From the NCBI GenBank assembly GCA_018061945.1, contig JAGOTD010000005.1, positions 2,278 through 66,277 on the forward strand: a stretch of 64,000 nt of DNA, read 5' to 3'. The position numbers and the translations under genes are program-made. Below, piece by piece: positions 1-64,000 of this stretch. The notes beneath the pieces are model-generated. The model made no database searches. It was not told the DNA's origin and saw only the letters and a program-made list of their open reading frames with translations. This stretch comes from Candidatus Peribacteraceae bacterium. Its GTDB lineage: Bacteria; Patescibacteriota; Gracilibacteria; Peribacterales; Peribacteraceae. How positions within the stretch are numbered: position 1 is the stretch's first letter; every line of letters starts with the position of its first letter.

Positions 1-146
1 TGTTGCAGCCGGCATTAAAGGGTATCGAAGAATTGGAGATGTCTCTGCCAGACGTTTTGCCTGCCACCACCATGCAATATCAGCAGCAACATAAGTCTGA
101 TAATTTGACAAGTCATTAAAAAGAGTATATATCGTCTTATACACAT

Positions 147-1121
147 ATGCACACACTCTTTTCCAACCGCAGGAAGTATTATTGGCTTCTTGCTGCTATC
201 CCTTTTATTGTGGGTGCGATTTTTCTGCCGTCACTTCATCAATCGAGCATCAATGCTGCCTCTACTGGCGATTTTATGCAGCAATGTCCGGTTGGCACGC
301 ATCTCACACAGGCGTGTACCAATAGCTATCCTCGTACATGTGGTCCGCTCATTTGTGAGCCAAACTATATTTACAATCCCGATCTCAACCCGCCCTATGA
401 AGCGATTCCTGCACCAACTACAACACAGCCCAGCAGCACCGCTTGTGTAAACGGCAAGCAGACAGTGTGTTATGGCGGCACGCGCGGCTGTGCAGTAATG
501 AGTTGTCTTTCAAGCTCGACGCCCACAACGCCGTATCAGGATCCTCAGCCAACATGTCCGTATGGTCAGACACCAAAGCAGTACTGTTTACTTGGACAAT
601 GCAGCTGGCAGTGCGTCAACAATACCTCGACGACGCCGTATACCAATTATCCGTATTCCACGACACCGACGACTGGTGCCGTATCTTGCTCATTTGGCCT
701 GCAACCAACGACCGAGTGTTTTGGCGGTACGCGCGGCTGTGTAACACGTTGTGTGTTATCGGGCAGTACTCCTACCACTACGACACCGTATCAGGAACCT
801 CAGCCAACATGTCCGTATGGACAGACGCCAAAGCAGTACTGCTTACTTGGACAATGCAGCTGGCAGTGCGTCAACAATACCTCGACACCGCCGTATACCA
901 ATTATCCGTATTCCCAAACACCGACGACGGGTACGACCAGTTGTAGTTTCGGATTGGTGCCGAAAACCGAATGTTTCGGTGGCACGCGTGGTTGTGTAAC
1001 GCGTTGCGCGCTTGCGGGATATCAAACACCTCCACAGTATTATAACAATACGACGCCAACGAATACCTATGGACGCAGATTGGTATGTTTCGGCGGAACG
1101 AGAGGGTGCGTATATCAATAA
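147..1121 (+). CDS. Secreted or membrane-anchored cysteine-rich tandem-repeat protein
   Basis: 324-aa ORF with an N-terminal hydrophobic anchor/signal (YYWLLAAIPFIVGAIFL). It has 26 Cys in repeated 4-Cys modules: C-x-C[YF]GGTRGC-x-C and TCPYGQTPKQYCLLGQCSWQC. The modules are joined by Thr/Pro linkers. A terminator hairpin follows. Confidence 0.8.
   Translation: MHTLFSNRRKYYWLLAAIPFIVGAIFLPSLHQSSINAASTGDFMQQCPVGTHLTQACTNSYPRTCGPLICEPNYIYNPDLNPPYEAIPAPTTTQPSSTACVNGKQTVCYGGTRGCAVMSCLSSSTPTTPYQDPQPTCPYGQTPKQYCLLGQCSWQCVNNTSTTPYTNYPYSTTPTTGAVSCSFGLQPTTECFGGTRGCVTRCVLSGSTPTTTTPYQEPQPTCPYGQTPKQYCLLGQCSWQCVNNTSTPPYTNYPYSQTPTTGTTSCSFGLVPKTECFGGTRGCVTRCALAGYQTPPQYYNNTTPTNTYGRRLVCFGGTRGCVYQ
444..1118 (+). 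repeat. Intragenic tandem repeat, about 255-bp period, about 2.5 units
   Basis: The segment starting ccgtatcagg at 531 recurs at 786 with only a few substitutions over about 130 nt. At protein level the 85-aa units repeat. Confidence 0.85.
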
Positions 1122-1144
1122 ACAATCTTGAGAAATCAGTAAAC

Positions 1145-1171
1145 AAAAAACCCTCCGCGCGGAGGGTTTTT
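1145..1171. terminator. Bidirectional Rho-independent terminator
   Basis: aaaaaa-CCCTCCGCGCGGAGGG-ttttt lies between convergent genes. It is a GC stem flanked by an A-run and a T-run. Confidence 0.8.
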
Positions 1172-1196
1172 ATATTCTTGAAGAAGGAGCGATGGA

Positions 1197-1553
1197 TTAG
1201 CTAGCCGTGATACCTGCGAAGAAGGTGACGATCACGCGAGCGAAGAGAACAACCAGGATACCGACGATAACGTAGATGATGGTCTTCTTGGCTTTGTCTT
1301 TTTCACCTTCATCACCACCCGATACGATGAGGCGGATACCGGCGATGATGACGTAGATGACAGCGATGAGCGTGATAAAATCGAGAACGATTTTTAAGAG
1401 GTTGACGATCGTTGTGCGAATACCGGCTGGATCGCCTGGGCTACAGTCGACACCTGCAGGACACTCTGGTGGCGCAAGAGCTGCCATTGCCTTGATGGCG
1501 TAGAATTGTGACAGCGCAACAGCCGTCGATAGGGATGTAATAATTTTTTTCAT
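1197..1553 (-). CDS. TrbC/VirB2-like mini-pilin (CPR T4SS-pilin type)
   Basis: 118 aa with a signal peptide and a Cys pair (ECPAGVDC). Two TM helices flank the loop GGDEGEKDKAKKTI. This architecture is typical of the T4SS pilin family seen in CPR genomes. Assigned from motifs only. Confidence 0.65.
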   Translation of the reverse strand: MKKIITSLSTAVALSQFYAIKAMAALAPPECPAGVDCSPGDPAGIRTTIVNLLKIVLDFITLIAVIYVIIAGIRLIVSGGDEGEKDKAKKTIIYVIVGILVVLFARVIVTFFAGITAS

Positions 1554-1619
1554 GGAAAAGGGGAGGGAAGATTTCTCTTAGTATTCACGAGAGGCTTGCA
1601 TCTGCGCAAGTTGACATTA

Positions 1620-2204
1620 CTATTCATTGTTGATGAAACCCGCGGCGACAATCAGAATTGCCGGCAGAGAAAACCAGATATCCTGATTGAGTACCATAAT
1701 CTGCATCAGTGGGCTCGACGCAGCAATTGGCACGATAGCTCCCGATGCTGCCATCGTACGGTCGAGAATGGCATTTCCGGCAACATACGTAAGAATAGTG
1801 GAGATAATGAGTCCGGCTGTTCCAAACCCAAAAATCGTTGTGTAGAGAATGTTCATCAGCGAGCCGGCTTCTTTTGTATACGTAATATGAATACCGCTGC
1901 GTAGAGACAGTAAAATAATAAATGCTGCGAAAATGCCGATCTTCAGCGCCGAAATAATACTCACGCTAAACGTGAGATCGAGAATTTGAATATTGTTGAG
2001 TGACGAACCGGCCAGTCGCAGTATGACGTTACCGATTCCTTGCGTTGCGATAATCGAAATGTACGCAGCAACCATCACGCGGATCGACTGATTGCGACCG
2101 ATGATAAAACTGTAGGACATCACAATCGCAAAGAAGACGATGATCACAAGGTCCCAACTGAGTGTGACGTTTACTGGGGGCATGGAGGGTATGGTAGCGT
2201 GCAT
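1620..2204 (-). CDS. Multi-pass membrane protein, function unknown
   Basis: The ORF is hydrophobic throughout. The track start at 2315 would translate the word-repeat element (RITNREVRSTIRNSKF), so the start was moved to the ATG at 2204 (MHATIPS...). Confidence 0.7.
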   Translation of the reverse strand: MHATIPSMPPVNVTLSWDLVIIVFFAIVMSYSFIIGRNQSIRVMVAAYISIIATQGIGNVILRLAGSSLNNIQILDLTFSVSIISALKIGIFAAFIILLSLRSGIHITYTKEAGSLMNILYTTIFGFGTAGLIISTILTYVAGNAILDRTMAASGAIVPIAASSPLMQIMVLNQDIWFSLPAILIVAAGFINNE

Positions 2205-2240
2205 GACGGATCGTCGTCCAATGAAGCGACATGCGTGAAG

Positions 2241-2305
2241 CGAATTACGAAGTACGAATTTCGAATTACGAATCGTACTTCGTACTTCGCGATTCGTAAT
2301 TCGTG
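2241..2305. repeat. Word-array palindrome, family A (TACGAA/TTCGTA words)
   Basis: cgaattacgaagtacgaatttcgaattacgaat is followed by its approximate reverse complement cgtacttcgtacttcgcgattcgtaattcg. It lies between divergent genes. Confidence 0.85.
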
Positions 2306-2357
2306 TAGGTTTCAACCTTACCTACCGCCAAACATCGCTCCTCGCTATACTTGAGCC

Positions 2358-3224
2358 ATGCGGCATGGTTTTCTTCTCATCGACAAGCCCGTTGGGCCGA
2401 CAAGCCACGATATAGTGGCGCAGCTTCGGCGTCTGTTGAGTGAGCAAAAGATGGGACACTTGGGCACACTCGATCCGCAGGCGAGCGGACTTTTGGTTGT
2501 GGCAGTTGGCAGCAAAGCGCTCAAGGTCGTCGATTTGTTTAAGACACTCACGAAAGAATACATCGCAGAAGTGCATTTGGGAGCCGAGAGCACAACCTAC
2601 GATTTCGAAGGCAGTATTACACAAACACAACTCAAGCCAGGTTGGCAGCAGCCAGCCGATAGCTCGCGTATTCAAACACTCATTGCCGAAAGATTCCTCG
2701 GGAAAATAGAGCAGCGTCCGCCGCAGTTTTCCGCGCTCAACATAAGTGGCAAGCGCGCGTACGAATTGGCACGCGAAGGCAAGCAGGTAGAAATGCCGCT
2801 GCGCGAAGTGCAGATTTCGCAATGCGATATTCTGTCGTACAACTATCCAAAATTATCGCTACAAGTTGCGTGTAGTTCTGGCACCTATATACGTTCGCTC
2901 GCGCACGATATTGGTATCGCTCTTCGGTGTGGCGGTTATCTCTCCGCTCTTCGTCGGACGAAAGTAGGGAAGTGGAAAATCGAGAAAGCCATTGCTCCCA
3001 AAGATGCTGTGTGGACATCGGTTGTTCCTCTCAAAGAAATTTTGTCTGATTTTCCTCGGCGCGATTTATCGGCAGACGAATGGAAAGAAATCGACTTTGG
3101 TCGCACGATTAAAGGTGATGTTGGAACTGATTCACTTATCGGTTGGGTCGATGATCTGCCAGTTGTGATCTTGGAAGCGAGCAGCAAGCAAGCAGGAATG
3201 CTGAAGGCGAGGAAGGTGTTGTAG
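2358..3224 (+). CDS. truB: tRNA pseudouridine(55) synthase TruB
   Basis: The N-terminus GFLLIDKPVGPTSHDIV and the catalytic motif GHLGTLDPQASGLL are both present. Length is 288 aa. Confidence 0.9.
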   Translation: MRHGFLLIDKPVGPTSHDIVAQLRRLLSEQKMGHLGTLDPQASGLLVVAVGSKALKVVDLFKTLTKEYIAEVHLGAESTTYDFEGSITQTQLKPGWQQPADSSRIQTLIAERFLGKIEQRPPQFSALNISGKRAYELAREGKQVEMPLREVQISQCDILSYNYPKLSLQVACSSGTYIRSLAHDIGIALRCGGYLSALRRTKVGKWKIEKAIAPKDAVWTSVVPLKEILSDFPRRDLSADEWKEIDFGRTIKGDVGTDSLIGWVDDLPVVILEASSKQAGMLKARKVL

Positions 3225-3227
3225 AAA

Positions 3228-3266
3228 GGACTCAGATGACTCAAAAGACTCAGAGGACTCAAAGGA
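3228..3266. repeat. Word array, family B (GACTCA 9-nt words), single arm
   Basis: ggactcagat gactcaaaa gactcagag gactcaaag ga: four tandem degenerate 9-mers. Confidence 0.85.
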
Positions 3267-3370
3267 TAGTAGATGCAAATATAAAAAGGGAGCGGGATGC
3301 TTCCCGCGGTCGACTTCTTATGCAAAGAAGTCTTGTCTTATCAGCTATTGATTGAAGACATGTTATGTAA

Positions 3371-3393
3371 GGGGCTGTCGTTATGACAGCCCC
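3371..3393. terminator. Hairpin terminator candidate between convergent genes
   Basis: GGGGCTGTC-gttat-GACAGCCCC followed by tcttgttattt. Two weaker hairpins lie just upstream, at about 3289-3335. Confidence 0.6.
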
Positions 3394-3398
3394 TCTTG

Positions 3399-3767
3399 TT
3401 ATTTCAAGCAATCTTCAAGTCGCTTGAAATATGTTTGCGCTCCTTCTGCCTGTTCCAGGCTCAGCTCTTCGCCGAGATATCGAGAGAGGACATGAATGCA
3501 AGACACGGCTCCGCGGTGTTGTCGTGTTGGTCTGTGCTTCATCACGCAGGGCAACGAAGGCTGATTGTTGCCGAGAATCGAGATGGGATACTCGGCAATC
3601 ATCAGTTCATTTTGCAGAATGAAGCAGAAGAGAAAATGATCGTGTTCTCGAACAAGAACGTGAGTTCCACTGAGGAATTTCTCATCTTGCTTCGCAACGG
3701 AAGCTTGTTGCTTCAGCATGTCGATACATTGCTTGCAAGCAGCGAGAACATACGCTGTCTTTTGCAT
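3399..3767 (-). CDS. Hypothetical protein
   Basis: 122-aa ORF with an AAGAGG Shine-Dalgarno 5 nt upstream of its ATG. It was preferred over the overlapping + strand ORF, which has no RBS and an odd composition. Confidence 0.55.
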   Translation of the reverse strand: MQKTAYVLAACKQCIDMLKQQASVAKQDEKFLSGTHVLVREHDHFLFCFILQNELMIAEYPISILGNNQPSLPCVMKHRPTRQHRGAVSCIHVLSRYLGEELSLEQAEGAQTYFKRLEDCLK

Positions 3768-3891
3768 GATGACCTCTTGGAAGGTGCAGTGGTTGTAAAG
3801 AGCGCTCGTAAAAGGTATTCGTAAGTCTATGGCGTGTTAAATTTCCTCGTCCTATTGTCATTTATGGGACAAAATGTCATATTTATGACAT

Positions 3892-4539
3892 ATGATGAAA
3901 GTTTCAGATGCGGTACGAGATGTTCTTCGCTCATCGCCTTTTGAATACATGGTGTTGCAAAACAGCCAATTGAATCTGTCTGCATTTGCTGCTTCTATTC
4001 ACAAAAAAATTGAAGATACGACGAAAAAGCCAGTGAAGATCAGTACGATTATTACGGCACTTTCGCGGATACGTCGATCGTCTGCTCGCGATGCATCACT
4101 GCTACCAAATGTTCATATTGATGATATTGCTGCAAAAGCAGGATTGATGGAAATGTCGTTTGAGAAAACACGTGAATCGCTCCTGGCTCTCCAGAAGTTT
4201 TCGCGTCGCAAAATAGACTCATCAGAATTTTTTATGATCACACAGGGAGTTGCAGAAATCACATTGATTGTTCCTCAGCAATGGGAAGCGTCCATACGAT
4301 CATGTTTTCATGGGGTTGCTCTGAAAATTATGGTGCCCAATCTTGCGAGTCTCACTATTCGATTTCATGAAAGATACATGACCGAACCCAATATGTTTTT
4401 TGCGATTCTCTCCAAATTTGCCATGGATAGGATGGAAATTGTCGAAATGGTATCCACGTTCACCGAGATTAATTTTATTCTTCACGAGAAAGATGTGGAG
4501 CGTGCATTCGGGATTTTGAGAAGCTTCTTATCCAGATGA
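3892..4539 (+). CDS. Hypothetical protein (possible C-terminal ACT-like fold)
   Basis: 215-aa ORF with ordinary composition. No family motif was recognised with certainty. Confidence 0.65.
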   Translation: MMKVSDAVRDVLRSSPFEYMVLQNSQLNLSAFAASIHKKIEDTTKKPVKISTIITALSRIRRSSARDASLLPNVHIDDIAAKAGLMEMSFEKTRESLLALQKFSRRKIDSSEFFMITQGVAEITLIVPQQWEASIRSCFHGVALKIMVPNLASLTIRFHERYMTEPNMFFAILSKFAMDRMEIVEMVSTFTEINFILHEKDVERAFGILRSFLSR

Positions 4540-4610
4540 ATTACCGAGAAGAGGCAGTTACTATTGATGATAACTTGTTTCTTTGGTAACGTTTGCCAGC
4601 TTTCCAGCGT

Positions 4611-4686
4611 GGATCGGTAGCTCAGTTGGTAGAGCAGGAGACTCTTAATCTCTTGGTCGTGGGTTCAAATCCCACCCGATCCACCA
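4611..4686 (+). tRNA. tRNA-Lys (anticodon CTT)
   Basis: Manual cloverleaf. Acceptor is GGATCGG/CCGATCC. D arm is GCTC-AGTTGGTA-GAGC. Anticodon stem is GGAGA/TCTCT with loop CTCTTAA. T arm is GTGGG-TTCAAAT-CCCAC. CCA is encoded. Confidence 0.9.
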
Positions 4687-4748
4687 TTCGTCGCTTTGCT
4701 CCTCATGGCAAGCCACGATCTTCAAGCTTGCCCTGAGCATACGAAGGG

Positions 4749-4769
4749 TCCCACCCGATCCACCATTCG
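4749..4769 (+). repeat. Direct repeat of the tRNA-Lys 3' end
   Basis: tcccacccgatccaccattcg at 4670-4690 recurs exactly at 4749-4769, an offset of 79 nt. Confidence 0.85.
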
Positions 4770-4808
4770 ACTCACTTCGTTCACTCATGGTCTACGACTT
4801 TTTACAAT

Positions 4809-5588
4809 ATGCAACAAACAGCTCTCATCACCGGTGCATCGAGTGGCATGGGGAAAGATTTTGCTCATCTATTGGCGCAGCGCGGTTTCGATGTCGTGCT
4901 TGTGGCGCGTAGTGCCGATGTGCTCGAACAAGTCGCTGCAGATATTCGTGCCACTTACAAAGTACAAGCGGATGTCTTGCCGTTTGATTTATCCAAGCCG
5001 GAAAGCGCCGATCAACTTGTCGCTGAATTGGCCAAGAGATCGATTGCCATCACCACGCTCATCAACAATGCCGGCTTTGCTACGTATGGCGAATTTGCTC
5101 AGATCGATTGGAAGCAGCAACAGTCACTCATCGCTTTGAACATCACGTGTCTCACACATCTCACGCGTTTGCTTTTGCCCCCAATGATCACGCAAAAGAG
5201 GGGATACATTTTAAACGTCGCATCGACGGCTGCGTTTCAGCCAGGTCCTCTGCTTGCAACCTATTACGCGAGCAAGTCATACGTTCTCTCGTTTTCGGTT
5301 GCGTTGCGACAGGAAGTTTTGGGTACTGGTGTGCATGTCACAACGCTTTGTCCGGGGCCGACAAAAACGGGTTTTGAACATCGGGCTGGCCTGGAAGTAT
5401 CTAAACTGTTTCGTGGTGGCGTCATGGCATCTTTGCCTGTGGCAGAGGCAGGTATACATGGACTGATGACTAATCGAGCCGTGGTCATACCTGGATTTCG
5501 CAATCGATTGGTCAGTTTTGCTCAGCGATTTACCTCGTATGCGTTTGCTGCGCGAGTGGTGCAGAGAATGCAGGAAAAACAGGCATAA
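4809..5588 (+). CDS. SDR-family short-chain dehydrogenase/reductase
   Basis: TGASSGMGKD matches the TGxxxGxG cofactor motif. NNAG and the catalytic YASKSY (YxxxK) are also present. Confidence 0.85.
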   Translation: MQQTALITGASSGMGKDFAHLLAQRGFDVVLVARSADVLEQVAADIRATYKVQADVLPFDLSKPESADQLVAELAKRSIAITTLINNAGFATYGEFAQIDWKQQQSLIALNITCLTHLTRLLLPPMITQKRGYILNVASTAAFQPGPLLATYYASKSYVLSFSVALRQEVLGTGVHVTTLCPGPTKTGFEHRAGLEVSKLFRGGVMASLPVAEAGIHGLMTNRAVVIPGFRNRLVSFAQRFTSYAFAARVVQRMQEKQA

Positions 5589-5667
5589 ACCTAATCTTGT
5601 CAAAAAATCGCTTGCGTCAAATGTCATTCCAATTATACTTCGCGCATTATTTTCCTCTCTCTTTCTT

Positions 5668-5826
5668 ATGAGCATGGATCTCCTCCTACTCGCACAAAAC
5701 AGCTACGGACCTGGTGACGACGATGACGACGATGAAAGCGACGGTTTTGACGACGACGAAGATGACACTGTTGTAAGCGGAGACGAAGATGAGGATGATG
5801 ATTTGAACGGTGTCAACCAGCTGTAA
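5668..5826 (+). CDS. Possible small highly acidic protein
   Basis: 52-aa ORF MSMDLLLLAQNSYGPGDDDDDDESDGFDDDEDD... It may instead be a chance ORF in a GA-rich tract. Confidence 0.3.
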   Translation: MSMDLLLLAQNSYGPGDDDDDDESDGFDDDEDDTVVSGDEDEDDDLNGVNQL

Positions 5827-5844
5827 TATAGCTGCGCATGCCAA

Positions 5845-5865
5845 AAATACTACTCAGTAGTATTT
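5845..5865 (-). terminator. Terminator of the GT-like gene
   Basis: AAATACTAC-tca-GTAGTATTT is followed on the minus strand by a T-run, about 35 nt after the stop. Confidence 0.55.
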
Positions 5866-5899
5866 GATTGATGCGACGAAGAAGCGAGCCATACGCTGT

Positions 5900-6529
5900 T
5901 TACTCGGCGTTGGCTTCTTCCGTTTGTGCGGATTCCATCGCATGGCGCTGAATAGTGCGCCAGTCGTAGGGGAACTTAAACGTTTCGAGGGCACGGACGA
6001 GAGTAGCAAAGCACTGCCACTTGGTCACTTTGTCGTAAAGGAAGGCATTGCCCGTTTCCTGAACCGGATTGTAATTTTCCAGTTTCGCCATAGCGGGAGC
6101 CACCGGGATCACGCCGTAGCGGAGTGCATCTTCTACTGCATTCGGGTCTTGTGTCGGGCTCAAAAACAGCGCGATGTCTGATGCGGCAAGCATTTTGCGC
6201 AGGCCGATGTCGGTATCTGCCACGATTTTCATTTTGTACGAAGCGCCTTTGGCGAGCTTGGTGAACATGTCGCCATATTTATTTGATCCACGACCGCGAA
6301 TGAGAAGTCCGATTGGCAGTTCCAAAAGACCTTCGAGCAATTGTTCAAGGAGTGGGCCGCCGAGTGCGTCGGTCATGCCGGTCGAAATACACACAATTGG
6401 TTGCTTTGGTTCGGCAATCCAACCAATCTCTTCCTGCAGAGCTGTTTTGTTCTCCATCTTATGCTCGATTGTGCGAGCAGAGTACTTGCGCACAATTTTA
6501 TTATCGTACGCGGGCGAGAGAGGGGACAT
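5900..6529 (-). CDS. Glycogen/starch-synthase-like GT-B C-terminal domain protein (stand-alone, degenerate)
   Basis: NKTALQEEIGW...PIVC...RYGVIPVA...GNAFLY...AM aligns by eye to the C-terminal half of GlgA. No N-terminal domain is present, and the SRFEPCG-type catalytic segment is replaced. Confidence 0.6.
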   Translation of the reverse strand: MSPLSPAYDNKIVRKYSARTIEHKMENKTALQEEIGWIAEPKQPIVCISTGMTDALGGPLLEQLLEGLLELPIGLLIRGRGSNKYGDMFTKLAKGASYKMKIVADTDIGLRKMLAASDIALFLSPTQDPNAVEDALRYGVIPVAPAMAKLENYNPVQETGNAFLYDKVTKWQCFATLVRALETFKFPYDWRTIQRHAMESAQTEEANAE

Positions 6530-6635
6530 GGGGGTGTTTGTGTGAAGTTATCCACTTATTATAGCGGAAAAATGGGTTTTTCTGAAGGGAGCAGGAGTTG
6601 ACAGGATTGTATGAGGTTTTTTAATAATATTAATG

Positions 6636-6740
6636 AAATTCGAAGATCAAAGAGCCAAGCACGAAACAAGATCGAATTTCGAATTTTCAAATTAGAATTT
6701 GTCTCGGATTTAGTATTTTGATCTTCGTGCTTTCTTCGTC
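6636..6740. repeat. Word-array palindrome, family F
   Basis: cgaagatcaaagagcc...gaatttgtctcggatttagtattttgatcttcg. Related copies lie at 21990-22050 and 56176-56270. Confidence 0.7.
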
Positions 6741-6765
6741 TCTACTCCTTCGATAAGCTTCTGTC

Positions 6766-7746
6766 ATGCAGCACCTCGTCATCATCGATGGACATCACCT
6801 TATGTATCGCGCGTACTGGGCGATTCCGCGGACGATGAAAACATCCAGGGGCGAGCAAGTGAATGCGGTGTTTGGTGTGGCGTCCATGCTGATGCAGATT
6901 TTGCGTACCGAGCAGCCGGATGCACTGCTGTTTTGTTTCGATGCTGGTGATGAGACATTTCGACATAAAGAATATGGGGAATACAAAGCCGGACGCAGCA
7001 AAACACCCGACGATTTCTACGTGCAGATTCCGCGTATTCACGAACTGATTGCGCATTTCGGTTTGCCGAGCGTCGAAGGCAGCGAATACGAAGCCGACGA
7101 CTTTGCCTGTACGTACGCCAAAATCGCGGCAGAAAGCGGCGCGCGCGTTACACTTGTATCCGGTGACCGCGATCTCTTTCAGCTGCCCACCGATTTGATC
7201 CGTGTTGCCGTGCCACATAAAGGCTACCAAATGCCCGAATATTTTACGCCAGACCACGTGTACGCCAAATTTGGTGTTACACCACTCCAGATTCCTTCCT
7301 ATAAGGGGCTTGTGGGCGATTCATCCGATAACTTGCCAGGTGTCACAGGCATTGGTCCCAAGGCCGCGACAGTCCTTATTCAGCAATATGGGAGTATAGC
7401 CGAGATCTACAATCATCTTGCCGATATCAAGCCGTCGTGGCGCGCAAAGCTGGAAGCTGGGCGCGAGCAGGCATTTTTCTGTGAGCGTATGGCCCGTCTT
7501 AAGTGCGATATTCCCGATACGCTTCCGCTCAGCAACCTGATCATCAGTCCGTTTCATCACACCGAAATCCTCGCATTCTTTAGCGAATTGGAGTTTCATC
7601 TGCTGTCGAAGCGCTTAACCGCGTTTCTAGCTTCTCCGGCAGGGGAGCGCTACAGTTTTGAGAAGATTTTTGCCGATGTTTCGCCTAGTCCGCTACTGGC
7701 CACTCCAGAAAAAGATGATGAAGTAACACAACTTTCTTTGCTGTAG
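6766..7746 (+). CDS. Stand-alone 5'-3' exonuclease (Pol I N-terminal/FEN-like)
   Basis: LVIIDGHHLMYRAY, YEADD, SGDRDLFQL and the H3TH motif GDSSDNLPGVTGIGPKAA are all present. There is no polymerase domain. Confidence 0.9.
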   Translation: MQHLVIIDGHHLMYRAYWAIPRTMKTSRGEQVNAVFGVASMLMQILRTEQPDALLFCFDAGDETFRHKEYGEYKAGRSKTPDDFYVQIPRIHELIAHFGLPSVEGSEYEADDFACTYAKIAAESGARVTLVSGDRDLFQLPTDLIRVAVPHKGYQMPEYFTPDHVYAKFGVTPLQIPSYKGLVGDSSDNLPGVTGIGPKAATVLIQQYGSIAEIYNHLADIKPSWRAKLEAGREQAFFCERMARLKCDIPDTLPLSNLIISPFHHTEILAFFSELEFHLLSKRLTAFLASPAGERYSFEKIFADVSPSPLLATPEKDDEVTQLSLL

Positions 7747-8000
7747 TACAAGCCATAGTACAGTTATTGTGTTCAGTCATTTTTCGATGAACACAAAATG
7801 TGAAATCTCGTGCTTTTTTTCAACACGTATCGCGAAGATGCTATACTTCTAAGCCTTCGTTTTTCATGTATTTTGTATACGAAACGTGCTCAAGAGCCTA
7901 TTGAGCCCTAGAGCAAGACTCTCTACACTGCAATCTGTCTTCTGGATGCCTCTTTCAAACGTCGCTTCCTTCCCTTCCATCCCTTCACCAAAATCCCATC

Positions 8001-9236
8001 ATGGCCAAAGAACGTGTTATCGCATCTCTCGATGTCGGAAGTTCCAAAATCCGTACAGTCGTCGCAGTCGTAGATTCTAGTGAAGGTGGTCAGGTACCAA
8101 GTGTCATTGGTGTTGGTCTTTCGCCATCGCTTGGCATGCGCAAGGGGCACATTATCGATATCGAAGAAGCGATTCACAATATTATCTCGGCTCTCGAAGA
8201 TGCTGAGCGTATGGCCGGTGTTCCCATCAACCACGTGTTTGTGGGTATGAGCGGAGCGCACATCGAGGCGTTCGACAGCAGGGGAGTCATCGCTATCTCG
8301 GGTAGCGAAATTACGGTGGAAGACGTTGCGCGCGTGCTCGAGGCTGCTCAGGCAGTTAGCATTCCAAGTAATCGTCGCATTTTGCATATCGAACCAAAGT
8401 CCTACGCTGTCGACGAGCAGAAGGGGATCAAGAATCCGGTTGGTATGACGGGCATCCGTTTGGAAGTCGAAGCCCACATCATCACCGGTCAAATCCAGCA
8501 TGTCAAAAACTTAGAGAAATGTATCGATCAGTCGGGTGTCGATATCGACGCGCTCATTCCAGCGAACATCGCAATTTCCGAGGCAGTGCTCACCAAGCGT
8601 CAGAAAGAATTGGGTGTGGTTATTATCGATATCGGCGCCGGTTCGACCAGCGTTGCCATCTTCGAAGAAGGAACCATCATGCATTCTGTCTGTTTGCCCG
8701 TTGGCGGCGAGAATGTCACCAACGACATTGCAATCGGTCTTCGTACATCTATCGATACAGCCGAGAAAATCAAAATCGAATACGGTTCTGTTCTGCCTGC
8801 CGAAATCCAGGAGCGCGAAATGATCGATCTAGGCACGATTAGCAAAATGGATACGCAGACCGTGAGTCGCCGCTACATGGCCGAAATCATGCAGGCGCGT
8901 TACTACGAACTGTTCTCACTGGTAAAAGACGAGCTCAAGCGCATTGGTCGCGATGGATTGCTCCCTGCTGGTGCACTGCTCACGGGCGCCGCAGTCAAAG
9001 CTCCTGGTGTCCTCGATATCGCGCGCGAAGTACTCGGCTTGCCGGTACAAATGGGTTTCCCAGTCGAGATTGGTGGTGTTATCGAAAAAGTCGATGATCC
9101 AGCGTATGCCACGGCTCTCGGTACACTCCTTTGGGGTGTGCGCGAAGGTCAGCGTAATTCGTTCTCGGTAAACAATATCAATATGAAACGTGCTATCAGC
9201 CAGGTTGGTTCCTGGTTTAAAAATCTCCTTCCTTAA
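8001..9236 (+). CDS. ftsA: Cell division protein FtsA
   Basis: Actin-like ATPase motifs (ASLDVGSSKIR, IIDIGAGSTSVA). It sits immediately upstream of ftsZ. Confidence 0.9.
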   Translation: MAKERVIASLDVGSSKIRTVVAVVDSSEGGQVPSVIGVGLSPSLGMRKGHIIDIEEAIHNIISALEDAERMAGVPINHVFVGMSGAHIEAFDSRGVIAISGSEITVEDVARVLEAAQAVSIPSNRRILHIEPKSYAVDEQKGIKNPVGMTGIRLEVEAHIITGQIQHVKNLEKCIDQSGVDIDALIPANIAISEAVLTKRQKELGVVIIDIGAGSTSVAIFEEGTIMHSVCLPVGGENVTNDIAIGLRTSIDTAEKIKIEYGSVLPAEIQEREMIDLGTISKMDTQTVSRRYMAEIMQARYYELFSLVKDELKRIGRDGLLPAGALLTGAAVKAPGVLDIAREVLGLPVQMGFPVEIGGVIEKVDDPAYATALGTLLWGVREGQRNSFSVNNINMKRAISQVGSWFKNLLP

Positions 9237-9263
9237 TATTCGTCTTCATTTCTCCCCAATCTC

Positions 9264-10514
9264 ATGTCAGATACGCTTAAAAATCTCTTCTCCGGCTCAC
9301 GTTCCAACGGATCGTCGGGTTCCGGTTCCGGTTCGGGTTCTGGTAAAGGTGACGACTCTTCCGCTACTGGCCATCAGGAAGTTCGTCCAGACATAGCGCC
9401 CAATGCTGTTATTCGTGTTATCGGTGTTGGCGGCGGCGGCAGTAATGCTGTTGCACGTATGATCGAGGGAAAAGTGCAGGGAGTGGAGTTCGTTGCCGTC
9501 AATACCGATGCGCAGGCGTTGTACCACAACCCAGCTCCAACCAAGATCAATATTGGTCGCGGAACAACACGTGGCCTTGGAGCCGGTGCAAATCCGGACA
9601 TTGGTTTGCAGGCTGCCAAAGAAAGCTCGGAGGAAATCAAGAAAGTCATCGAAGGTGCAGACCTCCTTTTCGTGTGTGCCGGTCTCGGCGGAGGTTCTGG
9701 CTCTGGAGCTGGTCCCTACATTGCCGAGCTCGCTCGCAGTATGGGTATCTTGACAGTTGGGGTTGTGACGAAGCCATTTAGCTTCGAAGGTCTTCGCCGC
9801 CGCAAGCAGGCCGAAGATGCGCTCGATGCGATGCGCGGAAAAGTCGACACTCTCATTACTATTCCAAACGACAAAATCCTCTCACTCATCGACAAGACGA
9901 CACCTCTCACGGAAGCCTTCCAGATCGTCGATGAAATTCTCCGCCATGGTATCGAGGGTATTGCCAACCTCATTACAGTTCATGGGCTCGTCAACGTCGA
10001 CTTTGCCGACGTCAAGTCTGTCATGCAGGACGCTGGGTCGGCTCTGATGGGTATCGGTTACGGTACAGGCGACAGCCGCGCAGCCGAGGCTGCTAGAGCC
10101 GCTATCGACAGTCCATTGCTTGAGCTTTCTATCTCTGGTGCCAAAGGTATTTTGTTTAACATCACAGGTGGTAACGACTTGAGCATGTTCGAAGTCGACG
10201 AGGCTGCACGCATTGTGACAGAAGCTGCTGATCCAGAAGCCAACATTATTTTCGGTGCCGTAATCGACGATGCATTCACTGGCCAAGTAAAGTGTACGGT
10301 TATCGCAACGGGCTTCGACGAACAGAAGAGCAGCATGAGTGCACCGACAAACGTTGCAAACTTACGTTCACTGCCAAGCTACAAGAAGCAGTCCGATGAA
10401 CCAAAAGGTTTGGTTCGTGGTGCCGATGACTCCGTCATCAAGCTTTCTGGAAGCCAGTTAAACGAAGAAGAGTTAGATGTTCCAACATTCATGCGCAAGA
10501 AGATCGGAAAGTAA
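9264..10514 (+). CDS. ftsZ: Cell division protein FtsZ
   Basis: The tubulin signature GVGGGGSNAV and GGGSGSG are present. The C-terminal DVPTFMRKK peptide is also present. Confidence 0.95.
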   Translation: MSDTLKNLFSGSRSNGSSGSGSGSGSGKGDDSSATGHQEVRPDIAPNAVIRVIGVGGGGSNAVARMIEGKVQGVEFVAVNTDAQALYHNPAPTKINIGRGTTRGLGAGANPDIGLQAAKESSEEIKKVIEGADLLFVCAGLGGGSGSGAGPYIAELARSMGILTVGVVTKPFSFEGLRRRKQAEDALDAMRGKVDTLITIPNDKILSLIDKTTPLTEAFQIVDEILRHGIEGIANLITVHGLVNVDFADVKSVMQDAGSALMGIGYGTGDSRAAEAARAAIDSPLLELSISGAKGILFNITGGNDLSMFEVDEAARIVTEAADPEANIIFGAVIDDAFTGQVKCTVIATGFDEQKSSMSAPTNVANLRSLPSYKKQSDEPKGLVRGADDSVIKLSGSQLNEEELDVPTFMRKKIGK

Positions 10515-10546
10515 TCCCCATCGCTTTTTGTCCACAACAAGAAAAT

Positions 10547-10578
10547 CTCGGAATTCAAATCTCCGGGATTTTTTTTGA
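10547..10578 (+). terminator. ftsZ terminator candidate
   Basis: CTCGGA-attcaaatc-TCCGGG (6 bp including one G-U pair) followed by ATTTTTTTT. Confidence 0.55.
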
Positions 10579-10643
10579 TATTAAACTTGAAAAATAATTT
10601 CTGTAAAGTATAGTTTACAAAATAGGATATTTGTTTTTAATAT

Positions 10644-12341
10644 ATGATTGATGAGATCAAGCAAAGGCTGGTAGGACTATGTCCTACCGATCAGAACGGG
10701 AGAAGTGCATTAAATTTTCCTATAGACTCCGCACTTGAGCAAATAAAAGAAGAGCTTATAGACTTATTCTCTCCTGAGGATGCAGATCAGCTGGTATCTA
10801 GATTTGGCAAGACTCATCTTTTTGATTTATTGCTCCGATTGAAAATTTGTCGAGAAAAATATTTTGATATTTTATCACGTTTAGAAGAGGGAAAAGAAAG
10901 TCTTCGGGTTTATGAGCAGAAGCTTCAGCAAAACTCTCTTCAGGCGAATGATTATGTGCTTCATGAAGTGAACGTCGATCTTGTAAATATAATTAAGAGT
11001 GTAGAACAAGCGGTAAATGTATTGATAAGTACGTATTCAGTTGATTCGATTTCTTCATATCAAGAGAAAAAAAGTACTCTAAACAATATTGATGAAATGT
11101 ATCGATATTTTCTGCAGAGAATATCTCTGATTATGACTGGATTAGATTGGCAATCAATCAGTATACAACCAGGGCTGCACTCGCGAGTGTTCAGTGAGCT
11201 TGATTTTGAGCAGCCTGGACTTGTGGGTTATAAAAGATTTAACTATCCAGCATTGGAAAGCTATGAAAGGTGGTTTTTAACTAACCAAGTTGAATGTAAT
11301 AATCCAAATGATCTGACTGCCATTCTCACGAGTTCAGGAATGGGTGCGCTAAGCGTTGTATTGCAATTTTTAAAAAATAAACTTCGATCAGATGATGCGA
11401 TTTTGTTTTCCGAATCCATGTACTGCGAATGCAGTCAATTGATGGAAATGTTCTTTGGTGACAGTCCAAATATAGCAAAATTCTCTCAAGAAGAGCCTCG
11501 GAAAATAGTAGACATCGTAAAAGAAAAGAACATACGTGCCATACTCTTAGAGCCCATTGCAAATACAGAAACTATGCAAGTTGTTGATATGCCGGGATTC
11601 ATAAAAATCCTGCAGTCAGAGACTTGGCAGGATGACATATTTGTTATTGCTGATACCAGCGTTACAGCTGGAGGCGAGAAACTTTTTGAGACCTATAATT
11701 CACAACAGAATCCTCATGTGCACCTTATAGGTGTTGAAAGCCTTATTAAATATCGTCAATTAGGCAACGACAGAGTGAATGCCGGAGTCATTATTGCCGA
11801 ACATGGTTTTCGTCAAAAGCTTCAGTATATAAGACAGGCGACTGGAACTTTTCTTTCGGATCAAAGCTTGCACCAGCTTCCTCGCTTACCAAAAGAATCG
11901 TTCCTGCAATATTTGCGTATTATTCAACGCAATAGCCTTTTTCTGACCGACAAAATTAACGAAACATTAGCAGGAATAGACTCACCTTTTGAAAAAGCTA
12001 TTCATCCTACAAAGGTGGCACCAGAAGTTTGTCAAAAGATGCAATTTTCTACCGGCCTTATTGCTCTTCAGTGGAAAGAGGGAGCGCAAGGTAATTGTTT
12101 TGAAATTTTAGAAAAAATGGTATCTCAAATTATTACTCAGGCAAAAGTATTGAAATTAGATATTGATAGTGGAACTAGTTTCGGTTTTAGCTCAACACGT
12201 TTTTATATTGCTCCGACTAATCATAGAGGTCACGGTAATTTTTTGCGTATATCGGTTGGAGTTGAGCCAATTCTAGATATTTTAAAGATTGCAGAAATTA
12301 TTTGTAATACAATAAAAGAAGCGCCCTCATTCATTGGATAA
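10644..12341 (+). CDS. Cys/Met-metabolism-type PLP-dependent enzyme with an uncharacterised N-terminal domain of about 200 aa
   Basis: TSSGMGALSV, SLIKYRQLGNDRVNAGVII (PLP-lysine segment, S-x-x-K) and the C-terminal FLRISVGVEPILDIL all match the fold-type I gamma-family pattern. The gene is visibly AT-richer than its neighbours. Confidence 0.75.
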   Translation: MIDEIKQRLVGLCPTDQNGRSALNFPIDSALEQIKEELIDLFSPEDADQLVSRFGKTHLFDLLLRLKICREKYFDILSRLEEGKESLRVYEQKLQQNSLQANDYVLHEVNVDLVNIIKSVEQAVNVLISTYSVDSISSYQEKKSTLNNIDEMYRYFLQRISLIMTGLDWQSISIQPGLHSRVFSELDFEQPGLVGYKRFNYPALESYERWFLTNQVECNNPNDLTAILTSSGMGALSVVLQFLKNKLRSDDAILFSESMYCECSQLMEMFFGDSPNIAKFSQEEPRKIVDIVKEKNIRAILLEPIANTETMQVVDMPGFIKILQSETWQDDIFVIADTSVTAGGEKLFETYNSQQNPHVHLIGVESLIKYRQLGNDRVNAGVIIAEHGFRQKLQYIRQATGTFLSDQSLHQLPRLPKESFLQYLRIIQRNSLFLTDKINETLAGIDSPFEKAIHPTKVAPEVCQKMQFSTGLIALQWKEGAQGNCFEILEKMVSQIITQAKVLKLDIDSGTSFGFSSTRFYIAPTNHRGHGNFLRISVGVEPILDILKIAEIICNTIKEAPSFIG

Positions 12342-12403
12342 TAAATGAGGGCGTAGATCGATGTCTGGATATTTACACTCGGAGCAAATGAAGGGAAGGA
12401 TAA

Positions 12404-12691
12404 TTAGTACTCGTGAAATACATATTCATAATGTTCCGCAGTAACGACATATCCTCCATTGCAGTCGTTACACAAGTACGTCGTTGTATTGTATCCGCTC
12501 CCACTAAAGTTTTTCTCTGAAACCTCCCTTGTACCACTGCCTCCGCACGAGTTGCATCTGTGGCGAGATTTAGGAACAAGAATTTTTTCATGATATCCAC
12601 GCTCAATGTCTGTATTGCCGCATTTAGGGCAGAAAGCGGCGTTGGAGCTGACTTGGTGGTTGCAGACATTGCAAGTGACGAGCTTGGGCAT
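12404..12691 (-). CDS. Zinc-ribbon protein with DnaJ-type CxxCxGxG motifs
   Basis: CNVC...CPKCG forms a zinc ribbon. It is followed by CNSCGGSG and CNDCNGGY. Confidence 0.65.
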   Translation of the reverse strand: MPKLVTCNVCNHQVSSNAAFCPKCGNTDIERGYHEKILVPKSRHRCNSCGGSGTREVSEKNFSGSGYNTTTYLCNDCNGGYVVTAEHYEYVFHEY

Positions 12692-12825
12692 TGTGCTTCT
12701 CCGCGATCATGTAAAGAGCTGGATATCGATCTTTCCTGAAACGCTTCAGGAGTATTTATTATTTTACATTTTAATTTTTATATGTCAATAAACGTATCTA
12801 TATCTATCCAAGTTATACTCGCCTC

Positions 12826-13263
12826 ATGACCACTCTTCCTGTTTCCGTATCTCGCGTCGACCCCACACTTCCTCTTCCCGTCTATCAAACAGCCGGAGCC
12901 GCTGCTTTCGACCTGACAACACGCGAAACAACGGTCATTGCGCCGCGGGCAATCGGCTTGGTGCCATCGAATGTGATTGTGAAAGTTCCAGATGGCTACG
13001 CACTGCTCATTCTTCCGCGTTCATCACTGCCACGCAAAAAAGGCCTCATTTGCCCGCATTCATTGGGCCTCATCGATCAAGATTACCACGGACCAAAAGA
13101 CGAGATATTTGTGCAGGTGCAAAATATTACTGATTCTTCCATTACCGTGGAAAGAGGGGAGCGGATAGCGCAGGGATTGTTTGTAGCAATCGGCAAAGCG
13201 GATTGGCAGGAAGTAGACGACCACGGCGCGCAGACGCGTGGAGGGTTTGGGACGACGGGGTAG
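12826..13263 (+). CDS. dut: dUTP diphosphatase
   Basis: GAAAFDL, PRSSL, GLIDQDYHG and the C-terminal RGGFGTTG are present. Confidence 0.9.
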   Translation: MTTLPVSVSRVDPTLPLPVYQTAGAAAFDLTTRETTVIAPRAIGLVPSNVIVKVPDGYALLILPRSSLPRKKGLICPHSLGLIDQDYHGPKDEIFVQVQNITDSSITVERGERIAQGLFVAIGKADWQEVDDHGAQTRGGFGTTG

Positions 13264-13265
13264 GG

Positions 13266-16200
13266 TTATTTACTAAATGGATCTGCTGGAACAGGCAGAT
13301 CGATTTTTATCACTTCTTCATATTCTTTCTTCAAATCACTGGTTTGTTTTACATCTGCTATTGGTGCCCCTCCCGCAGCTTTAGCTACGCCGTCAAGTAA
13401 GCCTTGACTTACTTCTGATCGAACAATAATTCCTCTTCTTAGTAAGCCTAAGAGAATATGTCTATTTTTTGTATCTACTTCTGCTGCAAATTGATTTGTA
13501 GATGCTGGGTTAGCTAAGATTCTTGTTTTAAACCATACTTTTAGCTTCGCGTGCATTTCTCGTCTGAAATTTTCTGCAGCGGTCGTATCTATTTTTTTTA
13601 AATCATCATACCGATCGAAGACGGCTGCAAAGAAGTTGAGCGCTTTTTGTTGATGTGTGGGTCTACCAGTTGAATCTCTGGTCCCTAATTCTTCAATGAT
13701 ACCTCTACCCGCAAGTAAAACATCCGAGCCCTCAGCACTAAAGAAGTCATCATCGGTTTTGGCTGCACTTGTAGTGCTGTTTGCATCTTTCATCCATGTC
13801 TCTCGATAATTATTGAAAATCTTATCATCTTGGAAAATTGAGATAAACTTTCCATCCTGTTCGTAAGTTTTTCCTGACAAAATAATAGAAATTGCTTCGT
13901 CTATATCCTGGGCATTGCTTATTGCTTTAAAATTCTCGCGTAATTTTTTTTCAACATGAGCTATTGTTTCAAAGAGATAGCAATCATTTTTCTGAAATGC
14001 TGTTTCAGAATCTGTACTACTTGCTTCTTTTCTCCAATTCATAAAACTGTTTCTTTGAGTTTTAAATTGCGTAAGTGACCATGCGGATTCACCGATACCG
14101 ATGTTACCGATGTCGTCGAGCAAACCTTTGTCCAAAATGCTAATTAGATCTTTATTTTTACGCAGTTCGTTGATAAATGTCACCATTCCCCATACATTTG
14201 AATGTGTCAGTTTTCCCTTTTCCTGAATACGCTTGAGAATTCCTTTAATCGCAAAGATGTTTAATTTCTTCAGTTCGTCTTTCATGTCTTTGATCATGAG
14301 TGGAATATCGGGATGTTTGGTCACTTTATCATATCCTCTGCTTTCTTCCTTTTTCTTTCCTCCTTCATTTTCTTCCACGAGCTCCTTAAATGCCTGGGTG
14401 GTAAACACTTTGGCATAGTCGATACCGTACACGTTGTGTGGGTTATAGCGGTCGAGATCGTAGAGCCATGCATGCTTGGCGCCATAATCCAAAATAGCAC
14501 GGACACGGTTCACGTTATTGCGGTTCTGGTCGAGCAGGCTTTGCCCGTAACTATTTGTAAACAATTCTTTATAGGTAAATCCTTCCTGCTCCAGATATGT
14601 TTTGTACTTGTCCGTTTCATCGCTGTCGGCAGAACGAGCCTGTCTGTTGATAATCTGGCGGATCGGCTGGCCGTATGAAAAGGTATCTAAAAACCACGAC
14701 GAATCTTTGGCGATGCGGTTTGTTACAACGTTCTGTTGCGCTTTATACGACTCTACAATTGCTTCCTGGTAAATCTTGAAAATTTTCACAATGTCGTAGT
14801 AACACAGCCATTCTGCACCTCCGTCCTGCCCTAAGAATCCGAATAATTTGGATTTAAAGTCCTTCTTCTTGCCATACTGTTCCAAGTTTGCATCTCTCAG
14901 CCTCTTTGCATCATTGTAGTCCTCAATAGTTTTAAGCGGTCTTTCGAGTGACTTTAGATGTTTTGCAGCATCATCTAAGATTGTCTGTTTAGATTTTTTT
15001 GTTGCTTTACTGTTGTCGAGTGCTTCGCTGGATACATCTGATCCCAGTTGTGCCAAATTTCGATAGTCACTCGCATTAGGAAAGTTCCATTCTGTTGCCA
15101 ATTTCGCCTTTTCGCTAATGGTGAAATTATTCCAGTTTTCTATTTTGGTAGCCACTCCTTGCACCATTCGGAGATCTGCTGCCGCAGCAGTTAAATACTC
15201 ATCGGCAACTTTCATACCTTCGGCATGTATTTTATCCAGATCTGCCCCGGTGTGCGCATTAATTCCTTGAGTCTTGGCATCGTGTGCGGCGTCGTCGGAG
15301 AAGTTCGAGAGCTGCATAGTTGGTAGCGCTTTGCGCAGCGCTTGAACTTTCTGTAAGGATTTCTCAGAATTGGCTTTTACATCATATGCAGTAGCAGTAT
15401 CTTTCTTCTTAGATTCGTTGGTGGTTTCATCTACTTCATTGTCTGCTGCCCCTCCCGGGTTCATAGTACGCACTTTCTTTGCCTGTTCATCTGCCCAAAT
15501 TGCATCAATTTCTTTTCTCGCACCTTCGCGAATATCGTCTGGCTCATCTGCCACGACTCTTTTGCCCCATTCTCTTTTCAATAATTCTTCTGATGGCATA
15601 CGTTCGCCGATGGCATTGCGCACGATTATATCGAATTCTTCAAAGCTATCGTCTGTGCGCTTGGTAATGCGATCAACAATATTCTTGAGGAATGCAGTCT
15701 GTTTGTCTTTGTGCTTTAGTGCATTTTCTACCAACACGGCCAGATTTTTGAGTTCCTGATCTTTGCCATCGGTATAGGGAGCTTTGCGATGAGCGGCAGC
15801 AATAGCCAGAATTTCATGGAGGTAATCGGTATCCGATTCAAAGGCTGGAACACGGTCACCAGTTACGACATTTCTCGTATTCCAAATGCGATCGATGGCC
15901 AGTTTCATGTCGTTCCATTCAGGAAGCTTTGTAAACAGAGTCGTAATCTTGCGCAGGCCCATAATGCCGCCGCTTTCTTTATCGAGTTCAAAATGTGTGA
16001 GTTCGTGCGCGATAATACGTGCACGATCGGTAACATTTCGTGCCTGCGGATTATCAATATTGATATGAATCTCGTTGCCAAAACAAAATGCTGCCGGCTT
16101 GCCTCTGCTCAGTACGATCTGCACTTCCTCTTCGGATGCAAACGGCATGCTGGCGCGCGTGTATTTTTCGAACGTTTTGTTAAAGCTTTCATCAATGGGC

Positions 16201-17192
16201 GTGTCGAGTATCGGTGCATCTCCTTTGGGAGCCTGATATTTTCCCAGTGCCAGAACGTCCTGTTTAAACTGCGCGCGCAAATGATTGATCGTACTGCTGA
16301 TCATCTGCTCCGGATTGTCGGAGTATTCGGCAATATCCGATTCACGCAGTTTTTGTTCGATAGCTGCACTGTTTCGGGCAAAGTACTCATCGATTAAGCT
16401 TTTTGGTTTTTTGCTGACAAATTCGCTAGTGCGCGAGAGAGAAGTATCAATTTTATTGAGATAACGGCTATCTTGATTCTGTGAAAATTCTTCAAAAGAC
16501 TTCTCTTTTTCCTGCAGTACTTGCATCAGGTAATCAGCTTGCTGCTTTGGTGTTTGATTGCGCAGTTTTTCTAAGCGTTTCTTAAGTGAGCGCATCAGTT
16601 TTTCGTAGATGCGCATAGGAGACTTCAGTTTATTTTGAACGCTTTCATCTGTCGTATTGTCAAAGCGCTTATCAAGATTGTCGTATATTGCTCGATACGA
16701 TTGTAGTCGATCTTCAAACGAAGCAACCACTGTGGTTTGCTCATCACCGCTGTCTGATTTCGTTACTTTCTCATACAAATTCTTATAGAAAGATTTTTCC
16801 CATACCAGAGCACTAAGAATATTTTGTGCATTTGTTTCCTCTTCGTGCCATATAAAGCTTTCCGCATATGATTGGAATTTCTCCTGCATGTCGATTCGAA
16901 CGCTATGAAGCGTGCTTTTTATTTTCTCTTCGGCTTCCAGTGCGCCATATGTCTTTTCCTTCTCGCTGAGATTGTCCAGCAGCTGCTTGCGGATATCGGC
17001 AACGATTTCCTGTGGAAGAGGGGAGAGCTCGGGTGCGCTTAGTGGTTTCTTTTTGCCTGCCTCCGGTCCATCAAATTCCGGATCATGTAGCGGATGACCG
17101 GATGTATTTGCTCCCGCGAAAAAGCAGAGGCGCTGCTCCTTGGTTGGAGAGTGCGAGTGAGCAAAGTGCGCGTTGGTGAACCTATGTATCAT
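13266..17192 (-). CDS. Giant hypothetical protein with one HExxH zinc-metallopeptidase-like motif
   Basis: 1308-aa uninterrupted ORF with no obvious signal peptide or TM. AAFCFGNEIHINIDNPQARNVTDRARIIAHELTH (HELTH at nt 15993-16007, aa 396-400) resembles the DUF4157-type core by eye. The rest is helical, K/E/D-rich and unassigned. Confidence 0.8.
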   Translation of the reverse strand: MIHRFTNAHFAHSHSPTKEQRLCFFAGANTSGHPLHDPEFDGPEAGKKKPLSAPELSPLPQEIVADIRKQLLDNLSEKEKTYGALEAEEKIKSTLHSVRIDMQEKFQSYAESFIWHEEETNAQNILSALVWEKSFYKNLYEKVTKSDSGDEQTTVVASFEDRLQSYRAIYDNLDKRFDNTTDESVQNKLKSPMRIYEKLMRSLKKRLEKLRNQTPKQQADYLMQVLQEKEKSFEEFSQNQDSRYLNKIDTSLSRTSEFVSKKPKSLIDEYFARNSAAIEQKLRESDIAEYSDNPEQMISSTINHLRAQFKQDVLALGKYQAPKGDAPILDTPIDESFNKTFEKYTRASMPFASEEEVQIVLSRGKPAAFCFGNEIHINIDNPQARNVTDRARIIAHELTHFELDKESGGIMGLRKITTLFTKLPEWNDMKLAIDRIWNTRNVVTGDRVPAFESDTDYLHEILAIAAAHRKAPYTDGKDQELKNLAVLVENALKHKDKQTAFLKNIVDRITKRTDDSFEEFDIIVRNAIGERMPSEELLKREWGKRVVADEPDDIREGARKEIDAIWADEQAKKVRTMNPGGAADNEVDETTNESKKKDTATAYDVKANSEKSLQKVQALRKALPTMQLSNFSDDAAHDAKTQGINAHTGADLDKIHAEGMKVADEYLTAAAADLRMVQGVATKIENWNNFTISEKAKLATEWNFPNASDYRNLAQLGSDVSSEALDNSKATKKSKQTILDDAAKHLKSLERPLKTIEDYNDAKRLRDANLEQYGKKKDFKSKLFGFLGQDGGAEWLCYYDIVKIFKIYQEAIVESYKAQQNVVTNRIAKDSSWFLDTFSYGQPIRQIINRQARSADSDETDKYKTYLEQEGFTYKELFTNSYGQSLLDQNRNNVNRVRAILDYGAKHAWLYDLDRYNPHNVYGIDYAKVFTTQAFKELVEENEGGKKKEESRGYDKVTKHPDIPLMIKDMKDELKKLNIFAIKGILKRIQEKGKLTHSNVWGMVTFINELRKNKDLISILDKGLLDDIGNIGIGESAWSLTQFKTQRNSFMNWRKEASSTDSETAFQKNDCYLFETIAHVEKKLRENFKAISNAQDIDEAISIILSGKTYEQDGKFISIFQDDKIFNNYRETWMKDANSTTSAAKTDDDFFSAEGSDVLLAGRGIIEELGTRDSTGRPTHQQKALNFFAAVFDRYDDLKKIDTTAAENFRREMHAKLKVWFKTRILANPASTNQFAAEVDTKNRHILLGLLRRGIIVRSEVSQGLLDGVAKAAGGAPIADVKQTSDLKKEYEEVIKIDLPVPADPFSK

Positions 17193-17669
17193 TTATATTT
17201 TACAATAACGAATAATGGCGTCAATCATTTTCTCGCGTTTTTCTGGGTCATGTGGAAGATGCGGATTCAGCGCTTCGTAAATGGCGTGCGCATCAATACT
17301 GTCTGTGAAAATGACAATGTCTGGCTTGAGGCCTTTGCGGGCAACGTGTAACTGGGTGTGTGTGATGCCACGCAGGATCCAGAAGTTTTTGAATGCATCC
17401 CACACTTCGACTTTGCCGTCGTACTCAATACCTGCCTCGAGTATGCGAATTGAATGCAGGGCATGTTTCTCGTTGCGGACGAGAAAATACAATCCAGCGG
17501 CAATCGCGATTACTAGGCTCATGGTCCACGCACCTGTCAGAAGTCCGTAGACAATAAGCGCAACTGCCAGAATGCCGGCAATGGCATACCAGCGCTCCGA
17601 CCGGTCGTGGTCGATCTGCGATGGTGCCTGCCACTCCAGTACTGCCGGAATATTATTTGTTTGGTCCAT
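17193..17669 (-). CDS. Two-TM membrane protein, abutting the giant ORF
   Basis: 158 aa with two adjacent TM helices and then a soluble domain. Its stop abuts the start of the downstream 1308-aa gene (17193/17192). Confidence 0.75.
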   Translation of the reverse strand: MDQTNNIPAVLEWQAPSQIDHDRSERWYAIAGILAVALIVYGLLTGAWTMSLVIAIAAGLYFLVRNEKHALHSIRILEAGIEYDGKVEVWDAFKNFWILRGITHTQLHVARKGLKPDIVIFTDSIDAHAIYEALNPHLPHDPEKREKMIDAIIRYCKI

Positions 17670-17773
17670 TTGTTTTTTTTGAGATAAATCCAGTTAGTAT
17701 AGCAGAAAAACGCCATTTCTCCCACGGAGGGGAATTGCAATAACTCTCTATATATTTTATAAATATACTTTGA

Positions 17774-18526
17774 TTATCCGCGCGCTACCGTTAAGCCAAT
17801 CACTCGCTTGATTCCGGCTTTTTTCAATGCCGCAGCACAGGCTTGCATAGTGGCGCCGGTTGTAAGGAGATCATCGACAAGAATAACAGTTGCCGGAGCG
17901 GGAAAGGACTCAGATGATTCAAGTGACTCAGAGGACTCAAAAGACTCAGAGGATATGTTTGCTTGAGAAGTTAAGAGTTTTTCTGATGAAGATCGAAGTG
18001 ATCTCGCATGTATTTGAAAAGCATTATTCACTGCCTTGAGGCGCTGCTCTCGGTTACGCCACGCTTGGTGTCCTGTTGGGCGGGTGCGCACAATAAGCTG
18101 CTCTACCGGCCAGTTTTTCTCTCGGCCGATATCGGCGGCCAGTAGCTGCGCTTGATTGAATCCGCGCTGAAAACGGCGCGTCCAATGCAGAGGAATTGGA
18201 CACAACACAGGCGTTGATTCACCTGGTAGCATCAGCAAATTTGACGCAGCATTGATCATGAGAAAACTGAGCATATGGCTAAGTGCTGGAATGCGTTTGT
18301 ACTTGAGAGTCCGTATCGCTTTGCGCAGCAGTGGCGATGTCTCGTAATCCGCAGCCGCAATGACGGTCTCAAGATCAGTGCATCCCATTTTTCGCAGTTG
18401 CGATTGGGTAAGGTAGATCGATTCCAGATTGGCGAGACTCGTCCACTCGTCCTCTGTTATCCACTGCCCTTCGCCACCATCCAGTGAGGGGATGGGAAAG
18501 AGGAGGTCGAGGAGCGGTTTGAGCAT
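17774..18526 (-). CDS. comF: ComF-family phosphoribosyltransferase-fold protein
   Basis: N-terminus is MLKPLLDLLFP and the C-terminal PRPP motif is VILVDDLLTTGATM. The start was set at the ATG at 18526; the track start at 18589 would overlap the upstream gene by 50 nt. Confidence 0.85.
   Translation of the reverse strand: MLKPLLDLLFPIPSLDGGEGQWITEDEWTSLANLESIYLTQSQLRKMGCTDLETVIAAADYETSPLLRKAIRTLKYKRIPALSHMLSFLMINAASNLLMLPGESTPVLCPIPLHWTRRFQRGFNQAQLLAADIGREKNWPVEQLIVRTRPTGHQAWRNREQRLKAVNNAFQIHARSLRSSSEKLLTSQANISSESFESSESLESSESFPAPATVILVDDLLTTGATMQACAAALKKAGIKRVIGLTVARG
17906..17953. repeat. Family B word array embedded in-frame in comF
   Basis: ggactcagatgattcaagtgactcagaggactcaaaagactcagagga is read on the minus strand as SSESFESSESLESSES. 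Confidence 0.85.
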
Positions 18527-18539
18527 GCGAAAAAGGAGA

Positions 18540-19649
18540 TCAGCGAGCTGCTTGTGCAGTTGCAATTTTTGTTTTGATAGTCGATACATCTATCACGCGG
18601 TCGTATCTGCGTCCGGCAATGAGCAGTGTCGGAATTTTAATGGTACGGATGCGCTTCTCCACAATAAGTCGCTGATCAGCCAGGCTTGATTGCACGTCCG
18701 GTGAATGGGCGAGGGCTGCAATTCGGCTGACCTCGTCTGCGGTATAGCCGATTTCCTGCAATAAGTGCTGCAACTGTGTCGTTGCATCGGTTTTTGTCAT
18801 GCCCATGACAAAACGCGACTGCAAGTCTGCATCTTCTTCTGCTGCCGGCTGGGCAAAAATCTTTTCAATGAGCTGCCAGTCCGCTGCGACGGATGTATCG
18901 CCTCGTGTCAGCGGTACGCGCTTGGTGGCCTCGATATACGATGCCATTTCGTATGAATGCGGGAACTTGTAGCTACCGCTGTCCGTGGATGGAATCGGAT
19001 AGAGGAGATAGGAGATATTCAGCGCATTCATTGCATCGGCATCCATCATATTTTTGGTGAGTTTTTTACAGAATCTACAGCTGGGATCGATAATCTCCAG
19101 CGCGTACGGTTTTGCCCTGTCTTCTGCGTGGAAGAAGGTAGCTGTCGGGCTCAGATAGTCCTGTGCATTCCAGTTTTTCAGCCGGTCAGGAATGCGCGAG
19201 AGTGTGGTGCCAAGCCGGACAAACGGTCCTGCGGCCCATTCTGTGATACGTCGCTCCTGTACGGCTTGCGCAATGCCCAGCGTCGATTGAGTCACGCCGC
19301 ACGCCTCGCCCGACAGCGAGCACGACTCGGCACTCTGCGGATTGCAGGTGTCATACACCCACAAATTGAGTCCGGCATTGGCAACGTAGACAAGGCTCCA
19401 GATACTGAGTGCCACGAAAAGAAACGAAAGCCAGTCGATCCACTTGTTAAGGAACCTGGCCAGACGCGGATGGGTGAAGATCAGCTTTCCGACCAGTTTG
19501 CCTTTCATTTCCTCGCCGAAGCTGATGTCGCAGGGGCGCAGTGTGATTCTGCGCAGGACACAGTGCCATGCTTTGCCGGCCAGCGGACGGAAGGAGGCGG
19601 AGAAAATCGCAATAATGCCGAAGACGATGAACGTGGCAATGCAGAACAT
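18540..19649 (-). CDS. Membrane-anchored DsbA/thioredoxin-fold thiol:disulfide oxidoreductase
   Basis: There are two N-terminal TM helices and a Cys-rich loop. The redox motif is CRFC within DPSCRFCKKL. A cis-Pro segment (KIPTLLI) is present. Confidence 0.7.
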   Translation of the reverse strand: MFCIATFIVFGIIAIFSASFRPLAGKAWHCVLRRITLRPCDISFGEEMKGKLVGKLIFTHPRLARFLNKWIDWLSFLFVALSIWSLVYVANAGLNLWVYDTCNPQSAESCSLSGEACGVTQSTLGIAQAVQERRITEWAAGPFVRLGTTLSRIPDRLKNWNAQDYLSPTATFFHAEDRAKPYALEIIDPSCRFCKKLTKNMMDADAMNALNISYLLYPIPSTDSGSYKFPHSYEMASYIEATKRVPLTRGDTSVAADWQLIEKIFAQPAAEEDADLQSRFVMGMTKTDATTQLQHLLQEIGYTADEVSRIAALAHSPDVQSSLADQRLIVEKRIRTIKIPTLLIAGRRYDRVIDVSTIKTKIATAQAAR

Positions 19650-20858
19650 TTAGAGCGTCGTAAGAATTGTATGAATGGCAGAGAGGCACTGTTCGATCTG
19701 TTGCGGTGTGTTGTACAGCCCAAGTGAAAGGCGCAGGAGCGGAGGGAGTTTTTGCTGATGTGCCAGGTAACGGTGGCAACAGAAATGTCCGCTGCGGCAC
19801 ATGATGTGTTGTTGCGAAAGGTACAGCGCCATTTGATGCGCATCGATGCCGTCGATATGGAAGCTGATAATCGAACTTGGCTGCGTATTCAGTAGATGGA
19901 TGCGCGGTTCTTTTTGCAGTCCGTCAAAAAGCATCTGAGCGAGTTGCTGTTCCTGTGTATGATCAGCATGCTCGAGCCAGTTGATGGCTGCGGCGAGTCC
20001 GAGGATGCCGCTCCAGTTCTGTAAACCTGCCTCGAGAATTGCATGCGCTTCGTCACCTTCGGAAAGCAGCGAAAAACCGTCGAGTGTCACATCGCTCACC
20101 GTGCCGCCGCCAATGAAAAATGGAGTGAGCCCGGCAAGCAGCGATCGCCTGATGATGATGAAGCCGATAGATGGCCCGTACATTTTGTGCCCCGAGCCGC
20201 ACGCAACGTCGAAGTCTGTCTGTCTCAGCAATTGCGGTGCATGGCCGAATCCCTGGGCGCCATCCAATATGAGCAGGCCGTTTGCCCCATGGACATCGCG
20301 TGCAAGGGCAGCAGCGTTTTGCAGCGTGCGGCCGTCGATGTTGGACATGGTGTTTACCACGACAACGCTGCGCGCAATGTCTGCGGGTGTGTAGACGAGG
20401 CTGCCATCTTCAGCGCGCGGAAGCACGGTGTGCTTTGCTTTGTTTCTCTGCGCCCATGTCATGCTCGGTAGTAAGACGGAGTTGTGCTCAATGTCCGATG
20501 TGACGATGCGCTCGAATGATCCTGCAGCCAATTGGTGCAACACAAGATTGATGCCGTAGGTGGTGTTGAGGGTAAAGGCGACGCAGTAGTCTTTCTCGTT
20601 TTTCCCTGCATATGTTAAGAGTGCTTTGCGCGCAGCACGCACTTTATTGTCGACGGTTGTGCCCCAGTCGTATTTCACGCGTCCACCACAGGCGTTGTAC
20701 TGCGTGTAGTATTCTGTTTCAGCATCGAGTACGGGTTGCGGTCGCAGCGTTTGGCATGCTGCATCAAGATAACAGGAGCCGGCTTGCAGGTAACCAAAGT
20801 CACTTGCGCTCACTGTCGCCCCAATCCGGTTTTTCTTCTCGAAGAACACAGAGGTCAT
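19650..20858 (-). CDS. Class V aminotransferase / cysteine desulfurase-like (SufS/CsdA type)
   Basis: YLDAACQTL, the PLP lysine in SGHKMYGP, and the C-terminal RSGHFCC segment are present. Start taken at the ATG at 20858; the track TTG at 20891 is also possible. Confidence 0.8.
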   Translation of the reverse strand: MTSVFFEKKNRIGATVSASDFGYLQAGSCYLDAACQTLRPQPVLDAETEYYTQYNACGGRVKYDWGTTVDNKVRAARKALLTYAGKNEKDYCVAFTLNTTYGINLVLHQLAAGSFERIVTSDIEHNSVLLPSMTWAQRNKAKHTVLPRAEDGSLVYTPADIARSVVVVNTMSNIDGRTLQNAAALARDVHGANGLLILDGAQGFGHAPQLLRQTDFDVACGSGHKMYGPSIGFIIIRRSLLAGLTPFFIGGGTVSDVTLDGFSLLSEGDEAHAILEAGLQNWSGILGLAAAINWLEHADHTQEQQLAQMLFDGLQKEPRIHLLNTQPSSIISFHIDGIDAHQMALYLSQQHIMCRSGHFCCHRYLAHQQKLPPLLRLSLGLYNTPQQIEQCLSAIHTILTTL

Positions 20859-20930
20859 TCTTGCACAAATCATGCAGGAACAGAAGGTCAAGGAGCGGTT
20901 TGAACATGAGTAGGTATAAAATTTAAGTCG

Positions 20931-21659
20931 TCACTTATTATTTAGCTTCATAAACGTCAAAATTGTATTAAGTAATAGATAATAGGTCCAGGTTAAGTAT
21001 GGTTCATCAATATCTTTTTGTTGATCATTATGATGACGAATTCCATAATTATTTAGAATATCAAAAATAGTCCTTTCGTCAGTTTTTAGACTATTATCAG
21101 TTTTTAAATCTTTACGAATTGACTCAAGTACTTGCCCTAGTGCCTGAATCGAGCTTTTCTTTTCCTCTACTGTCGAATTTCTCTTAAAGAATAGATCTTT
21201 GGCATGCGCAATTTTTTCTTTAGCTGATAGCACATCGCTTTTCGGAATTTTAGCATCAGCTAAATCTATTAATTCAATTTCAGGAATAAATTCAATAAGC
21301 CCATTTCTCATCCTATATCCCCATTCTTTTAGTGCATCCTCTAGGAGGAATTGCAGCAACATTGAGCGGATAAGCTTCTCATCTCTAGAATCTTTATATT
21401 CTTCAAGAAATTGATAAGCGCATTCGAGCATATCAAATAGATCATTTTCATTTGATACAATTTCAATATTTCTAGGTGTAAGGTCTAAGTCTTTTGTTTT
21501 TAGAAGGAAAAAGTGTTCCAAGGTTTCTATGTCGTATTTGTATTGTTTAAATTCGCCGCCTTCAAAAAGTAAATCTGTAAATGGCTTACTGCATAGTTTT
21601 CTGAGTATATAGAAGCTTCCTTTTTTTATTTCGCCTTTTTTTCTTTCAGAGAACAGCAT
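20931..21659 (-). CDS. Orphan hypothetical protein in a strongly AT-rich islet
   Basis: 242-aa ORF, K/E/L/I-rich, with no recognised motif. It lies directly next to the 3' end of tRNA-Val(GAC). Confidence 0.7.
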   Translation of the reverse strand: MLFSERKKGEIKKGSFYILRKLCSKPFTDLLFEGGEFKQYKYDIETLEHFFLLKTKDLDLTPRNIEIVSNENDLFDMLECAYQFLEEYKDSRDEKLIRSMLLQFLLEDALKEWGYRMRNGLIEFIPEIELIDLADAKIPKSDVLSAKEKIAHAKDLFFKRNSTVEEKKSSIQALGQVLESIRKDLKTDNSLKTDERTIFDILNNYGIRHHNDQQKDIDEPYLTWTYYLLLNTILTFMKLNNK

Positions 21660-21679
21660 GTATTAATTGTCATCTATAA

Positions 21680-21756
21680 TGGTGGGCAATACAAGATTCG
21701 AACTTGTGACCTCCACAATGTCAATGTGGCGCTCTAACCAGCTGAGCTAATTGCCC
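21680..21756 (-). tRNA. tRNA-Val (anticodon GAC)
   Basis: Manual cloverleaf. Acceptor is GGGCAAT/ATTGCCC. D arm is GCTC-AGCTGGTTA-GAGC. Anticodon stem is CCACA/TGTGG with loop TTGACAT. T arm is ACAAG-TTCGAAT-CTTGT. CCA is encoded. Confidence 0.9.
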
Positions 21757-21775
21757 GAGATGTGAATGATAACGG

Positions 21776-21806
21776 TCTAACCATCGGCCTAGGCCGATAA
21801 TTGCCC
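21776..21806 (-). pseudogene. tRNA-Val(GAC) 5' fragment with a palindrome-substituted D arm
   Basis: The minus strand reads GGGCAATTA-TCGGCCTAGGCCGA-TGGTTAGA. It is preceded by a second copy of the 13-nt upstream motif TATCATTCACATC (21810-22; first copy 21759-71). Confidence 0.8.
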
Positions 21807-21924
21807 GACGATGTGAATGATACTCTTTACTATGAGCCGAAGCTGCAAATTGCCCATTTTTGCCTGCAAAGAGTACGGAAAACGACTTAGGTGGTCAATG
21901 TCAAAGAGGATAATACGCGCGCCA

Positions 21925-21943
21925 CCGGGACGCAGCGTCCCGG
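21925..21943. repeat. CCGGGAC...GTCCCGG hairpin word
   Basis: The reverse complement of ccgggacgcagcgtcccggctgcgg (21925-21949) is ccgcagccgggacgctgcgtcccgg, which matches ccgcagccgggacaccgtgtcccgg at 57071-57095 apart from the central spacer. Confidence 0.7.
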
Positions 21944-21989
21944 CTGCGGATATAAAACTACTTGATAATTGATCGTTGAATATTTTTTG

Positions 21990-22050
21990 ATATTTGTTTC
22001 TTCTATCTTGGAAATTGTCTAGGATTTAGAATTTTGGTCTTCGTATTTTT
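21990..22050. repeat. Family F word element copy
   Basis: gaaattgtctaggatttagaattttggtcttcg matches gaatttgtctcggatttagtattttgatcttcg at about 6699-6731. Confidence 0.6.
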
Positions 22051-22098
22051 ATACTTCTCTCATTTCCTCCTACATTTTTTCTTTTGCAATACGAACTG

Positions 22099-22124
22099 TG
22101 TGGATAACTTTTGAGTTTTCCACA
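22099..22124. promoter_or_regulatory. Two facing DnaA boxes
   Basis: TGTGGATAA at 22099-22107 is a perfect reverse complement of TTATCCACA. TTTTCCACA at 22116-22124 has one mismatch. Confidence 0.6.
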
Positions 22125-22158
22125 GTTTCAGGTAGCGTCGCTTGCACCCACTCCTCCT

Positions 22159-23274
22159 ATGGCTTTCTTCATTTCGACTGTCGCATTTATCATTCTTTTG
22201 ACTCTGCTCATCCTCATTCACGAATGGGGGCATTACATCTGTGCTCGCTTGCTCGGCGTAGAAGTAGAAGAGTTTGGTTTTGGTTTACCGCCACGCGCAA
22301 AGAAACTGTTTAAGCGCAAAGGCACGTTGTTCTCTCTCAACTGGATTCCGTTTGGCGGCTTCGTTCGCCTCAAAGGCGAAAATGCTATTGATCTTGAAAG
22401 TCGCTACGCCAAAGGCAGCTTTGGTCACGCACCGATTCCATCGCGCATTCTTATTCTGTGTGGTGGCGTGCTCATGAACTTCTTGCTCGCATTCACTCTT
22501 CTCACGTTTGGCTTTTCGGTTGGACGCTGGATTCCGAATTTCTATTCTTCTATAGATGAATTGCAGCAGGCTGCTAGCAGAGGCGAGATTTCGGTGAAAT
22601 TCGGTGTGTACATCAACGAGGTATTGCCAGATGGCGGTGCGGCAAAGGCCGGCATTCAGAAAGACACCATGGTAAAGGCCATCGATGGCAAAGAAATCAA
22701 GAGCCCCGAAGAACTTGTGGCACTTCAAAAAGGAAAGCAGGATGTGGAGTATACGATTGTCGAAGAGAAAACGCAGACGGAGCGCAAGGTCAACGTCGCA
22801 ATCGACAGCGAAGGTCGTTCGGGTATTGCCATTTCGGCGTTTGCAACCGAGCTGTCTGCGCCACATCGCTCGTTTGGACAGGCTGTTGTTCTGGCACTCA
22901 AAGAAACGAAATTCATGACGATTCAAACGATCAAGGGAATGGGCAATTTGGTTCGCTCGCTTGTTACGCGTGGCCATGTGCCAGAAGGTATTACCGGTAT
23001 TGTCGGTATTGCCGTTCTTACAAGCGGCGCTGTGCAAGAAGGGTTGATGACATACCTGCGTTTAGTTGCACTCCTCAGCTTGAGTCTTGCGATCCTCAAT
23101 ATTTTGCCGCTGCCGGCACTCGATGGCGGACGTTTGCTCTTCGTGCTCGCAGAAATGGTGCGTCGCAAGCCGCTCAATCAACGTTTTGAAATGATGACGA
23201 ATACTATCGGATTTTTCCTCCTCATCGGTCTCATCCTCATCATCACGTACAACGACGTGATTCAATTATTCTAA
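22159..23274 (+). CDS. rseP: RIP zinc metalloprotease RseP (site-2 protease)
   Basis: HEWGHYICAR (HExxH) lies in TM1. There is an internal PDZ-like segment and a C-terminal LPALDGG motif. Start set at the ATG at 22159 so that the DnaA boxes stay non-coding. Confidence 0.9.
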   Translation: MAFFISTVAFIILLTLLILIHEWGHYICARLLGVEVEEFGFGLPPRAKKLFKRKGTLFSLNWIPFGGFVRLKGENAIDLESRYAKGSFGHAPIPSRILILCGGVLMNFLLAFTLLTFGFSVGRWIPNFYSSIDELQQAASRGEISVKFGVYINEVLPDGGAAKAGIQKDTMVKAIDGKEIKSPEELVALQKGKQDVEYTIVEEKTQTERKVNVAIDSEGRSGIAISAFATELSAPHRSFGQAVVLALKETKFMTIQTIKGMGNLVRSLVTRGHVPEGITGIVGIAVLTSGAVQEGLMTYLRLVALLSLSLAILNILPLPALDGGRLLFVLAEMVRRKPLNQRFEMMTNTIGFFLLIGLILIITYNDVIQLF

Positions 23275-23287
23275 CTCCGTTTTTTGC

Positions 23288-24721
23288 ATGACGACTGGTG
23301 TAGACACCGATCTCTGGCTTCAGGTTCTCCGTAAAATTGAACCACAGCTCCAACGGAGCCAATTTATTACGTGGTTTAAAGACACGACTATTTTTGGTAA
23401 AGAGGAAAAGAAGCTGATTATCGGCTTGCCCCTGCCCATGTTTCTCAACTGGCACTTAGAGCACTATCAAGCCATGACGCTCAATGCCGTGCGCGAAATA
23501 GATCCGTCCATCGAACAGATTGTGTATCAGGTGGATATCGGACTCAAAGACGATCATTCCCGTACACTCAAACTCCTCGATCAATTTCCGGAAAAGAAGC
23601 GTCGTAAGCTGCCAAACAAGCACGAGGTTCGACTGGCCGAAGGTCTTACCAGCAAGCTCTTAAACCCGCGTTATACTCTGGAAAACTTTGTTGTCGGTCC
23701 CAATAATCGCTTGGCTCATGCGGCGTGTAGTGCGGTTGCTACCCAACCGGGTGCCAAGTACAACCCGCTGTTTTTGTATGGCGGTGTCGGTTTGGGTAAA
23801 ACACATCTGCTACAAGGAACCGGCAATGCTATTCTTAAGCAGCAGCCGTATTCGACTATCTTGTATTCGACTACCGAAGACTTTACGAATCACGTTGTCG
23901 AAGCCATTCAGCATCAGAAAATGGAGCAATTTCGCAAGCGCTACCGCGAAGTCGATGTATTTATTTTGGATGACGTGCAGTTTCTGGCCAATAAAGATCG
24001 CACGCAGGAAGAACTGTTTCATACCTTCAATGCACTCACCGAAGAAGGCAAGCAGGTCATCATTTCTTCCGATCGACCGCCCAAAGAATTGTCCATCTTG
24101 CAAGATCGTCTGGTCTCGCGCTTTGAGCGTGGCATGATCGCCGATGTCAGTTCGCCCGATTACGAGACGCGGCTGGCCATCCTCACCGAAAAGGCGCAGG
24201 AGTATGAGTTGTTTGTGGACGCCAAAGTGCTGCAGTTCATTGCCGAGCACGCCACTAAAAATGTGCGTCAGCTCGAAGGCATTCTGATGCAAGCCATAGC
24301 GCAGTACGAGCTGGAGCATTGCATGCCCACCGTGAAGAGCATTTCGGATATCATGCGCAAATTGGTCGGTGAAACCGAGCCGGTACAGGGCGAAGCGCCG
24401 GTGAACTTCCAGCAGACGAATCAAAAAGCGGTGAGCTTCCAGGATGTCCTAGAAGGCGTGAGTCGTTACTACTCGGTATCGGTGCAGGATATTCTGGGCC
24501 AGTCGCGTGTGCGGGAAGTGATGTTGCCGCGCCAGATCGCCATGTTCATGGCCAAAAAATATCTGCGGATGAGCTTTGTGCGAGTAGGGGAGTCGTTTAG
24601 CAACCGCGATCACACAACCGTGATGCATGCCTGCGAAAAAATTGATTCCAAGCTAGCCGAAGATGCTCAGTTGCTACGCGAAATGCGGGCGATTGAGAAA
24701 GAAGTTGGGTTGATTCAATAG
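23288..24721 (+). CDS. dnaA: Chromosomal replication initiator DnaA
   Basis: Walker A GGVGLGKTHLL, box VII, and the C-terminal DNA-binding segment DHTTVMHAC are present. Confidence 0.95.
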   Translation: MTTGVDTDLWLQVLRKIEPQLQRSQFITWFKDTTIFGKEEKKLIIGLPLPMFLNWHLEHYQAMTLNAVREIDPSIEQIVYQVDIGLKDDHSRTLKLLDQFPEKKRRKLPNKHEVRLAEGLTSKLLNPRYTLENFVVGPNNRLAHAACSAVATQPGAKYNPLFLYGGVGLGKTHLLQGTGNAILKQQPYSTILYSTTEDFTNHVVEAIQHQKMEQFRKRYREVDVFILDDVQFLANKDRTQEELFHTFNALTEEGKQVIISSDRPPKELSILQDRLVSRFERGMIADVSSPDYETRLAILTEKAQEYELFVDAKVLQFIAEHATKNVRQLEGILMQAIAQYELEHCMPTVKSISDIMRKLVGETEPVQGEAPVNFQQTNQKAVSFQDVLEGVSRYYSVSVQDILGQSRVREVMLPRQIAMFMAKKYLRMSFVRVGESFSNRDHTTVMHACEKIDSKLAEDAQLLREMRAIEKEVGLIQ

Positions 24722-24794
24722 GTTGTAGCTTCTTTGCTGATTAGCTTTTTTAAGAAAATGCAGCAACCGGATCAGTACTAGAAATTCATCTCTT

Positions 24795-24885
24795 CCTTTG
24801 AGTCCCCTGAGTCATCTGAGTCCTTCCTCTGGTTCTTCTGCATCGTCCCATTCGGGCCTGAGGGCCTCAGGGCCTCGAACGGCTG
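24795..24885. repeat. Composite element: family B right arm plus GGGCCTGAGGGC module
   Basis: cctttgagtcccctgagtcatctgagtcc ... cccattcgggcctgagggcctcagggcctcgaacggctg. A second copy lies at 49036-49108. Confidence 0.8.
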
Positions 24886-24918
24886 GTTCTTCTGGTTCCT
24901 CTTCATTATACTTTCCCC

Positions 24919-26721
24919 ATGTCTACCCTTTCTGATCACGAGAAGAAGCTGTTTGAAATCCGTCACTCGCTTGCCCACGTTTTGGCGCAGGCAGTACTCA
25001 AGCTGTGGCCAAAAACGCAGATTACTATTGGTCCGCCGATTGAAACGGGGTGTTACTACGATTTCAAATTTGCTGAACCTATTTCCGATGCAGATTTTGG
25101 ATCCATCGAAAAAGAAATGCGCAAAATTATCAATGTCGGTCAGACATTTAGCTCGCAGACTCTCAGCATCGAAGACGCTATTGCTTTCTGGAAAGAGCGC
25201 GGACAGCCATTCAAAGTCGAGCTCATCGAAGATTTGGCCAAGGCAGGGGAGACGAGTGTCACCAACTACGCAAACGTGGCAGCCGATGGCACCGAAATGT
25301 TTGTGGATCTATGCCGAGGCGGACACGTCGAAAACACCAAGCAGATTCCAGCCGACGGTTTCAAGCTTGCATCACTCGCCGGTTCGTACTGGCGTGGCGA
25401 TGAAAAGCGCGACGCACTCACGCGTATTTACGTGACTGCTTTCGAATCCAAAGAAAAACTAAAGGAATACCAAGTAATGCTCGAGGAAGCCAAAAAGCGT
25501 GATCATCGCAAGCTTGGCAAAGAGCTCGATCTCTTCACATTTAGCGATCTTGTCGGTTCTGGTTTGCCACTGTGGACACCACGCGGCACGTTGCTGCGCA
25601 ACTTGCTCGATGACTACGTGTGGGAGCTACGCCAAGCCAAAGGTTACGAGCGCGTGACTATCCCGCACATCACCAAAAAAGAATTGTACGAAACCAGCGG
25701 CCACTGGCAGAAATTTTCCGATGAGCTGTTTCGCATCACCACTCGCGAAGGTCACGAGTTTGCCATGAAGCCGATGAACTGTCCGCATCACACGCAGATT
25801 TACGGCCGTATTCCGCACAGTTACAAAGACATGCCGCAGCGCTACGCCGAAACAACCACCTGCTATCGTGATGAACAAACCGGTGAGCTGCACGGACTTT
25901 CGCGTGTGCGCGCCTTTACCCAAGACGATGCACACGTGTTCTGTCGCCCGACTCAATCCAAAGATGAGATCCTCAAAATCTGGGAAATTGTCGATACGTT
26001 TTATCCAACCGTTGGTTTTGGCAAACTGCGTGTGCGCCTATCGCTGCATGATCCAAAAAATTTCAATAAGTACTTGGGCACACCAGAAATGTGGAAGAAA
26101 GCCGAGCAAGAAATTCGCGATATTGCAGTCGAGCGCAAAGCTGATTTCTTCGAGGCACCAGGCGAGGCTGCTTTCTACGGTCCGAAAGTCGACTTCATTG
26201 CCCGCGATTCCATTGGTCGCGAGTGGCAGGTGGCGACCATCCAGCTCGATATCAACATGCCCGAGCGCTTCGATCTTTCATGCATCAATGAGCAAGGCGA
26301 AAAAGAACGGATCGTGATGATCCATGCTGCCATCATGGGTTCGCTCGAACGTTTCCTTTCCATCTTCATCGAACATCATGCAGGACTTTTCCCGCTGTGG
26401 GCTGCACCAACGCAGATTGCAATCATTCCTGTAGCGCCGGTGCACGAAGAGTATGCGAGGTCACTTGAAAAAGAATTGATGAGCCACGGTCTGCGCGTTG
26501 CGTTCTACGACGCCAGCGATACCCTCGGTAAGCGCGTGCGCGACGGCGAAAAGCAGAAAATTCCGTATCTGCTTGTCATCGGTGATAAAGAAGTAGAAAG
26601 CAAGTCCGTGTCTGTCCGCAATGTGAAAACGAAGAATCAGGTAACGGTCACGAAGGTCGAGTTTATCGAGAAGACACTGGAAGATGTGAAAGGGCGCAAG
26701 CTGGAGGGGGCGATTGGATAG
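24919..26721 (+). CDS. thrS: Threonine--tRNA ligase (no N-terminal TGS domain)
   Basis: It starts at the editing-domain segment IRHSLAHVLAQA. Class II motifs and the anticodon-binding domain are present. Length is 600 aa. Confidence 0.9.
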   Translation: MSTLSDHEKKLFEIRHSLAHVLAQAVLKLWPKTQITIGPPIETGCYYDFKFAEPISDADFGSIEKEMRKIINVGQTFSSQTLSIEDAIAFWKERGQPFKVELIEDLAKAGETSVTNYANVAADGTEMFVDLCRGGHVENTKQIPADGFKLASLAGSYWRGDEKRDALTRIYVTAFESKEKLKEYQVMLEEAKKRDHRKLGKELDLFTFSDLVGSGLPLWTPRGTLLRNLLDDYVWELRQAKGYERVTIPHITKKELYETSGHWQKFSDELFRITTREGHEFAMKPMNCPHHTQIYGRIPHSYKDMPQRYAETTTCYRDEQTGELHGLSRVRAFTQDDAHVFCRPTQSKDEILKIWEIVDTFYPTVGFGKLRVRLSLHDPKNFNKYLGTPEMWKKAEQEIRDIAVERKADFFEAPGEAAFYGPKVDFIARDSIGREWQVATIQLDINMPERFDLSCINEQGEKERIVMIHAAIMGSLERFLSIFIEHHAGLFPLWAAPTQIAIIPVAPVHEEYARSLEKELMSHGLRVAFYDASDTLGKRVRDGEKQKIPYLLVIGDKEVESKSVSVRNVKTKNQVTVTKVEFIEKTLEDVKGRKLEGAIG

Positions 26722-26726
26722 GCGAA

Positions 26727-26823
26727 TAAGTAAGGTAGGTACGGTAGGTATCGTAAGTATGGTAGGTATTGTTATGAAGCCTACCTTACATACCTTACCT
26801 ACAATACATACCTAACCTACCTG
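26727..26823. repeat. Word-array palindrome, family C (GGTAGGTA words)
   Basis: aagtaaggtaggtacggtaggtatcgtaagtatggtaggtat - spacer - cctaccttacataccttacctacaatacatacctaacctacc. It lies between convergent genes. Confidence 0.85.
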
Positions 26824-27462
26824 TGCATGCAAGAACGCCAACGCCTCTTCATTACTCACTTGCGGAAAGTATTCGTACCATTCACTCACGCTATTAAATG
26901 GAGAAGGGGTAGAGTGGCAAATCACTTTGCTTACTTCGTGTTCGAATGCGGCAATGAGATCTGGTGCACACACTGGTAAACACACGATGACTTCTTTTGC
27001 TTTTTTGGTATGCATATCGGCAATAGCCGCCATCATGCTGATGCCGGTTGCAGCACCATCATCAACCAGGAGAACGGTTGCCCCTTCCACATTTGGGTTC
27101 TTCTCCGCCGCAAACAATTGTCGGCGATGATGAAACTCGGTGCGTTCTTGTTGGAGAAGAGGTTCTAAATGATCATAACTAAATCCATGATCACTCAATG
27201 TCATTTCATCTAGATACATCGCGCCTTCGCCGGAAATGGCACCAAGGCCAAATTCCCGATGGGTCGGATGATTGATTTTCCGGACAATGCACGGATACAG
27301 CGGCAGATTGAGCCGATCGGCAACTGCGCGACCGACAATAACGCCGCCGCGCACGAGGGCAAAAATATACGTATTGTCCGCACCCGAATACTGCAGCAAA
27401 TGATTCGCCAGCTCGGTACCAGCGTGTGTGCGATCACGAAAGAGGGGAGAGGAATGTTGCAT
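26812..27462 (-). CDS. Phosphoribosyltransferase-family protein
   Basis: FRDRTHAG at the N-terminus and the PRPP loop VLLVDDGAATG are present. Confidence 0.8.
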   Translation of the reverse strand: MQHSSPLFRDRTHAGTELANHLLQYSGADNTYIFALVRGGVIVGRAVADRLNLPLYPCIVRKINHPTHREFGLGAISGEGAMYLDEMTLSDHGFSYDHLEPLLQQERTEFHHRRQLFAAEKNPNVEGATVLLVDDGAATGISMMAAIADMHTKKAKEVIVCLPVCAPDLIAAFEHEVSKVICHSTPSPFNSVSEWYEYFPQVSNEEALAFLHAQVG

Positions 27463-27590
27463 AGTGTTATAACTGACGAATTACTTCTGTTTCTCTTTCA
27501 TTCTTCTGTTGCAAATTACTCAAGCAATGTGAGAGCGACCTTCTGGCATCTGGTTTCAGATGACGTGTCCTGCTATCCTTCAAGGTACCT

Positions 27591-28514
27591 ATGTTCGAGG
27601 CATTTCAGTTCGGCCCGGCGATCATCTGGATGAGGCTTTTGTTTTTGTTGATTGCCTTATGGCTATCAACAGAATTTTTCTTGCGCTTAACTGAGTCGGC
27701 GAATTTAAGTTTGCAGGATTTAAAGCAGCATGCGAAATGGCATATTCTGGCGTTTGTGCTGATGGGCCGCGCGTTTGCCATTCTGGGTGCGTATCAAACG
27801 TACATTAAGGCTCCGCTGCGCATGTTTATTTTGTGGGACGGCAGTTTCAGTTTTATGGGTGGCGCTATCGGTATCGCCCTCGTTCTCTTTTGGTCAACAC
27901 AACATCAGCGCGTTACGTTCTTGCAGTGGCTGGATGTCCTGTTGCCGGCAACAACGTTTGGTCTCGCCTTCGATTGGGTAGGGATGTTCTTGGCTGCTCA
28001 ATCCTATGGCAAGCCGACCAATCTTCCGTGGGGGATAACCGTCAACGCTTTTAACGTTCGATACGCCGTTCCTATTCATCCGGTTCAGCTGTACTACGCA
28101 ACGTTCTTTTTTATCCTCACTTTTGTTCTGCTGCTTACGCGCAAGTATTCCCGTCGCGCCGGTGCCGAAACATTGTTTGGCATTATTCTGGCTGCTCTTG
28201 CCATTTTCTTCCTCGAGTTTGTGCGCGGCGATAGTACGATTGCCGTGTTTGCGAAAGTGACAGACTTGCTCTTCCTGTTCTGTCTGTTCATCAGTCTCGG
28301 TGTGCTGGCGGCAGTAGAATTGAAGCTCACGCCACGTATGAATGCTGTGTACGGTACGACCGTTGGTATTCTCACTGTTGCCTACGTTATTGCGCGCAAT
28401 TGGATTTCTTTCGGGCAATTTCAGCTGCGGTTCAGTCAACTTCTTGCTATCCTCGCCTTACTTGCCACGATCGTGTACGTCGTCGTCCACCGCCGTAAGT
28501 ATCCGCATCTTTAA
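27591..28514 (+). CDS. lgt: Prolipoprotein diacylglyceryl transferase-like
   Basis: Multi-TM protein. YGKPTNLPWGITV and HPVQLYYA match Lgt signature segments. Confidence 0.75.
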   Translation: MFEAFQFGPAIIWMRLLFLLIALWLSTEFFLRLTESANLSLQDLKQHAKWHILAFVLMGRAFAILGAYQTYIKAPLRMFILWDGSFSFMGGAIGIALVLFWSTQHQRVTFLQWLDVLLPATTFGLAFDWVGMFLAAQSYGKPTNLPWGITVNAFNVRYAVPIHPVQLYYATFFFILTFVLLLTRKYSRRAGAETLFGIILAALAIFFLEFVRGDSTIAVFAKVTDLLFLFCLFISLGVLAAVELKLTPRMNAVYGTTVGILTVAYVIARNWISFGQFQLRFSQLLAILALLATIVYVVVHRRKYPHL

Positions 28515-28535
28515 TTCTCCTTCCCTCTCTTTGCC

Positions 28536-28937
28536 GTGATCACTCTTCCTTTTGCACCACTCAATGCCTGGATACAACTTCTGTCATCCAATCCATCATT
28601 GTTCTACTTACAATTAACCATGGTGATGATTGCGGCATTGCTGGTGTTTTTGGTGTTGTTTACCACGCGCGATATTCTTTTGCGTTCGCGGTCGTTTCTG
28701 GTGCAGTTTATATGCATTCTGATTGTGGCATTGCTTCCGGGACTCGGCTTTCTCATCTACCTGCTCGTTCGCCCGGCACGTACCAATCGTGAGCGACTGC
28801 TGGAAGAAATGGTCATGGATCTCTCCGATGATCTCAAAGATCTGTCGGATCAAGTCACGCAGCGCAAAACAATGCCAGCCAAGCACATCCCACCGGTATT
28901 CAAGATGCATCCGAAGAAGGGGAGTAAAGATGAGTGA
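28536..28937 (+). CDS. Small membrane protein (PLD-N-terminal-like)
   Basis: GTG start and two TM helices. LLPGLGFLIYLLVRP resembles the cardiolipin-synthase N-terminal motif. Confidence 0.65.
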   Translation: MITLPFAPLNAWIQLLSSNPSLFYLQLTMVMIAALLVFLVLFTTRDILLRSRSFLVQFICILIVALLPGLGFLIYLLVRPARTNRERLLEEMVMDLSDDLKDLSDQVTQRKTMPAKHIPPVFKMHPKKGSKDE

Positions 28938-28971
28938 TAGAATGGGTGGATGTTTTTATGGAACAGAAATT

Positions 28972-29056
28972 TAGGTACGGTATGTAAGGTAGGTCTGGTA
29001 GGTAAAGTAAGTAATACCTACTGTACCTACTATACTTACATTACCTACCTTACCTC
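28972..29056. repeat. Word-array palindrome, family C
   Basis: taggtacggtatgtaaggtaggtctggtaggtaaagtaagtaa - tacctactgtacctactatacttacattacctaccttacc. Confidence 0.85.
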
Positions 29057-29127
29057 CTGCCCCGATTACTCTTTGACTCATCGCCCGGTATGTCTTACTC
29101 TTCCGGCGTTCTTCCTCTCCTCGCTTC

Positions 29128-29547
29128 ATGTCCACTCTCACACCTTTTCTTTCTTATTGGTTCTGGCCACGCCTTGGTGGTGGACTTCAGTACTCGGATC
29201 CAAAAGTTATTGCTCTGCTTACAGTCTGTGGACTGTTTGTTGTTGTTTCCATCGCGCTACGATTCTGGAGAAAGAAATTATCGAATCCTATTACTAAAAA
29301 ATTGTCGTCTTCCTGGCCAACAGCTGCTATGACTTTTGGCATTATCGGACTTATTCTTATTATCAGCCGCGTCGAAGATATTCAGTTTATCGAGATGCGC
29401 TTTATGTGGGTTTTGTGGGCTTTGGCATTGGCTATTTATGTTGTCTTTCAGTGGTTCAGTTTTATGCGTCGTCACTACACAGTAGTCCAGAAGCAGAAAG
29501 TGATTGATGTGCGCGACAGATATATGCCGACGAAGAAGAGGAGATAG
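29128..29547 (+). CDS. Membrane protein, function unknown
   Basis: 139 aa with 3-4 hydrophobic helices and a basic C-terminus. Confidence 0.65.
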   Translation: MSTLTPFLSYWFWPRLGGGLQYSDPKVIALLTVCGLFVVVSIALRFWRKKLSNPITKKLSSSWPTAAMTFGIIGLILIISRVEDIQFIEMRFMWVLWALALAIYVVFQWFSFMRRHYTVVQKQKVIDVRDRYMPTKKRR

Positions 29548-29585
29548 AGAAAAGCTCGAGGTTGGTGGATTTGAAGATTGATCTT

Positions 29586-29676
29586 AAGTAAGTAAGGTAG
29601 GTACGGTACGTATAGTAGGTCAGGTAAGTATTCAATTACCTACTATACTTACCTTACTTACAATACCTACATTACC
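29586..29676. repeat. Word-array palindrome, family C
   Basis: aagtaagtaaggtaggtacggtacgtatagtaggtcaggtaagta - ttcaa - ttacctactatacttaccttacttacaatacctacattacc. Confidence 0.85.
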
Positions 29677-29774
29677 CAGCACTCTGCTCCACTATAAACA
29701 TCCACCAACCCCGCCTCTCCCTTCACATCAGTCCATGTAAAGAAATCTTTGCTATTGACTCTCTATTCTGTCTA

Positions 29775-30962
29775 GTGAAGAATCACTTTCCTGTGCCACT
29801 CAAGCATCATACAGAGACGGCGTTCCTTCTTATCCTGATGCTCATCATCGCGGTGATGGGTATTGCGGTGTCGCTTTTGCCGCCTGTTCCAGACGGTTTA
29901 CTGTACTGGGGTTTGTTATTTGCGCTCTCACTTGCCTACCCGGTCGCACTGCTGCCGCTGTTTCGTGATAACCGTGCGGATTACGAATTTCGTTTCCTGC
30001 ATTGGTTTCCGGCGTTCATGCTTTTACTCTGGTTGCTGCTGCAAAGCCTAGGTCATATGTATACATTGGCGCTTGTGCTGCTGATTGGTATGACGTTTTT
30101 ATGGTCGCTTCCACTGGTATTTTTCGGAGCATTTTTGCTCATCTTCTTTGCACTCCATGTCATTCGTCGTCGCGTGGCGCGTGTGGGTGTTACTCTTGCG
30201 CTCATGGCGATTTTCCTCGTGGGGAGTGTGTTGTCTGAGGCAATGGATTGGAACAAGCGTCTATCCGCTGCCATCTTTCCTCGTACAGTGCTTAGTGACA
30301 GGGTTGCCGGTGTCTATCGCAATTGGTTTCCTGGTACATCGTTCATTGCGAGCATCACATCGTCGTCGAGTTCGATTCCTATGTTCGTCCCCATCGATCA
30401 TGCGAAAGATTCGTCTTCATCGCGGGCGTCAACAGGCATGTCTTCTCTGGGAAATGGTTCTTACAATTTCCCGCCACCGCTTTCGTCTTCAGCGGCTTTG
30501 TCGTCATCCGCACCTCGCGTGAGTAGTAGCTCTTCACGAGCTGCCGTTCTTTCATCGAGCCGATCGTCAGTTGCCAGTTCAAAAAAGAGTTCTTCACTCT
30601 CAAGCAACTCGTCGTCCAAAGCTCCGCGCTCCTCCAGTCGCTCATCAGCTCCGATTGTTGCCATTAACAGTTCGAGCAGTGTTCCAGTCACTATCAGTTC
30701 ATCATCTGTGAGCAGCAGTGCTTCCTCTTCCATCAGTCCTATTTTGAGCGCCGGATTCTCATCATCCATCATCACCGATATCAATTCGTATAATTTGCCT
30801 GCACCCAATCCGCAGATTATCGCTTCGCGCGATGCGATGGAAAAGCTACGCAAGCGCAAGCGTTTGCCACGCTCGGGCCCAGAAGACTTTGGTGTTATCG
30901 CACTCACGCTTCTGGCAAGCTACAGTGCGGTTATTCACTATAGAGCAAGAAAGAGGATCTAG
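29775..30962 (+). CDS. Membrane protein with a long Ser-rich low-complexity region and a C-terminal anchor
   Basis: GTG start. There is an N-terminal multi-TM block, then about 140 aa dominated by Ser. A C-terminal TM is followed by a basic tail (YRARKRI). Confidence 0.7.
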   Translation: MKNHFPVPLKHHTETAFLLILMLIIAVMGIAVSLLPPVPDGLLYWGLLFALSLAYPVALLPLFRDNRADYEFRFLHWFPAFMLLLWLLLQSLGHMYTLALVLLIGMTFLWSLPLVFFGAFLLIFFALHVIRRRVARVGVTLALMAIFLVGSVLSEAMDWNKRLSAAIFPRTVLSDRVAGVYRNWFPGTSFIASITSSSSSIPMFVPIDHAKDSSSSRASTGMSSLGNGSYNFPPPLSSSAALSSSAPRVSSSSSRAAVLSSSRSSVASSKKSSSLSSNSSSKAPRSSSRSSAPIVAINSSSSVPVTISSSSVSSSASSSISPILSAGFSSSIITDINSYNLPAPNPQIIASRDAMEKLRKRKRLPRSGPEDFGVIALTLLASYSAVIHYRARKRI

Positions 30963-31001
30963 CGCTTTCTTTAGCATCTATTGCGCCTATACTACGTCTC
31001 T

Positions 31002-31751
31002 ATGGTACGTCGTTTTCTTTTGCCTCTGGTTGTCATCGGCGCTCTGGTATTCGCAGTGTTTCAGTTCACTCCTTTACCAGCCAAGATCGAGCGCAAAGTG
31101 CAAACGATGCAGGTGGTAAAGGTATCGGTGCCCAAAACGTCTACTGGCGCGATCTCGGTATCCGAACCTGATGTTCCGCTCGACGAAGTGAATTGGCCGG
31201 TGCCGTTTACGTCTCAAGCGCCAACTGCCAATTGGGATCCCATCCACGAAGATGCATGCGAAGAGGCGAGTGTAGCCATGGTGCTGCGCTACTTCGATAA
31301 ACAGCCATTTACTAGTCCCGCTGATGCAGACGTGCAAATACAGTATCTGGTCGAGCTGAATGAAAAGACATTTGGCTACGACAAAAGCCAGACAGCCAAG
31401 CAAGTGGTGGAGATGCTCGAACACGAAAGCGACAAATTAGATATCGCTATCGTTCCTGCAACAGAGGAGTCTTTGAAGCAAGCGCTCTCCAAAGGCTCGA
31501 TCATTATTGTGCCAGCAACCGGCAAGGATCTTAAAAATCCGTACTTTCAAAATCCGCCGCCGGTGTACCACATGCTCGTTGCACGTGGGTATACGAGTAA
31601 TGGTTACGTTATTACCAATGATCCAGGCACCAAGCGCGGTGAGGAATTTGCGTATACATGGAGCACGCTTCTCAACTCCATCCATGACTGGAACGATGGC
31701 GATGTGGATAATGGCGCAAAGGTGGTGATTGTGATCAGTCGGAAAAAATAA
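31002..31751 (+). CDS. Peptidase C39-like (YvpB-type) secreted protein
   Basis: There is an N-terminal TM. VPFTSQAPTANWDPIHEDACEEASVAMVL contains the catalytic-Cys segment typical of the C39_2 family. Confidence 0.7.
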   Translation: MVRRFLLPLVVIGALVFAVFQFTPLPAKIERKVQTMQVVKVSVPKTSTGAISVSEPDVPLDEVNWPVPFTSQAPTANWDPIHEDACEEASVAMVLRYFDKQPFTSPADADVQIQYLVELNEKTFGYDKSQTAKQVVEMLEHESDKLDIAIVPATEESLKQALSKGSIIIVPATGKDLKNPYFQNPPPVYHMLVARGYTSNGYVITNDPGTKRGEEFAYTWSTLLNSIHDWNDGDVDNGAKVVIVISRKK

Positions 31752-31815
31752 GAGATTCGATTAAGAAAACCTCGCAGCGCGCGAGTGCCATAAAAGCGAC
31801 TACAACTCTATGAAG

Positions 31816-31845
31816 TGTCATAGTGAGCGCAGTCGAACTATGACA
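31816..31845. repeat. Hairpin word, family G (TGTCATAGTGAGCGNAGTCGAACTATG)
   Basis: tgtcatagt-gagcgcagtcga-actatgaca. A second copy lies at 35077-35103. Both are read as CHSERSRTM in the track ORFs. Confidence 0.85.
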
Positions 31846-31935
31846 CGCTTGCGTTTGGGTCTGCGGCAACTCATCCTCTGCATCATTTGTTTCTTCTGTT
31901 TCCTCTGGTTCCTCTCTGCGCTACACTGCCCGCAT

Positions 31936-33201
31936 ATGACTACTCTCTCCTCACTCAAAGCTCGACAGATCCTCGATTCCCGCGGCAACCCGACTCTCGA
32001 AGTCGATTGTCTTCTTTCCGATGGTTCATTCGGCCGCAGCGCCGTTCCATCCGGTGCATCTACCGGTACACACGAAGCACTTGAGCTTCGCGATGGCAAC
32101 AAGTCCGTTTATCTCGGCAAGTCCGTTCTCAAGGCTCGCGATAATGTGAACGCCAAAATCCTTCCCGCACTCACCGGCAAAGACGTTGCCGATCATCGTG
32201 CGATCGACAAAATTATGTTGGAACTCGACGGTACAGACAATAAATCATCTCTCGGTGCCAACGCCATTCTTGGTGTCTCTATGGCCGTTGCACGCGCTCG
32301 TGCAGTCTCCGAAAAGAAATCTCTTTGGAAGTCGCTTGCCGATCAGTTCGGTACGCAAAACCAGACGTGGCTTCCAACTCCGATGATGAACGTCATCAAT
32401 GGTGGTGCTCATGCCGACAGCGGACTCAGTTTTCAGGAATGTATGGTGATCCCAACAGATTTCCCAAGTTTCTCCGAAGCACTACGCGCCGGTGCCGAAA
32501 TTTTCCACACGCTCAAAGGCCTTCTCAAGAAGGCTGGCTACACCACAGCCGTTGGTGATGAAGGTGGTTTTGCGCCTCACGTAAAAGACAGTAACGAAGC
32601 CTTTAGCTTCCTCATGGAATCCATCAAAGCTGCGGGTTACGAAGGCAAAGTAAAGCTCGGTATCGACTGTGCTGCCTCCGAGTTCTATAAGGAAGGAAAG
32701 TATCACGTGGATGGTAAAGTCTTAAGCTCGGTTGAGCTTGTCGATTTCTACGCCGATCTCGTGAATGCGTATCCAATTGTGAGCATCGAAGACAGCCACG
32801 CCGAAGATGACTGGGCAGGGTTTGTCACTATGCAGGAAACATTCGGCGACAAAGTGCAGTTGGTTGGCGACGACTTGTTTGTCACCAATCCTAAGCGCAT
32901 TAAGGAAGGTATGGAGAAGAAAGCTGCCAATGCCGTACTCATCAAGCTCAACCAAATCGGATCATTGTCCGAGACAGTCGATGCGATTCAAATGAGTCAG
33001 AAAGCAGGTTGGAACTCTGTCGCAAGTCACCGCAGCGGCGAAACCGAAGACAGCTTTATTGCCGATCTTGCGGTCGGTCTTGCAACGGGCCAGATCAAAA
33101 CAGGTTCCCTCTCTCGCACCGACCGTGTGTGTAAGTACAACCAGCTCCTGCGTATCGAAGAAGAGCTTGGCAGCAAAGCTGTGTACAGCTCGCCGTTCTG
33201 A
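31936..33201 (+). CDS. eno: Enolase
   Basis: The true start is [32 protein letters not shown] is present near the C-terminus. The track start at 31810 would translate the family G hairpin. Confidence 0.95.
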
Positions 33202-33214
33202 TTTGATTTATTAA

Positions 33215-33258
33215 TTTGGTAGTAGCCGGCGATTTAAACCGCCGGCTACCAAATTTTT
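33215..33258 (+). terminator. eno terminator
   Basis: TTTGGTAGTAGCCGGCG-atttaaa-CCGCCGGCTACCAAA followed by TTTTT. Confidence 0.8.
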
Positions 33259-33274
33259 CATCTGATTTCCTGCC

Positions 33275-34453
33275 TTGCTTAAGAAAATCCTCCTTCTCGG
33301 CTCTGGTGAACTTGGAAAAGAGTTCACCATTGCTGTAAAGAGGCTTGGTCAAACAGTGATTGCAGTTGATTCCTATGTGGGTGCACCCGCACATCAGGTC
33401 GCCGATGACTGCGAGGTTATTAACATGCTCGATGGTAGCGAACTTGATCGTATAGTCGCTAAGCACAAGCCGGACATCATTGTCCCCGAAATCGAAGCGA
33501 TTCGTACCGAGCGCCTATATGATTATGAAAAGCAGGGGATACAAGTGGTGCCGTCGGCCCGCGCCGCAAATTTCACCATGAATCGCAAAGCGATTCGCGA
33601 TCTTGCCGCAACCGAACTCGGGCTTCAAACAGCCAAGTTTGCCTACGCCACTACACTTGATGAATGCAAAGCAGCTGCAGACAGCATGGGCTATCCGTGT
33701 GTCATCAAGCCGCTTATGTCATCCTCTGGCAAAGGCCAGTCCGTCATCAAAACAGCAGCCGATGTCGCAACGTGTTTTGAGAATGCTATCACCAAAGGTC
33801 GCGGTGGTTTACAGGAAGTGATTGTTGAACAGTTCATTAACTTTGATTACGAAATCACCTTGCTCACCGTTACACAGCAAAATGGCATCACACTTTTCTG
33901 TCCGCCGATTGGTCACAGGCAGGAGAGAGGGGACTATATGGAAAGCTGGCAGCCGATTGCCATGAAGCCCGAGCATCTCGAAGAAGCCAAACGTATGGCT
34001 TCAGCCGCTACCAAAGCGCTTTCCGGCAGTGGTATCTGGGGGGTGGAATTTTTTATTTCCAATGCCGATGGCGTGTACTTCTCAGAACTTTCCCCGCGTC
34101 CGCACGATACGGGTATGGTCACTCTTGCCGGCAGTCAGAACTTTTCGGAATTCGAACTGCACGCCCGCGCCGTACTCGGCTTGCCGATTCCAGAAATCAC
34201 CCTCGAACGCATGGCAGCGAGCGCTGTTATTCTCGCTACCAAAGAAAGTCCCATCATCAAAGATTATGCAGGTCTCGAGAAGGCAGCTGCAATCGCTCAA
34301 AGCGATATTCGCATTTTCGGAAAGCCATCGACCCGCGTACACCGCCGTATGGGAGTGGCTGTTGCCTACGATAACCCGCAGACCGGCAATATCGATCAGC
34401 TGCGTAAAAAGGCAAAGGAGATTGCGGATATGATTACGATTGTCACAGAGTAA
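33275..34453 (+). CDS. purT: Formate-dependent phosphoribosylglycinamide formyltransferase (PurT-type ATP-grasp)
   Basis: [14 protein letters not shown] at the N-terminus, an ATP-grasp core, and the C-terminal RRMGVAVA segment are present. TTG start. Confidence 0.8.
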
Positions 34454-34530
34454 CACAGGGTGCCTCATATAAAATCAGCCAAAAACCTTTCTGCCATTTC
34501 TGCCCTTTCTCCCTTTTCTGCCTTCAACAA

Positions 34531-35070
34531 ATGATCGAAATACCCGTACTGCTCATCCTCCTCGCCCTGCCGGTTGGCATTCATTATGGCTGGTGGGTTT
34601 TTGTGTGTTTCCTTCTTGTGTTGCCTGGTCTCTATGCGCTTATGACCGGTGTGCAGTACTTTCCAACCTTTGGAAAGATCATGCGCAAAATGCTCGCACT
34701 TGCCGCTATCCAGAAAGGCGAAAAGGTGTACGACCTCGGTTCCGGCGACGGTCGCTTTGTGTTCGCTGCCGCGCGCAAAGGCGCCAATGCCATTGGCTAC
34801 GAACTCTCGCTGCCGCTGTTTTTGTATACCAAGATTGTGAGCCTGTTCATTCCACGGTCGCACATTTACTTCCGTAACTTCTGGAAACAGGATTACCGCG
34901 ATGCCGATGTCATTTTCTGCTTCCTGCTCATCTCGCTCATGCAGCGTTTTGAAAAAGAAGTCTGGCCAACGCTCAAGCCCGGCACCCGCGTTATTTCTCA
35001 TAGCTTCAAGATGAAAGGTGTGAAGCCGACAAACCAGGATGGCGAAGCGGTGCTGTATGTAAAAGACTGA
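34531..35070 (+). CDS. Class I SAM-dependent methyltransferase with an N-terminal TM
   Basis: Motif I is VYDLGSGDGR. A hydrophobic N-terminus is present. Confidence 0.75.
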   Translation: MIEIPVLLILLALPVGIHYGWWVFVCFLLVLPGLYALMTGVQYFPTFGKIMRKMLALAAIQKGEKVYDLGSGDGRFVFAAARKGANAIGYELSLPLFLYTKIVSLFIPRSHIYFRNFWKQDYRDADVIFCFLLISLMQRFEKEVWPTLKPGTRVISHSFKMKGVKPTNQDGEAVLYVKD

Positions 35071-35076
35071 ACAATG

Positions 35077-35103
35077 TGTCATAGTGAGCGGAGTCGAACT
35101 ATG
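35077..35103. repeat. Hairpin word, family G
   Basis: tgtcatagtgagcggagtcgaactatg. It is followed by a GTCAGCCGCGGCTGAC palindrome. Confidence 0.8.
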
Positions 35104-35220
35104 CTCCTTGATCACTCTTCGGCTCCGCTCCCGCCTTCGTCAGCCGCGGCTGACTACGGACGGGCAAGCAGAGTGACACGCTATTGTTTGTTAGTTTTTT
35201 CTCTCTGCTATCATATTTCT

Positions 35221-35967
35221 ATGACAACCTTTCGCACGCTTTTAGCTTTCGCAGCTGTCAGTCTTATTGCCTGTACAGCAGGCTCGCAGACTGCCATCAA
35301 TTCATCTTCAGCTTCAAGTAGTTCAGGAAGCCATGCTCCAACCGAATATATTGCCAGCGTTCATGTGGATATGGGAGATTCATCTTTTACAATCGGCTGG
35401 GAAGATAATTTCGCAAGTTACTTGCGCATCAATCCGGGCAATGAAGAAGGCATGCCCATCCAACAAATCGATTTTTCTGAGGATGGGATTGCAAGCGCTC
35501 TTGCCTACGCCGATCGCAACCGCAAAGACGCACTCGAGCTGATGGATTTCAATAACGATGGATTCGCCGATTTGCGTATGCTCGCAAGTTACGGCGCGTA
35601 CAGCGGAACCGAAACGTACAATGTGTGGCTCTTTAACCAGGACACCGCGGAGTTTGATTTTAGTGAATCCCTCAGTGCGTTACATGCCGTCGCTGTCGAT
35701 CCAGCCACGCATCAGGTTATCAGCTGGGATCCGGGAAACAGCAAAGGTGAAACGCTCAAAATGTATCATTACGAATGGAATGAGGATGAGCTGTTGCTAG
35801 TGCGTTCACAGGAACAGGATTTTGTGAGCCCAAGTAGCAAGTCGCTCGTGCGAGTCGTAAAAAAGCTCGTGAGCGACAAGATGGTGGAAGTCTGTCGCTT
35901 GCTCATCGATGAAAATGGTCAGAAAACTCTGCAGAGTGGGAAAATGGCAGAGTGTGGAGATGTGTGA
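35221..35967 (+). CDS. Lipoprotein
   Basis: MTTFRTLLAFAAVSLIAC gives a signal peptide plus lipobox (LIAC). A Ser-rich linker follows. A FNNDGFADL segment is present. The track start at 35074 is an artefact of the family G hairpin. Confidence 0.75.
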   Translation: MTTFRTLLAFAAVSLIACTAGSQTAINSSSASSSSGSHAPTEYIASVHVDMGDSSFTIGWEDNFASYLRINPGNEEGMPIQQIDFSEDGIASALAYADRNRKDALELMDFNNDGFADLRMLASYGAYSGTETYNVWLFNQDTAEFDFSESLSALHAVAVDPATHQVISWDPGNSKGETLKMYHYEWNEDELLLVRSQEQDFVSPSSKSLVRVVKKLVSDKMVEVCRLLIDENGQKTLQSGKMAECGDV

Positions 35968-35973
35968 AGATAA

Positions 35974-36049
35974 TGGTCGGGGTGCAGGGACTCGAACCCT
36001 GGGTCTCAAGACCCCCAGCCTTGCGCTTTACCAACTAAGCTACACCCCG
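35974..36049 (-). tRNA. tRNA-Pro (anticodon GGG)
   Basis: Manual cloverleaf. Acceptor is CGGGGTG/CACCCCG. Anticodon stem is CAAGG/TCTTG with loop CTGGGGG. T arm is CAGGG-TTCGAGT-CCCTG. CCA is encoded. Confidence 0.85.
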
Positions 36050-36153
36050 AACGACGTCATAGTACCGTGACAGTTTTGCAATTGCACTGGCTTTTTTCGG
36101 CTAGTTCGTCCTATACTAACCCCTTTTCTAGGCATACTTGACAATATTAGTAT

Positions 36154-36181
36154 TTGATTTTCTAATAAAGTATGATATAAT
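36154..36181 (+). promoter_or_regulatory. Sigma-70-like promoter candidate
   Basis: TTGATT - 16 nt - TATAAT, about 30 nt upstream of the DHH gene start. Confidence 0.35.
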
Positions 36182-36209
36182 AGTATGAAACATTAAGAAA
36201 ATTAAGCAA

Positions 36210-37601
36210 ATGCCCCTCTCACTCGCTGACATACAGGCCGCAACACACGCTATAGAAAGCCATGAACGGCTTCTTATCATCCCGCATGCCAATGTGGATC
36301 CGGATGGTATCAGTAGTGCTTTGGCGTGTTACCAGCTGTTTAAGGCACTTGGCAAAGACTGTACGGTTATTTGTCCGGATACGCCGCCGGAGTCGCTGCA
36401 GTTTATGCCCGGGTTCGAGAACCTTTCGACCGAAATAGAGGAAGGCCAGAACTTTATTATCACGCTCGATACCAGTAGTGGCGTAGAGGTCGATAAGCTG
36501 CGCTATACCGTGGAGGACAATAAGGTGAACATTATCGTTGTTCCCAAGAAAGGCCGTTTTAAGAAGCAGAACGTTACTATTCTCGATACCGGCAGCGCGT
36601 ACGACTTGATTGTTGTGGTCGATACCGCCGATATGGCGTTACTTGGTTCCATCTATCAGCAACATGTCGATCTGTTTTCGGAAACGCCGATTCTCAACGT
36701 CGATCATCACATCAGTAATACCGGCTACGGACAATTGCGACTTATCGATCCTACGTGCGCCTCGGCAACCGAGGTTCTGTACAATTGGTTTACGAACAAT
36801 GCGCAGTGGAAGAACATGCTCACGCCAGATATTGCGACCCTGCTTCTTACCGGTCTCATCACCGATACGCGCAGTTTCCAGAATCCGAATACGACGCCAC
36901 GTTCTTTGGAAGTGGCAGCCGAACTTTTGGATCTCGGTGCACGTCAGCAGGAAATTATTCAGCACGTGTACAAGACCAAGCCGCTCACTACACTCAAAAT
37001 CTGGGGTCGCGCGCTCAATCGTATCCAAATGGATCCGGAGGCTCGCATCGTCTGGTCATCGGTGAGCAAAGAAGACTTGGACGAAATGGGTGCTAATAGT
37101 AAAGAAACAGCCGGTATTCTCGACGAGCTTATTTCCACCATTCCCGATGCCGATGTGCACGTGCTGTTTACCGAAGTAGAGAGTGGGGGACTTAAGGCCA
37201 GCTTGCGCTCATCACCAGCGATCGATGTCAGTAAGGCTGCCGCTCGTACGTATGGCGGTGGCGGACATAGCCGCGCGTCTGGGCTCAAGGTAAAGGGCTA
37301 CAATAACTTTCAGCTGCAAGTGATCGAATGTGTGCAGAAACTGAAGGAAGAAATGCAGCGTCAGCGCGACGAAGCCAATGCGCCGCTCCATCCAACTGGT
37401 GGCGATATTCCCAAAGTGAGCGTCCCAGCTGCTGCTCCAGCATCTACTCTCGCACCAAAAACTCCAGTACCAGAAGCGAAGCCAACTACTCCTGCTGCTC
37501 AGCCATCAATCGAACAGAAGACCGGTTCCACTGATGTGCTCGATTCCATTTCACCGAGTGAAAAGACGGGCGGGACGGATATTGTGCAAACGTTAAGTTA
37601 A
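36210..37601 (+). CDS. DHH/DHHA1 phosphoesterase (NrnA-like) with a Pro/Thr-rich C-terminal tail
   Basis: IIPHANVDPDGISSALA, DHHISN and the GGGH segment are present. The tail of about 90 aa is low-complexity. Confidence 0.85.
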   Translation: MPLSLADIQAATHAIESHERLLIIPHANVDPDGISSALACYQLFKALGKDCTVICPDTPPESLQFMPGFENLSTEIEEGQNFIITLDTSSGVEVDKLRYTVEDNKVNIIVVPKKGRFKKQNVTILDTGSAYDLIVVVDTADMALLGSIYQQHVDLFSETPILNVDHHISNTGYGQLRLIDPTCASATEVLYNWFTNNAQWKNMLTPDIATLLLTGLITDTRSFQNPNTTPRSLEVAAELLDLGARQQEIIQHVYKTKPLTTLKIWGRALNRIQMDPEARIVWSSVSKEDLDEMGANSKETAGILDELISTIPDADVHVLFTEVESGGLKASLRSSPAIDVSKAAARTYGGGGHSRASGLKVKGYNNFQLQVIECVQKLKEEMQRQRDEANAPLHPTGGDIPKVSVPAAAPASTLAPKTPVPEAKPTTPAAQPSIEQKTGSTDVLDSISPSEKTGGTDIVQTLS

Positions 37602-37768
37602 GGACTCAGGCGTTAAACTAGGACTCAGAGGAAGCAGAAGACTCAGAGGAATGTTGCGATGATTGTCACGCCTAAGGTGGAAGAAATGATAATGACTCAT
37701 GGGAAAGATTCCCGTGATACTTCCAATCCTCTGAGTCCTTTGTTTCCTCTGAGTCTTCTGAGTCCTTT
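37602..37768. repeat. Family B word-array inverted pair
   Basis: The left arm (37602-37652) and right arm (37727-37768) are reverse complements word for word, separated by a spacer of about 75 nt. Confidence 0.85.
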
Positions 37769-37827
37769 CATGTTTTCCTTTCCCATTCTCTGTGCTATTC
37801 TAACCGCGCTCGTTTTTTACGTACTCT

Positions 37828-40074
37828 ATGCGCCTCGTTCAGGTAGCGAAGATCTTAGGCATGACAGGACAAGAATTGCGACTCGAACTTATGAAGGTCG
37901 ATTTCGGCATAAAGCCGACCGATCGTGAAGTTCCGCAGAATCTTGCCATCGGTATTATCCGCTTCATTGCGAATAAAAAAGGCTTGAAGATTGATTTCGA
38001 TGCGCTCATGGCAGGGCCAGATGGAAGTGCCGACGCAAAAGAAAAAGATGATGACGGATTGGAATCTTCAGAAAAAGATGAGGCAGACGCCGATGCGCCG
38101 CAAGCTATTTCACCCAAACAGGTCGAAAATTTGAATGTGCTGCGCAAGCTCTCGCTCGAAGGTGTGTCGCAAGCTGCGATTGCCAAGCAGCAGCAGGTGA
38201 TATCCAAAGAAAAGAAGCTCACGAAAGAAGAATTGGATCAGCGTAAGACCGAAAGCAAGATTTTCCAGAAACTGGAAAAGAAAGCGCCAACGTCCACCCA
38301 TCAGGAGCAGATCAAGCAAAAGCAGGGGACGGTGATGTTGCCAGAACAAATCTCGGTGAAAGAATTTGCCGAAAAGACCGGAGTGCAGGTGCCAAAAGTG
38401 ATTCAGTCGCTCATGAAAAACGGTATTCTGGCCAACATCAATCAGCAGATCGATTTCGATACCGCATCCATCGTTGCATCCGAACTCGGCGTCACAGTGC
38501 AGAAAGAAGTGGCCGATGTATCGGTGGAAGCTCTCATCAAAAACGATTTAGCAACTCTTATCAAAGACGAACCAGAAACACTGCTCCCTCGTCCGCCCAT
38601 TGTCACGGTCATGGGCCACGTCGACCACGGTAAGACGGCTATTTTGGATGCGATTCGCTCCACAAACGTTGTTGCCAAAGAAGCGGGTGGTATTACCCAG
38701 CACATTGGTGCGTATCAGGTACAACACGGCGATAAACTTGTTACATTCCTCGATACCCCTGGTCACGAGGCTTTTACGGCTATGCGTGCACGTGGAGCGC
38801 AGGTAACAGATATCGCCATCCTCGTTGTCTCTGCCGAAGAAGGTGTTAAACCAACGACCATCGAAGCGATCAACCACGCAAAAGATGCGGGTGTTCCGAT
38901 TATTGTCGCCATCAATAAAATCGATAAACCGAATGCGGATATCGAACGAGTGAAAGGCGAACTTGCCGGTCACGGACTGCAAGCCGAAGGATGGGGGGGA
39001 ACAGTTCCCATGATTCCGTGTAGCGCTGTAACGAAAGCTGGCATTCCTGAACTCCTCGAAACAGTGTTGCTGGTAGCCGAGCTCGAAGAGCTCAAAGCCA
39101 ATCCCAATCGTCCAGCCATTGCCACAGTCATCGAAAGTCATTTGGACAAATCGCATGGTCCGCTCGTGAGCTTGATTGTGAATACCGGAACGCTGCGTGT
39201 TGGCGACCTTATTGCATCCGGTAGCTCCAATGGCAAAGTAAAAGTATTGATGGACGCTGCGGGTAAGCGTATCAAAGACGTTATGCCGTCTGGCCCGGTC
39301 CTCATGGCTGGTCTCGATACCACTCCACGTGTCGGTGATATTTTGCAGGTGTTTAAAACCGAGAAAGAACTGACTGCATTCTTGGAGGCGTATCATTTTT
39401 CCAAAGCGCACGAAACCAAGCATGGCTTTGCCGACCTTGTCTCACGTTTGACCGAAGGCAAACTCACCCAGCTCAAGTTGGTGCTAAAAGCCGATGCTCA
39501 AGGTTCGCTCGAATCCATTTCCGAAGCACTTCGTAAACTTACGACCACTCTCGTTCAGCCGAAAATTATTCACAGTGCTATCGGTGCTATTTCTGAAAGT
39601 GATGTCATGATGGCGTCTGCTTCGCAGGGTATCGTTGTCGGCTTTAACGTAGACGCGGCATCAACTGTCATGAAGACGGCCGATCGTGAAGGGGTGAAAG
39701 TAAAGCAGTACGATATTATTTACCGCTTACTGGAGGACATGGAGTTGCTACTCCAGGGTCTTATCGAGCCGGTTGAAGAAGAGAAGGTTACCGGTCACTT
39801 GGAAGTGCGCGGCGTGTTCCTTACCAAAAAGAGCGAGCAGATTATCGGAGGAAAAGTTATCGATGGTTACTTAAAACGTTTCCCATTCCGCCTGATGCGA
39901 AATGGTGAGCAGATCGGTACCGGGCGCATTACGTCGCTTAAGAATATCGATAAAGAAATCAAGGAAGCCAAAGAGGGGAGCGAGTGTGGTATGCGTGTCC
40001 AGACTTCTGCAAACATCGAGCTTGGCGATATTCTGGAGACCTTCACCAAAGAGTACAACAAAGCAGCTGCATAG
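37828..40074 (+). CDS. infB: Translation initiation factor IF-2
   Basis: The G-domain motifs [21 protein letters not shown] and NKID are present. Confidence 0.95.
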
Positions 40075-40085
40075 TTTCCAAACCG

Positions 40086-41252
40086 CTACACGACTGGATC
40101 CCGACGATGTTTGACGTAGTCGACTGTTTTTATTTGTACCTCTTTATCTTTGATGCTTGCAAAAAGACGGATGAATGCACCGCGTTCAGTTGAATTCGGC
40201 AAGCTCAGCATGAATGTCAGCAATGTTCCATCCACGCCTGCTCCCTTCAGGCTTTCTTCATCGATTGGTCCACCTTCTTTTGTGAGCTTAAGAAGATTGC
40301 TTTTTGTTGCTGGAGATTGGTCAAAAAATTCCTGTACATGAGCTGCTCCTTCCGGGCCATCGATAGCATTGTCGTGTAAGAATTTTTGTGTCTGTGAGTC
40401 TGTTAAGAACTGGTACTTTTTGAGTGTCTGAAACGAGCGGCTTTTTAAGAGATCCGGGTTGGCTGATGCGGCAGCTACAAAACCCCAGAGCAACGTTGGC
40501 CATGGCAATTTTCCGGTCCGGAAAAACACGCCCAGGCCGATAGCGGTCAATACAGAGCCGCCCACCGCACCAAGTAAACGCAAGGGACGATAGTTCGTTC
40601 CCTGTCGATTAATGGCTTTTCCCACTGCGTCATCTAAGGCTGCTACTCGATTCGTTTGTAATATAGCGTTGAGGCGGGCTTTTAATTTGAATAATGCTTC
40701 ACGTTGAGGCTGCGTAAGGCTTATGTTTTTATTCAGATGCGTTTCGATAAGAGTGAGTGCATCATTTCTTTGTGCTGTATTGATCACAAGAAAGCTTTGC
40801 TCTTTCGTTTTCCTGTCCTGGGTCGGTATAAAAAATCCGCGATCAGCCGCGGATGAAGAGGTGGTGATCGTTGTCGGATCAATATCGGCTTTTCTGGCAA
40901 TTTCTACTAACGCTTCCCGCAGAACTTTTTGGTCTTTGGAATCGTCACTAAACGCTGTTTCCACTTCTGTTGCCAGATTGGTTGTACCGATTTCGCGCAT
41001 GCGTAGATTGGTCGCCTGGTTGTACAGGGCGCCCATTTCGTGAAACAGCGGCGTCATATTGTCCCATGTGTCTCCGGCTTCCTGCATGGAAGCAAGTCGT
41101 TCGTAGATTTTTTTGGCTTTATCTTCGATCTCTTTGAGACGTTCTTTGGTGTTCTCACCTGCATTCTCGGCCATATCGCGGATTTTTGCAGGCGTCTGCA
41201 GTGCCTTTTGCAGAGAAGCGAGCGGGGCCCGTGGTGTTTCGAAAGAAGGCAT
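40086..41252 (-). CDS. Hypothetical protein with a central TM hairpin
   Basis: 388 aa with a helical N-terminal half and two TM helices around aa 225-270. It lies 12 nt downstream of the 615-aa membrane gene. Confidence 0.7.
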   Translation of the reverse strand: MPSFETPRAPLASLQKALQTPAKIRDMAENAGENTKERLKEIEDKAKKIYERLASMQEAGDTWDNMTPLFHEMGALYNQATNLRMREIGTTNLATEVETAFSDDSKDQKVLREALVEIARKADIDPTTITTSSSAADRGFFIPTQDRKTKEQSFLVINTAQRNDALTLIETHLNKNISLTQPQREALFKLKARLNAILQTNRVAALDDAVGKAINRQGTNYRPLRLLGAVGGSVLTAIGLGVFFRTGKLPWPTLLWGFVAAASANPDLLKSRSFQTLKKYQFLTDSQTQKFLHDNAIDGPEGAAHVQEFFDQSPATKSNLLKLTKEGGPIDEESLKGAGVDGTLLTFMLSLPNSTERGAFIRLFASIKDKEVQIKTVDYVKHRRDPVV

Positions 41253-41264
41253 GAGAGTGCGGGT

Positions 41265-43112
41265 TTACGATCCTGGCGTAAGGGCAGTTACTTTCGCTGC
41301 GGCAGCTTCTAGATTGGCAGTTGCGGCATTGAGATCCGATACATCTATACCTCCAGCTGGTGTCGCTTTGATGCGCTGGAGCTCACGGATCAATTCGGTG
41401 TGTTTCATGGTCGGATCAACTCCCAGCTTTGCTTTCAGGTCTGCCATGTTCGTATCGACGCCCGCTCTGTCTGTTGCACTGCTAATGCGGGTCAATATTC
41501 TATTCATTTCGGTGAGCTTGTCGTTGGATCCCGCGATACCTACCTTAATACCGTTTTCGATCTTTAGGCCTTCGGCACTCGCGCCACCCGGCGTGTTGAT
41601 TCGCGCTCTAAAGCTTACGGGGTTAGAAAGACTCGACTTTAGACTGTCAAAGTACGAACCGATATTACGATTATCTCCTTTGGCGCCGGCACCCGGAATA
41701 GGTGCAGGCAAGAAGCCAGGAAGACGTACAACCGCGTTACCAAGGCTGCCACCAACGCCTTTCACCTTGTCGGCAATGCCACCGATAATTGCTCCGCTCT
41801 CTTTAAGAGCGCCAAACGTACCATGCCAGATAATCATACACGCAGCCACGATCCACATAAGCGCCCACCAGGTTTTCACTCCACTCACAATTGGCAAGTT
41901 CAACGTGGCGCCGATATTGGGAGGAGCAATAGTGCTGGTCGACGAAATCATAATCATGCCAATAACCAGTGGAATGGCAACCACCGCCGGCATGAAAGCA
42001 GCTTTGACAAATTCTTTGAACACATCTGTCTTGTTTCCGAAAATTTCCGTGGACGGTTTTCCGCTTATTGCCATGCCTAGAAAGGCAAACGGCATAAAGG
42101 CAATGGTGACCCACATAATGACAATGCGCACGATAAGACCAAGAGTCAGAGCGATAATCGGGAATGTGACAAAGACCTGAATAAGAATCGCGAAGAAAAT
42201 ATTGATGAGCATTTGTAGCGTGCGCGATGGGCCGTTTGTGGGCGTGGCCAAAGCTCGACCGACATCAGCCTTTGGTACCTGCGGCAGAGTGGTTATTTTA
42301 CCAAACGAAATGGCAAGGCCACTGAGCATGGCGTGACTGCCGCCAAAGCGTCGTTTGACATTGCTTATAGTGTCCGTGCGCCAACAGGCAATGCCTTCGT
42401 CGCAGTGACAACGTCCTTTATTGATATCGTCTTTGCCATTCTTGTTACACCCATTTTCTTCGTAAAATTGCGTAACTTTTGCTGCATCTGGAAAAAGTTC
42501 AAAGTCGGCCAATGCACGACATTCTTGGAGCACTGCACCCGGCTCGTCATCTTTATACTGACACGTATACTGGGGCAGCATGTTTGGAATAGAATAGACA
42601 GTCGCTGTGAGCACACTTGATACATCGATGATCACACGTGGAAAGAACCAGGAGAAATTGACCAGAATGACGGCCATCACGAAGTGGGCGATTTTCTCTT
42701 TTACCATGGACGAATCACCCTTCAGAATTGTCATAAAGGCAACGCCAATGAGCATCAGCGCAAAAACAATATTGACAATATCACGAGAAAGTAGCCAAAT
42801 ATTTTTAAGCACACTCATCATGTTCGGCTCCAAGAAGAAGTTCGATGACAACAGGAAGGATGCCATTTTCAAAGACAGCAATAACAGCACATGCAAAATA
42901 CTGACCAAAATAGATAAAGCATTTACCAGTTCCAATGTGACAGATCCGAGGCTTCCGCTATCGACTTGACCAGCGGTTTCCGCAAATGCAGTAGGGGACC
43001 ATAGCAATAGTAATCCGGCAATGACCAGCAGTGACGGACGAAAGCGGAGGTGTTTGTATGGTATTTTTGAAATCATTCTCATCATTATAGCACTTTTTGG
43101 CTTTTGTATCAA
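41265..43112 (-). CDS. Large polytopic membrane protein, VirB6/TrbL-like architecture (tentative)
   Basis: There is a signal peptide (WSPTAFA) and at least 7 TM helices. A Cys-containing extracytoplasmic loop and a soluble Gly/Ala-rich C-terminus are present. No motif-level proof of family. Confidence 0.7.
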   Translation of the reverse strand: MIQKPKSAIMMRMISKIPYKHLRFRPSLLVIAGLLLLWSPTAFAETAGQVDSGSLGSVTLELVNALSILVSILHVLLLLSLKMASFLLSSNFFLEPNMMSVLKNIWLLSRDIVNIVFALMLIGVAFMTILKGDSSMVKEKIAHFVMAVILVNFSWFFPRVIIDVSSVLTATVYSIPNMLPQYTCQYKDDEPGAVLQECRALADFELFPDAAKVTQFYEENGCNKNGKDDINKGRCHCDEGIACWRTDTISNVKRRFGGSHAMLSGLAISFGKITTLPQVPKADVGRALATPTNGPSRTLQMLINIFFAILIQVFVTFPIIALTLGLIVRIVIMWVTIAFMPFAFLGMAISGKPSTEIFGNKTDVFKEFVKAAFMPAVVAIPLVIGMIMISSTSTIAPPNIGATLNLPIVSGVKTWWALMWIVAACMIIWHGTFGALKESGAIIGGIADKVKGVGGSLGNAVVRLPGFLPAPIPGAGAKGDNRNIGSYFDSLKSSLSNPVSFRARINTPGGASAEGLKIENGIKVGIAGSNDKLTEMNRILTRISSATDRAGVDTNMADLKAKLGVDPTMKHTELIRELQRIKATPAGGIDVSDLNAATANLEAAAAKVTALTPGS

Positions 43113-43292
43113 TAATAAGAACCCTTAACTTGCTCTGCCTTCGGTATGAGTATTTTTTGTATTCGATGAATATCATTTAGAGAGTTTAATTTTGAAGAAA
43201 TGGCTTATAGTAAACAAAATTACAGAATAACATTTTTGTTTTTTGTCTTGATCAATTTTCTTGATCTTCATGATGCTTTATGAGTACTATTT

Positions 43293-43907
43293 GTGAACGC
43301 AGGTTTATCCCTTCAGCTTCCCATGGTTCACGACGCACTCAAGGCACTTCTCAGTTCTCAAACACGGGTAAAATTGCTCTCTGTCTTTCTTCTACATCCA
43401 GAAGAGGAATATTTCATTCGTCAATTGACGCGTCTTTTAAATGAACAGATTAATTCAATTCGTCGAGAACTTGAAAATTTACGGAAAATTGGTTTGGTCA
43501 AAGCTCGTCATCGCAATCGAAAGAAATACTATAAGGCCGATACGGACTTTATTTTCTTTACCGAGCTTCGCAGCATGTTTGCTAAAGGCGTGCGAGGCGA
43601 GAATGCAACGGTCAGTACGCTCAAAACACTTCCCGGCGTGCAATACCTCCTTCTGGCCGGTAGTTTTGCTGGTACGCACAGTAAAGTCGATCTCCTTTTG
43701 GTAGGGGATGTAAAGAAAGAGGTGATTGAATTACTCCTGGCACAGGATTCCACAATGCGTAATGTGAAGTACTCACTCTTCTCCAAGGCAGATTTTTTGT
43801 ACCGACTCAGCTTGCGCGACCGGTTTATTTTGGAAATTGTCGACGATCCACGTCACAGCGTTGTTTTCAATACATTGGAGGCCGATATAGAGGAAGCGAG
43901 AAAATAA
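43293..43907 (+). CDS. Winged-helix (ArsR-like) DNA-binding protein with a C-terminal domain
   Basis: SQTRVKLLSVFLLHPEEEYFIRQLTRLLNEQINSIRRELENLRKIGLV gives an HTH plus wing. GTG start; the ATG at 43323 is an alternative. Confidence 0.7.
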   Translation: MNAGLSLQLPMVHDALKALLSSQTRVKLLSVFLLHPEEEYFIRQLTRLLNEQINSIRRELENLRKIGLVKARHRNRKKYYKADTDFIFFTELRSMFAKGVRGENATVSTLKTLPGVQYLLLAGSFAGTHSKVDLLLVGDVKKEVIELLLAQDSTMRNVKYSLFSKADFLYRLSLRDRFILEIVDDPRHSVVFNTLEADIEEARK

Positions 43908-43984
43908 GCGAGCGAGAAGCAGTAAGCGGCAAGCGGATAGCACAGTTTACTTATCGCTTACCGCTTCCTGCTAACCGCTTATCT
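43908..43984. repeat. Word-array palindrome, family E (AAGCGG words)
   Basis: gcgagcgagaagcagtaagcggcaagcggatagc - acagtttac - ttatcgcttaccgcttcctgctaaccgcttatc. Confidence 0.8.
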
Positions 43985-44080
43985 GGGCGCTTATAACCTT
44001 CATCAATGTACGACAATCATTCATCTATTCCAGATTGTCTTTACAATCACTTCTTCCTCCGGTAAATTTTGTCGGCTTTT

Positions 44081-44551
44081 ATGACACTCGCAGTTCTTCA
44101 CGCACAGGCTAAAACGATGGAAAAGGCTCGTCCGGACATTCAACCTGGTTACACCGTTCGTGTCCACCAGCGCGTCCAGGAAGGGGATAAAGAGCGTGTC
44201 CAGATCTTCGAAGGTCTCGTTATTGCTGTTCACCGTGGTCACACTCTTACCGATCACTCCATTACTGTCCGTCGTATTGCCTCAGGAGTAGGCGTTGAGA
44301 AGATTTTCTCGGTTCATTCTCCACTTATTGAGAAGATTGAAGTAAAGAAGGTTGCCAAAGTACGTCGTGCTAAGCTCAACTTCTTGCGCGGTCGCAAGGG
44401 TAAGAGCGCACGCATTAGTGAGCGCTTCACCAATTCCGATGAATTCAGTATTGCCGCTGCTCCTGCTCCTGTTGCAGAGGTAGATGCAGGAGAAGTAGCT
44501 GTTTCAGCCGAAGCTGAGAATGCAGTTGCGCAGGACGAGAAGACTGCGTAG
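44081..44551 (+). CDS. rplS: 50S ribosomal protein L19 with a C-terminal extension
   Basis: DIQPGYTVRVHQRVQEGDKERVQIFEGLVIA matches the L19 core. Confidence 0.9.
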   Translation: MTLAVLHAQAKTMEKARPDIQPGYTVRVHQRVQEGDKERVQIFEGLVIAVHRGHTLTDHSITVRRIASGVGVEKIFSVHSPLIEKIEVKKVAKVRRAKLNFLRGRKGKSARISERFTNSDEFSIAAAPAPVAEVDAGEVAVSAEAENAVAQDEKTA

Positions 44552-44593
44552 AGCTCTCTATGATGATTCGCGAAGTATGTCTATACTCTACAA

Positions 44594-45565
44594 GTGACAT
44601 ACGTTCTTCTTGGTAACTACGGCGTAGGCAACTTAGGCGACGAAGCGTTGCGTGATTACTTTCTCGCATCCTTTCCGTCTATCCATTGGAAGGTAGTTTC
44701 GGCTCGTCCATACGATGAAAACGAGTTGCCCCGACTGCCAGGCGGCCTTCGGTCTCTTTTTTCTCCGTGGTGGAAGGTTATTGGTGCTATCGCTAGAAGC
44801 GATGGTCTTGTTTTTGGCGGCGGCACTCTTTTTACCGATATTGAATCAGTCAAAGCCTGTTTTCTCTGGCATTCGTATGTTATGGTCGCTCGACTTTTTG
44901 GTAAAGATATCTTTTTTGCATTTCAAGGAGTTGGTCCTTTTCGGACAGGAATAGGCGAGAGCCTTGCTAAATCATCTTTTAAGCATGCTAGTTACATTTC
45001 TACGCGTGATCCTAAATCCTTTGAACGTGTGAATGGATGGATGCATGGAACAAGCTTTAAGACTACAAAAATTGTTCAAACATTTGATCCTGTTTTTTCT
45101 TTTGTTAAAACGCAAACAACCAATGTTCGATCAAATAATTTGATCATTATTCCTCGATCAAATTCGACGATGGAATTTTATACCAGAGCATTAAATACAG
45201 CAAAGTCCAAGCAGTGGGATGCCATCTCCATCTTGCTCATGCAGTCGCATGAAGAGAGCTATGCGAGTAACAGAATAAAAAATATGTTTGACAAGGGGCA
45301 GCGTATCGATGCCTATCCTGTGCATACCATCGGCCAGTTGATCCATATTGTCAAAACTGCCGGATTTGTACTCACCCAACGCTATCATGGTGCTATTTGT
45401 GCCATGGCCCTCGATGTACCATATGAGGCTATTCCGATGGTATCGGGCGATAAATTGGACATGGTGACAAAAATGGATCCGGCAAAGTGTGATGATTTGG
45501 TCAAAACTGGTCGTGACACGTTATTTGCAGCATTAGGAGAGAAAGGATCGACCCCTTCAACGTAA
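44594..45565 (+). CDS. Polysaccharide pyruvyl transferase (CsaB-like)
   Basis: GNYGVGNLGDEALRDYF at the N-terminus and the RYHGAI segment are present. GTG start. Confidence 0.75.
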   Translation: MTYVLLGNYGVGNLGDEALRDYFLASFPSIHWKVVSARPYDENELPRLPGGLRSLFSPWWKVIGAIARSDGLVFGGGTLFTDIESVKACFLWHSYVMVARLFGKDIFFAFQGVGPFRTGIGESLAKSSFKHASYISTRDPKSFERVNGWMHGTSFKTTKIVQTFDPVFSFVKTQTTNVRSNNLIIIPRSNSTMEFYTRALNTAKSKQWDAISILLMQSHEESYASNRIKNMFDKGQRIDAYPVHTIGQLIHIVKTAGFVLTQRYHGAICAMALDVPYEAIPMVSGDKLDMVTKMDPAKCDDLVKTGRDTLFAALGEKGSTPST

Positions 45566-45662
45566 AACGCTACACTTTCGGTGATTTTGGCTGTCGATTT
45601 CATGAATATCGGCATCCTGTCTTCTCGCAACTGATTGTCATCTTTGTCTTGTACTTTCTCCT

Positions 45663-47480
45663 ATGAATATCCGGAATTTCTGCATTATCGCCCATATCGA
45701 TCACGGAAAATCCACCTTGTCCGATCGTATGATCGAAATAACCAGTACCGTTGCCATGCGCGATATGAAGGAGCAGCTGCTCGATTCGATGGATTTAGAG
45801 CGTGAACGCGGCATTACTATCAAACTGCAGCCCGTACGAATGACGTACAAAGGACATCAGCTGAACCTCATCGATACCCCTGGTCATACTGACTTCCGTT
45901 ACGAAGTGAGTCGTTCTTTGGCGGCGTGCGAAGGTGCTATTTTGCTGGTCGATGCGTCGCAGGGCATTCAAGCCCAGACGCTTGCAGTGCTCTATATGGC
46001 CATGGAGCATGATCTCAAGATTATTCCGGTTCTTAACAAAATCGATCTGCCGGCAGCCGATGTGCCACGTGTGAGTGCCGAGGTTATCAAAATGCTTGGC
46101 TGTAAGCAGGAAGACATACTGGCAATTTCGGCCAAAGAGGGGACAGGTGTTGCAGCAGTGCTCGATGCGGTGATTGAGCGTATTTCCGATCCGCGTAAAA
46201 CCATCTCCACCGAAGGCAATGCTCGCGCACTTATTTTTGATGCAGTCATGGACGACTATCGCGGAGCGGTAACATACATTCGTGTTGTTGAAGGATCATT
46301 TAAAAAAGGCCAGATTGTGCATTTGCTCGGATCAAAAGTGAAATTTGAAGTGCAGGATGTCGGCCATTTCTCGCCGAAATACATTTCCGATGACAGTATT
46401 AACGACGGCGAAATCGGCTACATCGTGACCGGTCTGAAAGACGTTGGGCAGGCGCGCGTGGGTGATACTATCGCAGCGCAGGAATTTTCGCCGGCACTTC
46501 CCGGCTACACCAAAGTTCAGCCGATGGTGTTTGCCGGCATGTACCCAACCGACGCCGAAGAGTACCCGAAGCTGCGAACATCACTCGAAAAATTGTCGCT
46601 CAACGATGCGGCTCTCGAAATCGGTTACGAGCAAAACGTGGCTCTGGGAAACGGTTTTCGTGTAGGATTTCTGGGGCTTCTGCACATGGATATTATCCAA
46701 GAACGTTTGGAGCGCCAGTACGATTGCGACTTGATTATCACGGCGCCAAGCGTGCTGTACGAAGTACAGCTCAAGGCAGCGCGACCGGCGAGCGTGGTGC
46801 GCGCCAGTCTGCTGAAAATCGAAGATCCAACGATTGCACTTCTCAGTAACCCGGCCGACTTTCCGGATCCAACGTACATCGATGAAATTCGTGAGCCATG
46901 GATCAAGCTGGAGGTCGTGTGTAGGCAACAGGACATTGGTCCAACCATGCAACTCGTCCAGGAGCGACGCGGTATATATCTCTCGCTTGAGTACATCGAT
47001 GCCGATCGTGCGATTTTGCGGTTTGAAGTGCCGCTCAACAGCATCGTCTTGGACTTTTTTGATAAGCTCAAATCGTTTACTTCCGGTTACGCATCACTAA
47101 GCTACGAGCACTTGGGCTACAGGGCAGGGGATTTGGTGAAGATGGATGTTCTCCTTCTGGGCGAGCCTGCCGATGCACTCAGTACGATCGTTCATCGCAG
47201 CGAAGCGCACGATACGGGCGCGATTATTTGTAAGCAGCTGAAAGAAGTGATTCCTAAAGCTCAGTTTCAAATTCCGATTCAGGCTTCCATTGGGTCCAAA
47301 GTCGTTGCACGCGAAACAATTGCCGCTCTGCGTAAAGATGTGACCGGTTACTTGTATGGTGGCGACATTACGCGCAAAAATAAGTTGCTCGATAAGCAGA
47401 AGAAGGGCAAGAAACGTATGAAGCAAATGGGAAAAGTAACGCTCACGCAGGAATCGTTTTTGGCAGTACTTAAAAGATAA
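45663..47480 (+). CDS. lepA: Elongation factor 4 (LepA)
   Basis: IRNFCIIAHIDHGKSTL, DTPGH and NKID are present. The LepA C-terminal domain is also present. Confidence 0.95.
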   Translation: MNIRNFCIIAHIDHGKSTLSDRMIEITSTVAMRDMKEQLLDSMDLERERGITIKLQPVRMTYKGHQLNLIDTPGHTDFRYEVSRSLAACEGAILLVDASQGIQAQTLAVLYMAMEHDLKIIPVLNKIDLPAADVPRVSAEVIKMLGCKQEDILAISAKEGTGVAAVLDAVIERISDPRKTISTEGNARALIFDAVMDDYRGAVTYIRVVEGSFKKGQIVHLLGSKVKFEVQDVGHFSPKYISDDSINDGEIGYIVTGLKDVGQARVGDTIAAQEFSPALPGYTKVQPMVFAGMYPTDAEEYPKLRTSLEKLSLNDAALEIGYEQNVALGNGFRVGFLGLLHMDIIQERLERQYDCDLIITAPSVLYEVQLKAARPASVVRASLLKIEDPTIALLSNPADFPDPTYIDEIREPWIKLEVVCRQQDIGPTMQLVQERRGIYLSLEYIDADRAILRFEVPLNSIVLDFFDKLKSFTSGYASLSYEHLGYRAGDLVKMDVLLLGEPADALSTIVHRSEAHDTGAIICKQLKEVIPKAQFQIPIQASIGSKVVARETIAALRKDVTGYLYGGDITRKNKLLDKQKKGKKRMKQMGKVTLTQESFLAVLKR

Positions 47481-47547
47481 CGAAGTACGAATTGCGAATC
47501 ACGAATTACGACCTTTCGTAATTCGTGATTCGTGCCTCGTAATTCGC
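47481..47547. repeat. Word-array palindrome, family A
   Basis: cgaagtacgaattgcgaatcacgaattacga - ccttt - cgtaattcgtgattcgtgcctcgtaattcg. It lies between convergent genes. Confidence 0.85.
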
Positions 47548-47559
47548 TTTCAGTAAGTG

Positions 47560-48249
47560 CTAGTCCTCTTCCCGTTGCTTGTTCTTACCTTCTGCCAAGA
47601 GCATTTTTTCGATATGCGCCATGTAGGGCTCGATCAGCGTTTGGAGCACGCTTACGGTGAGCGGTTGCAGTTGCTCAAAGGCAACTGGTCGCTTGGATTG
47701 CTCAAAAAATTCTACCAAGACAAAGGTGGTAAGCTGTAACACTGTGCCGTCGATATTATTGGCATCCACAAGCAGTCGTTGCAAAATTTTGTCGCCATCG
47801 ATACTCATGATCAGTTGCAGACGTGTGATCCAGCTGATAAGCGCGTCGTTCATAGGCGCCGGCAAATGGCCGCTTTGCATGAGCGCGGTCGAAGCGTCCA
47901 TGGGAGTCGTGATCTGCACATTCTGGTCCTGAATGTATTCATTCACTGTTTCCATGGAAGTGTCGTGAATGAGCGACAGAATCGCCAAGATGAAAATAGA
48001 CGGACAATCACGCGCAACCAAACGCGAGATGAGTATGAACATATGCGTATGTTGATCATCGCCTAAAAACTGAATGATGGTTTTGGCAACTCTGTCGTCG
48101 CGCTTGCGCGACCGGCGTTCGTCCTTGGCTGCCTGCTTCATTTGCCGTGCCGCTGCCGCAAAACGCTCTTTCGCCTGCTCGGATAAGGCTTCGGCTGCGG
48201 ATCCCTGGCCTTCGCCGGGGACAAATGACTCTGAACCTGTTTCTGACAT
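47560..48249 (-). CDS. Hypothetical protein
   Basis: 229-aa ORF with a charged N-terminus followed by a helical domain. No family recognised. Confidence 0.65.
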   Translation of the reverse strand: MSETGSESFVPGEGQGSAAEALSEQAKERFAAAARQMKQAAKDERRSRKRDDRVAKTIIQFLGDDQHTHMFILISRLVARDCPSIFILAILSLIHDTSMETVNEYIQDQNVQITTPMDASTALMQSGHLPAPMNDALISWITRLQLIMSIDGDKILQRLLVDANNIDGTVLQLTTFVLVEFFEQSKRPVAFEQLQPLTVSVLQTLIEPYMAHIEKMLLAEGKNKQREED

Positions 48250-48292
48250 AGCAAAAGAATAGCGTGTAGGAAGAGTCTTGCAAACGGCAGCT

Positions 48293-48778
48293 TTAGGCTA
48301 CCTTCTTCTTCTCGGACTTTTTCTCAGCTGTCTTCATGTCGGATTTTACTTCTACCGACACGGGAGTGGTCTGATCGCCAATCTGCAAGCTGATGGTATA
48401 GACACCAATGTTTTTAATCGGCTCTTTTACCTTGATCTGTTCTGGAGCCAAATTGATGCCAAACTGGTTCTTGAGATTATCCGCGATCATCTTTTCCGAG
48501 ATAGCTGCGTAGAGCTTGCCTGCTTTGGAGGCCTTCTGCATAAACTGAAGGCTCTTGCCTGCGAGTACTTTGAGAGAAGAGGACTGGGCAGTTTTCTCAA
48601 GTTCACGCTCGAGGGCGCGCTTCTTGATCTGCTCAGCGTAGCGTCTGCGTACGTTTGGAGTAACCACAATTGCTTTGCGAGCAGGGAGCAGGTGGTTAAG
48701 GGCGTACCCATTTCCTACAATAATCAGGTCATTTTTCTTGCCGATGCCGGGGAGGTCTGATAACAATAATATTTCCAT
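48293..48778 (-). CDS. rplI: 50S ribosomal protein L9
   Basis: MEILLLSDLPGIGKKNDLIIVGNGYALNHLLP matches the L9 N-terminal domain. Start set at the ATG at 48778. Confidence 0.9.
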   Translation of the reverse strand: MEILLLSDLPGIGKKNDLIIVGNGYALNHLLPARKAIVVTPNVRRRYAEQIKKRALERELEKTAQSSSLKVLAGKSLQFMQKASKAGKLYAAISEKMIADNLKNQFGINLAPEQIKVKEPIKNIGVYTISLQIGDQTTPVSVEVKSDMKTAEKKSEKKKVA

Positions 48779-48912
48779 GGCTGAATTGTAATGCAAAAGT
48801 GCGTAAAAGCATAGGGAAAGTCCTGTGCCCTGACAAGGGCTCTTTTTGAGCTAAGGTTTGCGCTTTGTGTTATCGAATATTCATCGGATATTAAAAAGAT
48901 TTAATCTGAGAA

Positions 48913-49112
48913 AGAAGACTCAAAGGACTCAGATGACTCAAAAGACTCAAAGGAATGTTGATACATGCATTACCGTATTCCTCAGAGATAATTATGAGAG
49001 TACAAACCAAATAATGCTTGAGTCTGCATAGCTTTCCTTTGAGTCGTCTGAGTCATTTGCTTCCTCCCATTCTGGGCCTGAGGGCACATCAGGGCCTCGA
49101 ACGGCTGAGTCC
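48913..49112. repeat. Family B inverted pair plus GGGCCTGAGGGC module
   Basis: The left arm is at 48913-48957 and the right arm at 49036-49060. These are followed by gggcctgagggcacatcagggcctcgaacggctg at 49074-49108. Confidence 0.85.
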
Positions 49113-49125
49113 TTTTGACTTTACT

Positions 49126-51378
49126 CTAATTATGAAACGGCAGTGTAATGAGCCAGTAAGGGAACGAGAGCCAGCTTTTTCCAGCTTTGAAATGCCTTTC
49201 AGTCGTGATAAACCAGTCGCTGACTGACGTAAGACGATCGGAATGGAGCGCGAGGTTGCCGAGCTTAATACCCTGAATTTCATTATCGTAGGCAGTGATA
49301 TACAGAGGGGAATACAGGAAGATGGCCGGAATATCCTTCTTCATGATTTCGTTGAGCTGGTTGAGCGCCTTGCTACGCGACTCGCCGCTGGATGTTTCGC
49401 GAATACGGCTTAAGAGTGCGTCGGATTCGAAGGATGCGTATTGCGATAGGTTGAAGGCATCGAGCTTGAGGTTTTTCTTGTCGTCGGTCTTTTCCTGAAT
49501 CTGGCTGGAATGCCAGTAGGGATAGCTGTCTAAGTTATCCAGTAGCGATTGGCCAAACAGTAGAATGTCATAATCGCGGCTGAGCATGCGGTCTTCGAAC
49601 TCTTTTTTGGTCTCGGGCACGATAATTTTTACGTCCACACCGATTTTCTGCCACTGGGTACGAATGATCTCGGCTACTTTACGATAGTTTTCTGGTGTCT
49701 TACTCGTGAGAATGGTCAGCTTGAGCTCCTTGCCATTAACAGAATTGATGCGTGTGTGCGGCAAGTCGGTCGGTTTGCGGCGAATGAGGTAACCTGTCAC
49801 ATCTAGATACAGATCATCAGTGGAAACGCGATCGATATCGACTGCCGCTTTCTTGCTGCGCAAAAACTGGTCGACTAATCGCTGTTCGCTATCGGCCAAC
49901 TGAAAGCGTTTGGCATCGGCAAACCGTTCGATGTAAGCCGTATCGAGTACTTTGCCATTGTCTCGCATCAGTCGTATAACGTTCGAGCCAAGACGCAGAG
50001 CGCCGCTTTGGGTTGGGGAAGTAGGCAGTTCGACCAGCCAGCTGCCGCTCATGGTGGGAGTGCGACGCGCGAGTGGGAGCGTTGTGCCACTCAAAAGCCG
50101 AATGCCATTTATACTCGCAGCTCCTCGCGCCTCGGTAATGGAGCCGGTAATAGTAAGGAGGGCACCGGTTTCTAAAAGAGCTATATGCTGAACGCCATGC
50201 AATGGACCGACTGCATTGGTTTCGCGCTGTTGCAACAGTGTCTGGAGGCGCATTTTCTCGGGCACAACCCAGTTGGACGCAAAGAGTGCGCCTTGCGCCG
50301 CTGTTGGATCAAATTTGTAGCGCCAATCACTCAAATCAATTTCGGCCAATGGCGTATCGACGATATTTGTTTCGTGAACCGTATCTACTATTTCCTGTTT
50401 GTTAGTTGCCAGCTGCAACCCTAAGCGCAGTGTTTTGTCGGAGAACACATCGTGATCCAGATTGAAAAAAAGTCCGACGTATTGGGGCAGGGTATAGGAA
50501 AGAGGCTTAAAGCGCTGGGGCAAAATTGGCTTACCTTTATCGTTTCTTGCAACCAGACGCACGCCGTTGACGTTCATGATATCCGATAGAAGCAGTGAAT
50601 AGTTGTTAAACACCCGAAAGACGATGCGATCTATCTTGTATTCTTTGAGTCCTGGTCGAGTAAAGCGCCTGAGTGTCACTTCCGTCGATGTATCGGACTG
50701 CATCAAGCTGACAAATTCATACGGCCCTGCACCGACAGGCTTGAGGCCAAAATCAATCGTCTGGTCCAGTTTGCTCACAGGAATGCGATCGAATGATGCC
50801 GCAGGTAATAGGCCGAGTGTTAAGTTGCTCGGAAAAAAAGAGTACGGCTTATCCAGCTTAAACCGTACCGTACGACTATCGATCTTTTCGATGGTGATGC
50901 CGCGGAAATTCTGATGCAGGATGGGATTGGGGAATTCCGGATCCTGAATCGTCTTAAAGGTAAACAGCACGTCATCTGCGGTAACAGGATGTGGACGTAC
51001 AGTCGTCGTATCGTGCCAGAAGAGCTTGTCTTTGAGAGTGAGGGTGTAGATTTTATTGTCATCGGACACTTTCATGGTTGCCAGATCTTCCTCGATTTTA
51101 CCGGTTAAGGCGTTGTATTTCATAAGACCGGCAAACACCAGCGAGACAATATCGTGATTTACGTCGTTGGTAATGGTAAACCACGGATTGAGCGGTGAGA
51201 TATCGCCAACCGACGCTTCTATATAGGTGCCTCCTTTTATGGCGACTTTATCGGTATTGTTTACATAAAACAGTCGCAATAATCCGGTGAAACTGATGAT
51301 AAAGATCATGCATAAAACTCCCAGCGCAATGCGCTCGGCACGAGTCATGGCCGCTATAAGACGAAGAAGTGCTTGCAA
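49126..51378 (-). CDS. ABC-transporter substrate-binding protein, family 5 (peptide/nickel type), membrane-anchored
   Basis: There is an N-terminal TM, then KGGTYIEASVGDISPLNPW... with the typical SBP_bac_5 layout. Length is 750 aa, including insertions. Confidence 0.8.
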   Translation of the reverse strand: MQALLRLIAAMTRAERIALGVLCMIFIISFTGLLRLFYVNNTDKVAIKGGTYIEASVGDISPLNPWFTITNDVNHDIVSLVFAGLMKYNALTGKIEEDLATMKVSDDNKIYTLTLKDKLFWHDTTTVRPHPVTADDVLFTFKTIQDPEFPNPILHQNFRGITIEKIDSRTVRFKLDKPYSFFPSNLTLGLLPAASFDRIPVSKLDQTIDFGLKPVGAGPYEFVSLMQSDTSTEVTLRRFTRPGLKEYKIDRIVFRVFNNYSLLLSDIMNVNGVRLVARNDKGKPILPQRFKPLSYTLPQYVGLFFNLDHDVFSDKTLRLGLQLATNKQEIVDTVHETNIVDTPLAEIDLSDWRYKFDPTAAQGALFASNWVVPEKMRLQTLLQQRETNAVGPLHGVQHIALLETGALLTITGSITEARGAASINGIRLLSGTTLPLARRTPTMSGSWLVELPTSPTQSGALRLGSNVIRLMRDNGKVLDTAYIERFADAKRFQLADSEQRLVDQFLRSKKAAVDIDRVSTDDLYLDVTGYLIRRKPTDLPHTRINSVNGKELKLTILTSKTPENYRKVAEIIRTQWQKIGVDVKIIVPETKKEFEDRMLSRDYDILLFGQSLLDNLDSYPYWHSSQIQEKTDDKKNLKLDAFNLSQYASFESDALLSRIRETSSGESRSKALNQLNEIMKKDIPAIFLYSPLYITAYDNEIQGIKLGNLALHSDRLTSVSDWFITTERHFKAGKSWLSFPYWLITLPFHN

Positions 51379-51607
51379 AAGGGAAGAGGGAGAAAAACTC
51401 TCTTAAACTTAGGAGACAGCATATCATATGGCTTCGCATTATAAACACCATTAAAGATGCGAGTTTCATATTCGGAATATCCGCGTAGCGCTTCGTCGAT
51501 ACTCAAGTGACATCCAGACAAGGGATATGTGATCTTTCTATAGCAAATCCGTATCAGAGATAGGACTTGTCATCACCTATTGATGAAGCAAATTTTTGGG
51601 ATGTCTG

Positions 51608-51829
51608 TTATGCGCCGCGGTACATTTGATACGTGGCGATTGCAAAGAATGCGACAGCAATCCAGATGGTCATGGTAAAGAGCACTTTTTCTGCGCCTCT
51701 GCGCTGGACGTACGTGGTGCCAGCTCCGCCGAATGTGGCAGACAAGCCGGATGCTCTGTGTTGCAACAAGATGAACACCGAGAGAAGGAGGGACAAAATT
51801 ATCTGAATGGTCATGAGAATGTTCGACAT
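51608..51829 (-). CDS. secG: Preprotein translocase subunit SecG
   Basis: 73 aa with two TM helices. The LLQ..sGL....FGG segment is present. Confidence 0.8.
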   Translation of the reverse strand: MSNILMTIQIILSLLLSVFILLQHRASGLSATFGGAGTTYVQRRGAEKVLFTMTIWIAVAFFAIATYQMYRGA

Positions 51830-51882
51830 AGTGAGGCTATAGTACAGCAGAGAGTGGGGATTGGCAAAACAGGAATTGGAAA

Positions 51883-51959
51883 GAACGTAGAATGTAGAAC
51901 GATAGAACGTAGGGATTTTTTTGTATTCTATGTTCTACATTCTCAGTTCTACGTTCTTC
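51883..51959. repeat. Word-array palindrome, family D (GTAGAAC words)
   Basis: gaacgtagaatgtagaacgatagaacgtagg - gattttttt - gtattctatgttctacattctcagttctacgttc. Confidence 0.85.
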
Positions 51960-52192
51960 AACAGGCCTTCTTTTTTATCTTTCGTCCACTTCTTCACTTC
52001 CGCTTCACGTTTTCTGGCTTCCGATAATGTGTCGAATTCTTCCGAGTAGATTATTTTGATAGGGGAGCGGCTGCGCGTGTATTTGGCGCCTGTGCCGGCG
52101 TTATGCTTTTCCTCGCGTTCTTGCAGATTGAGGCACGTTCCGGCATAGAGCGAGCAGTCGGCGCAGCGGGCGAGGTAGAAGAAGTGGGGCAT
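51935..52192 (-). CDS. GIY-YIG nuclease-family small protein
   Basis: FFYLARCADCSLYAGTC...HNAGTGAKYTRSR.PIKIIYSEEF...AEVKKW matches the stand-alone GIY-YIG pattern. The last codons are supplied by the family D repeat. Confidence 0.8.
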   Translation of the reverse strand: MPHFFYLARCADCSLYAGTCLNLQEREEKHNAGTGAKYTRSRSPIKIIYSEEFDTLSEARKREAEVKKWTKDKKEGLLKNVELRM

Positions 52193-52423
52193 ACGACTAT
52201 AGTACACGTTTACTATTGATCATATGGTGCATGCACGAATGCTTTGTGCTGTTTTTCCAGCATGCCTTTCGAGTGAAGTTATTTGTTAGCTAAAGCCACG
52301 TAAAGCTCGCGTGATGTTTTCATTGCCAGATCTAGTTGGCTGCGCTACGCGTGGCGCAGCCTTTGTGGAAGTATTGCCCCACTTCGCTAAAGCTACGCGG
52401 GGCACACTCCGCTGCGCGAAGTG

Positions 52424-52507
52424 TGGTGGGCGCCAAGGGATTCGAACCCCTGACCCTCTCGGTGTAAACGAGATACTCTAACCATCGGCCTAGGCCGATA
52501 GGCGCCC
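52424..52507 (-). pseudogene. Variant tRNA-Val(TAC) copy with a palindrome-substituted D arm
   Basis: It is identical to the intact copy from the anticodon arm to CCA. Positions 10-16 (GCTCAGC) are replaced by TCGGCCTAGGCCGA and GAGCA becomes GAGTA. The D stem cannot form, giving 84 nt. Confidence 0.75.
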
Positions 52508-52744
52508 TATCACTTGTTTCAAGAAAACCCTCCCTTTACCAGTTTTGAAGAATTTTTCTTTCAGTATTGCTTCTTTTTTAGTTCCAAATTCTTCTTTGTA
52601 TACAAGCTTCCATGGCCCTCTTTTTGATGTATAGGATGCAAAACTATCATCTGTATTATGCTGCAGTAAACGATGTTCAATATTTTCTGAGTAGCCTTTA
52701 TAAAGAATGCCCTCGGCATTCTGAAGAACATACACGTAATGCAT
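52490..52744 (-). CDS. GIY-YIG nuclease-family small protein
   Basis: MHYVYVLQNAEGILYKGYSENIEHRLLQHN...GPWKLVYKEEF...A...EK.FKT is a GIY-YIG pattern. Start set at the ATG at 52744, because the track start would translate the intact tRNA. The stop codon lies inside the palindrome of the variant tRNA. Confidence 0.8.
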   Translation of the reverse strand: MHYVYVLQNAEGILYKGYSENIEHRLLQHNTDDSFASYTSKRGPWKLVYKEEFGTKKEAILKEKFFKTGKGRVFLKQVIGRLSA

Positions 52745-52766
52745 ATCGTGAGTGAAAGATATGAAA

Positions 52767-52843
52767 TGGTGGGCGCCAAGGGATTCGAACCCCTGACCCT
52801 CTCGGTGTAAACGAGATGCTCTAACCAGCTGAGCTAGGCGCCC
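52767..52843 (-). tRNA. tRNA-Val (anticodon TAC)
   Basis: Manual cloverleaf. Acceptor is GGGCGCC/GGCGCCC. D arm is GCTC-AGCTGGTTA-GAGC. Anticodon stem is TCTCG/CGAGA with loop TTTACAC. T arm is AGGGG-TTCGAAT-CCCTT. CCA is encoded. Confidence 0.9.
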
Positions 52844-52864
52844 TATAGATGACAGTGATTTTAA

Positions 52865-52904
52865 TGGTGGGGCTCTAACCATCGGCCTGGGCCGATAGGC
52901 GCCC
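52865..52904 (-). pseudogene. tRNA-Val(TAC) 5' fragment with the palindrome, fused to CCACCA
   Basis: The minus strand reads GGGCGCCTA-TCGGCCCAGGCCGA-TGGTTAGAGCC-CCACCA. It lies 21 nt upstream of the intact tRNA. Confidence 0.75.
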
Positions 52905-53012
52905 AATTTCTTTTTGAAAGCCACGCTACTCTAATAGTTCTCTCGCTCTCTGTCTATACGAGCATCGAGGATCTTTCTTGTCTGTTGTTTCATCGCGCGT
53001 AAGATTGTCTGT

Positions 53013-53327
53013 ATGACACAGCGATCACGATTGATGTTTTACCGCGCGGCAATCACGGTTGTATTGGTTGGATCGGCAATGCTGTGCGCATATAGCTTCT
53101 TTCCATTATTGTCGATGTCGCCATTTGTTGCGGCGCATGAGCCAGTCGATATCAGTATTCTGCTCTTTCATTTTGTGATGGCTATTCTGGCAGCACTGAG
53201 CAGTGGAATTGGCGCTATTATCGCTTTTCGGTTACTCAAGAAGGAAGAGGGGATGGTTCTTGGTTCATTGCTTGTTTTCGTACTCTCGGCGTCACTTGCG
53301 AGTCTGTCGCGCGTGTCTTTTCTCTAA
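53013..53327 (+). CDS. Small membrane protein
   Basis: 104 aa with three hydrophobic helices. Confidence 0.6.
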   Translation: MTQRSRLMFYRAAITVVLVGSAMLCAYSFFPLLSMSPFVAAHEPVDISILLFHFVMAILAALSSGIGAIIAFRLLKKEEGMVLGSLLVFVLSASLASLSRVSFL

Positions 53328-53503
53328 ATCTCATTTTTAACTAAATCGTCGATATGGCTGTACAATCGTAATTGAAACAGCGATTTGGCAGTCGCTGCTG
53401 CGGGAATTGGTATAAAACGCCTCAATCTGCCTCTTTCCATAATGCTATTGCCTGCTTTGTGTGTGTTGGATACACTCTTGCGGCCTCTTAACGCCCATTT
53501 TGT

Positions 53504-53818
53504 ATGTTTGCTATCGTCGATATTGCCGGTTTCCAGGAGAAAGTAGAGCCTGGTATGAAACTACGTGTTCCGCTTCTGAAAGCCACTATTGGTGACACTG
53601 TCACCTTCGATAAAGTGATGCTTGTCTCCAAGTCGGATACCGATGTTGTAGTGGGAAAGCCCTACGTAACAGGTGCGTCTGTCACAGCGATGGTCAAAGA
53701 GCATGGTCAGGGCGACAAAATCCGTGTTTTCAAGTTTAAGCGCCGCAAGCGTTACCAGAAAACACAGGGTCACCGTCAGGATCACACCGATATCGAGATT
53801 GTGGATGTAAAGGCTTAA
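53504..53818 (+). CDS. rplU: 50S ribosomal protein L21
   Basis: MFAIVDIAGFQEKVEPG...KVMLV...KFKRRKRYQKTQGHRQ matches the L21 pattern. Confidence 0.9.
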   Translation: MFAIVDIAGFQEKVEPGMKLRVPLLKATIGDTVTFDKVMLVSKSDTDVVVGKPYVTGASVTAMVKEHGQGDKIRVFKFKRRKRYQKTQGHRQDHTDIEIVDVKA

Positions 53819-53902
53819 TGAGGATGAAAAGGAGGAGAAGATGAGAGGAATAGAGGATTCGATGTATTTATCGATCGGAAATTTTTGCTCTATAATTTCT
53901 CT

Positions 53903-54454
53903 ATGCCTGATCAATTCTTTCTCGATTTTCTGATTCTCTTCAAGCGGCAAACAGAGGAAATGTGGGTGAATAAGGAATTGGAAAGAGATATCTACGGCTT
54001 TCAGGTGCAAGCCGGTACCAAGTGGTTGCCTGGTTTATCGCCCGAACAAATACGTGCGTACGAACACGATATCGGCTGCGTATTTCCGCATGAGCTGCGA
54101 CAATTTCTCTCGGTGATGAATGGGCTGGATCGCGAGTCGATCAATATCTACGGCATGTCGGGCGAGCCATTTCTTACCAAGCACACGGTCTATGCGTATC
54201 CGCGCGATTTTGAGCTGATCCACGGTCAAATCACGTCGCTTCAGAAATCAGCGCAAGAACTGGCGCCCCTATTAACAGACCTGCGTATTTCGGCAGCCAC
54301 CGTTCGTTTTGTTCCTCTGTATATGGGTAGTTATGTTGTGTGTGCCGATGATCCTTCGTACAATCCGGTTATTTTCTGCGATGGATCTTTTGTAGAGCTG
54401 GTCAGCGAAACATTGAAAGAAGCTTTGGAGTTACGTTTCCTTCCGTCAGTTTAA
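53903..54454 (+). CDS. SMI1/KNR4 (SUKH-1) family protein
   Basis: LSPEQIRAYEHDIGCVFPHELRQFLSVMNG is the typical SUKH N-terminal signature. Confidence 0.65.
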   Translation: MPDQFFLDFLILFKRQTEEMWVNKELERDIYGFQVQAGTKWLPGLSPEQIRAYEHDIGCVFPHELRQFLSVMNGLDRESINIYGMSGEPFLTKHTVYAYPRDFELIHGQITSLQKSAQELAPLLTDLRISAATVRFVPLYMGSYVVCADDPSYNPVIFCDGSFVELVSETLKEALELRFLPSV

Positions 54455-55527
54455 TCTGCTGTTTCCAGTGTTGTTCGCAGTTCCCGCATCGCTTCCAGTG
54501 TCACTCCGATATTCTGCAAGCACGCAATCGTTTCGCCGTAGCGTTCACCGATTTTGAAGAGATGATGCAGGTAGCTTTTTTTGTGATTGCGGCTGGTGGG
54601 AGCAGGGGAGAGGGGATCGATAACCGAATCATCCTGCAAAAACTCAGCGCGACGAATACGCAGCTTTGTGCCGTCTTTCAGCCAAATATTGCCATGGCGT
54701 GCTTCGCGCATGGGCGAGACGCAATCGAACATATCGATGCCACGTTTTACCGCTTCGCGATGCTGATGCAGTTCCCCAACTCCCATCAAATATCGTGGTT
54801 TATCAGTTGGAAGTAACGGACAGACGTAATCGAGAACGGAAAACATATCCTCCTCCGTTTCGCCAACAGCCAGACCGCCGATTGCGTAGCCATCAAAACC
54901 AATCGCCATCAATTCCTCCGCACACTTCTGGCGCAGATCGCGCTCGAGACCGCCTTGGACGATACCGAAGAGAAATTTCTGCTTACCCGGATGCGTCTGC
55001 AGCAATTGCTCGTGTGTTTGCTTGCAAACCTTGGCCCAGCGTAAGGTTCGGTCAACTGCTTTTATTTGATCGGCTTTTGGAGCGGTAGATGGCGGACATT
55101 CGTCGAAACACATAATGATATCGGCACCGAGCTTGTGCTGAATGGTGATCGATTCTTTGGGTCCTAGGAAGATAGGTGCGCCACTTCGGTGATTGCGAAA
55201 CTGCACGCCTTCGTCGGTGATCGATCGAATCTTGCTGAGCGAAAATACTTGGTAGCCGCCAGAATCGGTGAGGATCGGCTTTGGCCAATGGATGAATTCG
55301 TGGAGTCCACCGGCACGCTCCACAACATTCTCACCCGGATGAATATGCAGATGATACGTATTGCACAGCAGGGCTTGGGCGCCCAGTGCATGCAAATCGT
55401 CGAACGTAATGCCTTTCATGGCACCAGCCGTTGCAACCGGAAAGAAAAACGGGGTTTCGATGCTGCCATGCGCGGTTTCAATGACCCCGCGTCGGCCGAG
55501 GGATGATTGACGTTTGAGTGTGAACAT
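54451..55527 (-). CDS. tgt: tRNA-guanine transglycosylase
   Basis: TPFFFPVAT, DSGGYQVFS, GGLAVGE and the C-terminal zinc segment are present. Confidence 0.9.
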   Translation of the reverse strand: MFTLKRQSSLGRRGVIETAHGSIETPFFFPVATAGAMKGITFDDLHALGAQALLCNTYHLHIHPGENVVERAGGLHEFIHWPKPILTDSGGYQVFSLSKIRSITDEGVQFRNHRSGAPIFLGPKESITIQHKLGADIIMCFDECPPSTAPKADQIKAVDRTLRWAKVCKQTHEQLLQTHPGKQKFLFGIVQGGLERDLRQKCAEELMAIGFDGYAIGGLAVGETEEDMFSVLDYVCPLLPTDKPRYLMGVGELHQHREAVKRGIDMFDCVSPMREARHGNIWLKDGTKLRIRRAEFLQDDSVIDPLSPAPTSRNHKKSYLHHLFKIGERYGETIACLQNIGVTLEAMRELRTTLETAD

Positions 55528-55541
55528 GAGGTTAGTATAAA

Positions 55542-55581
55542 GGAATCAGACGACTCAGACGACTCAAAAGACTCAAAGGAG
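55542..55581. repeat. Family B word array, single arm
   Basis: ggaatcagac gactcagac gactcaaaa gactcaaag ga. Confidence 0.85.
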
Positions 55582-55714
55582 AAGAGGATTATTGGAATGA
55601 TCGGCTTTGCTTAAAAGCTCATCAGCTAAGAAGCTAAAAGCTATTTTCCTCTGTTGTCACTTGAAAATCTGCAAACACTCTTCATAGTAGACATTGTTCT
55701 TCACACTCTTTGCT

Positions 55715-56140
55715 ATGGCCATGCATCCGACTAGTACTCCGTGGGTCATCAACTTCATCATTCGTATCAGCCTCGGTGCTTGCATGATTATGGTCGGTAT
55801 TGCCATGTATCGTGAGTTTCAGCCGTTTGAAGCGAGTGTTGTGGATGGTATGGGCTTTCTGCGAATACACGGAACAATCTGGGCGTATGCGATGCCTGCA
55901 CTGCTCATAGTCGGTGGTGGGCTGCTTATGTACGGGAAAGGTATGTTTATTACCGCATGGGTTGGTGGTATTGCGCTTTGTTCCGTACCGGTGGGTTTAC
56001 TACTTAAAACCATTCTTTCGGGTCACCCGTTGCCCGATATTCTCACTGCTTTGTATCCGTACTTTCTGTGGATTATTTTGTTCTGGATTGGCGTGAATAT
56101 TCCGTATGTTGAAAAAGGCGAGAAAGGGGATGAAGAGTAA
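55715..56140 (+). CDS. Membrane protein, function unknown
   Basis: Four hydrophobic helices. ATG at 55715; the track TTG at 55694 is an alternative. Confidence 0.65.
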   Translation: MAMHPTSTPWVINFIIRISLGACMIMVGIAMYREFQPFEASVVDGMGFLRIHGTIWAYAMPALLIVGGGLLMYGKGMFITAWVGGIALCSVPVGLLLKTILSGHPLPDILTALYPYFLWIILFWIGVNIPYVEKGEKGDEE

Positions 56141-56175
56141 AGATGCAGATAATTCGCAGAATAGAGGAATCTCGG

Positions 56176-56270
56176 AAAAAATTTGAAGATCAAAGAACCA
56201 AATCCGAGGCAAAATCGATAGTCGAGCTTCGAAATTGTTTAGAATTTGGTTCTTCTGAGTTCGTGCTTAA
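56176..56270. repeat. Word-array palindrome, family F
   Basis: ttgaagatcaaagaaccaaatccgaggcaaaatcg ... cttcgaaattgtttagaatttggttcttctgagttcgtgc. Confidence 0.7.
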
Positions 56271-56271
56271 T

Positions 56272-56862
56272 TTAGACTGGTTTGCTCTCAATAATCTTAT
56301 CGATGATGCCATACTCAAGTGCTTCTTTTGCGCTTAGGTATTTATCGCGCTCCGTGTCATTTTTTACTTTTGCTATTTTCTGGCCACTATGGCGGGCGAT
56401 CATTTCGTTGAGCATGTCTTTCATGCGGATGATGTGTTCTGCGTGGATCGCGATATCGGTTGCCTGGCCTTCGGTGCCCCCGAGTGGCTGGTGAATCATA
56501 ATTTCCGAATGCGGCAGGGCGTAGCGTTTGCCCTTGGCTCCACCGAGCAGGATGATAGCGCCACCAGATGCGGCCATGCCCAGACAAACAGTCGAAACGT
56601 CTGGCGCAATAAGTTGCATCGTATCGTACATTGCGAGAGTGGAACTTACCTGACCGCCAGGGGAGTTCACGTACATAATAATGTCTTTCTTTGGGTCCGA
56701 CTTTTCGAGGAACAAAAGCTGCGCGATAACCGAGTTGGCAATCGAGTCGTTGATCTGTGTGCCCATAAAGACGATGCGCTCCTCGAGCAAGCGAGAGTAA
56801 ATGTCGTAGACGCGTTCACCAAACTGCGTTTTCTCGATGACCGTTGGAATAATGGTGTTCAT
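56272..56862 (-). CDS. clpP: ATP-dependent Clp protease proteolytic subunit
   Basis: [26 protein letters not shown] is the canonical N-terminus. The catalytic Ser lies in GMAASGG and the His in MIHQP. The longer track start at 57009 is probably an overextension. Confidence 0.9.
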
Positions 56863-57020
56863 TGGATTTATATGACCACGCGAAATCTGGTTGGCCACGG
56901 ACTGAATCATTGGGTGCATAGGATTTTGAAGAATTGGAAGAAGAATCGCTTTCAGTATACCATTTTTTCTCTGTTTCTCGCAGTTTTCATTGAATTTTTC
57001 TATGGTCAAATACTATATGC

Positions 57021-57056
57021 GCGAATCACGAATTATGAAGTACGAATTACGAATTT
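57021..57056. repeat. Family A word array, single arm
   Basis: gcgaatcacgaattatgaagtacgaattacgaattt. Confidence 0.8.
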
Positions 57057-57113
57057 GTGTATCAATACATCCGCAGCCGGGACACCGTGTCCCGGAAGAG
57101 GTATGATTATTGG

Positions 57114-58055
57114 GTGATCGCTCAGATACAACATGATTGGCAATCTATTACTCGTAATTTTTTACAGACGGCGGCAAAGCCTCTTATTGTCGTGCTCGGG
57201 CCGACGGCGAGTGGGAAGACGGGGTTTTCCATCCAGCTCGCTCATTTTCTGCAATCTGATGCTCATACATCGGCTGAGATTATCAACGCCGATTCGCGTC
57301 AGCTCTACAAATATTTAGATATAGGAACGGCGAAAATTACGCAGGAGGAAATGGAGAATATTCCGCATCATCTTTTTTCGGTTCTTGATCCAAAGCAGCC
57401 GGTCACCATTGGTTGGTATCAGCGTGAGGCGACAGCGTTCATCGATCAGATTCAGCAAAGAAAACATGTACCGATGTTGGTCGGTGGTTCCATGCTCTAC
57501 ATCAGCGCGATTATTGATGGATTAGTACCGGTTGAAAAATCAGCCCCAACAATTCGATCACGCTTAGAAGCAGAATATATGATTGATGGTGGTGTTACGC
57601 TCTGGAAAAAATTGGAAGCGATTGATCCGCAATCAGCTGCGAGTATTCCGCATCAGAATAAGCATTATTTGATTCGTGCGCTGGAGATGCATGAACTCAC
57701 TGGTAAAACGAAATCGCAGTTGAGCAATCAATCAGTCTGTCCATACGACGTATTGATATTCGGCATTCATCGTGAACGATCGGCATTGGTTCATCGCATC
57801 AATCAGCGAACAAAATTGATGATCGAAAACGGCTGGATCAAAGAAGTGCAATCGTTGATTGATCGAGGATATTCCATTGATGATCCGGCAATGGAAAGCA
57901 GTGGTTATCGTGAGATTGCAGAGTTTGTCGTATCGAAAGGAAAGAAAGAGGATCTGATTGAACGCATCAGTGCTAAAACCCGTCAGTATGCCAAAAGACA
58001 GACAACGTGGTGGCGAAATGATGGGCGGATTGTGTGGATTGATGGAAAAAGCTAG
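57114..58055 (+). CDS. miaA: tRNA dimethylallyltransferase
   Basis: The P-loop VVLGPTASGKT is present, along with DSRQLYK and GGSMLY. The start is uncertain. GTG at 57114 was preferred because GTG at 57057 would translate repeat and hairpin words. Confidence 0.85.
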   Translation: MIAQIQHDWQSITRNFLQTAAKPLIVVLGPTASGKTGFSIQLAHFLQSDAHTSAEIINADSRQLYKYLDIGTAKITQEEMENIPHHLFSVLDPKQPVTIGWYQREATAFIDQIQQRKHVPMLVGGSMLYISAIIDGLVPVEKSAPTIRSRLEAEYMIDGGVTLWKKLEAIDPQSAASIPHQNKHYLIRALEMHELTGKTKSQLSNQSVCPYDVLIFGIHRERSALVHRINQRTKLMIENGWIKEVQSLIDRGYSIDDPAMESSGYREIAEFVVSKGKKEDLIERISAKTRQYAKRQTTWWRNDGRIVWIDGKS

Positions 58056-58438
58056 AAGAGGAAGATGCTGCGTACTTCCTCCAATCGTTCTAGTATATCT
58101 TGGAGATGGCTGATCATCGTTTCGAGCTGTGGCGATTCGTCGGGAGTGTGTTTGGACAGATGAAATTCGGTTACGTGTTGCAGCTGGCTTGCGATATTGA
58201 CGAGGCTTAAGTCGACTTTAGTCTTTCCTTCTTGTGGCAAAGCATCGTATTTTGTTTTGTCGATAAATGTTTCCGGGCGCACAGGATCGATAGTGCCTGC
58301 GTCGATCAGCGACAGAATTTTTTGCAAAAATTGCAAGTGATCATCGCTTATTTTTCCTGCTTGAGCTTTCCCCATTTCTTTCTGATCTTTTGTGGAAAGA
58401 TCTGGCGCGTCGGACATTTGCTGGAGGAAGTCGGACAT
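58052..58438 (-). CDS. Hypothetical protein
   Basis: 128-aa acidic helical ORF. Its end overlaps the miaA end by 4 nt (convergent). Confidence 0.6.
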   Translation of the reverse strand: MSDFLQQMSDAPDLSTKDQKEMGKAQAGKISDDHLQFLQKILSLIDAGTIDPVRPETFIDKTKYDALPQEGKTKVDLSLVNIASQLQHVTEFHLSKHTPDESPQLETMISHLQDILERLEEVRSIFLF

Positions 58439-58493
58439 AGGCCGCAGTATAGCATTGCTCGAAGTTTTTGTGAATTATTCGCACAGACTGAGT

Positions 58494-58562
58494 CGAATCA
58501 CGAGGTACGAATTACGAAGTACGACAATTCGTACTTCGTAATTCGAGATTCGTACTTCGCGC
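58494..58562. repeat. Word-array palindrome, family A
   Basis: cgaatcacgaggtacgaattacgaagtacga - caa - ttcgtacttcgtaattcgagattcgtacttcgcg. It lies between divergent genes. Confidence 0.85.
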
Positions 58563-58583
58563 AAGTGGTGTACAATCATCCAC

Positions 58584-60707
58584 GTGCAGCTTACCGATAT
58601 CCTCACCAGCAAGACGCTCAAAACAACGGATATTTTTGTGGAGGCGCTGAAGACCATGAATATTCATACAGTGCAGGATTTGCTCTTGTACTTGCCACGC
58701 AGCCACGAGGATTTGAGCGAAGTGACCACACTGCTTTCGGCGCCACTGGGAGTGAAAGTGACATTGCGTGGAACAATCGACAACTTAAAATTGGTACGAC
58801 TGAAAGGCGGCAAGCGCGTCTTGGTGCAGGCGGAGTTTATCGACGAAGAAGGAGAGAAGGCGCAGGTCGTGTGGTTTAACCAGGCGCACGTGATGCGCAT
58901 GCTCACCAATGGCCAGAATGTCGCGCTGTCGGGCAAGGTCGTCGAAAACGGCTATAAGTTGCAGCTACAAAGCCCGACGTTCGAGAAAGGGGATCGAACG
59001 CAGCTGCTGCATGCCGGTCGCATTGTTGCTGTGTATCCGCAGACTGAGACGATCAATACCAAATGGCTGCGCGAGAAAATGGCGCTCGTGAAAGATGCGA
59101 TTACGCAACTACGCGAAACACTGCCAGAGGAAGTGATCGCCGACGAGAAATTACTGTCGCGGTCCGATACGATCGCCGAGCTGCATTTTCCATCTACTCC
59201 TGAGCGGTTACAGCTTGCTAAAGACCGTATGGCATTCGAAGAAATGTATCGGATTCAGTCGCAAGCGCTCGAGCGCAAACGGCAGTGGCAGGGAGAAAAA
59301 CAGAAGCGACTATCGATTCCGATGGATATCGAACTCATCAAAGCATTTTTCGCATCACTCAAATTTACGCCAACTGGCGGACAGAAAGTGGCGATTTACG
59401 AAATACTCAAAGATATGGAACGCGAAGTGCCGATGTCGCGGCTCCTCGAAGGCGATGTGGGTTCGGGCAAAACACTTGTGGCGGTTGCAGTGATTGCCAA
59501 CACGATTCGTAGCGGCGGACAGGCAGCGTTGATGGTTCCAACGGAAGTGCTGGCGAAACAGCATGCCGTGAGCATTGCAACACTACTGGTGAAATTGCAT
59601 GCGTATTTGCAAACAGGGAGTCATGCTTCCATTGATTGGGAGACGACGGGGGAAAAGGCCAAATCCCAACTACTAATTACCAATAAGAGCGCCCCTTCGC
59701 GGGCGCGGTTGAATGAGGAAAAGATAGATTTTCGCTTGCCATCGATTGCACTGCTCACCGGTTCTACTCCTAAATCCGAGGCGGATGATATTCGTAGTCG
59801 CTTGGCATCGGGTTTGATCGACTTGGTGATCGGCACGCATTCGCTCATCGAGAGTGGCGTGCAGTTTAAGGATTTGAAACTCGCGATTGTCGATGAGCAA
59901 CATAGATTCGGTGTCATGCAGCGACAGAAATTGAAAGACAAAGGCAATCCGCATTTTCTGGCGATGACGGCCACTCCCATTCCGCGCACACTCGCACTCA
60001 CGGCGTTCGGCGATCACGATCTTTCTGTGCTGATGGAAAAGCCGGGTAACCGACGCGTGATCCAGACCAAGGTCGTCTCGCCCGAAGGCCGGCGTACAGT
60101 TGAGTTGTTTATCGATAATCAAATCGCGGCTGGTCGGCAAGTATTTGTCATTTGTCCGCTCATTTCCGATTCCAAAGCGGATGAAATGCTGGAAGTAAAA
60201 AGCGTAGAAGCCGAACTCAAGCGTCTCACCAAAGCTTTTTCGCATCGCAAAATTATCAGCCTGCACGGCAAAATGACGCCGGCCGAAAAAGATGACATTA
60301 TGTTGCGATTTAAATCCAGAGAATACGACATTCTTGTTTCAACGTCTGTCATCGAAGTCGGCATCGATGTGCCCAATACGACCATTATGATTATCGAAGG
60401 TGCTGAGCGTTTTGGCTTAGCCCAGCTGCATCAGTTTCGTGGAAGAGTCGGGCGTGGTGAGTATCAGAGTTACTGTTTTCTGTGCACGACAACACCACAG
60501 CAATCGCATTCACAAAGACTCAAAGCCATGGAAGAGCACGACAGCGGATTCATGCTGGCCGAAATCGATCTTAAAATACGCGGGCCAGGCGAGATGTACG
60601 GCCTTCGCCAGAGCGGAGTGCCGGAAATGAAATTTGGCAGTCTGCTCAATATCGATCTCGTCGTGCGCGCAAGAAAGGCGGCGGAGAAGATGCTGGCAGC
60701 GTCGTAA
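58584..60707 (+). CDS. recG: ATP-dependent DNA helicase RecG
   Basis: There is an N-terminal wedge/OB region. Helicase motifs GDVGSGKT and DEQHRFGV are present, along with the TRG-like C-terminus. GTG start. Confidence 0.9.
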   Translation: MQLTDILTSKTLKTTDIFVEALKTMNIHTVQDLLLYLPRSHEDLSEVTTLLSAPLGVKVTLRGTIDNLKLVRLKGGKRVLVQAEFIDEEGEKAQVVWFNQAHVMRMLTNGQNVALSGKVVENGYKLQLQSPTFEKGDRTQLLHAGRIVAVYPQTETINTKWLREKMALVKDAITQLRETLPEEVIADEKLLSRSDTIAELHFPSTPERLQLAKDRMAFEEMYRIQSQALERKRQWQGEKQKRLSIPMDIELIKAFFASLKFTPTGGQKVAIYEILKDMEREVPMSRLLEGDVGSGKTLVAVAVIANTIRSGGQAALMVPTEVLAKQHAVSIATLLVKLHAYLQTGSHASIDWETTGEKAKSQLLITNKSAPSRARLNEEKIDFRLPSIALLTGSTPKSEADDIRSRLASGLIDLVIGTHSLIESGVQFKDLKLAIVDEQHRFGVMQRQKLKDKGNPHFLAMTATPIPRTLALTAFGDHDLSVLMEKPGNRRVIQTKVVSPEGRRTVELFIDNQIAAGRQVFVICPLISDSKADEMLEVKSVEAELKRLTKAFSHRKIISLHGKMTPAEKDDIMLRFKSREYDILVSTSVIEVGIDVPNTTIMIIEGAERFGLAQLHQFRGRVGRGEYQSYCFLCTTTPQQSHSQRLKAMEEHDSGFMLAEIDLKIRGPGEMYGLRQSGVPEMKFGSLLNIDLVVRARKAAEKMLAAS

Positions 60708-60792
60708 CGCCCACGTCAGTCGTCATTGCATTTGTGCAGCTTCGTTGAGCAGCATATTTTTATTGGGCACCCTCTTCGCTACTGTAAGAGTC

Positions 60793-61326
60793 ATGCCCTC
60801 TTCTAAAACTCCTAAAAATAATATTTCGCTCATCGTCGGTCTCACAATTCCGGTTGTTATGATCGTTGCGATGCTGCTGCTTATCTATGTTCCGAAATTT
60901 CTGAATCAGCCGACGCAGAATTTTTTGTACGCTGATATGGGGACGTATTATTCGTATGGATCGCCGGTCTTTACTGTCACGGGCAATCGCTTGGAGCAGT
61001 TACCAAAGCCGTATGCAGAGAGTGGATCGTCGATTATCCCCGAACGTGCGCCAGTGCTTTACGTCTATGATGTGCAGAAGAATACATCCACGGTTATTTT
61101 CCTGGATGATGCCAAGAAATTGCGTCTCGATTCGACCCCGCAGTCAGCCGATGGCTTTGCGGTGACGCAAGGAAATAATAACAGCGGTATTTTTTCGTTG
61201 TTTGGCGGAGGATACGACTATAACGCGTGGTACATCGTTGGCAATGGCGTGAGTCAAAAACTCAATCTATCGGTCCCACGTTATGGCTATGGCTTTACAT
61301 TTCTTGGCTGGATTCTTCCTCAATAA
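60793..61326 (+). CDS. Membrane-anchored extracytoplasmic protein
   Basis: ATG at 60793, followed by a TM (ISLIVGLTIPVVMIVAMLLLIYV). The track start at 60634 overlaps recG. Confidence 0.65.
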   Translation: MPSSKTPKNNISLIVGLTIPVVMIVAMLLLIYVPKFLNQPTQNFLYADMGTYYSYGSPVFTVTGNRLEQLPKPYAESGSSIIPERAPVLYVYDVQKNTSTVIFLDDAKKLRLDSTPQSADGFAVTQGNNNSGIFSLFGGGYDYNAWYIVGNGVSQKLNLSVPRYGYGFTFLGWILPQ

Positions 61327-61331
61327 TTTCT

Positions 61332-62378
61332 ATGGATAAACATACACTCCTTGCAGAAGTCCGTTCGATGGCGGCAGCGGAAAAAATTACCAAACAGGAA
61401 CTTTTGTCGGCTTTTGCTGGTACTGGCCCATCAAATAATGACACTATGCACCATGCATTTGGCATCGTGGAAATTTTGTATTATATCGGTGGTGCGATTG
61501 TCTTTATGGGTATTGCAGTGCTCATCAGCCAGCATTGGAATGAATTGAGCCCACTCGTTCGCATATTTGTGACACTCGGCTCGGGTATTGCGGCGTACAT
61601 TGTGGCGGTACTCTTTGCACAGTACAAAAAATTGGCAGGTGTGTCACAGGCATTCTTCTTTCTTTCGGCACTTCTTCTGCCATTTGGTCTCGCTATCGCC
61701 TTTCAAGAAGCCGGTTGGAGATTTTCGCAGGCCGCCCCTCAGAGCATTGTTTCTGCTCTGCTGCTTGCTACGTACCTGTCATCTTACTTTGTTTTTCGCA
61801 CCAAACTCTTCATCGTTTTTTCCCTCATTTTTGGAACATGGCTGTTTATCAGCGTGACAAATTTTTTGATGATGAATCAATTGTATTTGAATGTGTGGGA
61901 TTTTTATGAGTATCGAGCTTTAGCTGTTGGTCTCTCGTATATTTTCTTAGGCTACGCTTTCAAAACCACGACACTCGCCGGCCTTACGCAGCGTTTGTAT
62001 TCGTGGGGAGCGTTCATCTTTCTTACTGCCGCCATTATGCTCGGTGGCTGGTCGCCGGAGCAGAATGTTCTGTGGGAAGTTCTTTTCCCAGGTCTTGTTT
62101 TTGCGTTCATGTTTTTAAGCACCATTCTCAAAAGCCGCGGCTTCCTGTTTGCCGGTTCTTTTTATCTGATGGTTTTCATCATCAAAATAACATCTGAATA
62201 TTTTGCCAATAGCTTTGGTTGGCCGCTTGCGCTGGTTTTGTGTGGATTTGCTCTGATTGGTGTCGGGTATGGAACGTTCTCAATGAATAATCGTCTCAAA
62301 AATGTGAAGAGTGCAGCTACATCACCTCAAGCGGGTCGACGTCCACAATCACGTCGGTCAGATCCAGCTTCGAAATAA
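61332..62378 (+). CDS. Polytopic membrane protein
   Basis: ATG at 61332. A soluble N-terminal 50 aa is followed by 8 or more TM helices. Confidence 0.7.
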   Translation: MDKHTLLAEVRSMAAAEKITKQELLSAFAGTGPSNNDTMHHAFGIVEILYYIGGAIVFMGIAVLISQHWNELSPLVRIFVTLGSGIAAYIVAVLFAQYKKLAGVSQAFFFLSALLLPFGLAIAFQEAGWRFSQAAPQSIVSALLLATYLSSYFVFRTKLFIVFSLIFGTWLFISVTNFLMMNQLYLNVWDFYEYRALAVGLSYIFLGYAFKTTTLAGLTQRLYSWGAFIFLTAAIMLGGWSPEQNVLWEVLFPGLVFAFMFLSTILKSRGFLFAGSFYLMVFIIKITSEYFANSFGWPLALVLCGFALIGVGYGTFSMNNRLKNVKSAATSPQAGRRPQSRRSDPASK

Positions 62379-64000
62379 GCGCACGCGGGTTGGTGCCGCG
62401 CAGAAATACATGCCAGATTTTGGCATTGTAGAGTGACGGAGCAGCGGAAATCGCCGTCTGAATGGTATCGATTTTTCTTGCCTGTTCCACAAGCTGCTTG
62501 GCGCGAAAGCCTGCTCGTTCACTACGTACGATCAGGCAAATAAGCTGATTGGCGGGTGGATAGCCACTGTTCGCTCGCAGGGCGATTTCCTGATCGAGAT
62601 ACTGGCGTATTGTCGCGTTTGCGGCGTGGGCGATTTCGGGAATAGCGGGACGGAAGGTTTGAATCATTACATCGCGTATGCCAGCCTGGCGAGCGGTTTC
62701 GATAAAATGACTGACTGTTTGAAAGACTTTTTCGCCAGCCCGGAATGTGGGGAGCGACAGGCCGATATCGGCAACGAGCATGGCGGCAAGCGTCACTTTG
62801 TGTACTGCCAGTGCACGAATAACCGGTGTAGTGCCAATGAGAATATCTACTTCACCTTTTTCCAGTTGCTGTAGCAGTCCCGGCAGATCATCGGGGGAAT
62901 CCAGCGTATCGCTGTCGGCGCGGGCAACTTTTGCGTGTGGGAAAAATTGTTTCAGTAAACTTTCGGCTCGTTCGGTACCGGCGCCAACCGCAAAGAGGCG
63001 AGTGGATCCACAATTCGGGCAATGGGCTGGAACAGCATTCACCATGCCGGAATAATGATCGACCAGCATTGGCCTGCCACCAACTGTGTGTACGGTCATC
63101 GGTAACTGCGATGCGTCCGACAGAATGCTCTGTTTGCAATCGAGACACAGAAGCGACGTTGCGTTGCCCCGACGATTGAGAAATAAAACAGTCTTTTCTT
63201 TTTTTTCTAGGCGCTGTTCGATCGCTTGAAAGAGGTTTGGAGAAAACGGATACGCTTTACCAAATTGCACTTGTGCCAGATCGATAGTCGTAATTTTGGT
63301 AGAGCTGTCATCTGCGTTGCGTGGCATATGCACGAGGTGGTATCGATGCGTATGCGAAACCGCATGATGCCAGCTTTCGAGCGACGGAGTGCGGCTGGCC
63401 AAAATCAGTTTGGCTTTGCTGTAGGCAGTGAGAATCTCGGCTGCCAAACGGGCGTGATAGCGGGGCGTTTGTTCGCTTTTATATGTCCATTCCTGTTCGT
63501 TATCGATAATCACAAGGCCAAGATCCTGCAGCGGTGCAAACAGTGCGCTACGTGTACCGATCACCACAATCGATTTGCGTTGCTGGACTGATTGGAAAAT
63601 GTGTCTGCGCTGCGAAACGGTTAACTTGCTATGCAGGAGAATGAGTCGACTCGAGCCAAAGAGTTCTTCCATCTGCGTGTACATGCGCACCGCAGAGTAC
63701 ACATCGGGCAGGAGAAGAATCGCGCTTTTATTGGCCTGAAAATTCTGTGAAAGCAGATGGGCGTAGAGCTCTGACAGTGGGGAATCTGATTCATCAAACA
63801 CAAGAGCCGGCTTGCTATCTGCCATTAATTGAATGAGCGCGGATTGCTGAGCATCCGTTAATGTGGGCAGAGCAGGGGATTCGTATGTAGTATCGATAGT
63901 CTCGATGACTGTTCGCTCGATGCGTTCAATTCTTGCTTGCAGACAACCGCGTTTTTCGAGTGCTTTTATATTCGCACGTGTCACTCCGGTATCGCTTATC
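62317..64000 (-). CDS. priA: Primosomal protein N' (PriA), partial; 5' end outside the window
   Basis: The Cys-rich zinc segment CLDCKQ...CPNCGS and helicase motifs are present. The ORF is open to the window edge. Confidence 0.85.
   Translation of the reverse strand, partial: ISDTGVTRANIKALEKRGCLQARIERIERTVIETIDTTYESPALPTLTDAQQSALIQLMADSKPALVFDESDSPLSELYAHLLSQNFQANKSAILLLPDVYSAVRMYTQMEELFGSSRLILLHSKLTVSQRRHIFQSVQQRKSIVVIGTRSALFAPLQDLGLVIIDNEQEWTYKSEQTPRYHARLAAEILTAYSKAKLILASRTPSLESWHHAVSHTHRYHLVHMPRNADDSSTKITTIDLAQVQFGKAYPFSPNLFQAIEQRLEKKEKTVLFLNRRGNATSLLCLDCKQSILSDASQLPMTVHTVGGRPMLVDHYSGMVNAVPAHCPNCGSTRLFAVGAGTERAESLLKQFFPHAKVARADSDTLDSPDDLPGLLQQLEKGEVDILIGTTPVIRALAVHKVTLAAMLVADIGLSLPTFRAGEKVFQTVSHFIETARQAGIRDVMIQTFRPAIPEIAHAANATIRQYLDQEIALRANSGYPPANQLICLIVRSERAGFRAKQLVEQARKIDTIQTAISAAPSLYNAKIWHVFLRGTNPRALISKLDLTDVIVDVDPLEVM

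Follow-up and report, generated by a model that had tools for sequence, protein, structure and literature searches.

The SMALL and GIANT genes

The 64-kb window (the whole stretch of DNA that was analysed) contains two abutting genes on the reverse strand. The longer one, hereafter GIANT (MBP9773924.1; 13266..17192, minus strand), was defined by its open reading frame and by homologue search. It encodes 1308 aa and is, as initially annotated, the longest reading frame of the window, the runner-up being 750 aa long. Its 158-aa membrane partner, SMALL (MBP9773925.1; 17193..17669, minus strand), was defined by its reading frame and by homologues found directly upstream of GIANT genes. The TAA stop of SMALL is followed at once by the ATG of GIANT (...AAA ATA TAA|ATG ATA...; 17187..17198, minus strand), which confirms the exact abutment already described, with 0 nt between the two genes. 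This TAR|ATG abutment is exact in 15 of 18 related loci, and the spacer measures 1 nt in locus L018 and 2 nt in locus L019. Because spacers of 1 or 2 nt shift the frame, they argue against a read-through fusion of the two proteins. The sequence of the junction suggests that translational coupling is likely.

The GC-content of GIANT (42.7%) is lower than that of dut (53.7%) and comF (50.4%), as previously noticed, but GIANT presents a z-score of only −1.4 among the 41 genes of the window and is not a compositional outlier. We also considered GIANT as a foreign AT-rich island and rejected this possibility, since the gene belongs to the core genome, is inherited vertically and lies in a syntenic neighbourhood. 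The absence of signal peptide, transmembrane (TM) segment and repeats reported initially was borne out: the highest 19-residue Kyte-Doolittle mean of GIANT is 0.92, which leaves no hydrophobic segment, a single 18-nt chance match was the only sign of tandem repeats, and we found no signal peptide, TM helix or known secretion-associated domain.

SMALL begins with a hydrophobic hairpin (aa 27-64; 17478..17591, minus strand). The 19-residue Kyte-Doolittle windows above 1.6 span aa 26-65 as a single block, which fits the two TM helices initially proposed. Basic residues lie before (R23/R26) and after (R65/K68/R75) the hairpin and, by the positive-inside rule alone, this suggests an N-in/C-in topology. 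A soluble domain (aa 65-158; 17196..17477, minus strand) follows and closes with the conserved tail ...ER.LDAIIRFCKL. In the alignment of SMALL homologues (A6, n = 18), residues W27, Y28, Y41, G80, W90, W97, E146, R154 and K157 are invariant. The soluble domain has no sequence match in the PDB, and the consensus of SMALL presents a weak likeness to DUF5673 (PF18923; E = 0.01; 16.3 bits, below the gathering threshold (GA) of 26.7). Three homologues of SMALL matched a phage holin family weakly (E ~0.05), and we obtained one weak LiaI-LiaF-like TM match.

Architecture of GIANT and its zincin-like domain

GIANT starts with a family motif (aa 1-26; 17115..17192, minus strand), here MIHRFTNAHFAHSHSPTKEQRLCFFA, which we defined from a sequence logo and a listing of N-termini. 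Its pattern is M-[LI]-x5-[WA]-[RH]-[FL]-A-x3-S-P-x-[RK]-E-x-R-[LE]-L-x-F-A, with conservation across 114 representatives of 87% for A, 88% for P, 97% for R and 78% for F. A K/E-rich helical low-complexity region follows (aa 61-334; 16191..17012, minus strand). Based on the coverage profile, this region is common only to a 67%-identical relative, and its only profile matches are weak and of coiled-coil type (e.g., ATP synthase subunit b). Downstream of the zincin-like domain, the segment aa 546-601 has a pI of 4.4 and includes a linker predicted to be disordered (aa 568-601; 15390..15491, minus strand; AlphaFold2 (AF2) pLDDT < 50). The helical mid domain (aa 602-775; 14868..15389, minus strand) was modeled with pLDDT values mostly of 84-97 and one short dip to ~61-72. 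It is homologous to the region preceding the C-domain in 65 short forms (hhalign Prob 96%, E 3e-9) and belongs to the family core. This core, common to all members, also comprises the 26-aa N-terminal motif, the acidic disordered linker and an all-alpha C-domain of 470 aa.

The C-domain (aa 780-1250; 13443..14855, minus strand) is the hallmark of the family and is covered by ~145 of 150 aligned representatives. Alignment and AF2 model indicate an all-alpha domain with 27 listed helices (pLDDT 94.1, pTM 0.90). Foldseek recovered no fold neighbour in the PDB (best E 0.059, TM ~0.2 or lower) or in BFVD (best E 0.32), and searches against Pfam, NCBIfam, PHROG and PADLOC gave no match. The closest natural Foldseek matches, none of them significant, are the rod-like scaffolds Exo70, cullin and cohesin STAG. 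The C-domain is thus confidently predicted to adopt a fold unlike any solved structure. Its most conserved motif in the alignment is TDDDFF (aa 1146-1151; 13740..13757, minus strand), in which D1149 and D1147 are found in 100% and 97% of 96 sequences, respectively. Further polar positions (N895, E973, N978, D1026, K1044, R1047, Y1129 and R1130) are conserved in at least 90%. Judged from this conservation, the cluster formed by D1147, D1149, E973, D1026, K1044, R1047, R1130, N895 and N978 is more suggestive of a ligand or catalytic site than of a surface with a structural role only.

Long forms of the family, including GIANT, carry an additional gluzincin-like domain with a DUF4157-like core (aa 335-545; 15558..16190, minus strand), which we delimited from conservation (alignment A3), AF2 and hhalign. 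The HELTH sequence was correctly placed by the initial annotation (aa 396-400; 15993..16007, minus strand); it is the sole H[ED]xxH of the protein and represents a predicted zinc-binding and catalytic motif. The initial annotation had made its reading depend on the conservation of the His and Glu residues in homologues, and they are conserved: H396, E397, H400 and E460 are invariant in 33/33 aligned subfamily members. Since these members are only 25-32% identical overall, the presence of HExxH is more than chance. E460 (15813..15815, minus strand; within HEILAIA) lies on a downstream helix and is a candidate third zinc ligand. In the one putative pseudo-enzyme, P0029, both His and the equivalent of E460 are lost together and E397 alone is retained. 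The AF2 model (pLDDT > 90 over aa 330-530) shows a beta-hairpin, the HExxH helix and then the helix with E460. The edge strand of this hairpin, PAAFCFGNEIHIN (aa 366-378; 16059..16097, minus strand), is conserved at P366, A368 and F369 (at least 90%) and aligns to the A-F-T-x-G-x-x-I-x-F of genuine DUF4157; it was also aligned, without significance, to the corresponding strands in aureolysin and in an M48 peptidase.

The resemblance to DUF4157 noted initially holds for the core of the domain, not for family membership. PF13699 is the only peptidase-like Pfam match (aa 355-401) and remains the top one for the family consensus, but its score (18.2 bits) falls below the GA of 22, so the domain is not a member by the Pfam rule, and just 3 of the 33 members match it at E ≤ 0.01. 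Profile against profile, the domain matched genuine DUF4157 with an hhalign Prob of 93.5% (E 2e-7) over 39 columns only, and the reversed and unrelated profiles used as controls reached 0.2%. The domain is homologous by hhalign to that of a second subfamily (B; the subfamily of the window is A), in which a conserved Glu aligns with E460. One member of subfamily B reaches the Peptidase_M78 threshold, and the similarity of this subfamily to DUF6782 is below threshold. A Foldseek search with the model of the HExxH domain recovered no zincin (best E 1.6). Taken together, GIANT probably carries a zinc-protease module. This module is found in about one third of the family and absent from about two thirds, and it therefore cannot define the function of the family.

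Distribution and synteny of the family

The initial annotation described GIANT as an orphan, which proved wrong. Counting representative clusters, an exhaustive HMMER search identified 164 homologues at E ≤ 1e-3 and 140 at E ≤ 1e-10, whereas an earlier word-indexed search had yielded one. The 21 GTDB loci of the family, one of them titled only 'bacterium', and more generally all loci with an assignable host come from Peribacteria/Peregrinibacteria MAGs; no relatives were found in phages and IMG/VR. The order comF-SMALL-GIANT-dut-ftsZ-ftsA-exonuclease is conserved in almost every GTDB locus that reaches far enough downstream, with GIANT and ftsAZ transcribed towards each other. At the divergent locus L039, comF-SMALL-GIANT is retained and the 1.6 kb downstream of GIANT contain no dut/ftsZ match. 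Across loci, FtsZ is 68-96% identical and GIANT 22-67%, which indicates a much higher rate of change in GIANT than in the adjacent genes.

The linkage to a small membrane gene, which the initial annotation had named as a check of its hypothesis, is strict. A SMALL homologue lies directly upstream of GIANT in all loci whose sequence extends upstream (18/18), and the reciprocal search from SMALL found the GIANT N-terminal motif in the downstream reading frame of 14/14 metagenome loci. The pair occurs once per locus examined. From these sequence comparisons, SMALL and GIANT form a conserved, coupled and vertically inherited gene pair specific to Peregrinibacteria. The family is lineage-specific and undescribed so far.

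Possible roles and comparison with known systems

Our leading interpretation, which we hold tentatively, is that GIANT is a cytoplasmic protein tethered to its membrane partner SMALL and equipped with a gluzincin protease module, rather than an eCIS-type DUF4157 effector. SMALL would be an N-in/C-in hairpin protein that exposes its soluble domain on the cytoplasmic side. Since it has no signal peptide or TM segment, GIANT would stay in the cytoplasm, where it may be synthesized in step with SMALL through termination-reinitiation and dock on it by its N-terminal peptide. The flexible linker would then keep both the mid domain and the C-domain at the membrane, and the latter would bear the conserved activity. 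In the long forms, including that of the window, the inserted domain could act as an active gluzincin-type metalloprotease on GIANT itself or on a membrane-proximal substrate.

Some observations point away from the cytoplasm. GIANT evolves fast and disordered N-terminal regions are typical of secreted effectors as well, and an extracellular role is therefore possible. In addition, the real likeness to the DUF4157 core recalls the organization described for eCIS toxins, in which DUF4157 proteins typically present an N-terminal DUF4157, a long linker and a C-terminal toxin (PMC8213781).

These features, together with the conserved N-terminal peptide that precedes the linker, are what one would expect if GIANT were an effector, as the initial annotation had proposed, secreted or injected without a classical signal. 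The 26-aa motif would then be an export signal, SMALL a holin-like exporter or chaperone, and the zincin would mature or release a C-terminal effector domain acting on a host or partner cell. Peribacteria are considered symbionts, with their variation located in large exported proteins (PMC4736985), and the marginal holin matches point in the same direction. We nevertheless consider this scenario unlikely: GIANT lacks any signal peptide, TM segment or known secretion domain, neither the 64-kb window nor the flanks of related loci contain eCIS, contractile-tail or phage-tail genes, and the gene occupies a fixed core-genome position beside housekeeping genes. Moreover, the members of the family share the C-domain instead of swapping it as polymorphic toxins do, most members have no zincin domain, and SMALL differs from holins in having a structured soluble domain of ~95 aa. 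GIANT is not a typical injected toxin.

Adjacency to dut-ftsZ-ftsA at almost every GTDB locus extending that far downstream could instead reflect a lineage-specific, membrane-anchored helical scaffold for division or envelope that works with FtsA/FtsZ, the zincin being a regulatory add-on. Such a scaffold could be compared with EzrA or with small-anchor/peripheral pairs such as LiaI-LiaH; GIANT is all-alpha with rod-like (though not significant) Foldseek matches, and its layout, a tether peptide followed by a disordered linker and then by folded domains, recalls the CTL/CTP logic of FtsZ. However, the whole neighbourhood is syntenic, which makes this adjacency weakly informative on function, ftsAZ is convergent to GIANT, and L039 retains the pair without a nearby dut/ftsZ match. 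The conserved polar cluster also suggests a binding or catalytic site, not a plain scaffold, and we regard this role as quite doubtful. Finally, a toxin-immunity pair, with GIANT as polymorphic toxin and SMALL as immunity protein, would agree with the tight coupling and the DUF4157-like core but is highly improbable, as SMALL is membrane-embedded and upstream (an immunity gene is normally located after its toxin gene), the C-terminal domain shows no polymorphism, the single pair per locus sits at a fixed core position away from any mobile-element or secretion context, and the PADLOC search gave no match.

Among known systems, the DUF4157 or 'eCIS core domain' (PF13699) shares with GIANT the edge strand A-F-x-x-G-x-x-I-x-F, followed after ~20-27 residues by the HExxH helix, and DUF4157 toxins likewise place this module well upstream of a large C-terminal domain, with a long linker between. 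GIANT differs in lacking the first half of the model (ME..FG.DFS.VRVH) as well as the HVxQQ signature, in its extra helical subdomain with the invariant E460, and in having no eCIS locus and a family-conserved C-terminal domain in place of a swappable toxin. With TcdE and TcdA/TcdB, where a holin assists the release of large signal-less toxins, the pair has in common a large signal-less protein encoded near a small multi-TM protein. Unlike TcdE, SMALL carries a folded ~95-aa soluble domain and has only marginal similarity to holins; no lysin or peptidoglycan hydrolase partner was seen, and GIANT belongs to the core genome, not to a pathogenicity locus.

The minimal gluzincins of clan MA (M48 HtpX/Ste24-like, M78 ImmA/IrrE, DUF6782 and M4) also combine HExxH with a Glu on a later helix, and the spacing between them in M48 is close to 60 residues, as in GIANT. 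Against PDB sequences, the domain profile matches aureolysin and the M48 peptidase best, over the strand and HExxH but not significantly, and the link to M78 and DUF6782 comes through the homologous subfamily B. The domain of the window differs in lying below every family threshold, in having no significant Foldseek zincin match, and in being inserted in a protein of 1300 aa that has its own membrane partner. LiaI-LiaH and PspB/C-PspA are pairs of a small membrane anchor and a peripheral alpha-helical protein. By analogy, SMALL and GIANT may be likened to them as adjacent operon genes for a small two-TM protein and a large soluble helical protein whose site of action would be the membrane. GIANT differs in being five times larger, without the ESCRT-III/PspA fold, and in its conserved N-terminal peptide and the protease domain that some members carry.

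The giant gene, its partner and their neighbourhood

The longest ORF of the window (13266–17192, minus strand) encodes a giant protein of 1308 aa (MBP9773924.1), and the ORF preceding it on the same strand (17193–17669) encodes a small protein of 158 aa with two predicted transmembrane helices (MBP9773925.1). Both belong to a Candidatus Peribacteraceae MAG and are recorded as "hypothetical protein". The junction reads ...AAA ATA TAA ATG ATA..., which confirms that the stop codon of the small gene directly abuts the start of the giant gene. The HExxH motif reported by the initial annotation is also real: HELTH (aa 396–400; nt 15993–16007, minus strand) is the sole H[ED]xxH of the protein. As stated there, the giant protein presents no hydrophobic segment, N-terminus included (maximum 19-residue Kyte-Doolittle mean of 0.92), and no tandem repeats of note. 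The gene is indeed AT-richer than dut and comF, with a GC-content of 42.7% relative to 48.8 ± 4.4% on average for the 41 window genes (z = −1.4; GC3 z = −1.3), and among these genes it is not a compositional outlier.

The initial annotation had described the protein as an orphan, a claim that we found to be incorrect. Word-indexed searches with the full giant protein and with the A3 profile (the 33 aligned long forms carrying a zincin domain of the window type) each returned only the query and a 67%-identical relative, and the search with the C-domain (aa 780–1250) missed even the query and gave two JGI fragments. The searches with the giant protein and A3 were probably swamped by K/E-rich words. 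We used an exhaustive HMMER scan (aa 109–1308) in their place, and it yielded 164 representative clusters at E ≤ 1e-3, of which 140 were still present at E ≤ 1e-10 and 60 at E ≤ 1e-30. Among the GTDB species representatives, 21 loci were found, 20 of them titled Peribacteria or Peregrinibacteria and one only "bacterium". No relatives were found in the phage collection and IMG/VR, and nothing relevant matched in the PDB sequence, PHROGs, PADLOC and NCBIfam libraries.

The 67%-identical relative presents the same neighbourhood, with the small gene abutting the giant gene (4394/4395). A homologue of the small gene was directly upstream of the giant gene in 17/17 GTDB loci with upstream DNA (18/18 including an ENA contig); the other four GTDB loci are cut at the 5' end of the giant gene and lie outside this count. 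Reciprocally, 23 metagenome loci were retrieved with the small protein. In 14 of them the small protein shares 40% identity or more and is followed by an ORF of 150 aa or longer, and in all 14 this ORF abuts the small gene and starts with the N-terminal motif of the giant family. The survey thus established the co-occurrence of the two genes from both sides. In 15 of the 18 loci, ATG follows the stop codon without a gap, and in two others, L018 and L019, the genes are separated by spacers of 1 and 2 nt that change the frame. These spacers argue against a read-through fusion, which the shared frame of most loci would allow; the conserved feature is therefore close coupling.

The order comF–small gene–giant gene–dut–ftsZ–ftsA–5'3'-exonuclease is kept in the GTDB loci wherever contigs reach, and the flanks, where covered, consist of conserved housekeeping genes. 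Across loci, FtsZ is 68–96% identical and FtsA 77–99%, whereas the giant protein is only 22–67% identical. The conserved order and this contrast in identity mark the giant gene as a vertically inherited, fast-evolving core gene and not a mobile island. A horizontal-transfer island was likewise rejected based on the small GC deviation and the class-wide conserved synteny. CPR bacteria possess tiny genomes, yet every retrieved Peribacteria locus keeps this 4.4-kb pair at one fixed chromosomal position, which argues for an important lineage-specific function.

Several features surround the pair. A sigma-70-like site (TTGACG-16 nt-TAAAAT; 10/12; 17197–17224, minus strand) lies within the 3' end of the small gene and ends 5 nt before the ATG of the giant gene. 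The junction nucleotides (...TGT AAA CTA TAR ATG CTG...) are conserved across loci, most of which keep the normally rare Leu codon CTA. Besides protein constraint, a leaderless start from an internal promoter could explain this pattern, as could a signal for reinitiation. Promoter and terminator scans showed no enrichment over shuffles, and the Rfam search returned tRNAs only, with nothing relevant. The dut and giant genes are convergent with 2 nt between their stop codons (13263/13266) and overlap by 4 nt in the related locus L001 (8261–8264), leaving no space for an intergenic terminator. At distant loci (L018–L023), dut is inverted and co-directional just downstream of the giant gene. In three metagenome loci (L042:5971–7983, L043 and L044), a homologue that shares 27% identity with the small protein precedes, at a distance of 6 nt, an unrelated protein of 505 aa. 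The latter lacks the N-terminal motif and any Pfam match, and has a hydrophobic segment near aa 335–385. Giant proteins are therefore not the sole kind of partner in the small family.

Other genes of the window also attracted attention. A 565-aa PLP-dependent enzyme-like gene (10644–12341, plus strand; Cys_Met_Meta_PP, E = 7e-11; GC 37%, GC3 30%) adjoins a 95-aa zinc-ribbon ORF (12404–12691, minus strand). These two ORFs lie between ftsZ and dut only in the window, with no matching ORF there in the related loci examined, which suggests that they were inserted recently or acquired horizontally. The strongest compositional outlier of the 41 genes is a 242-aa ORF (20931–21659, minus strand; GC 31.8%, GC3 26%) without counterpart among the syntenic loci compared. 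Finally, the comF-like ORF as listed (17774–18589, minus strand; 271 aa) overlaps by 50 nt with the upstream 369-aa ORF (18540–19649, minus strand), which has no Pfam match and only a faint DsbC-like NCBIfam match. The called orthologue of the comF-like gene is 231 aa long, suggesting that its true start is probably further downstream.

Domain architecture of the two proteins

Coverage along the giant protein indicated four conserved parts: the first ~50 residues, aa 350–530, the linker and mid region, and aa 780–1250. About 25–28 representatives align over aa 350–530 and ~145 over aa 780–1250. The N-terminal motif (aa 1–26), M-L-x5-[WA]-[RH]-[FL]-A-x3-S-P-x-[RK]-E-x-R-[LE]-L-x-F-A, is found at a fixed position in 114 representatives (A 87%, P 88%, R 97% and F 78% conserved) and is followed by a P/E/G/T-rich low-complexity stretch. 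Its low hydrophobic moments do not fit a generic amphipathic membrane helix, and this candidate was rejected. In 65 short forms of ~700–1000 aa, the motif is followed by an acidic linker, a helical region of ~200 aa homologous to aa 602–779 of the giant protein (hhalign Prob 96%, E = 3e-9) and then the C-domain. The giant protein of the window therefore consists of the family core with an inserted K/E-rich helical stretch (aa 61–334) and zincin domain (aa 335–545). A degenerate zincin remnant in the short forms was ruled out (hhalign Prob 1.7%).

In the zincin domain, H396, E397, H400 and E460 are invariant in 33/33 aligned long forms that are only 25–32% identical, and P366, A368 and F369 are conserved at 90% or more; the conservation of the HExxH residues in homologues is thereby confirmed. 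In the AF2 model (pLDDT > 90 over aa 330–530), a beta-hairpin (AAFCF/EIHI) precedes the HExxH helix, and E460 lies on a helix further along. The corresponding domain of a second group of long forms, the HE[RK]GH-type subfamily B, is homologous to the window type (hhalign Prob 76%, E = 2e-5, 112 columns; reversed control, Prob 0.2%), with both HExxH and the Glu aligned. One representative of 997 aa (P0029) matches the domain HMM at aa ~135–215 (E = 6e-27); there the HExxH position reads LELAE and HEALAIY has become ARTMLAVY, the remainder of the domain being kept. Such a concerted loss of E460 and both His, which pseudo-enzymes typically show, points to a single site formed by these residues, with E460 as the candidate third zinc ligand of a gluzincin.

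Relations to established peptidase families are more distant. Subfamily B also matches DUF6782 below threshold, and only its distant member P0070 reaches the GA of Peptidase_M78 (ImmA/IrrE, PF06114; 22.9 bits for a GA of 22), a profile that the giant protein of the window does not match. The best PDB sequence matches of the zincin-domain profile, aureolysin (M4) and an M48 peptidase, are non-significant, and both aligned on the strand and HExxH. Foldseek gave no significant match in the PDB (best E = 1.6; FtsH only at rank 6, E = 2.7) with the aa 330–800 model, a poor multi-domain query (pTM 0.5) that makes this a weak test. Two further giants, L033:5068–9369 (1433 aa) and L039:6451–10821 (1456 aa), combine the N-terminal motif with a zincin of the subfamily B type (HERGH ... 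ELL..Y..W) and a C-terminal region that has diverged strongly (hhalign Prob 68%, E = 5e-5). In L039, the 1.6 kb that follow the giant gene contain no dut or ftsZ match, and the L033 contig ends just past its giant gene.

The C-domain was modelled by AlphaFold2 from a 96-sequence alignment as an all-alpha domain with 27 listed helices (pLDDT 94.1, pTM 0.90). Foldseek gave no significant match for it: the top PDB entry is a designed protein (E = 0.059), and BFVD yields no E below 0.32. Pfam, NCBIfam, PHROGs and PADLOC have no match either. Positions conserved at 90% or more in the 96 sequences include N895, E973, N978, D1026, K1044, R1047, Y1129, R1130, D1147 and D1149, the latter, within TDDDFF, being 100% conserved. 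The consensus matched PF19086 (terpene synthase) at E = 0.012, and Peribacteria invest in isoprenoids (PMC4736985). A terpene-synthase-like domain was nevertheless ruled out: none is present in the Foldseek top 50 for this high-confidence model, where natural matches have a TM of ~0.2 or lower.

The 18 homologues of the small protein share LEW.AP....H.RS.RWY, a two-helix hydrophobic block, a soluble domain of ~95 aa and a C-terminal ER.LDAIIRFCKL. The hydrophobic block (aa 26–65 by Kyte-Doolittle) fits a two-helix hairpin, and the Arg/Lys at both ends of this hairpin suggest an N-in/C-in topology.

Possible roles of the pair

Docking, the topology of the small protein and protease activity are all inferred, and the facts established here are best fitted by a cytoplasmic giant protein co-produced with the small protein, a reading that we favor tentatively. 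The giant protein would be tethered to its partner via the short N-terminal peptide and flexible acidic linker, and the conserved mid domain (aa 602–775) and C-domain would constitute its working end. The inserted gluzincin of the window subfamily is probably active.

The secreted or injected effector proposed by the initial annotation, from the DUF4157-like HExxH, now appears unlikely. We found no signal peptide or hydrophobic N-terminus, no secretion-system domain, no secretion context in the window or in the flanks of the related loci, and no swappable toxin domain. The traits of polymorphic toxins are lacking as well: the C-domain is conserved in ~145 representatives and not variable, and the downstream gene is dut, not an immunity gene. 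A division scaffold would account for the position next to ftsZ and ftsA; it is improbable, since the synteny on which it is based is conserved for the whole neighbourhood. It is also rather doubtful that the pair represents an unrecognised Peregrinibacteria-wide delivery or docking system. The two-TM protein would then recognise the 26-aa N-terminal peptide (A-x4-P-x-[RK]-E-x-R-L-L-x-F-A) and export, or hold at the membrane, a giant protein devoid of signal. In this scenario, the envelope or the host cell would be acted on by an enzyme with a new fold, the 470-aa all-alpha C-domain, and maturation would depend on a built-in protease, the DUF4157-like zincin. If this holds, CPR bacteria would possess a secretion or targeting route that is new and non-classical. 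A toxin-immunity pair, suggested by two abutting genes, is very improbable.

The tethered cytoplasmic protein remains our preferred reading. The genes would shed light on how the envelope of episymbiotic CPR cells is built or used if the pair turned out to serve in targeting or export, or if the C-domain were a new enzyme. What had been called an orphan now belongs to a defined family. Its parts are a membrane partner of its own, a peptide that may serve in docking or as a signal, a confidently modelled C-domain and, in some members, a gluzincin with candidate catalytic residues and a natural pseudo-enzyme as control.

Comparison with DUF4157 and other known families

The resemblance to DUF4157 noted by the initial annotation stands for the core strand and HExxH, but membership of PF13699 does not. 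PF13699 is the top match of the giant protein (18.2 bits, E = 0.0029, profile positions 27–72 of 79) and of the family consensus (16.9–18.4 bits), in both cases below the GA of 22, and only 3/33 members match at E ≤ 0.01. We compared the zincin domain to a profile of ten plasmid-borne DUF4157 proteins, which were retrieved with a bait sequence and several of which are annotated in RefSeq as "DUF4157 domain-containing protein". The match spanned only 39 columns (hhalign Prob 93.5%, E = 2.3e-7), starting at the AF..G..I.F strand and ending with the HExxH helix, without extension beyond this core. Reversed and unrelated controls gave Prob 0.2% (E ~0.3), and E was still 0.003 with the HExxH columns deleted. 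As in DUF4157, the HExxH is preceded by a strand motif of the A-x-A-F-T-x-G-x-x-I-x-F type; however, the domain lacks the N-terminal half (ME..FG.DFS.VRVH) and the HELxHVxQQ signature, reading HELTHFELD instead. These sequence comparisons suggest that the HExxH domain is a gluzincin with a DUF4157-like core and not a PF13699 member. DUF4157 was defined by its association with eCIS (PMC8213781), and our PHROG scan of 39 window ORFs identified no sheath, tube, baseplate or other tail-like gene. The occurrence of a DUF4157-like core outside any eCIS context, as far as the window and the related flanks reach, bears on the role of DUF4157.

The soluble domain of the small protein is weakly similar to DUF5673 and bacterial PH-like two-TM proteins (consensus 16.3 bits, E = 0.01, below the GA of 26.7; 2/18 members at E ~1e-3), and has no PDB sequence match. 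The giant family, its C-domain fold, the N-terminal motif and the obligate partner appear to be undescribed, given that they have no Pfam or NCBIfam model, that the NCBI records read "hypothetical protein" and that the literature consulted, namely the Peribacteria genome paper (PMC4736985) and the results of DUF4157 literature searches, does not mention such a protein. The gluzincin, the small membrane anchor and the translational coupling, by comparison, are recognisable parts of already known kinds.

Follow-up and report, generated by a model that had tools for sequence, protein, structure and literature searches.

The window (the whole stretch of 64,000 nucleotides of Candidatus Peribacteraceae DNA that was analysed) codes on its minus strand for intact tRNA-Val(GAC) and tRNA-Val(TAC), each accompanied by copies or fragments of the same tRNA in which a palindrome takes the place of nt 10-16 (Table 1). 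The genes dnaA, rseP and tgt lie near tRNA-Val(GAC). Upstream of the native 5' leader of this tRNA is found the tagged 5' fragment A2, whose acceptor sequence is that of the adjacent intact gene. A direct read of the minus strand from 21822 to 21757 returned the letters exactly as quoted in the original prediction, which was made from the sequence of this interval, and confirmed that the leader motif and tRNA nt 1-9 are duplicated, as claimed there; nt 17-24 are likewise duplicated in A2. Leader motif, nt 1-9 and nt 17-24 together make the interval a partial tandem duplicate of the tRNA-Val(GAC) 5' region. The proposed derivation of the fragment from its own neighbour is supported by their matching acceptor sequences. 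A third copy, A1, is located directly upstream of A2 and was absent from the original prediction. It is older and decayed, and its position corresponds to that of the single fragment found in the relative L095.

A2 is called a tRNA by neither ARAGORN nor Rfam (gathering score). A scan for intrinsic terminators between 21600 and 22120 found none, and the hairpin that the palindrome can form is followed by TGGTTAGA, not by a run of T. On its downstream side, tRNA-Val(GAC) is directly adjoined by an island of 30% GC (20931-21659) that codes for an ORF of 242 aa and is missing in close relatives. This ORF has no NCBIfam family, and inspection of the ORFs of both the GAC and the TAC locus revealed no recombinase.

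At the TAC locus the intact tRNA is preceded by an internally deleted tagged copy and followed by a GIY-YIG ORF of 84 aa and a full-length tagged copy. Nucleotides 17-77 of the latter are identical to intact tRNA-Val(TAC) at 60 of 61 positions, and the copy (52424-52507) receives no tRNA call from ARAGORN or Rfam. Read from 52507 to 52424, it overlaps the 3' end of the GIY-YIG ORF: nt 1-9 of the tagged copy plus the palindrome supply the last six codons and the stop codon, the protein ending in G-R-L-S-A and the TAG stop being at the palindrome centre. This nuclease gene, missing from the original prediction, is the key context for the fragment at the GAC locus.

The tRNA-Val(GAC) and tRNA-Val(TAC) genes share an identical D-arm of 19 nt, TAGCTCAGCTGGTTAGAGC, which is common to all tagged tRNAs (Ile-GAT, Val-TAC, Val-GAC and Val-CAC). 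The tRNA-Lys and tRNA-Pro genes of the window have different D-arms and no tagged copy.

Table 1. Position of tRNA genes, tagged copies and associated features at the GAC and TAC loci of the window
Feature	Position	Strand	Sequence or remark
Promoter-like element	21870..21898	minus	TTGACC-N17-TACTCT; conserved, also in relatives L095, L100 and L107
Decayed older fragment A1	21823..21855	minus	GGGCAATT TGCAGCTTCGGCTCA TAGTAAAGAG
Leader motif, distal copy	21810-21822	minus	TATCATTCACATC, then gtc to 21807; duplicated along with the fragment
Tagged 5' fragment A2	21776..21806	minus	nt 1-9, palindrome, nt 17-24
A2, tRNA-Val(GAC) nt 1-9	21806-21798	minus	GGGCAATTA
A2, 14-nt palindrome	21797-21784	minus	TCGGCCTAGGCCGA; replaces D-loop nt 10-16
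A2, tRNA nt 17-24	21783-21776	minus	TGGTTAGA
Junction and native 5' leader of tRNA-Val(GAC)	21757..21775	minus	ccgt, TATCATTCACATC (21771-21759), tc
Intact tRNA-Val(GAC)	21680..21756	minus	ARAGORN; Rfam 73.4 bits
Tagged, internally deleted tRNA-Val(TAC) copy	52865..52904	minus	nt 1-9, TCGGCCCAGGCCGA, nt 17-26, CCCACCA; upstream of the intact tRNA
Intact tRNA-Val(TAC)	52767..52843	minus	ARAGORN, Rfam
GIY-YIG (UPF0213-type) ORF, 84 aa	52490..52744	minus	begins 22 nt past tRNA-Val(TAC)
Full-length tagged tRNA-Val(TAC) copy	52424..52507	minus	nt 1-9, TCGGCCTAGGCCGA, nt 17-77

Palindrome and leader sequences

Searched with up to two mismatches, the 14-mer has three copies in the window (21784, 52485 and 52882) for 0.13 expected, and none of 100 shuffles gave three matches. 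The replacement of GCTCAGC by the palindrome, announced for the GAC locus in the original prediction, holds for all three copies, each in a tRNA-Val-like context. The palindrome reaches 16 bp when the flanking A and T are counted. Its position is constant at tRNA nt 10-16, in every copy of the window as in 15 of 15 distinct units from relatives, and the sequence downstream is always TGG(TTAGAG). Each tagged copy retains nt 1-9 on one side of it and nt 17-24/25 on the other. Seven nucleotides are replaced, with no target-site duplication. A single 14-mer-like site outside a tRNA D-loop context, at 35139, looks unrelated.

The two arms covary (TCGGCC/GGCCGA, TCAGCC/GGCTGA, TCCGCC/GGCGGA) while the centre varies freely, with TA, CA, AA and GC as central dinucleotides. 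Arm pairing is preserved in 105 of 105 cells over the 15 distinct units, all of which are perfect. The covarying position, one of seven pairs, is G-C in 10 units, C-G in 4 and A-T in 1. None of 500 shuffles had a score as high, for units that are related and vary at this one position only. Such a pattern is compatible with an RNA or DNA hairpin, a symmetric protein site or separate source elements that each carry a perfect palindrome. The lasting complementarity of the arms and their covariation hint at selection on a hairpin or on a symmetric binding site.

Several simple origins of the palindrome were rejected. It is not a D-loop intron, as the D-stem is not restored by taking it out, and a P-nucleotide or snap-back origin does not apply, as the flanks do not template the arms. 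Simple insertion with target-site duplication fits the window and the relative L102 but not L095 or L002. Short GC-rich hairpins show a modest excess in the window (28 versus ~16 in shuffles), and a second palindrome family is present at sites 21925 and 57077.

The exact 13-mer TATCATTCACATC occurs in the window at just two sites, both at the GAC locus. The original prediction took this motif for a possible promoter element from which the fragment could give a short hairpin RNA of its own. This view is not supported: TTCACATC precedes tRNA-Val(GAC) also in the fragment-free relative L100, and the motif is absent ahead of tRNA-Lys and tRNA-Pro in the window, from which it is concluded that the motif is native leader sequence and not a general promoter element. 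Its presence in L100 also discards the motif as part of an inserted unit. In every lineage that retains a comparable leader, TTCACATC is found 2-3 nt upstream of tRNA-Val(GAC); relative to the fragment, the motif comes after it in L095 and before it in L102.

A conserved promoter-like element, TTGACC-N17-TACTCT, is positioned 14 nt upstream of A1 and ~63 nt upstream of A2. Elements of the form TTGAC(A/C)-N16-17-TAC(C/T)(C/A)T are conserved upstream of the GAC and tRNA-Ile loci of relatives. A simple sigma-70 scan did not detect the element at the GAC locus, so its assignment as a promoter comes solely from conservation across loci. The location of this element upstream of A1 and A2 places both fragments inside the presumed pre-tRNA leader, and they are probably transcribed only as part of it. 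If the element is a promoter, transcription of the pre-tRNA leader would include the fragments, and 5' processing would then cut them off. In folds of leader plus tRNA, whose z of -1.9 is not informative, the repeated copies of nt 1-9 compete for the 3' acceptor strand.

Cassettes and fragments in related genomes

The 84-aa ORF matches PF01541 over residues 1-68 with 49.8 bits, for a cut-off of 22.6. In the family alignment Y5, Y15, G17, R25, H29, N30 and E63 are invariant or nearly so. The only PDB sequence matches are two UPF0213 proteins, 1ZG2 (BH0048) and 1YWL (EF2693), with E values of 1.6e-8 and 5e-8, respectively. By these matches the predicted protein is a member of the UPF0213/YhbQ (Slx1-like) subfamily of the GIY-YIG superfamily. 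Nucleases of this cassette are UPF0213-type proteins of 84-88 aa. The catalytic domain covers the 84-aa protein, whose last residues are tRNA-encoded, and there is no separate DNA-binding domain. The ORF has no NCBIfam family, and PADLOC gave only weak matches.

A homologue search with the single 84-aa sequence retrieved one cluster, and an alignment was then used as query. This search delineated a close subfamily, 55-68% identical, from Peregrinibacteria and Patescibacteria. The carboxyl terminus reads ...LSA or ...LSAxADG in at least 13 of the best 120 homologues, these residues being encoded by tRNA nt 1-9, TC(N)GCC NN GGC(N)GA and TGGTTAG, while several further homologues read the tag in another frame (..YPPKADG). 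The representative protein P0128 ends with IGQLSAEAD..., which would imply a cassette on a GGGCAATTA tRNA, that is, one like tRNA-Val(GAC). In the representative library there are 4137 UPF0213/YhbQ-type matches at E<=1e-3. The called ORFs of many more distant family members extend into flanking tRNA sequence, and linkage to tRNA may thus be wider than the close subfamily.

The cassette has a constant order in the six lineages seen as DNA: intact tRNA, GIY-YIG ORF and tagged tRNA copy. One lineage is at tRNA-Val(TAC) and comprises the window, its orthologous locus L004 and L093. The others are at tRNA-Ile(GAT). In L003 the tRNA is followed by a decayed GIY-YIG ORF and a tagged tRNA-Ile copy, while in L108-110, L111, L112 and L114-115 a spacer of 5-14 nt separates the tRNA from the ORF, which precedes the tagged copy. 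An exact look-up of the second GIY-YIG ORF gave no match. One MAG carries two diverged cassettes at two different tRNAs (L003 and L004), the L003 ORF being a pseudogene. A unit of 343 bp is present as two tandem copies in L093 and as a single one in L094, L004 and the window.

Some tagged copies have a composite ancestry. Comparison of the L114 tagged copy with the intact gene gives 3 differences over the 9 positions that precede the palindrome (nt 1-9) and none over the 61 that follow it (nt 17-77). In L108 the T-stem of the tagged copy differs at all five pairs yet is still fully complementary, as would be expected had one copy come from another tRNA-Ile allele. Ancestry breaks at the palindrome in both L114 and L108. 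The L108 tagged copy also has a clean insertion of 20 nt, CCTGCCTGCCGGCAGGCAGG, in the anticodon loop, and that of L111 a further palindrome in the T-arm.

Orthologous GAC loci were fetched through RseP homologues, whose identity to the window protein is given below as a percentage; the numbers given for relatives come from ~25 relevant loci. About seven other Peribacteraceae lineages have a tRNA-Val(GAC) locus with 0, 1 or 2 fragments. The window locus (RseP 100%) has two, the decayed A1 and the intact A2. One fragment is found in L095-L099 (RseP 89%), with palindrome TCAGCCTAGGCTGA and upstream of the leader motif, and one in L102-L104 (RseP 69%), with palindrome TCCGCCAAGGCGGA and between motif and tRNA. 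Two fragments are in tandem in L105/L106 (RseP 68%); in L105 the tRNA-derived flanks are mutated and both palindromes are still perfect. L100 (RseP 66%), L107 (RseP 66%) and L116 (RseP 67%) have none. The junctions between fragment and leader differ at each orthologous locus, which points to repeated independent events. This supports the part of the original prediction according to which the palindrome was introduced independently or by a directed mechanism, in that the same palindrome was introduced repeatedly. Copy number and junctions vary and the fragments decay, a behaviour of repeated events followed by drift and not of a conserved gene.

Tagged fragments are not confined to GAC loci. 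In L002 one is located upstream of tRNA-Val(CAC) and its nt 1-9, GGACGATTA, are those of that neighbour. L001 has a sequence resembling tRNA-Val(CAC) in which D-loop, anticodon region and T-arm all bear palindromes. The original prediction considered that absence of such fragments from tRNA-Val loci of relatives would reduce the fragment to a lineage-specific scar; they are present at GAC (L095, L102, L105), CAC (L002) and TAC loci. A scan of the genome collection for the palindrome plus TGGTTAGA matched only MAGs of Peregrinibacteria/Peribacteria, and of two scans of viral contigs one gave 0 matches and the other a single chance match in a high-GC coding region (L113). An assembly artefact is rejected by the presence of the structure in independent NCBI, ENA and Logan assemblies. 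The fragment of the window is part of a recurrent, lineage-wide class of tRNA copies tagged by a palindrome in Peregrinibacteria.

Origin of the tagged copies

The full-length tagged form always follows a tiny GIY-YIG gene behind a tRNA, and the fragment is therefore most likely a by-product of repair rather than a gene of its own. The preferred reading, to which a probability of about 0.5 is given, is that a homing-type nuclease cassette targets tRNA genes having the 19-nt D-arm and that the solo fragments are decaying break-repair duplications. The cassette would be a selfish element whose nuclease breaks the genes for Ile-GAT, Val-TAC, Val-GAC and Val-CAC tRNAs at their common D-arm, the conserved tRNA sequence that flanks the ORF on both sides providing homology for repair. 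The palindrome would mark the destroyed D-arm of the non-functional tRNA copy. Upon a break in tRNA-Val(GAC), the end bearing the local nt 1-9 would copy a short patch, made up of the palindrome and TGGTTAGA, from a tagged copy located elsewhere in the genome, for which the TAC cassette of the window, with its identical 14-mer, is a candidate source. Synthesis would then resume on the intact template upstream of the break. Only products that keep the essential, single-copy tRNA intact would survive, and these are seen as an intact gene preceded in tandem by a tagged 5' fragment. Such fragments, without promoter or function of their own, would pile up in the pre-tRNA leader and then decay.

Homing is supported by the recurrence of fragments at orthologous GAC loci and the same architecture at tRNA-Val(CAC) and tRNA-Val(TAC), by the six cassette lineages, the tag-encoded carboxyl termini among the homologues, the signs of mobility and the ancestry break at the palindrome, as well as by the shared D-arm of the tagged tRNAs, the lack of tagged copies at tRNA-Lys and tRNA-Pro and the precedent of SegB. 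Against it stands the 84-aa protein, which lacks the DNA-binding domain of known site-specific GIY-YIG homing endonucleases. Next to the cassette, the intact tRNA keeps the presumed target, and self-cleavage would have to be tolerated or avoided. The fragments are upstream of the intact gene while the tagged copy of the cassette is downstream, and the L095 fragment has a palindrome (TCAGCC...) that is not that of the cassette on the same contig (TCGGCC...). The origin of the palindrome and the covariation of its arms fall outside the model, which also gives no route onto a new tRNA species without chimeric tRNAs.

In a functional explanation, the tagged copies would be tRNA mimics, transcribed in the pre-tRNA leader or at the 3' end of the nuclease mRNA, whose cleavable or recognised D-loop is replaced by a stable hairpin, acting as uncleavable decoy or immunity element, antitoxin-like inhibitor, guide, binding site of the UPF0213 nuclease or regulator of leader processing. 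In its favour are the perfect arms of 15/15 units, where one position shows three pair types and the centre is free, the survival of the L105 palindromes within mutated flanks and the retention of nt 1-9 and nt 17-24/25 in every copy; the fragments are also downstream of the conserved promoter-like element and hence probably transcribed. This functional explanation is nevertheless unlikely. The fragment is absent at 3 of about 8 orthologous loci and A1 is decayed, which denotes turnover and not conservation, and local duplication explains the matching acceptor sequences more simply. The covariation concerns a single stem position and could reflect different source elements. To our knowledge, GIY-YIG enzymes are DNA nucleases.

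It is a little less probable that an autonomous mini-palindrome, akin to mitochondrial GC clusters or REP/MITE-like hairpins, inserts into loops of tRNA genes independently of the GIY-YIG gene and is tolerated only in redundant or truncated tRNA duplicates. The extra palindromes in other loops of the tagged copies of L001, L108 and L111 speak for such an element, as do the hairpin excess of the window (28 versus ~16) and its second family (21925, 57077). Yet every TC(N)GCC..GGC(N')GA copy has the same position, 35139 being the sole exception outside D-loops, so that copies are not at many unrelated sites as in a dispersed palindromic repeat (REP, MITE or GC cluster). No target-site duplication is present, a prior tRNA duplication would be needed at each locus, and the tight linkage to the nuclease ORF is left without explanation.

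Lower still in probability is a two-component system formed by the tagged copies and the UPF0213 nuclease. The copies would be substrate mimics of tRNAs or tRNA genes with D-arm TAGCTCAGCTGGTTAGAGC that have a hairpin instead of the site of action, with a role as immunity element or antitoxin, docking site or guide; the leader fragments would be selected protective copies. An unrelated neutral scar, left by an integrase-type island (242-aa ORF) or by a chance slippage duplication, is highly improbable: the low-GC island does adjoin the tRNA and is absent from close relatives, but L095-L099 have the fragment without the island, which contradicts this origin, integrase scars consist of the tRNA 3' end downstream, as at tRNA-Lys (4749-4765), and not of the 5' end upstream, and chance cannot account for a palindrome that recurs at one tRNA position across 10 or more independent loci.

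A literature search yielded no description of palindrome-tagged tRNA copies or of tRNA-flanked UPF0213 genes. UPF0213/YhbQ-type proteins are very common and have no assigned function; one of their subfamilies now displays a consistent genomic rule, the gene being enclosed by an intact tRNA on one side and the disabled, palindrome-tagged copy of that tRNA on the other. If homing holds true, tRNA-targeted GIY-YIG homing would extend from T-even phages to CPR chromosomes, with a selfish nuclease for which an essential, ultra-conserved gene serves as target and also as homology while the host survives, and tRNA-like pseudogenes and leader expansions in reduced genomes would be explained. Should the two-component reading be correct instead, it would provide a first function, directed at tRNA or tRNA genes, for an orphan nuclease family of very wide distribution. 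Both the fragments and the read-through ORFs distort how tRNAs and proteins are annotated in CPR MAGs. The covarying palindrome, for which there is no known mechanism, is the truly unexplained feature of the tRNA-associated GIY-YIG cassettes and the one most worth an experiment.

Relation to known systems

Mobile endonuclease ORFs of fungal mitochondria, for instance in Allomyces atp6, insert in a host gene and carry a replacement for the end that they displace. The tRNA cassette shares with them an essential target that stays functional, intact and displaced or disabled versions that flank the element, and junctions inside the target. The mitochondrial ORFs differ from the cassette in having protein-coding targets and in displacing a plain 3' fragment, with no palindromic substitution.

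Integrase islands also have tRNA genes as insertion hot spots, and partial tRNA repeats mark the insertion as they do here. They are defined by direct repeats of the tRNA 3' end downstream and by a tyrosine or serine recombinase, whereas at the loci studied here the repeats are whole tRNA copies or upstream 5' fragments, with a palindrome substitution and without a recombinase. The GAC and TAC loci do not have the characteristics of an integrase-type att-site scar.

The small GIY-YIG proteins of the UPF0213/YhbQ group (Slx1-like cluster; 1ZG2, 1YWL; PMC1564403) have the same size and the same single domain as the window protein. The family description comes without an established function, target or context rule, and neither tRNA linkage nor tagged copies are part of it.

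SegB is a free-standing GIY-YIG homing endonuclease from T-even phages and recognises a site with a conserved tRNA motif (PMC2330249). With ~220 aa, this phage protein has a DNA-binding region and a target in the T-psi-C motif, while the protein of the window has 84 aa, consists of the catalytic domain only and is encoded in the chromosome of CPR bacteria, the D-arm being the region affected. The ORF is flanked here by two copies of one tRNA, an intact one and a disabled one that bears a covarying palindrome; no comparable palindrome-tagged disabled tRNA copy is described for SegB. Common to both is a GIY-YIG gene among tRNA genes, and the breaks made by SegB give it preferential inheritance via homologous recombination. 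SegB breaks lead moreover to recombination-dependent tandem amplification of tRNA segments (PMC13096335), which compares with the duplicated 343-bp unit of L093 and with the partial tandem duplicates at the GAC locus.

Surroundings and extent of the cassette

The window cassette at tRNA-Val(TAC), which combines an intact tRNA, a UPF0213-type GIY-YIG nuclease ORF and a full-length tRNA copy tagged by a palindrome in its D-loop, is followed immediately downstream of the tagged copy by the ordered blocks CACTTCGC, GTGTGCCCCGC and GCGAAGTGGGGCA. The same blocks occupy this position (4020-4125) in L112, an Ile cassette from another genus, and the last, read as its reverse complement, roughly matches the tRNA 3' end junction. 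Since these downstream blocks are common to the two cassettes, the mobile unit may reach past the tagged tRNA copy.

A second GIY-YIG ORF lies 220 nt downstream of the window cassette. It looks unrelated to the cassette nuclease, its flanks are not tRNA-like, and it is kept in the Val-TAC cassette loci L004 and L093. In these two relatives a 345-aa ORF, missing in the window, separates it from the tagged copy.

Coordinates of features in the window
Feature	Position	Strand	Remark
tRNA-Lys(CTT) 3' repeat, second copy	4749-4765		within region 4611-4768
242-aa ORF	20931-21659	-	directly downstream of tRNA-Val(GAC)
19-nt perfect palindrome	21925-21943		intergenic
16-bp perfect palindrome GTCAGCCGCGGCTGAC	35139-35154		non-tRNA intergenic context
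90-aa GIY-YIG ORF	51935-52207	-	PF01541
Ordered blocks	52330-52423	-	
19-nt perfect palindrome	57077-57095		intergenic

Further palindromes build up in other loops of tagged tRNA copies. The copy of the tRNA-Val(CAC)-like locus L001 (7692-7840) has anticodon-arm nt 36-42 replaced by TCCGCCATAGGCGGA and holds CACACCTACGGTGTG in its T-loop. Among the Ile-GAT cassettes, the anticodon loop of the L108 copy (4229-4333) carries a clean 20-nt insertion, CCTGCCTGCCGGCAGGCAGG, and the L111 copy (4238-4342) has an insert in the T-arm.

The called ORFs of more distant UPF0213-type homologues (P0136, P0141, P0147, P0170, P0193 and P0278) read through flanking tRNA genes, yielding peptides such as SSVVER, AVNR..GSNP and RFESL, and tandem ORF-tRNA-ORF fusions occur among them. 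The family at large may be characterised by tRNA adjacency.

The tRNA-Val(GAC) locus

The D-loop of intact tRNA-Val(GAC) differs slightly among lineages, reading GCTCAGTTGG in L095 (5590-5608) and L100 (9673-9700) and TGGCTAGAG in L116 (2425-2451) versus GCTCAGCTGGTTAGAG in the window. The 242-aa ORF next to this gene has a GC content of ~30%, against ~52% in its flanks. Its absence from relatives L095-L098 indicates that the region is a small foreign island. The ORF has no match in Pfam or NCBIfam and a weak one in PADLOC (PDC-S32, E 6e-5).

Other palindromes and the tRNA-Lys repeat

The two 19-nt palindromes have a common context, ATCCGCAG-CCGGGAC..GTCCCGG, and their inner stem bases covary (GC/GC versus AC/GT); they form a second small palindrome family. 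The region of L095 orthologous to the tRNA-Val(GAC)-proximal member lacks the palindrome. The arms of the 16-bp palindrome resemble the tag variant TCAGCC/GGCTGA and a tRNA-Pro lies ~820 nt away; this palindrome may be due to chance or be a terminator-like hairpin.

The 3'-terminal 17 nt of tRNA-Lys(CTT) (CCCACCCGATCCACCA) and the following TTCG are found again 62 nt downstream. This repeat is a classic att-like scar of an element that integrated or excised, and the mechanism behind it differs from that of the tagged tRNA 5' fragments found upstream of intact tRNA-Val genes.

Follow-up and report, generated by a model that had tools for sequence, protein, structure and literature searches.

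The spacer between a DHH/NrnA-like gene and infB of a Candidatus Peribacteraceae bacterium contains two arrays of degenerate 9-nt words beginning with GACTCA, which face each other as an inverted pair. Further arrays of the same kind lie elsewhere in the 64,000-nt stretch of DNA that was analysed (hereafter, the window), which raised the question of what kind of element they form and whether they are more than a local repeat. An earlier note on the window had listed six array sites, and all six were present at the coordinates claimed. The motif GACTCARR matched 33 times in the window, whereas 100 shuffles averaged 8.56 matches and never exceeded 18; the motif is clustered at 3229-3264, 17907-17951, 24796-24822 (reverse orientation), 37603-37648 / 37729-37764, 48917-48952 / 49037-49063 and 55543-55578. 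Tandem Repeats Finder assigned these arrays a period of 9 or 18.

In the pair upstream of infB (pair 1), the left, purine-rich arm (37598-37656, + strand) consists of TAAG, GACTCAGGC, a 10-nt filler, GACTCAGAG, GAAGCAGAA, GACTCAGAG and the inner edge GAATGTTG, and its TAA serves as stop codon for the DHH/NrnA-like gene that precedes the arm (36210-37601). The loop (37657-37722, + strand), which belongs to a loop family termed L1, contains an inner hairpin, CAUGGGAAAGAUUCCCGUG. The right arm (37723-37769, - strand; pyrimidine-rich on the + strand) reads, outside-in on the - strand, GACTCAGAA, GACTCAGAG, GAAACAAAG, GACTCAGAG and GATTGG, and infB starts 59 nt downstream, at 37828. The inner 7-9-bp hairpin of the loop (37696-37716; alignment columns 120-140) is kept in all five copies, with some two-sided changes (GC to AU or GU) in a sample too small for a covariation call. 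Pair 2 has a left arm (48913-48960, + strand) of GACTCAAAG, GACTCAGAT, GACTCAAAA and GACTCAAAG followed by GAATGTTG, a loop of family L3 (48961-49032) that is ~88% identical to a copy at C9:268468 (contig 9) with homology ending at the arm ends, and a right arm of three words (49033-49066, - strand), which on that strand are GAAGCAAAT, GACTCAGAC and GACTCAAAG. The sequence GGAATGTTG forms the inner edge of both left arms in the window, and GAATGTTG forms the inner edge of five arms genome-wide.

The other four sites carry single arms. A solo four-word arm (3225-3267, + strand) begins 4 nt past the stop codon of the gene at 2358-3224, and a second one (55543-55581, + strand; GAATCAGAC, GACTCAGAC, GACTCAAAA, GACTCAAAG) has its outer end ~15-24 nt from the start of a divergent gene (54451-55527, - strand). 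A further solo arm lies 1 nt past the stop codon of the RNase III gene (C7, ~60.4-61.1 kb). A five-word arm (17903-17954, + strand) sits in frame inside a comF-like gene (17774-18589, - strand), in which it encodes SESFESSESLESSES directly before the phosphoribosyltransferase motif. The array reported at 24795-24824 does exist, but it is only part of a longer composite pyrimidine arm extending to ~24905 (24795-24905, - strand; upstream of a gene starting at 24919), which combines three GACTCA words with GAACCAGAR and GATGCAGAA words and is broken by a 34-nt GC-rich palindrome at 24846-24880. This palindrome, GCCGTTCGAGGCCCTGAGGCCCTCAGGCCCGAATGGG, was found in or beside word arrays at 24846-24880 and 49069-49100 and also on a related metagenome contig, and it looks like a small REP-type insert.

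The host genome comprises 1.37 Mb in 15 contigs, with 48% G+C. With arms defined as runs of two or more GACTCA words that keep a 9- or 18-nt register, 91 were found on 12 of the 15 contigs; therefore, local duplication within this region, which the earlier note had named as a possible refutation, does not account for the arrays. A strict criterion yielded 23 inverted pairs, and a sensitive partner search found a complementary partner at most 300 nt away for 49 arms and none for the remaining 42. In total, there are ~65 elements, ~25 of them inverted pairs and ~40 solo arms. A triple-word pattern matched 47 times in this genome, four times in the sister species (G001) and four times in one other genus, and had no match in 38 other relatives; the reversed-pattern control likewise had none. 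Given the census and these counts, the GACTCA arrays (Family B) are real, genome-wide and nearly species-specific. When metagenomes were scanned with the triple-word pattern, most of the 80 loci screened were unrelated to this genome; five contigs matched it, three of them over several kb (66-73% identity), and one of the five has an inverted pair. The elements matched no Rfam family at either gathering or E-value thresholds, and these repeats are not mentioned in the literature on Peribacteria genomes.

Family B is one of several word families in the genome, which contains 452 arrays of period 7-9 with many different words; 346 of the 452 are intergenic, compared with an expectation of 17.7%, and 242 of 771 spacers hold at least one. 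Such numbers would also fit plain STRR-type simple repeats, arising by in-place slippage of a 9-nt unit with neither mobility nor a partner protein, in which case the inverted pairs would be incidental or result from local strand-switch copying. The variation in heptamer number among Coxiella strains (PMC4990558) likewise fits slippage. The anatomy of the arms, however, does not: exactly four words were found in 65 of the 91 arms, and when GACTCARRR is written as D and GAARCARAR as G, the same word orders recur (DDDD, 20 arms; DGDD, 19; DDDG, 12; DDGD, 5). The 65 four-word arms share the profile (A)AR-[G A N N C A R A R]x4-GA, with positions 1, 2, 5 and 6 of the word conserved in 100% of these arms, A at position 8 in 94-98%, and about half A and half G at the R positions. 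Family B arms are thus fixed modules rather than free microsatellites. The skeleton, GA..CA.A., was present in 12 of the 24 genera of the family, with NN words particular to each genus, but was found in none of 16 other families; the reversed-pattern control was again zero.

An invariant skeleton with nearly free intervening positions, kept across 12 genera in which the NN positions vary, is what might be expected of host-selected binding sites, that is, of arrays in which a DNA- or RNA-binding protein (not necessarily of the PF05635 family discussed below) reads GA..CA.A. at 9-nt phase and which label gene boundaries, whether to organise the nucleoid, to punctuate transcripts or for regulation. 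The placement of the arms fits such a role as well. The outer arm end lies at a median distance of 19 nt from a gene boundary (91 arms), and 54 of the 91 outer ends lie within 45 nt of one, at 40 stops and 14 starts. The inner ends face the spacer, with a gene boundary at a median of 169 nt and within 45 nt in only 2 of 90 cases. In 24 arms, TAA and one to three purines immediately precede the first word; the element termini are TAAGGACTC...GAGTCCTTA, the right termini mirroring the TAA ends on the left, so that the element carries an inward-reading stop codon from either side. The polarity was strict: read on either strand, the purine arm came first in 23 pairs and second in none. Where a spacer holds more than one array, of whatever word family, the order on the + strand was purine-then-pyrimidine in 59 cases and the reverse in none, and in 11 of these 59 spacers the arrays are non-complementary. 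The fixed polarity at gene boundaries, seen even in non-complementary arms, favours binding sites, and the 23:0 polarity argues against slippage, as does the number of pairs itself, ~10 times the ~2 that we estimate under independent placement of 91 arms at ~2,100 gene boundaries.

All 23 pairs fold, with energies of -42 to -98 kcal/mol. The hairpin predicted earlier for 37602-37768 reached -84.2 kcal/mol (z = -9.2), with a stem of 36 bp and a loop of 66 nt in pair 1, and that predicted for 48913-49060 reached -56.3 kcal/mol (z = -4.7); in neither case did any shuffle fold as well. The right arm had also been described as the word-for-word reverse complement of the left, and this description had to be given up, since the variant word GAAGCA/GAAACA is often slot-shifted (DGDD versus DDDG) and ~14% of the aligned arm positions within pairs are mismatched. 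The mismatches on the transcribed strand showed no asymmetry (32 G.U versus 31 A.C), both strands of the pairs fold equally well, and, the shared word core apart, nothing points to RNA pairing being under selection. The ~40 partnerless arms and the 11 spacers with non-complementary arrays further indicate that pairing is not the whole story.

Long and stable hairpins, 22 of 23 pairs in co-directional or convergent spacers, and a stop codon before 40 of the 54 boundary-close arms would suit bidirectional terminators or REP/BIME-like hairpins that stabilise 3' ends. However, a hairpin-plus-T-tract scan of 37400-38000 found no such site, separate canonical terminators adjoin some arms, 14 arms lie at start codons and at least two within ORFs, and ~40 are unpaired. 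We consider this explanation very unlikely, in agreement with the earlier statement that the arrays are not simply terminators.

We also compared the loops after masking the arms and found four loop families that recur at unrelated loci. Homologs of the pair 1 loop were present at C2:2458, C2:3322, C2:4868, C7:255351 and C9:162180. The two window loops are unrelated to each other, as had been claimed, but each has paralogous copies elsewhere in the genome. Between pair 2 and C9:268468, the one pair of copies aligned in full, the identity of ~88% spans arms plus loop, with similarity from AAGACTCA to GTTTCCTC and unrelated flanks; no target-site duplication was seen in this paralogous pair. With respect to MITE features, inverted termini are present, and no transposase-bearing relative was found.

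The suggestion that the 9-nt period allows arrays to sit in frame inside genes was borne out by the comF-like gene, with SESFESSESLESSES, and by carA, in which a complete four-word module with the usual flanks is in frame and encodes DSEDSKDSKDSE, a segment that falls in an alignment gap relative to CarA and human CPS1. At least two arms are truly inside ORFs; most other seeming in-gene arms were artefacts of a simple ORF caller.

Comparison with the sister species revealed rapid turnover. Between conserved flanks, its nrnA-infB spacer contains, instead of pair 1, a 9-nt hairpin of the GAACCAGAG type whose loop is unrelated; the pair 2 site is empty; and an AGAACGT heptamer hairpin occupies the position of the solo arm at 55543. 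The element at C2:235165 is conserved, with a homologous loop and arm words that differ in number and type. These spacer comparisons indicate that elements come and go or are exchanged at fixed sites, with arms changing faster than loops. The loop and spacer comparisons show that entire elements have been copied to new loci and that their replacement or loss is rapid. Slippage would explain how the arm words of an orthologous element vary in number and type while its loop is conserved, but not how identical arm-plus-loop units arise at unrelated loci or how carA came to contain an intact four-word module, typical flanks included; we therefore regard it as unlikely. Host-selected binding sites seem to us quite improbable too, because arrays are rapidly lost or replaced by unrelated word families at orthologous sites and also occur within ORFs and 23S rRNA, and because no candidate regulator was identified.

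According to the earlier note, no named class of elements has this architecture. This view does not hold, because tandem-heptamer inverted pairs have been published for Xanthomonas (PMC4692102) and the stem of the S23p intervening sequence (IVS) of Coxiella is similar (PMC4990558); moreover, arms of this kind enclose PF05635 genes here. The heptamer repeats are GGGAATC in Xanthomonas and GGGGAYT in Nostoc (cyanobacterial STRR), and each Xanthomonas genome has 70-75 convergent inverted heptamer pairs, whose single or paired state is conserved between species whereas their length is variable; no link to PF05635 is drawn in that paper (PMC4692102). Like these heptamers, Family B consists of intergenic tandem short words; unlike them, it has a 9-nt unit that is not G-rich and has no G-quadruplex potential, its arms are fixed at four words, and its words differ within the genus. 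When assessed as STRR, it is intergenic and lineage-specific, but it does not have a 7-nt unit with variable copy number. Short words of the STRR or heptamer type between bacterial genes have been catalogued since 1990, and to our knowledge no origin or function has been assigned to them. Family B is a 9-nt, fixed-length addition to such word-array hairpins (STRR and the Xanthomonas heptamer pairs). The Rickettsia palindromic elements of Ogata et al. (2000) are reportedly dispersed palindromes that lie in frame in genes and are translated as a tolerated surface segment; they are said to be unique sequences of ~100-150 bp and not word arrays, and in contrast to them, only the solo 36-nt arm occurs in ORFs here. 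The TAACTGA words of marine Beggiatoaceae are abundant, lineage-specific and intergenic, with an unexplained function, but they are direct heptamers and, unlike Family B, almost never inverted (PMC4679880).

The REP/REPIN-RAYT systems share with these elements dispersed hairpin doublets at gene ends, several families per genome and a small gene between inverted repeat copies, but differ in that the gene enclosed here encodes a four-helix-bundle protein and the arms have an internal period. RAYTs act on single-stranded hairpins, and the genome has four PF01797 ORFs, so that Family B might be thought to consist of REPIN-like elements mobilised by Y1 (IS200/RAYT-type) transposases. The true RAYT-like genes of this genome, however, have different, GC-rich flanks: three of the four Y1 genes lie between GC-rich inverted repeats particular to them, the main word arrays flank none of the four, and no Y1 gene flank has GACTCA or related 9-nt words. 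Mobilisation by Y1 transposases is accordingly the reading to which we give the least credence. The four Y1 ORFs (IS200/RAYT-like) lie at C7:5771-6097, C10:16724-16912, C9:143846-144130 and C7:316102-316314, and the inverted repeats of three of them are perfect or near-perfect and 490-630 nt apart. Motifs of the type '(T)CCGCAG + hairpin', related to the Y1 flanks, occur just inside many Family B solo arms. The Y1 ORFs with their GC-rich repeats and these related motifs indicate that a classical RAYT/REP system coexists with the word arrays.

Two further candidates were rejected. The 16S rRNA tail (C4, near 25738) reads GGAACATCTCCTTACC, which indicates that the anti-Shine-Dalgarno sequence CCTCC has become TCTCC, and Shine-Dalgarno-like motifs were not enriched upstream of predicted start codons; mimicry of Shine-Dalgarno sequences by the purine arms is therefore irrelevant. 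No match to a reverse transcriptase (RVT_1) was found in the genome, which speaks against a diversity-generating retroelement or a retro-copying route; against the former also stand the weak Avd score and the skeleton, whose A residues do not vary, whereas adenine-specific variation is the mark of such retroelements.

Other word families form hairpins nearby. Almost loopless heptamer hairpins (CGAATTA / TCGTAAT, ~4.5 units per arm) lie at 2241-2304, 47480-47546, 57022-57055 and 58494-58559. The CGAATTA family is the most abundant word family of the genome (unit AATTACG, 111 Tandem Repeats Finder rows); its words are found on both sides of the PF05635 gene at C9:157520 as well, and within the 23S rRNA gene. 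A third 9-nt family (GTAGGTAAG / TACCTACCT) forms inverted pairs at 26730-26822, 29015-29059 and 29588-29676, and its words also flank the PF05635 gene at C2:242845.

The genome encodes five PF05635 proteins, and four of the five genes lie between inverted tandem-word arms; the fifth sits between non-tandem inverted repeats. The tandem-word arms of these cassettes correspond to four main families of dispersed words, namely the heptamer CGAATTA/ACGAAGT; GTAGGTAAG; GAGGAGAGG; and the 9-nt words GAACCAGAG/GAAACAGAC/GATGCAGAG together with one GACTCAGAG. Where purine-first array pairs had a loop of 400-450 nt, the only genes found inside were PF05635 genes. Of 61 genomes of the family, 52 have PF05635, in as many as 24 copies, and nearly all of the 33 PF05635 loci examined had periodic inverted arms beside the ORF. 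At C4:35051, sister-family arms surround a PF05635 gene whose protein matches TIGR02436 ('four helix bundle protein') and scores weakly against the Avd model of diversity-generating retroelements (30 bits versus a cut-off of 80). The positional ortholog of this C4 cassette in the sister species has true Family B arms around its PF05635 gene, reading GACTCAGAA GACTCAGAG GAAGCAGAG GACTCAGAG … and, on the opposite strand, GACTCAAAG GAAACAAAA GACTCAGAA GACTCAAAG.

The PF05635 proteins whose arms have 9-nt words come from four genera and group in a single clade (SH-aLRT 99), and the arm-period label changes four times on the PF05635 tree, compared with 7.5 times when shuffled, a value as low being reached in 1 of 200 shuffles. 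Among 18 relatives, from each of which 40-100 kb was sampled, array density correlated with PF05635 copy number (Spearman 0.72, p = 7e-4, uncorrected for phylogeny); the median was 28 arrays per 100 kb in genomes with PF05635 and 6 in those without, and two PF05635-positive relatives were array-poor. Several independent lines, namely architecture, phylogeny and copy number, thus tie Family B to S23p/PF05635 cassettes of the IVS type.

The loops of Family B, 40-150 nt long, contain no ORF, and comparison of gene-less loops with cassette interiors revealed no similarity beyond that of shuffles, which indicates that the gene-less elements are not recognisable deletion derivatives and share only the arms. 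The 9-nt cassette of this genome has GAACCAGAG-type rather than GACTCA arms, and the sister species has a GACTCA cassette and few dispersed GACTCA arrays. Given this mismatch between cassette and dispersed families in both species, a simple master-and-copies relation fails, and the word family of the cassette arms does not predict the abundant family of a genome. Causality may also run the other way, hairpin loops being simply a preferred location of PF05635 genes.

Word hairpins also occur in the ribosomal RNA. The 23S rRNA gene of this genome (C2:269775-273892) is 4118 nt long, compared with a 2925-position model, with ~1.2 kb of insertions that include two heptamer hairpins and one 9-nt array. 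The word hairpins at C2:270981-271046 and 272254-317 belong to families other than Family B; one of the heptamer hairpins lies within a 195-nt insertion at a helix tip, and another heptamer hairpin is found immediately downstream of the gene. Family B was not found in a 23S rRNA helix, its arms being intergenic or within ORFs. Short ORF-less insertions are common at IVS sites in CPR 23S rRNA genes (PMC11270868). The S23p IVS of Coxiella has a 28-bp terminal-repeat stem and tandem GACAGAT heptamers, strain-variable in number, just 5' of the S23p ORF, and it is excised by RNase III, which cuts at the first repeat (PMC4990558). The RNase III gene (rnc) is also present in the genome studied here. 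Family B and the S23p IVS of Coxiella burnetii and Leptospira (PMC4990558) are alike in their terminal inverted repeats, which form a stem of ~28-36 bp around a loop, in their short tandem words and in the purine-rich 5' arm; in addition, full copies carry a PF05635/S23p gene, and word hairpins also occur in the genome's own 23S rRNA gene. In contrast to the S23p IVS, Family B is gene-less, lies between or inside protein-coding genes, and has 9-nt rather than 7-nt words and ~65 copies.

We therefore propose, at about an even chance of being right, that Family B represents lineage-specific, gene-less, IVS-like foldback repeats that are related to the PF05635 cassettes and would probably be cut by RNase III if transcribed. 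Each element would consist of a purine-rich four-word arm, a loop of 40-150 nt and a complementary pyrimidine-rich arm, and would occupy the spacer, beginning at one gene's stop codon and ending shortly before the next gene. The gene-less elements would be relatives of the cassettes in which similar arms surround a PF05635 gene (S23p, four-helix-bundle, Avd-like), and those cassettes would be the same kind of element as the S23p-bearing IVS of 23S rRNA. In a transcript of either strand, the arms could pair into a stem of ~36 bp, which would probably be a substrate of the genome's RNase III, and cleavage would excise the element or split the transcript harmlessly. Harmless cleavage would allow the elements to be tolerated between cistrons, in rRNA helices and, as an in-frame solo arm, in proteins.

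A broader hypothesis, which we put forward tentatively and regard as possible but rather improbable, is that PF05635 proteins and phased-word arms form one cis/trans, self-propagating system of 'RNA-excisable' elements. We know of no catalytic activity of PF05635 proteins. Under this hypothesis, each PF05635 subfamily would recognise its own word skeleton, here GA..CA.A. at 9-nt phase, and the five AR-GA junctions per arm would fit a pentameric protein. The element would colonise spacers, rRNA helices and even ORFs, and the STRR-type heptamer and nonamer repeats of cyanobacteria, Xanthomonas and others would be its footprints.

Family B may reveal the source of the unexplained short tandem repeats in bacterial spacers. 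It provides a clean case, with a fixed module length, an invariant skeleton, strict polarity, turnover between sister species and in-frame arms in conserved enzymes. In practical terms, gene callers will extend or truncate ORFs at Family B arms. If the tie to PF05635 is causal, these repeats would represent selfish or regulatory elements of a new kind in the reduced genomes of CPR bacteria and would give PF05635 proteins a role beyond diversity-generating retroelements.
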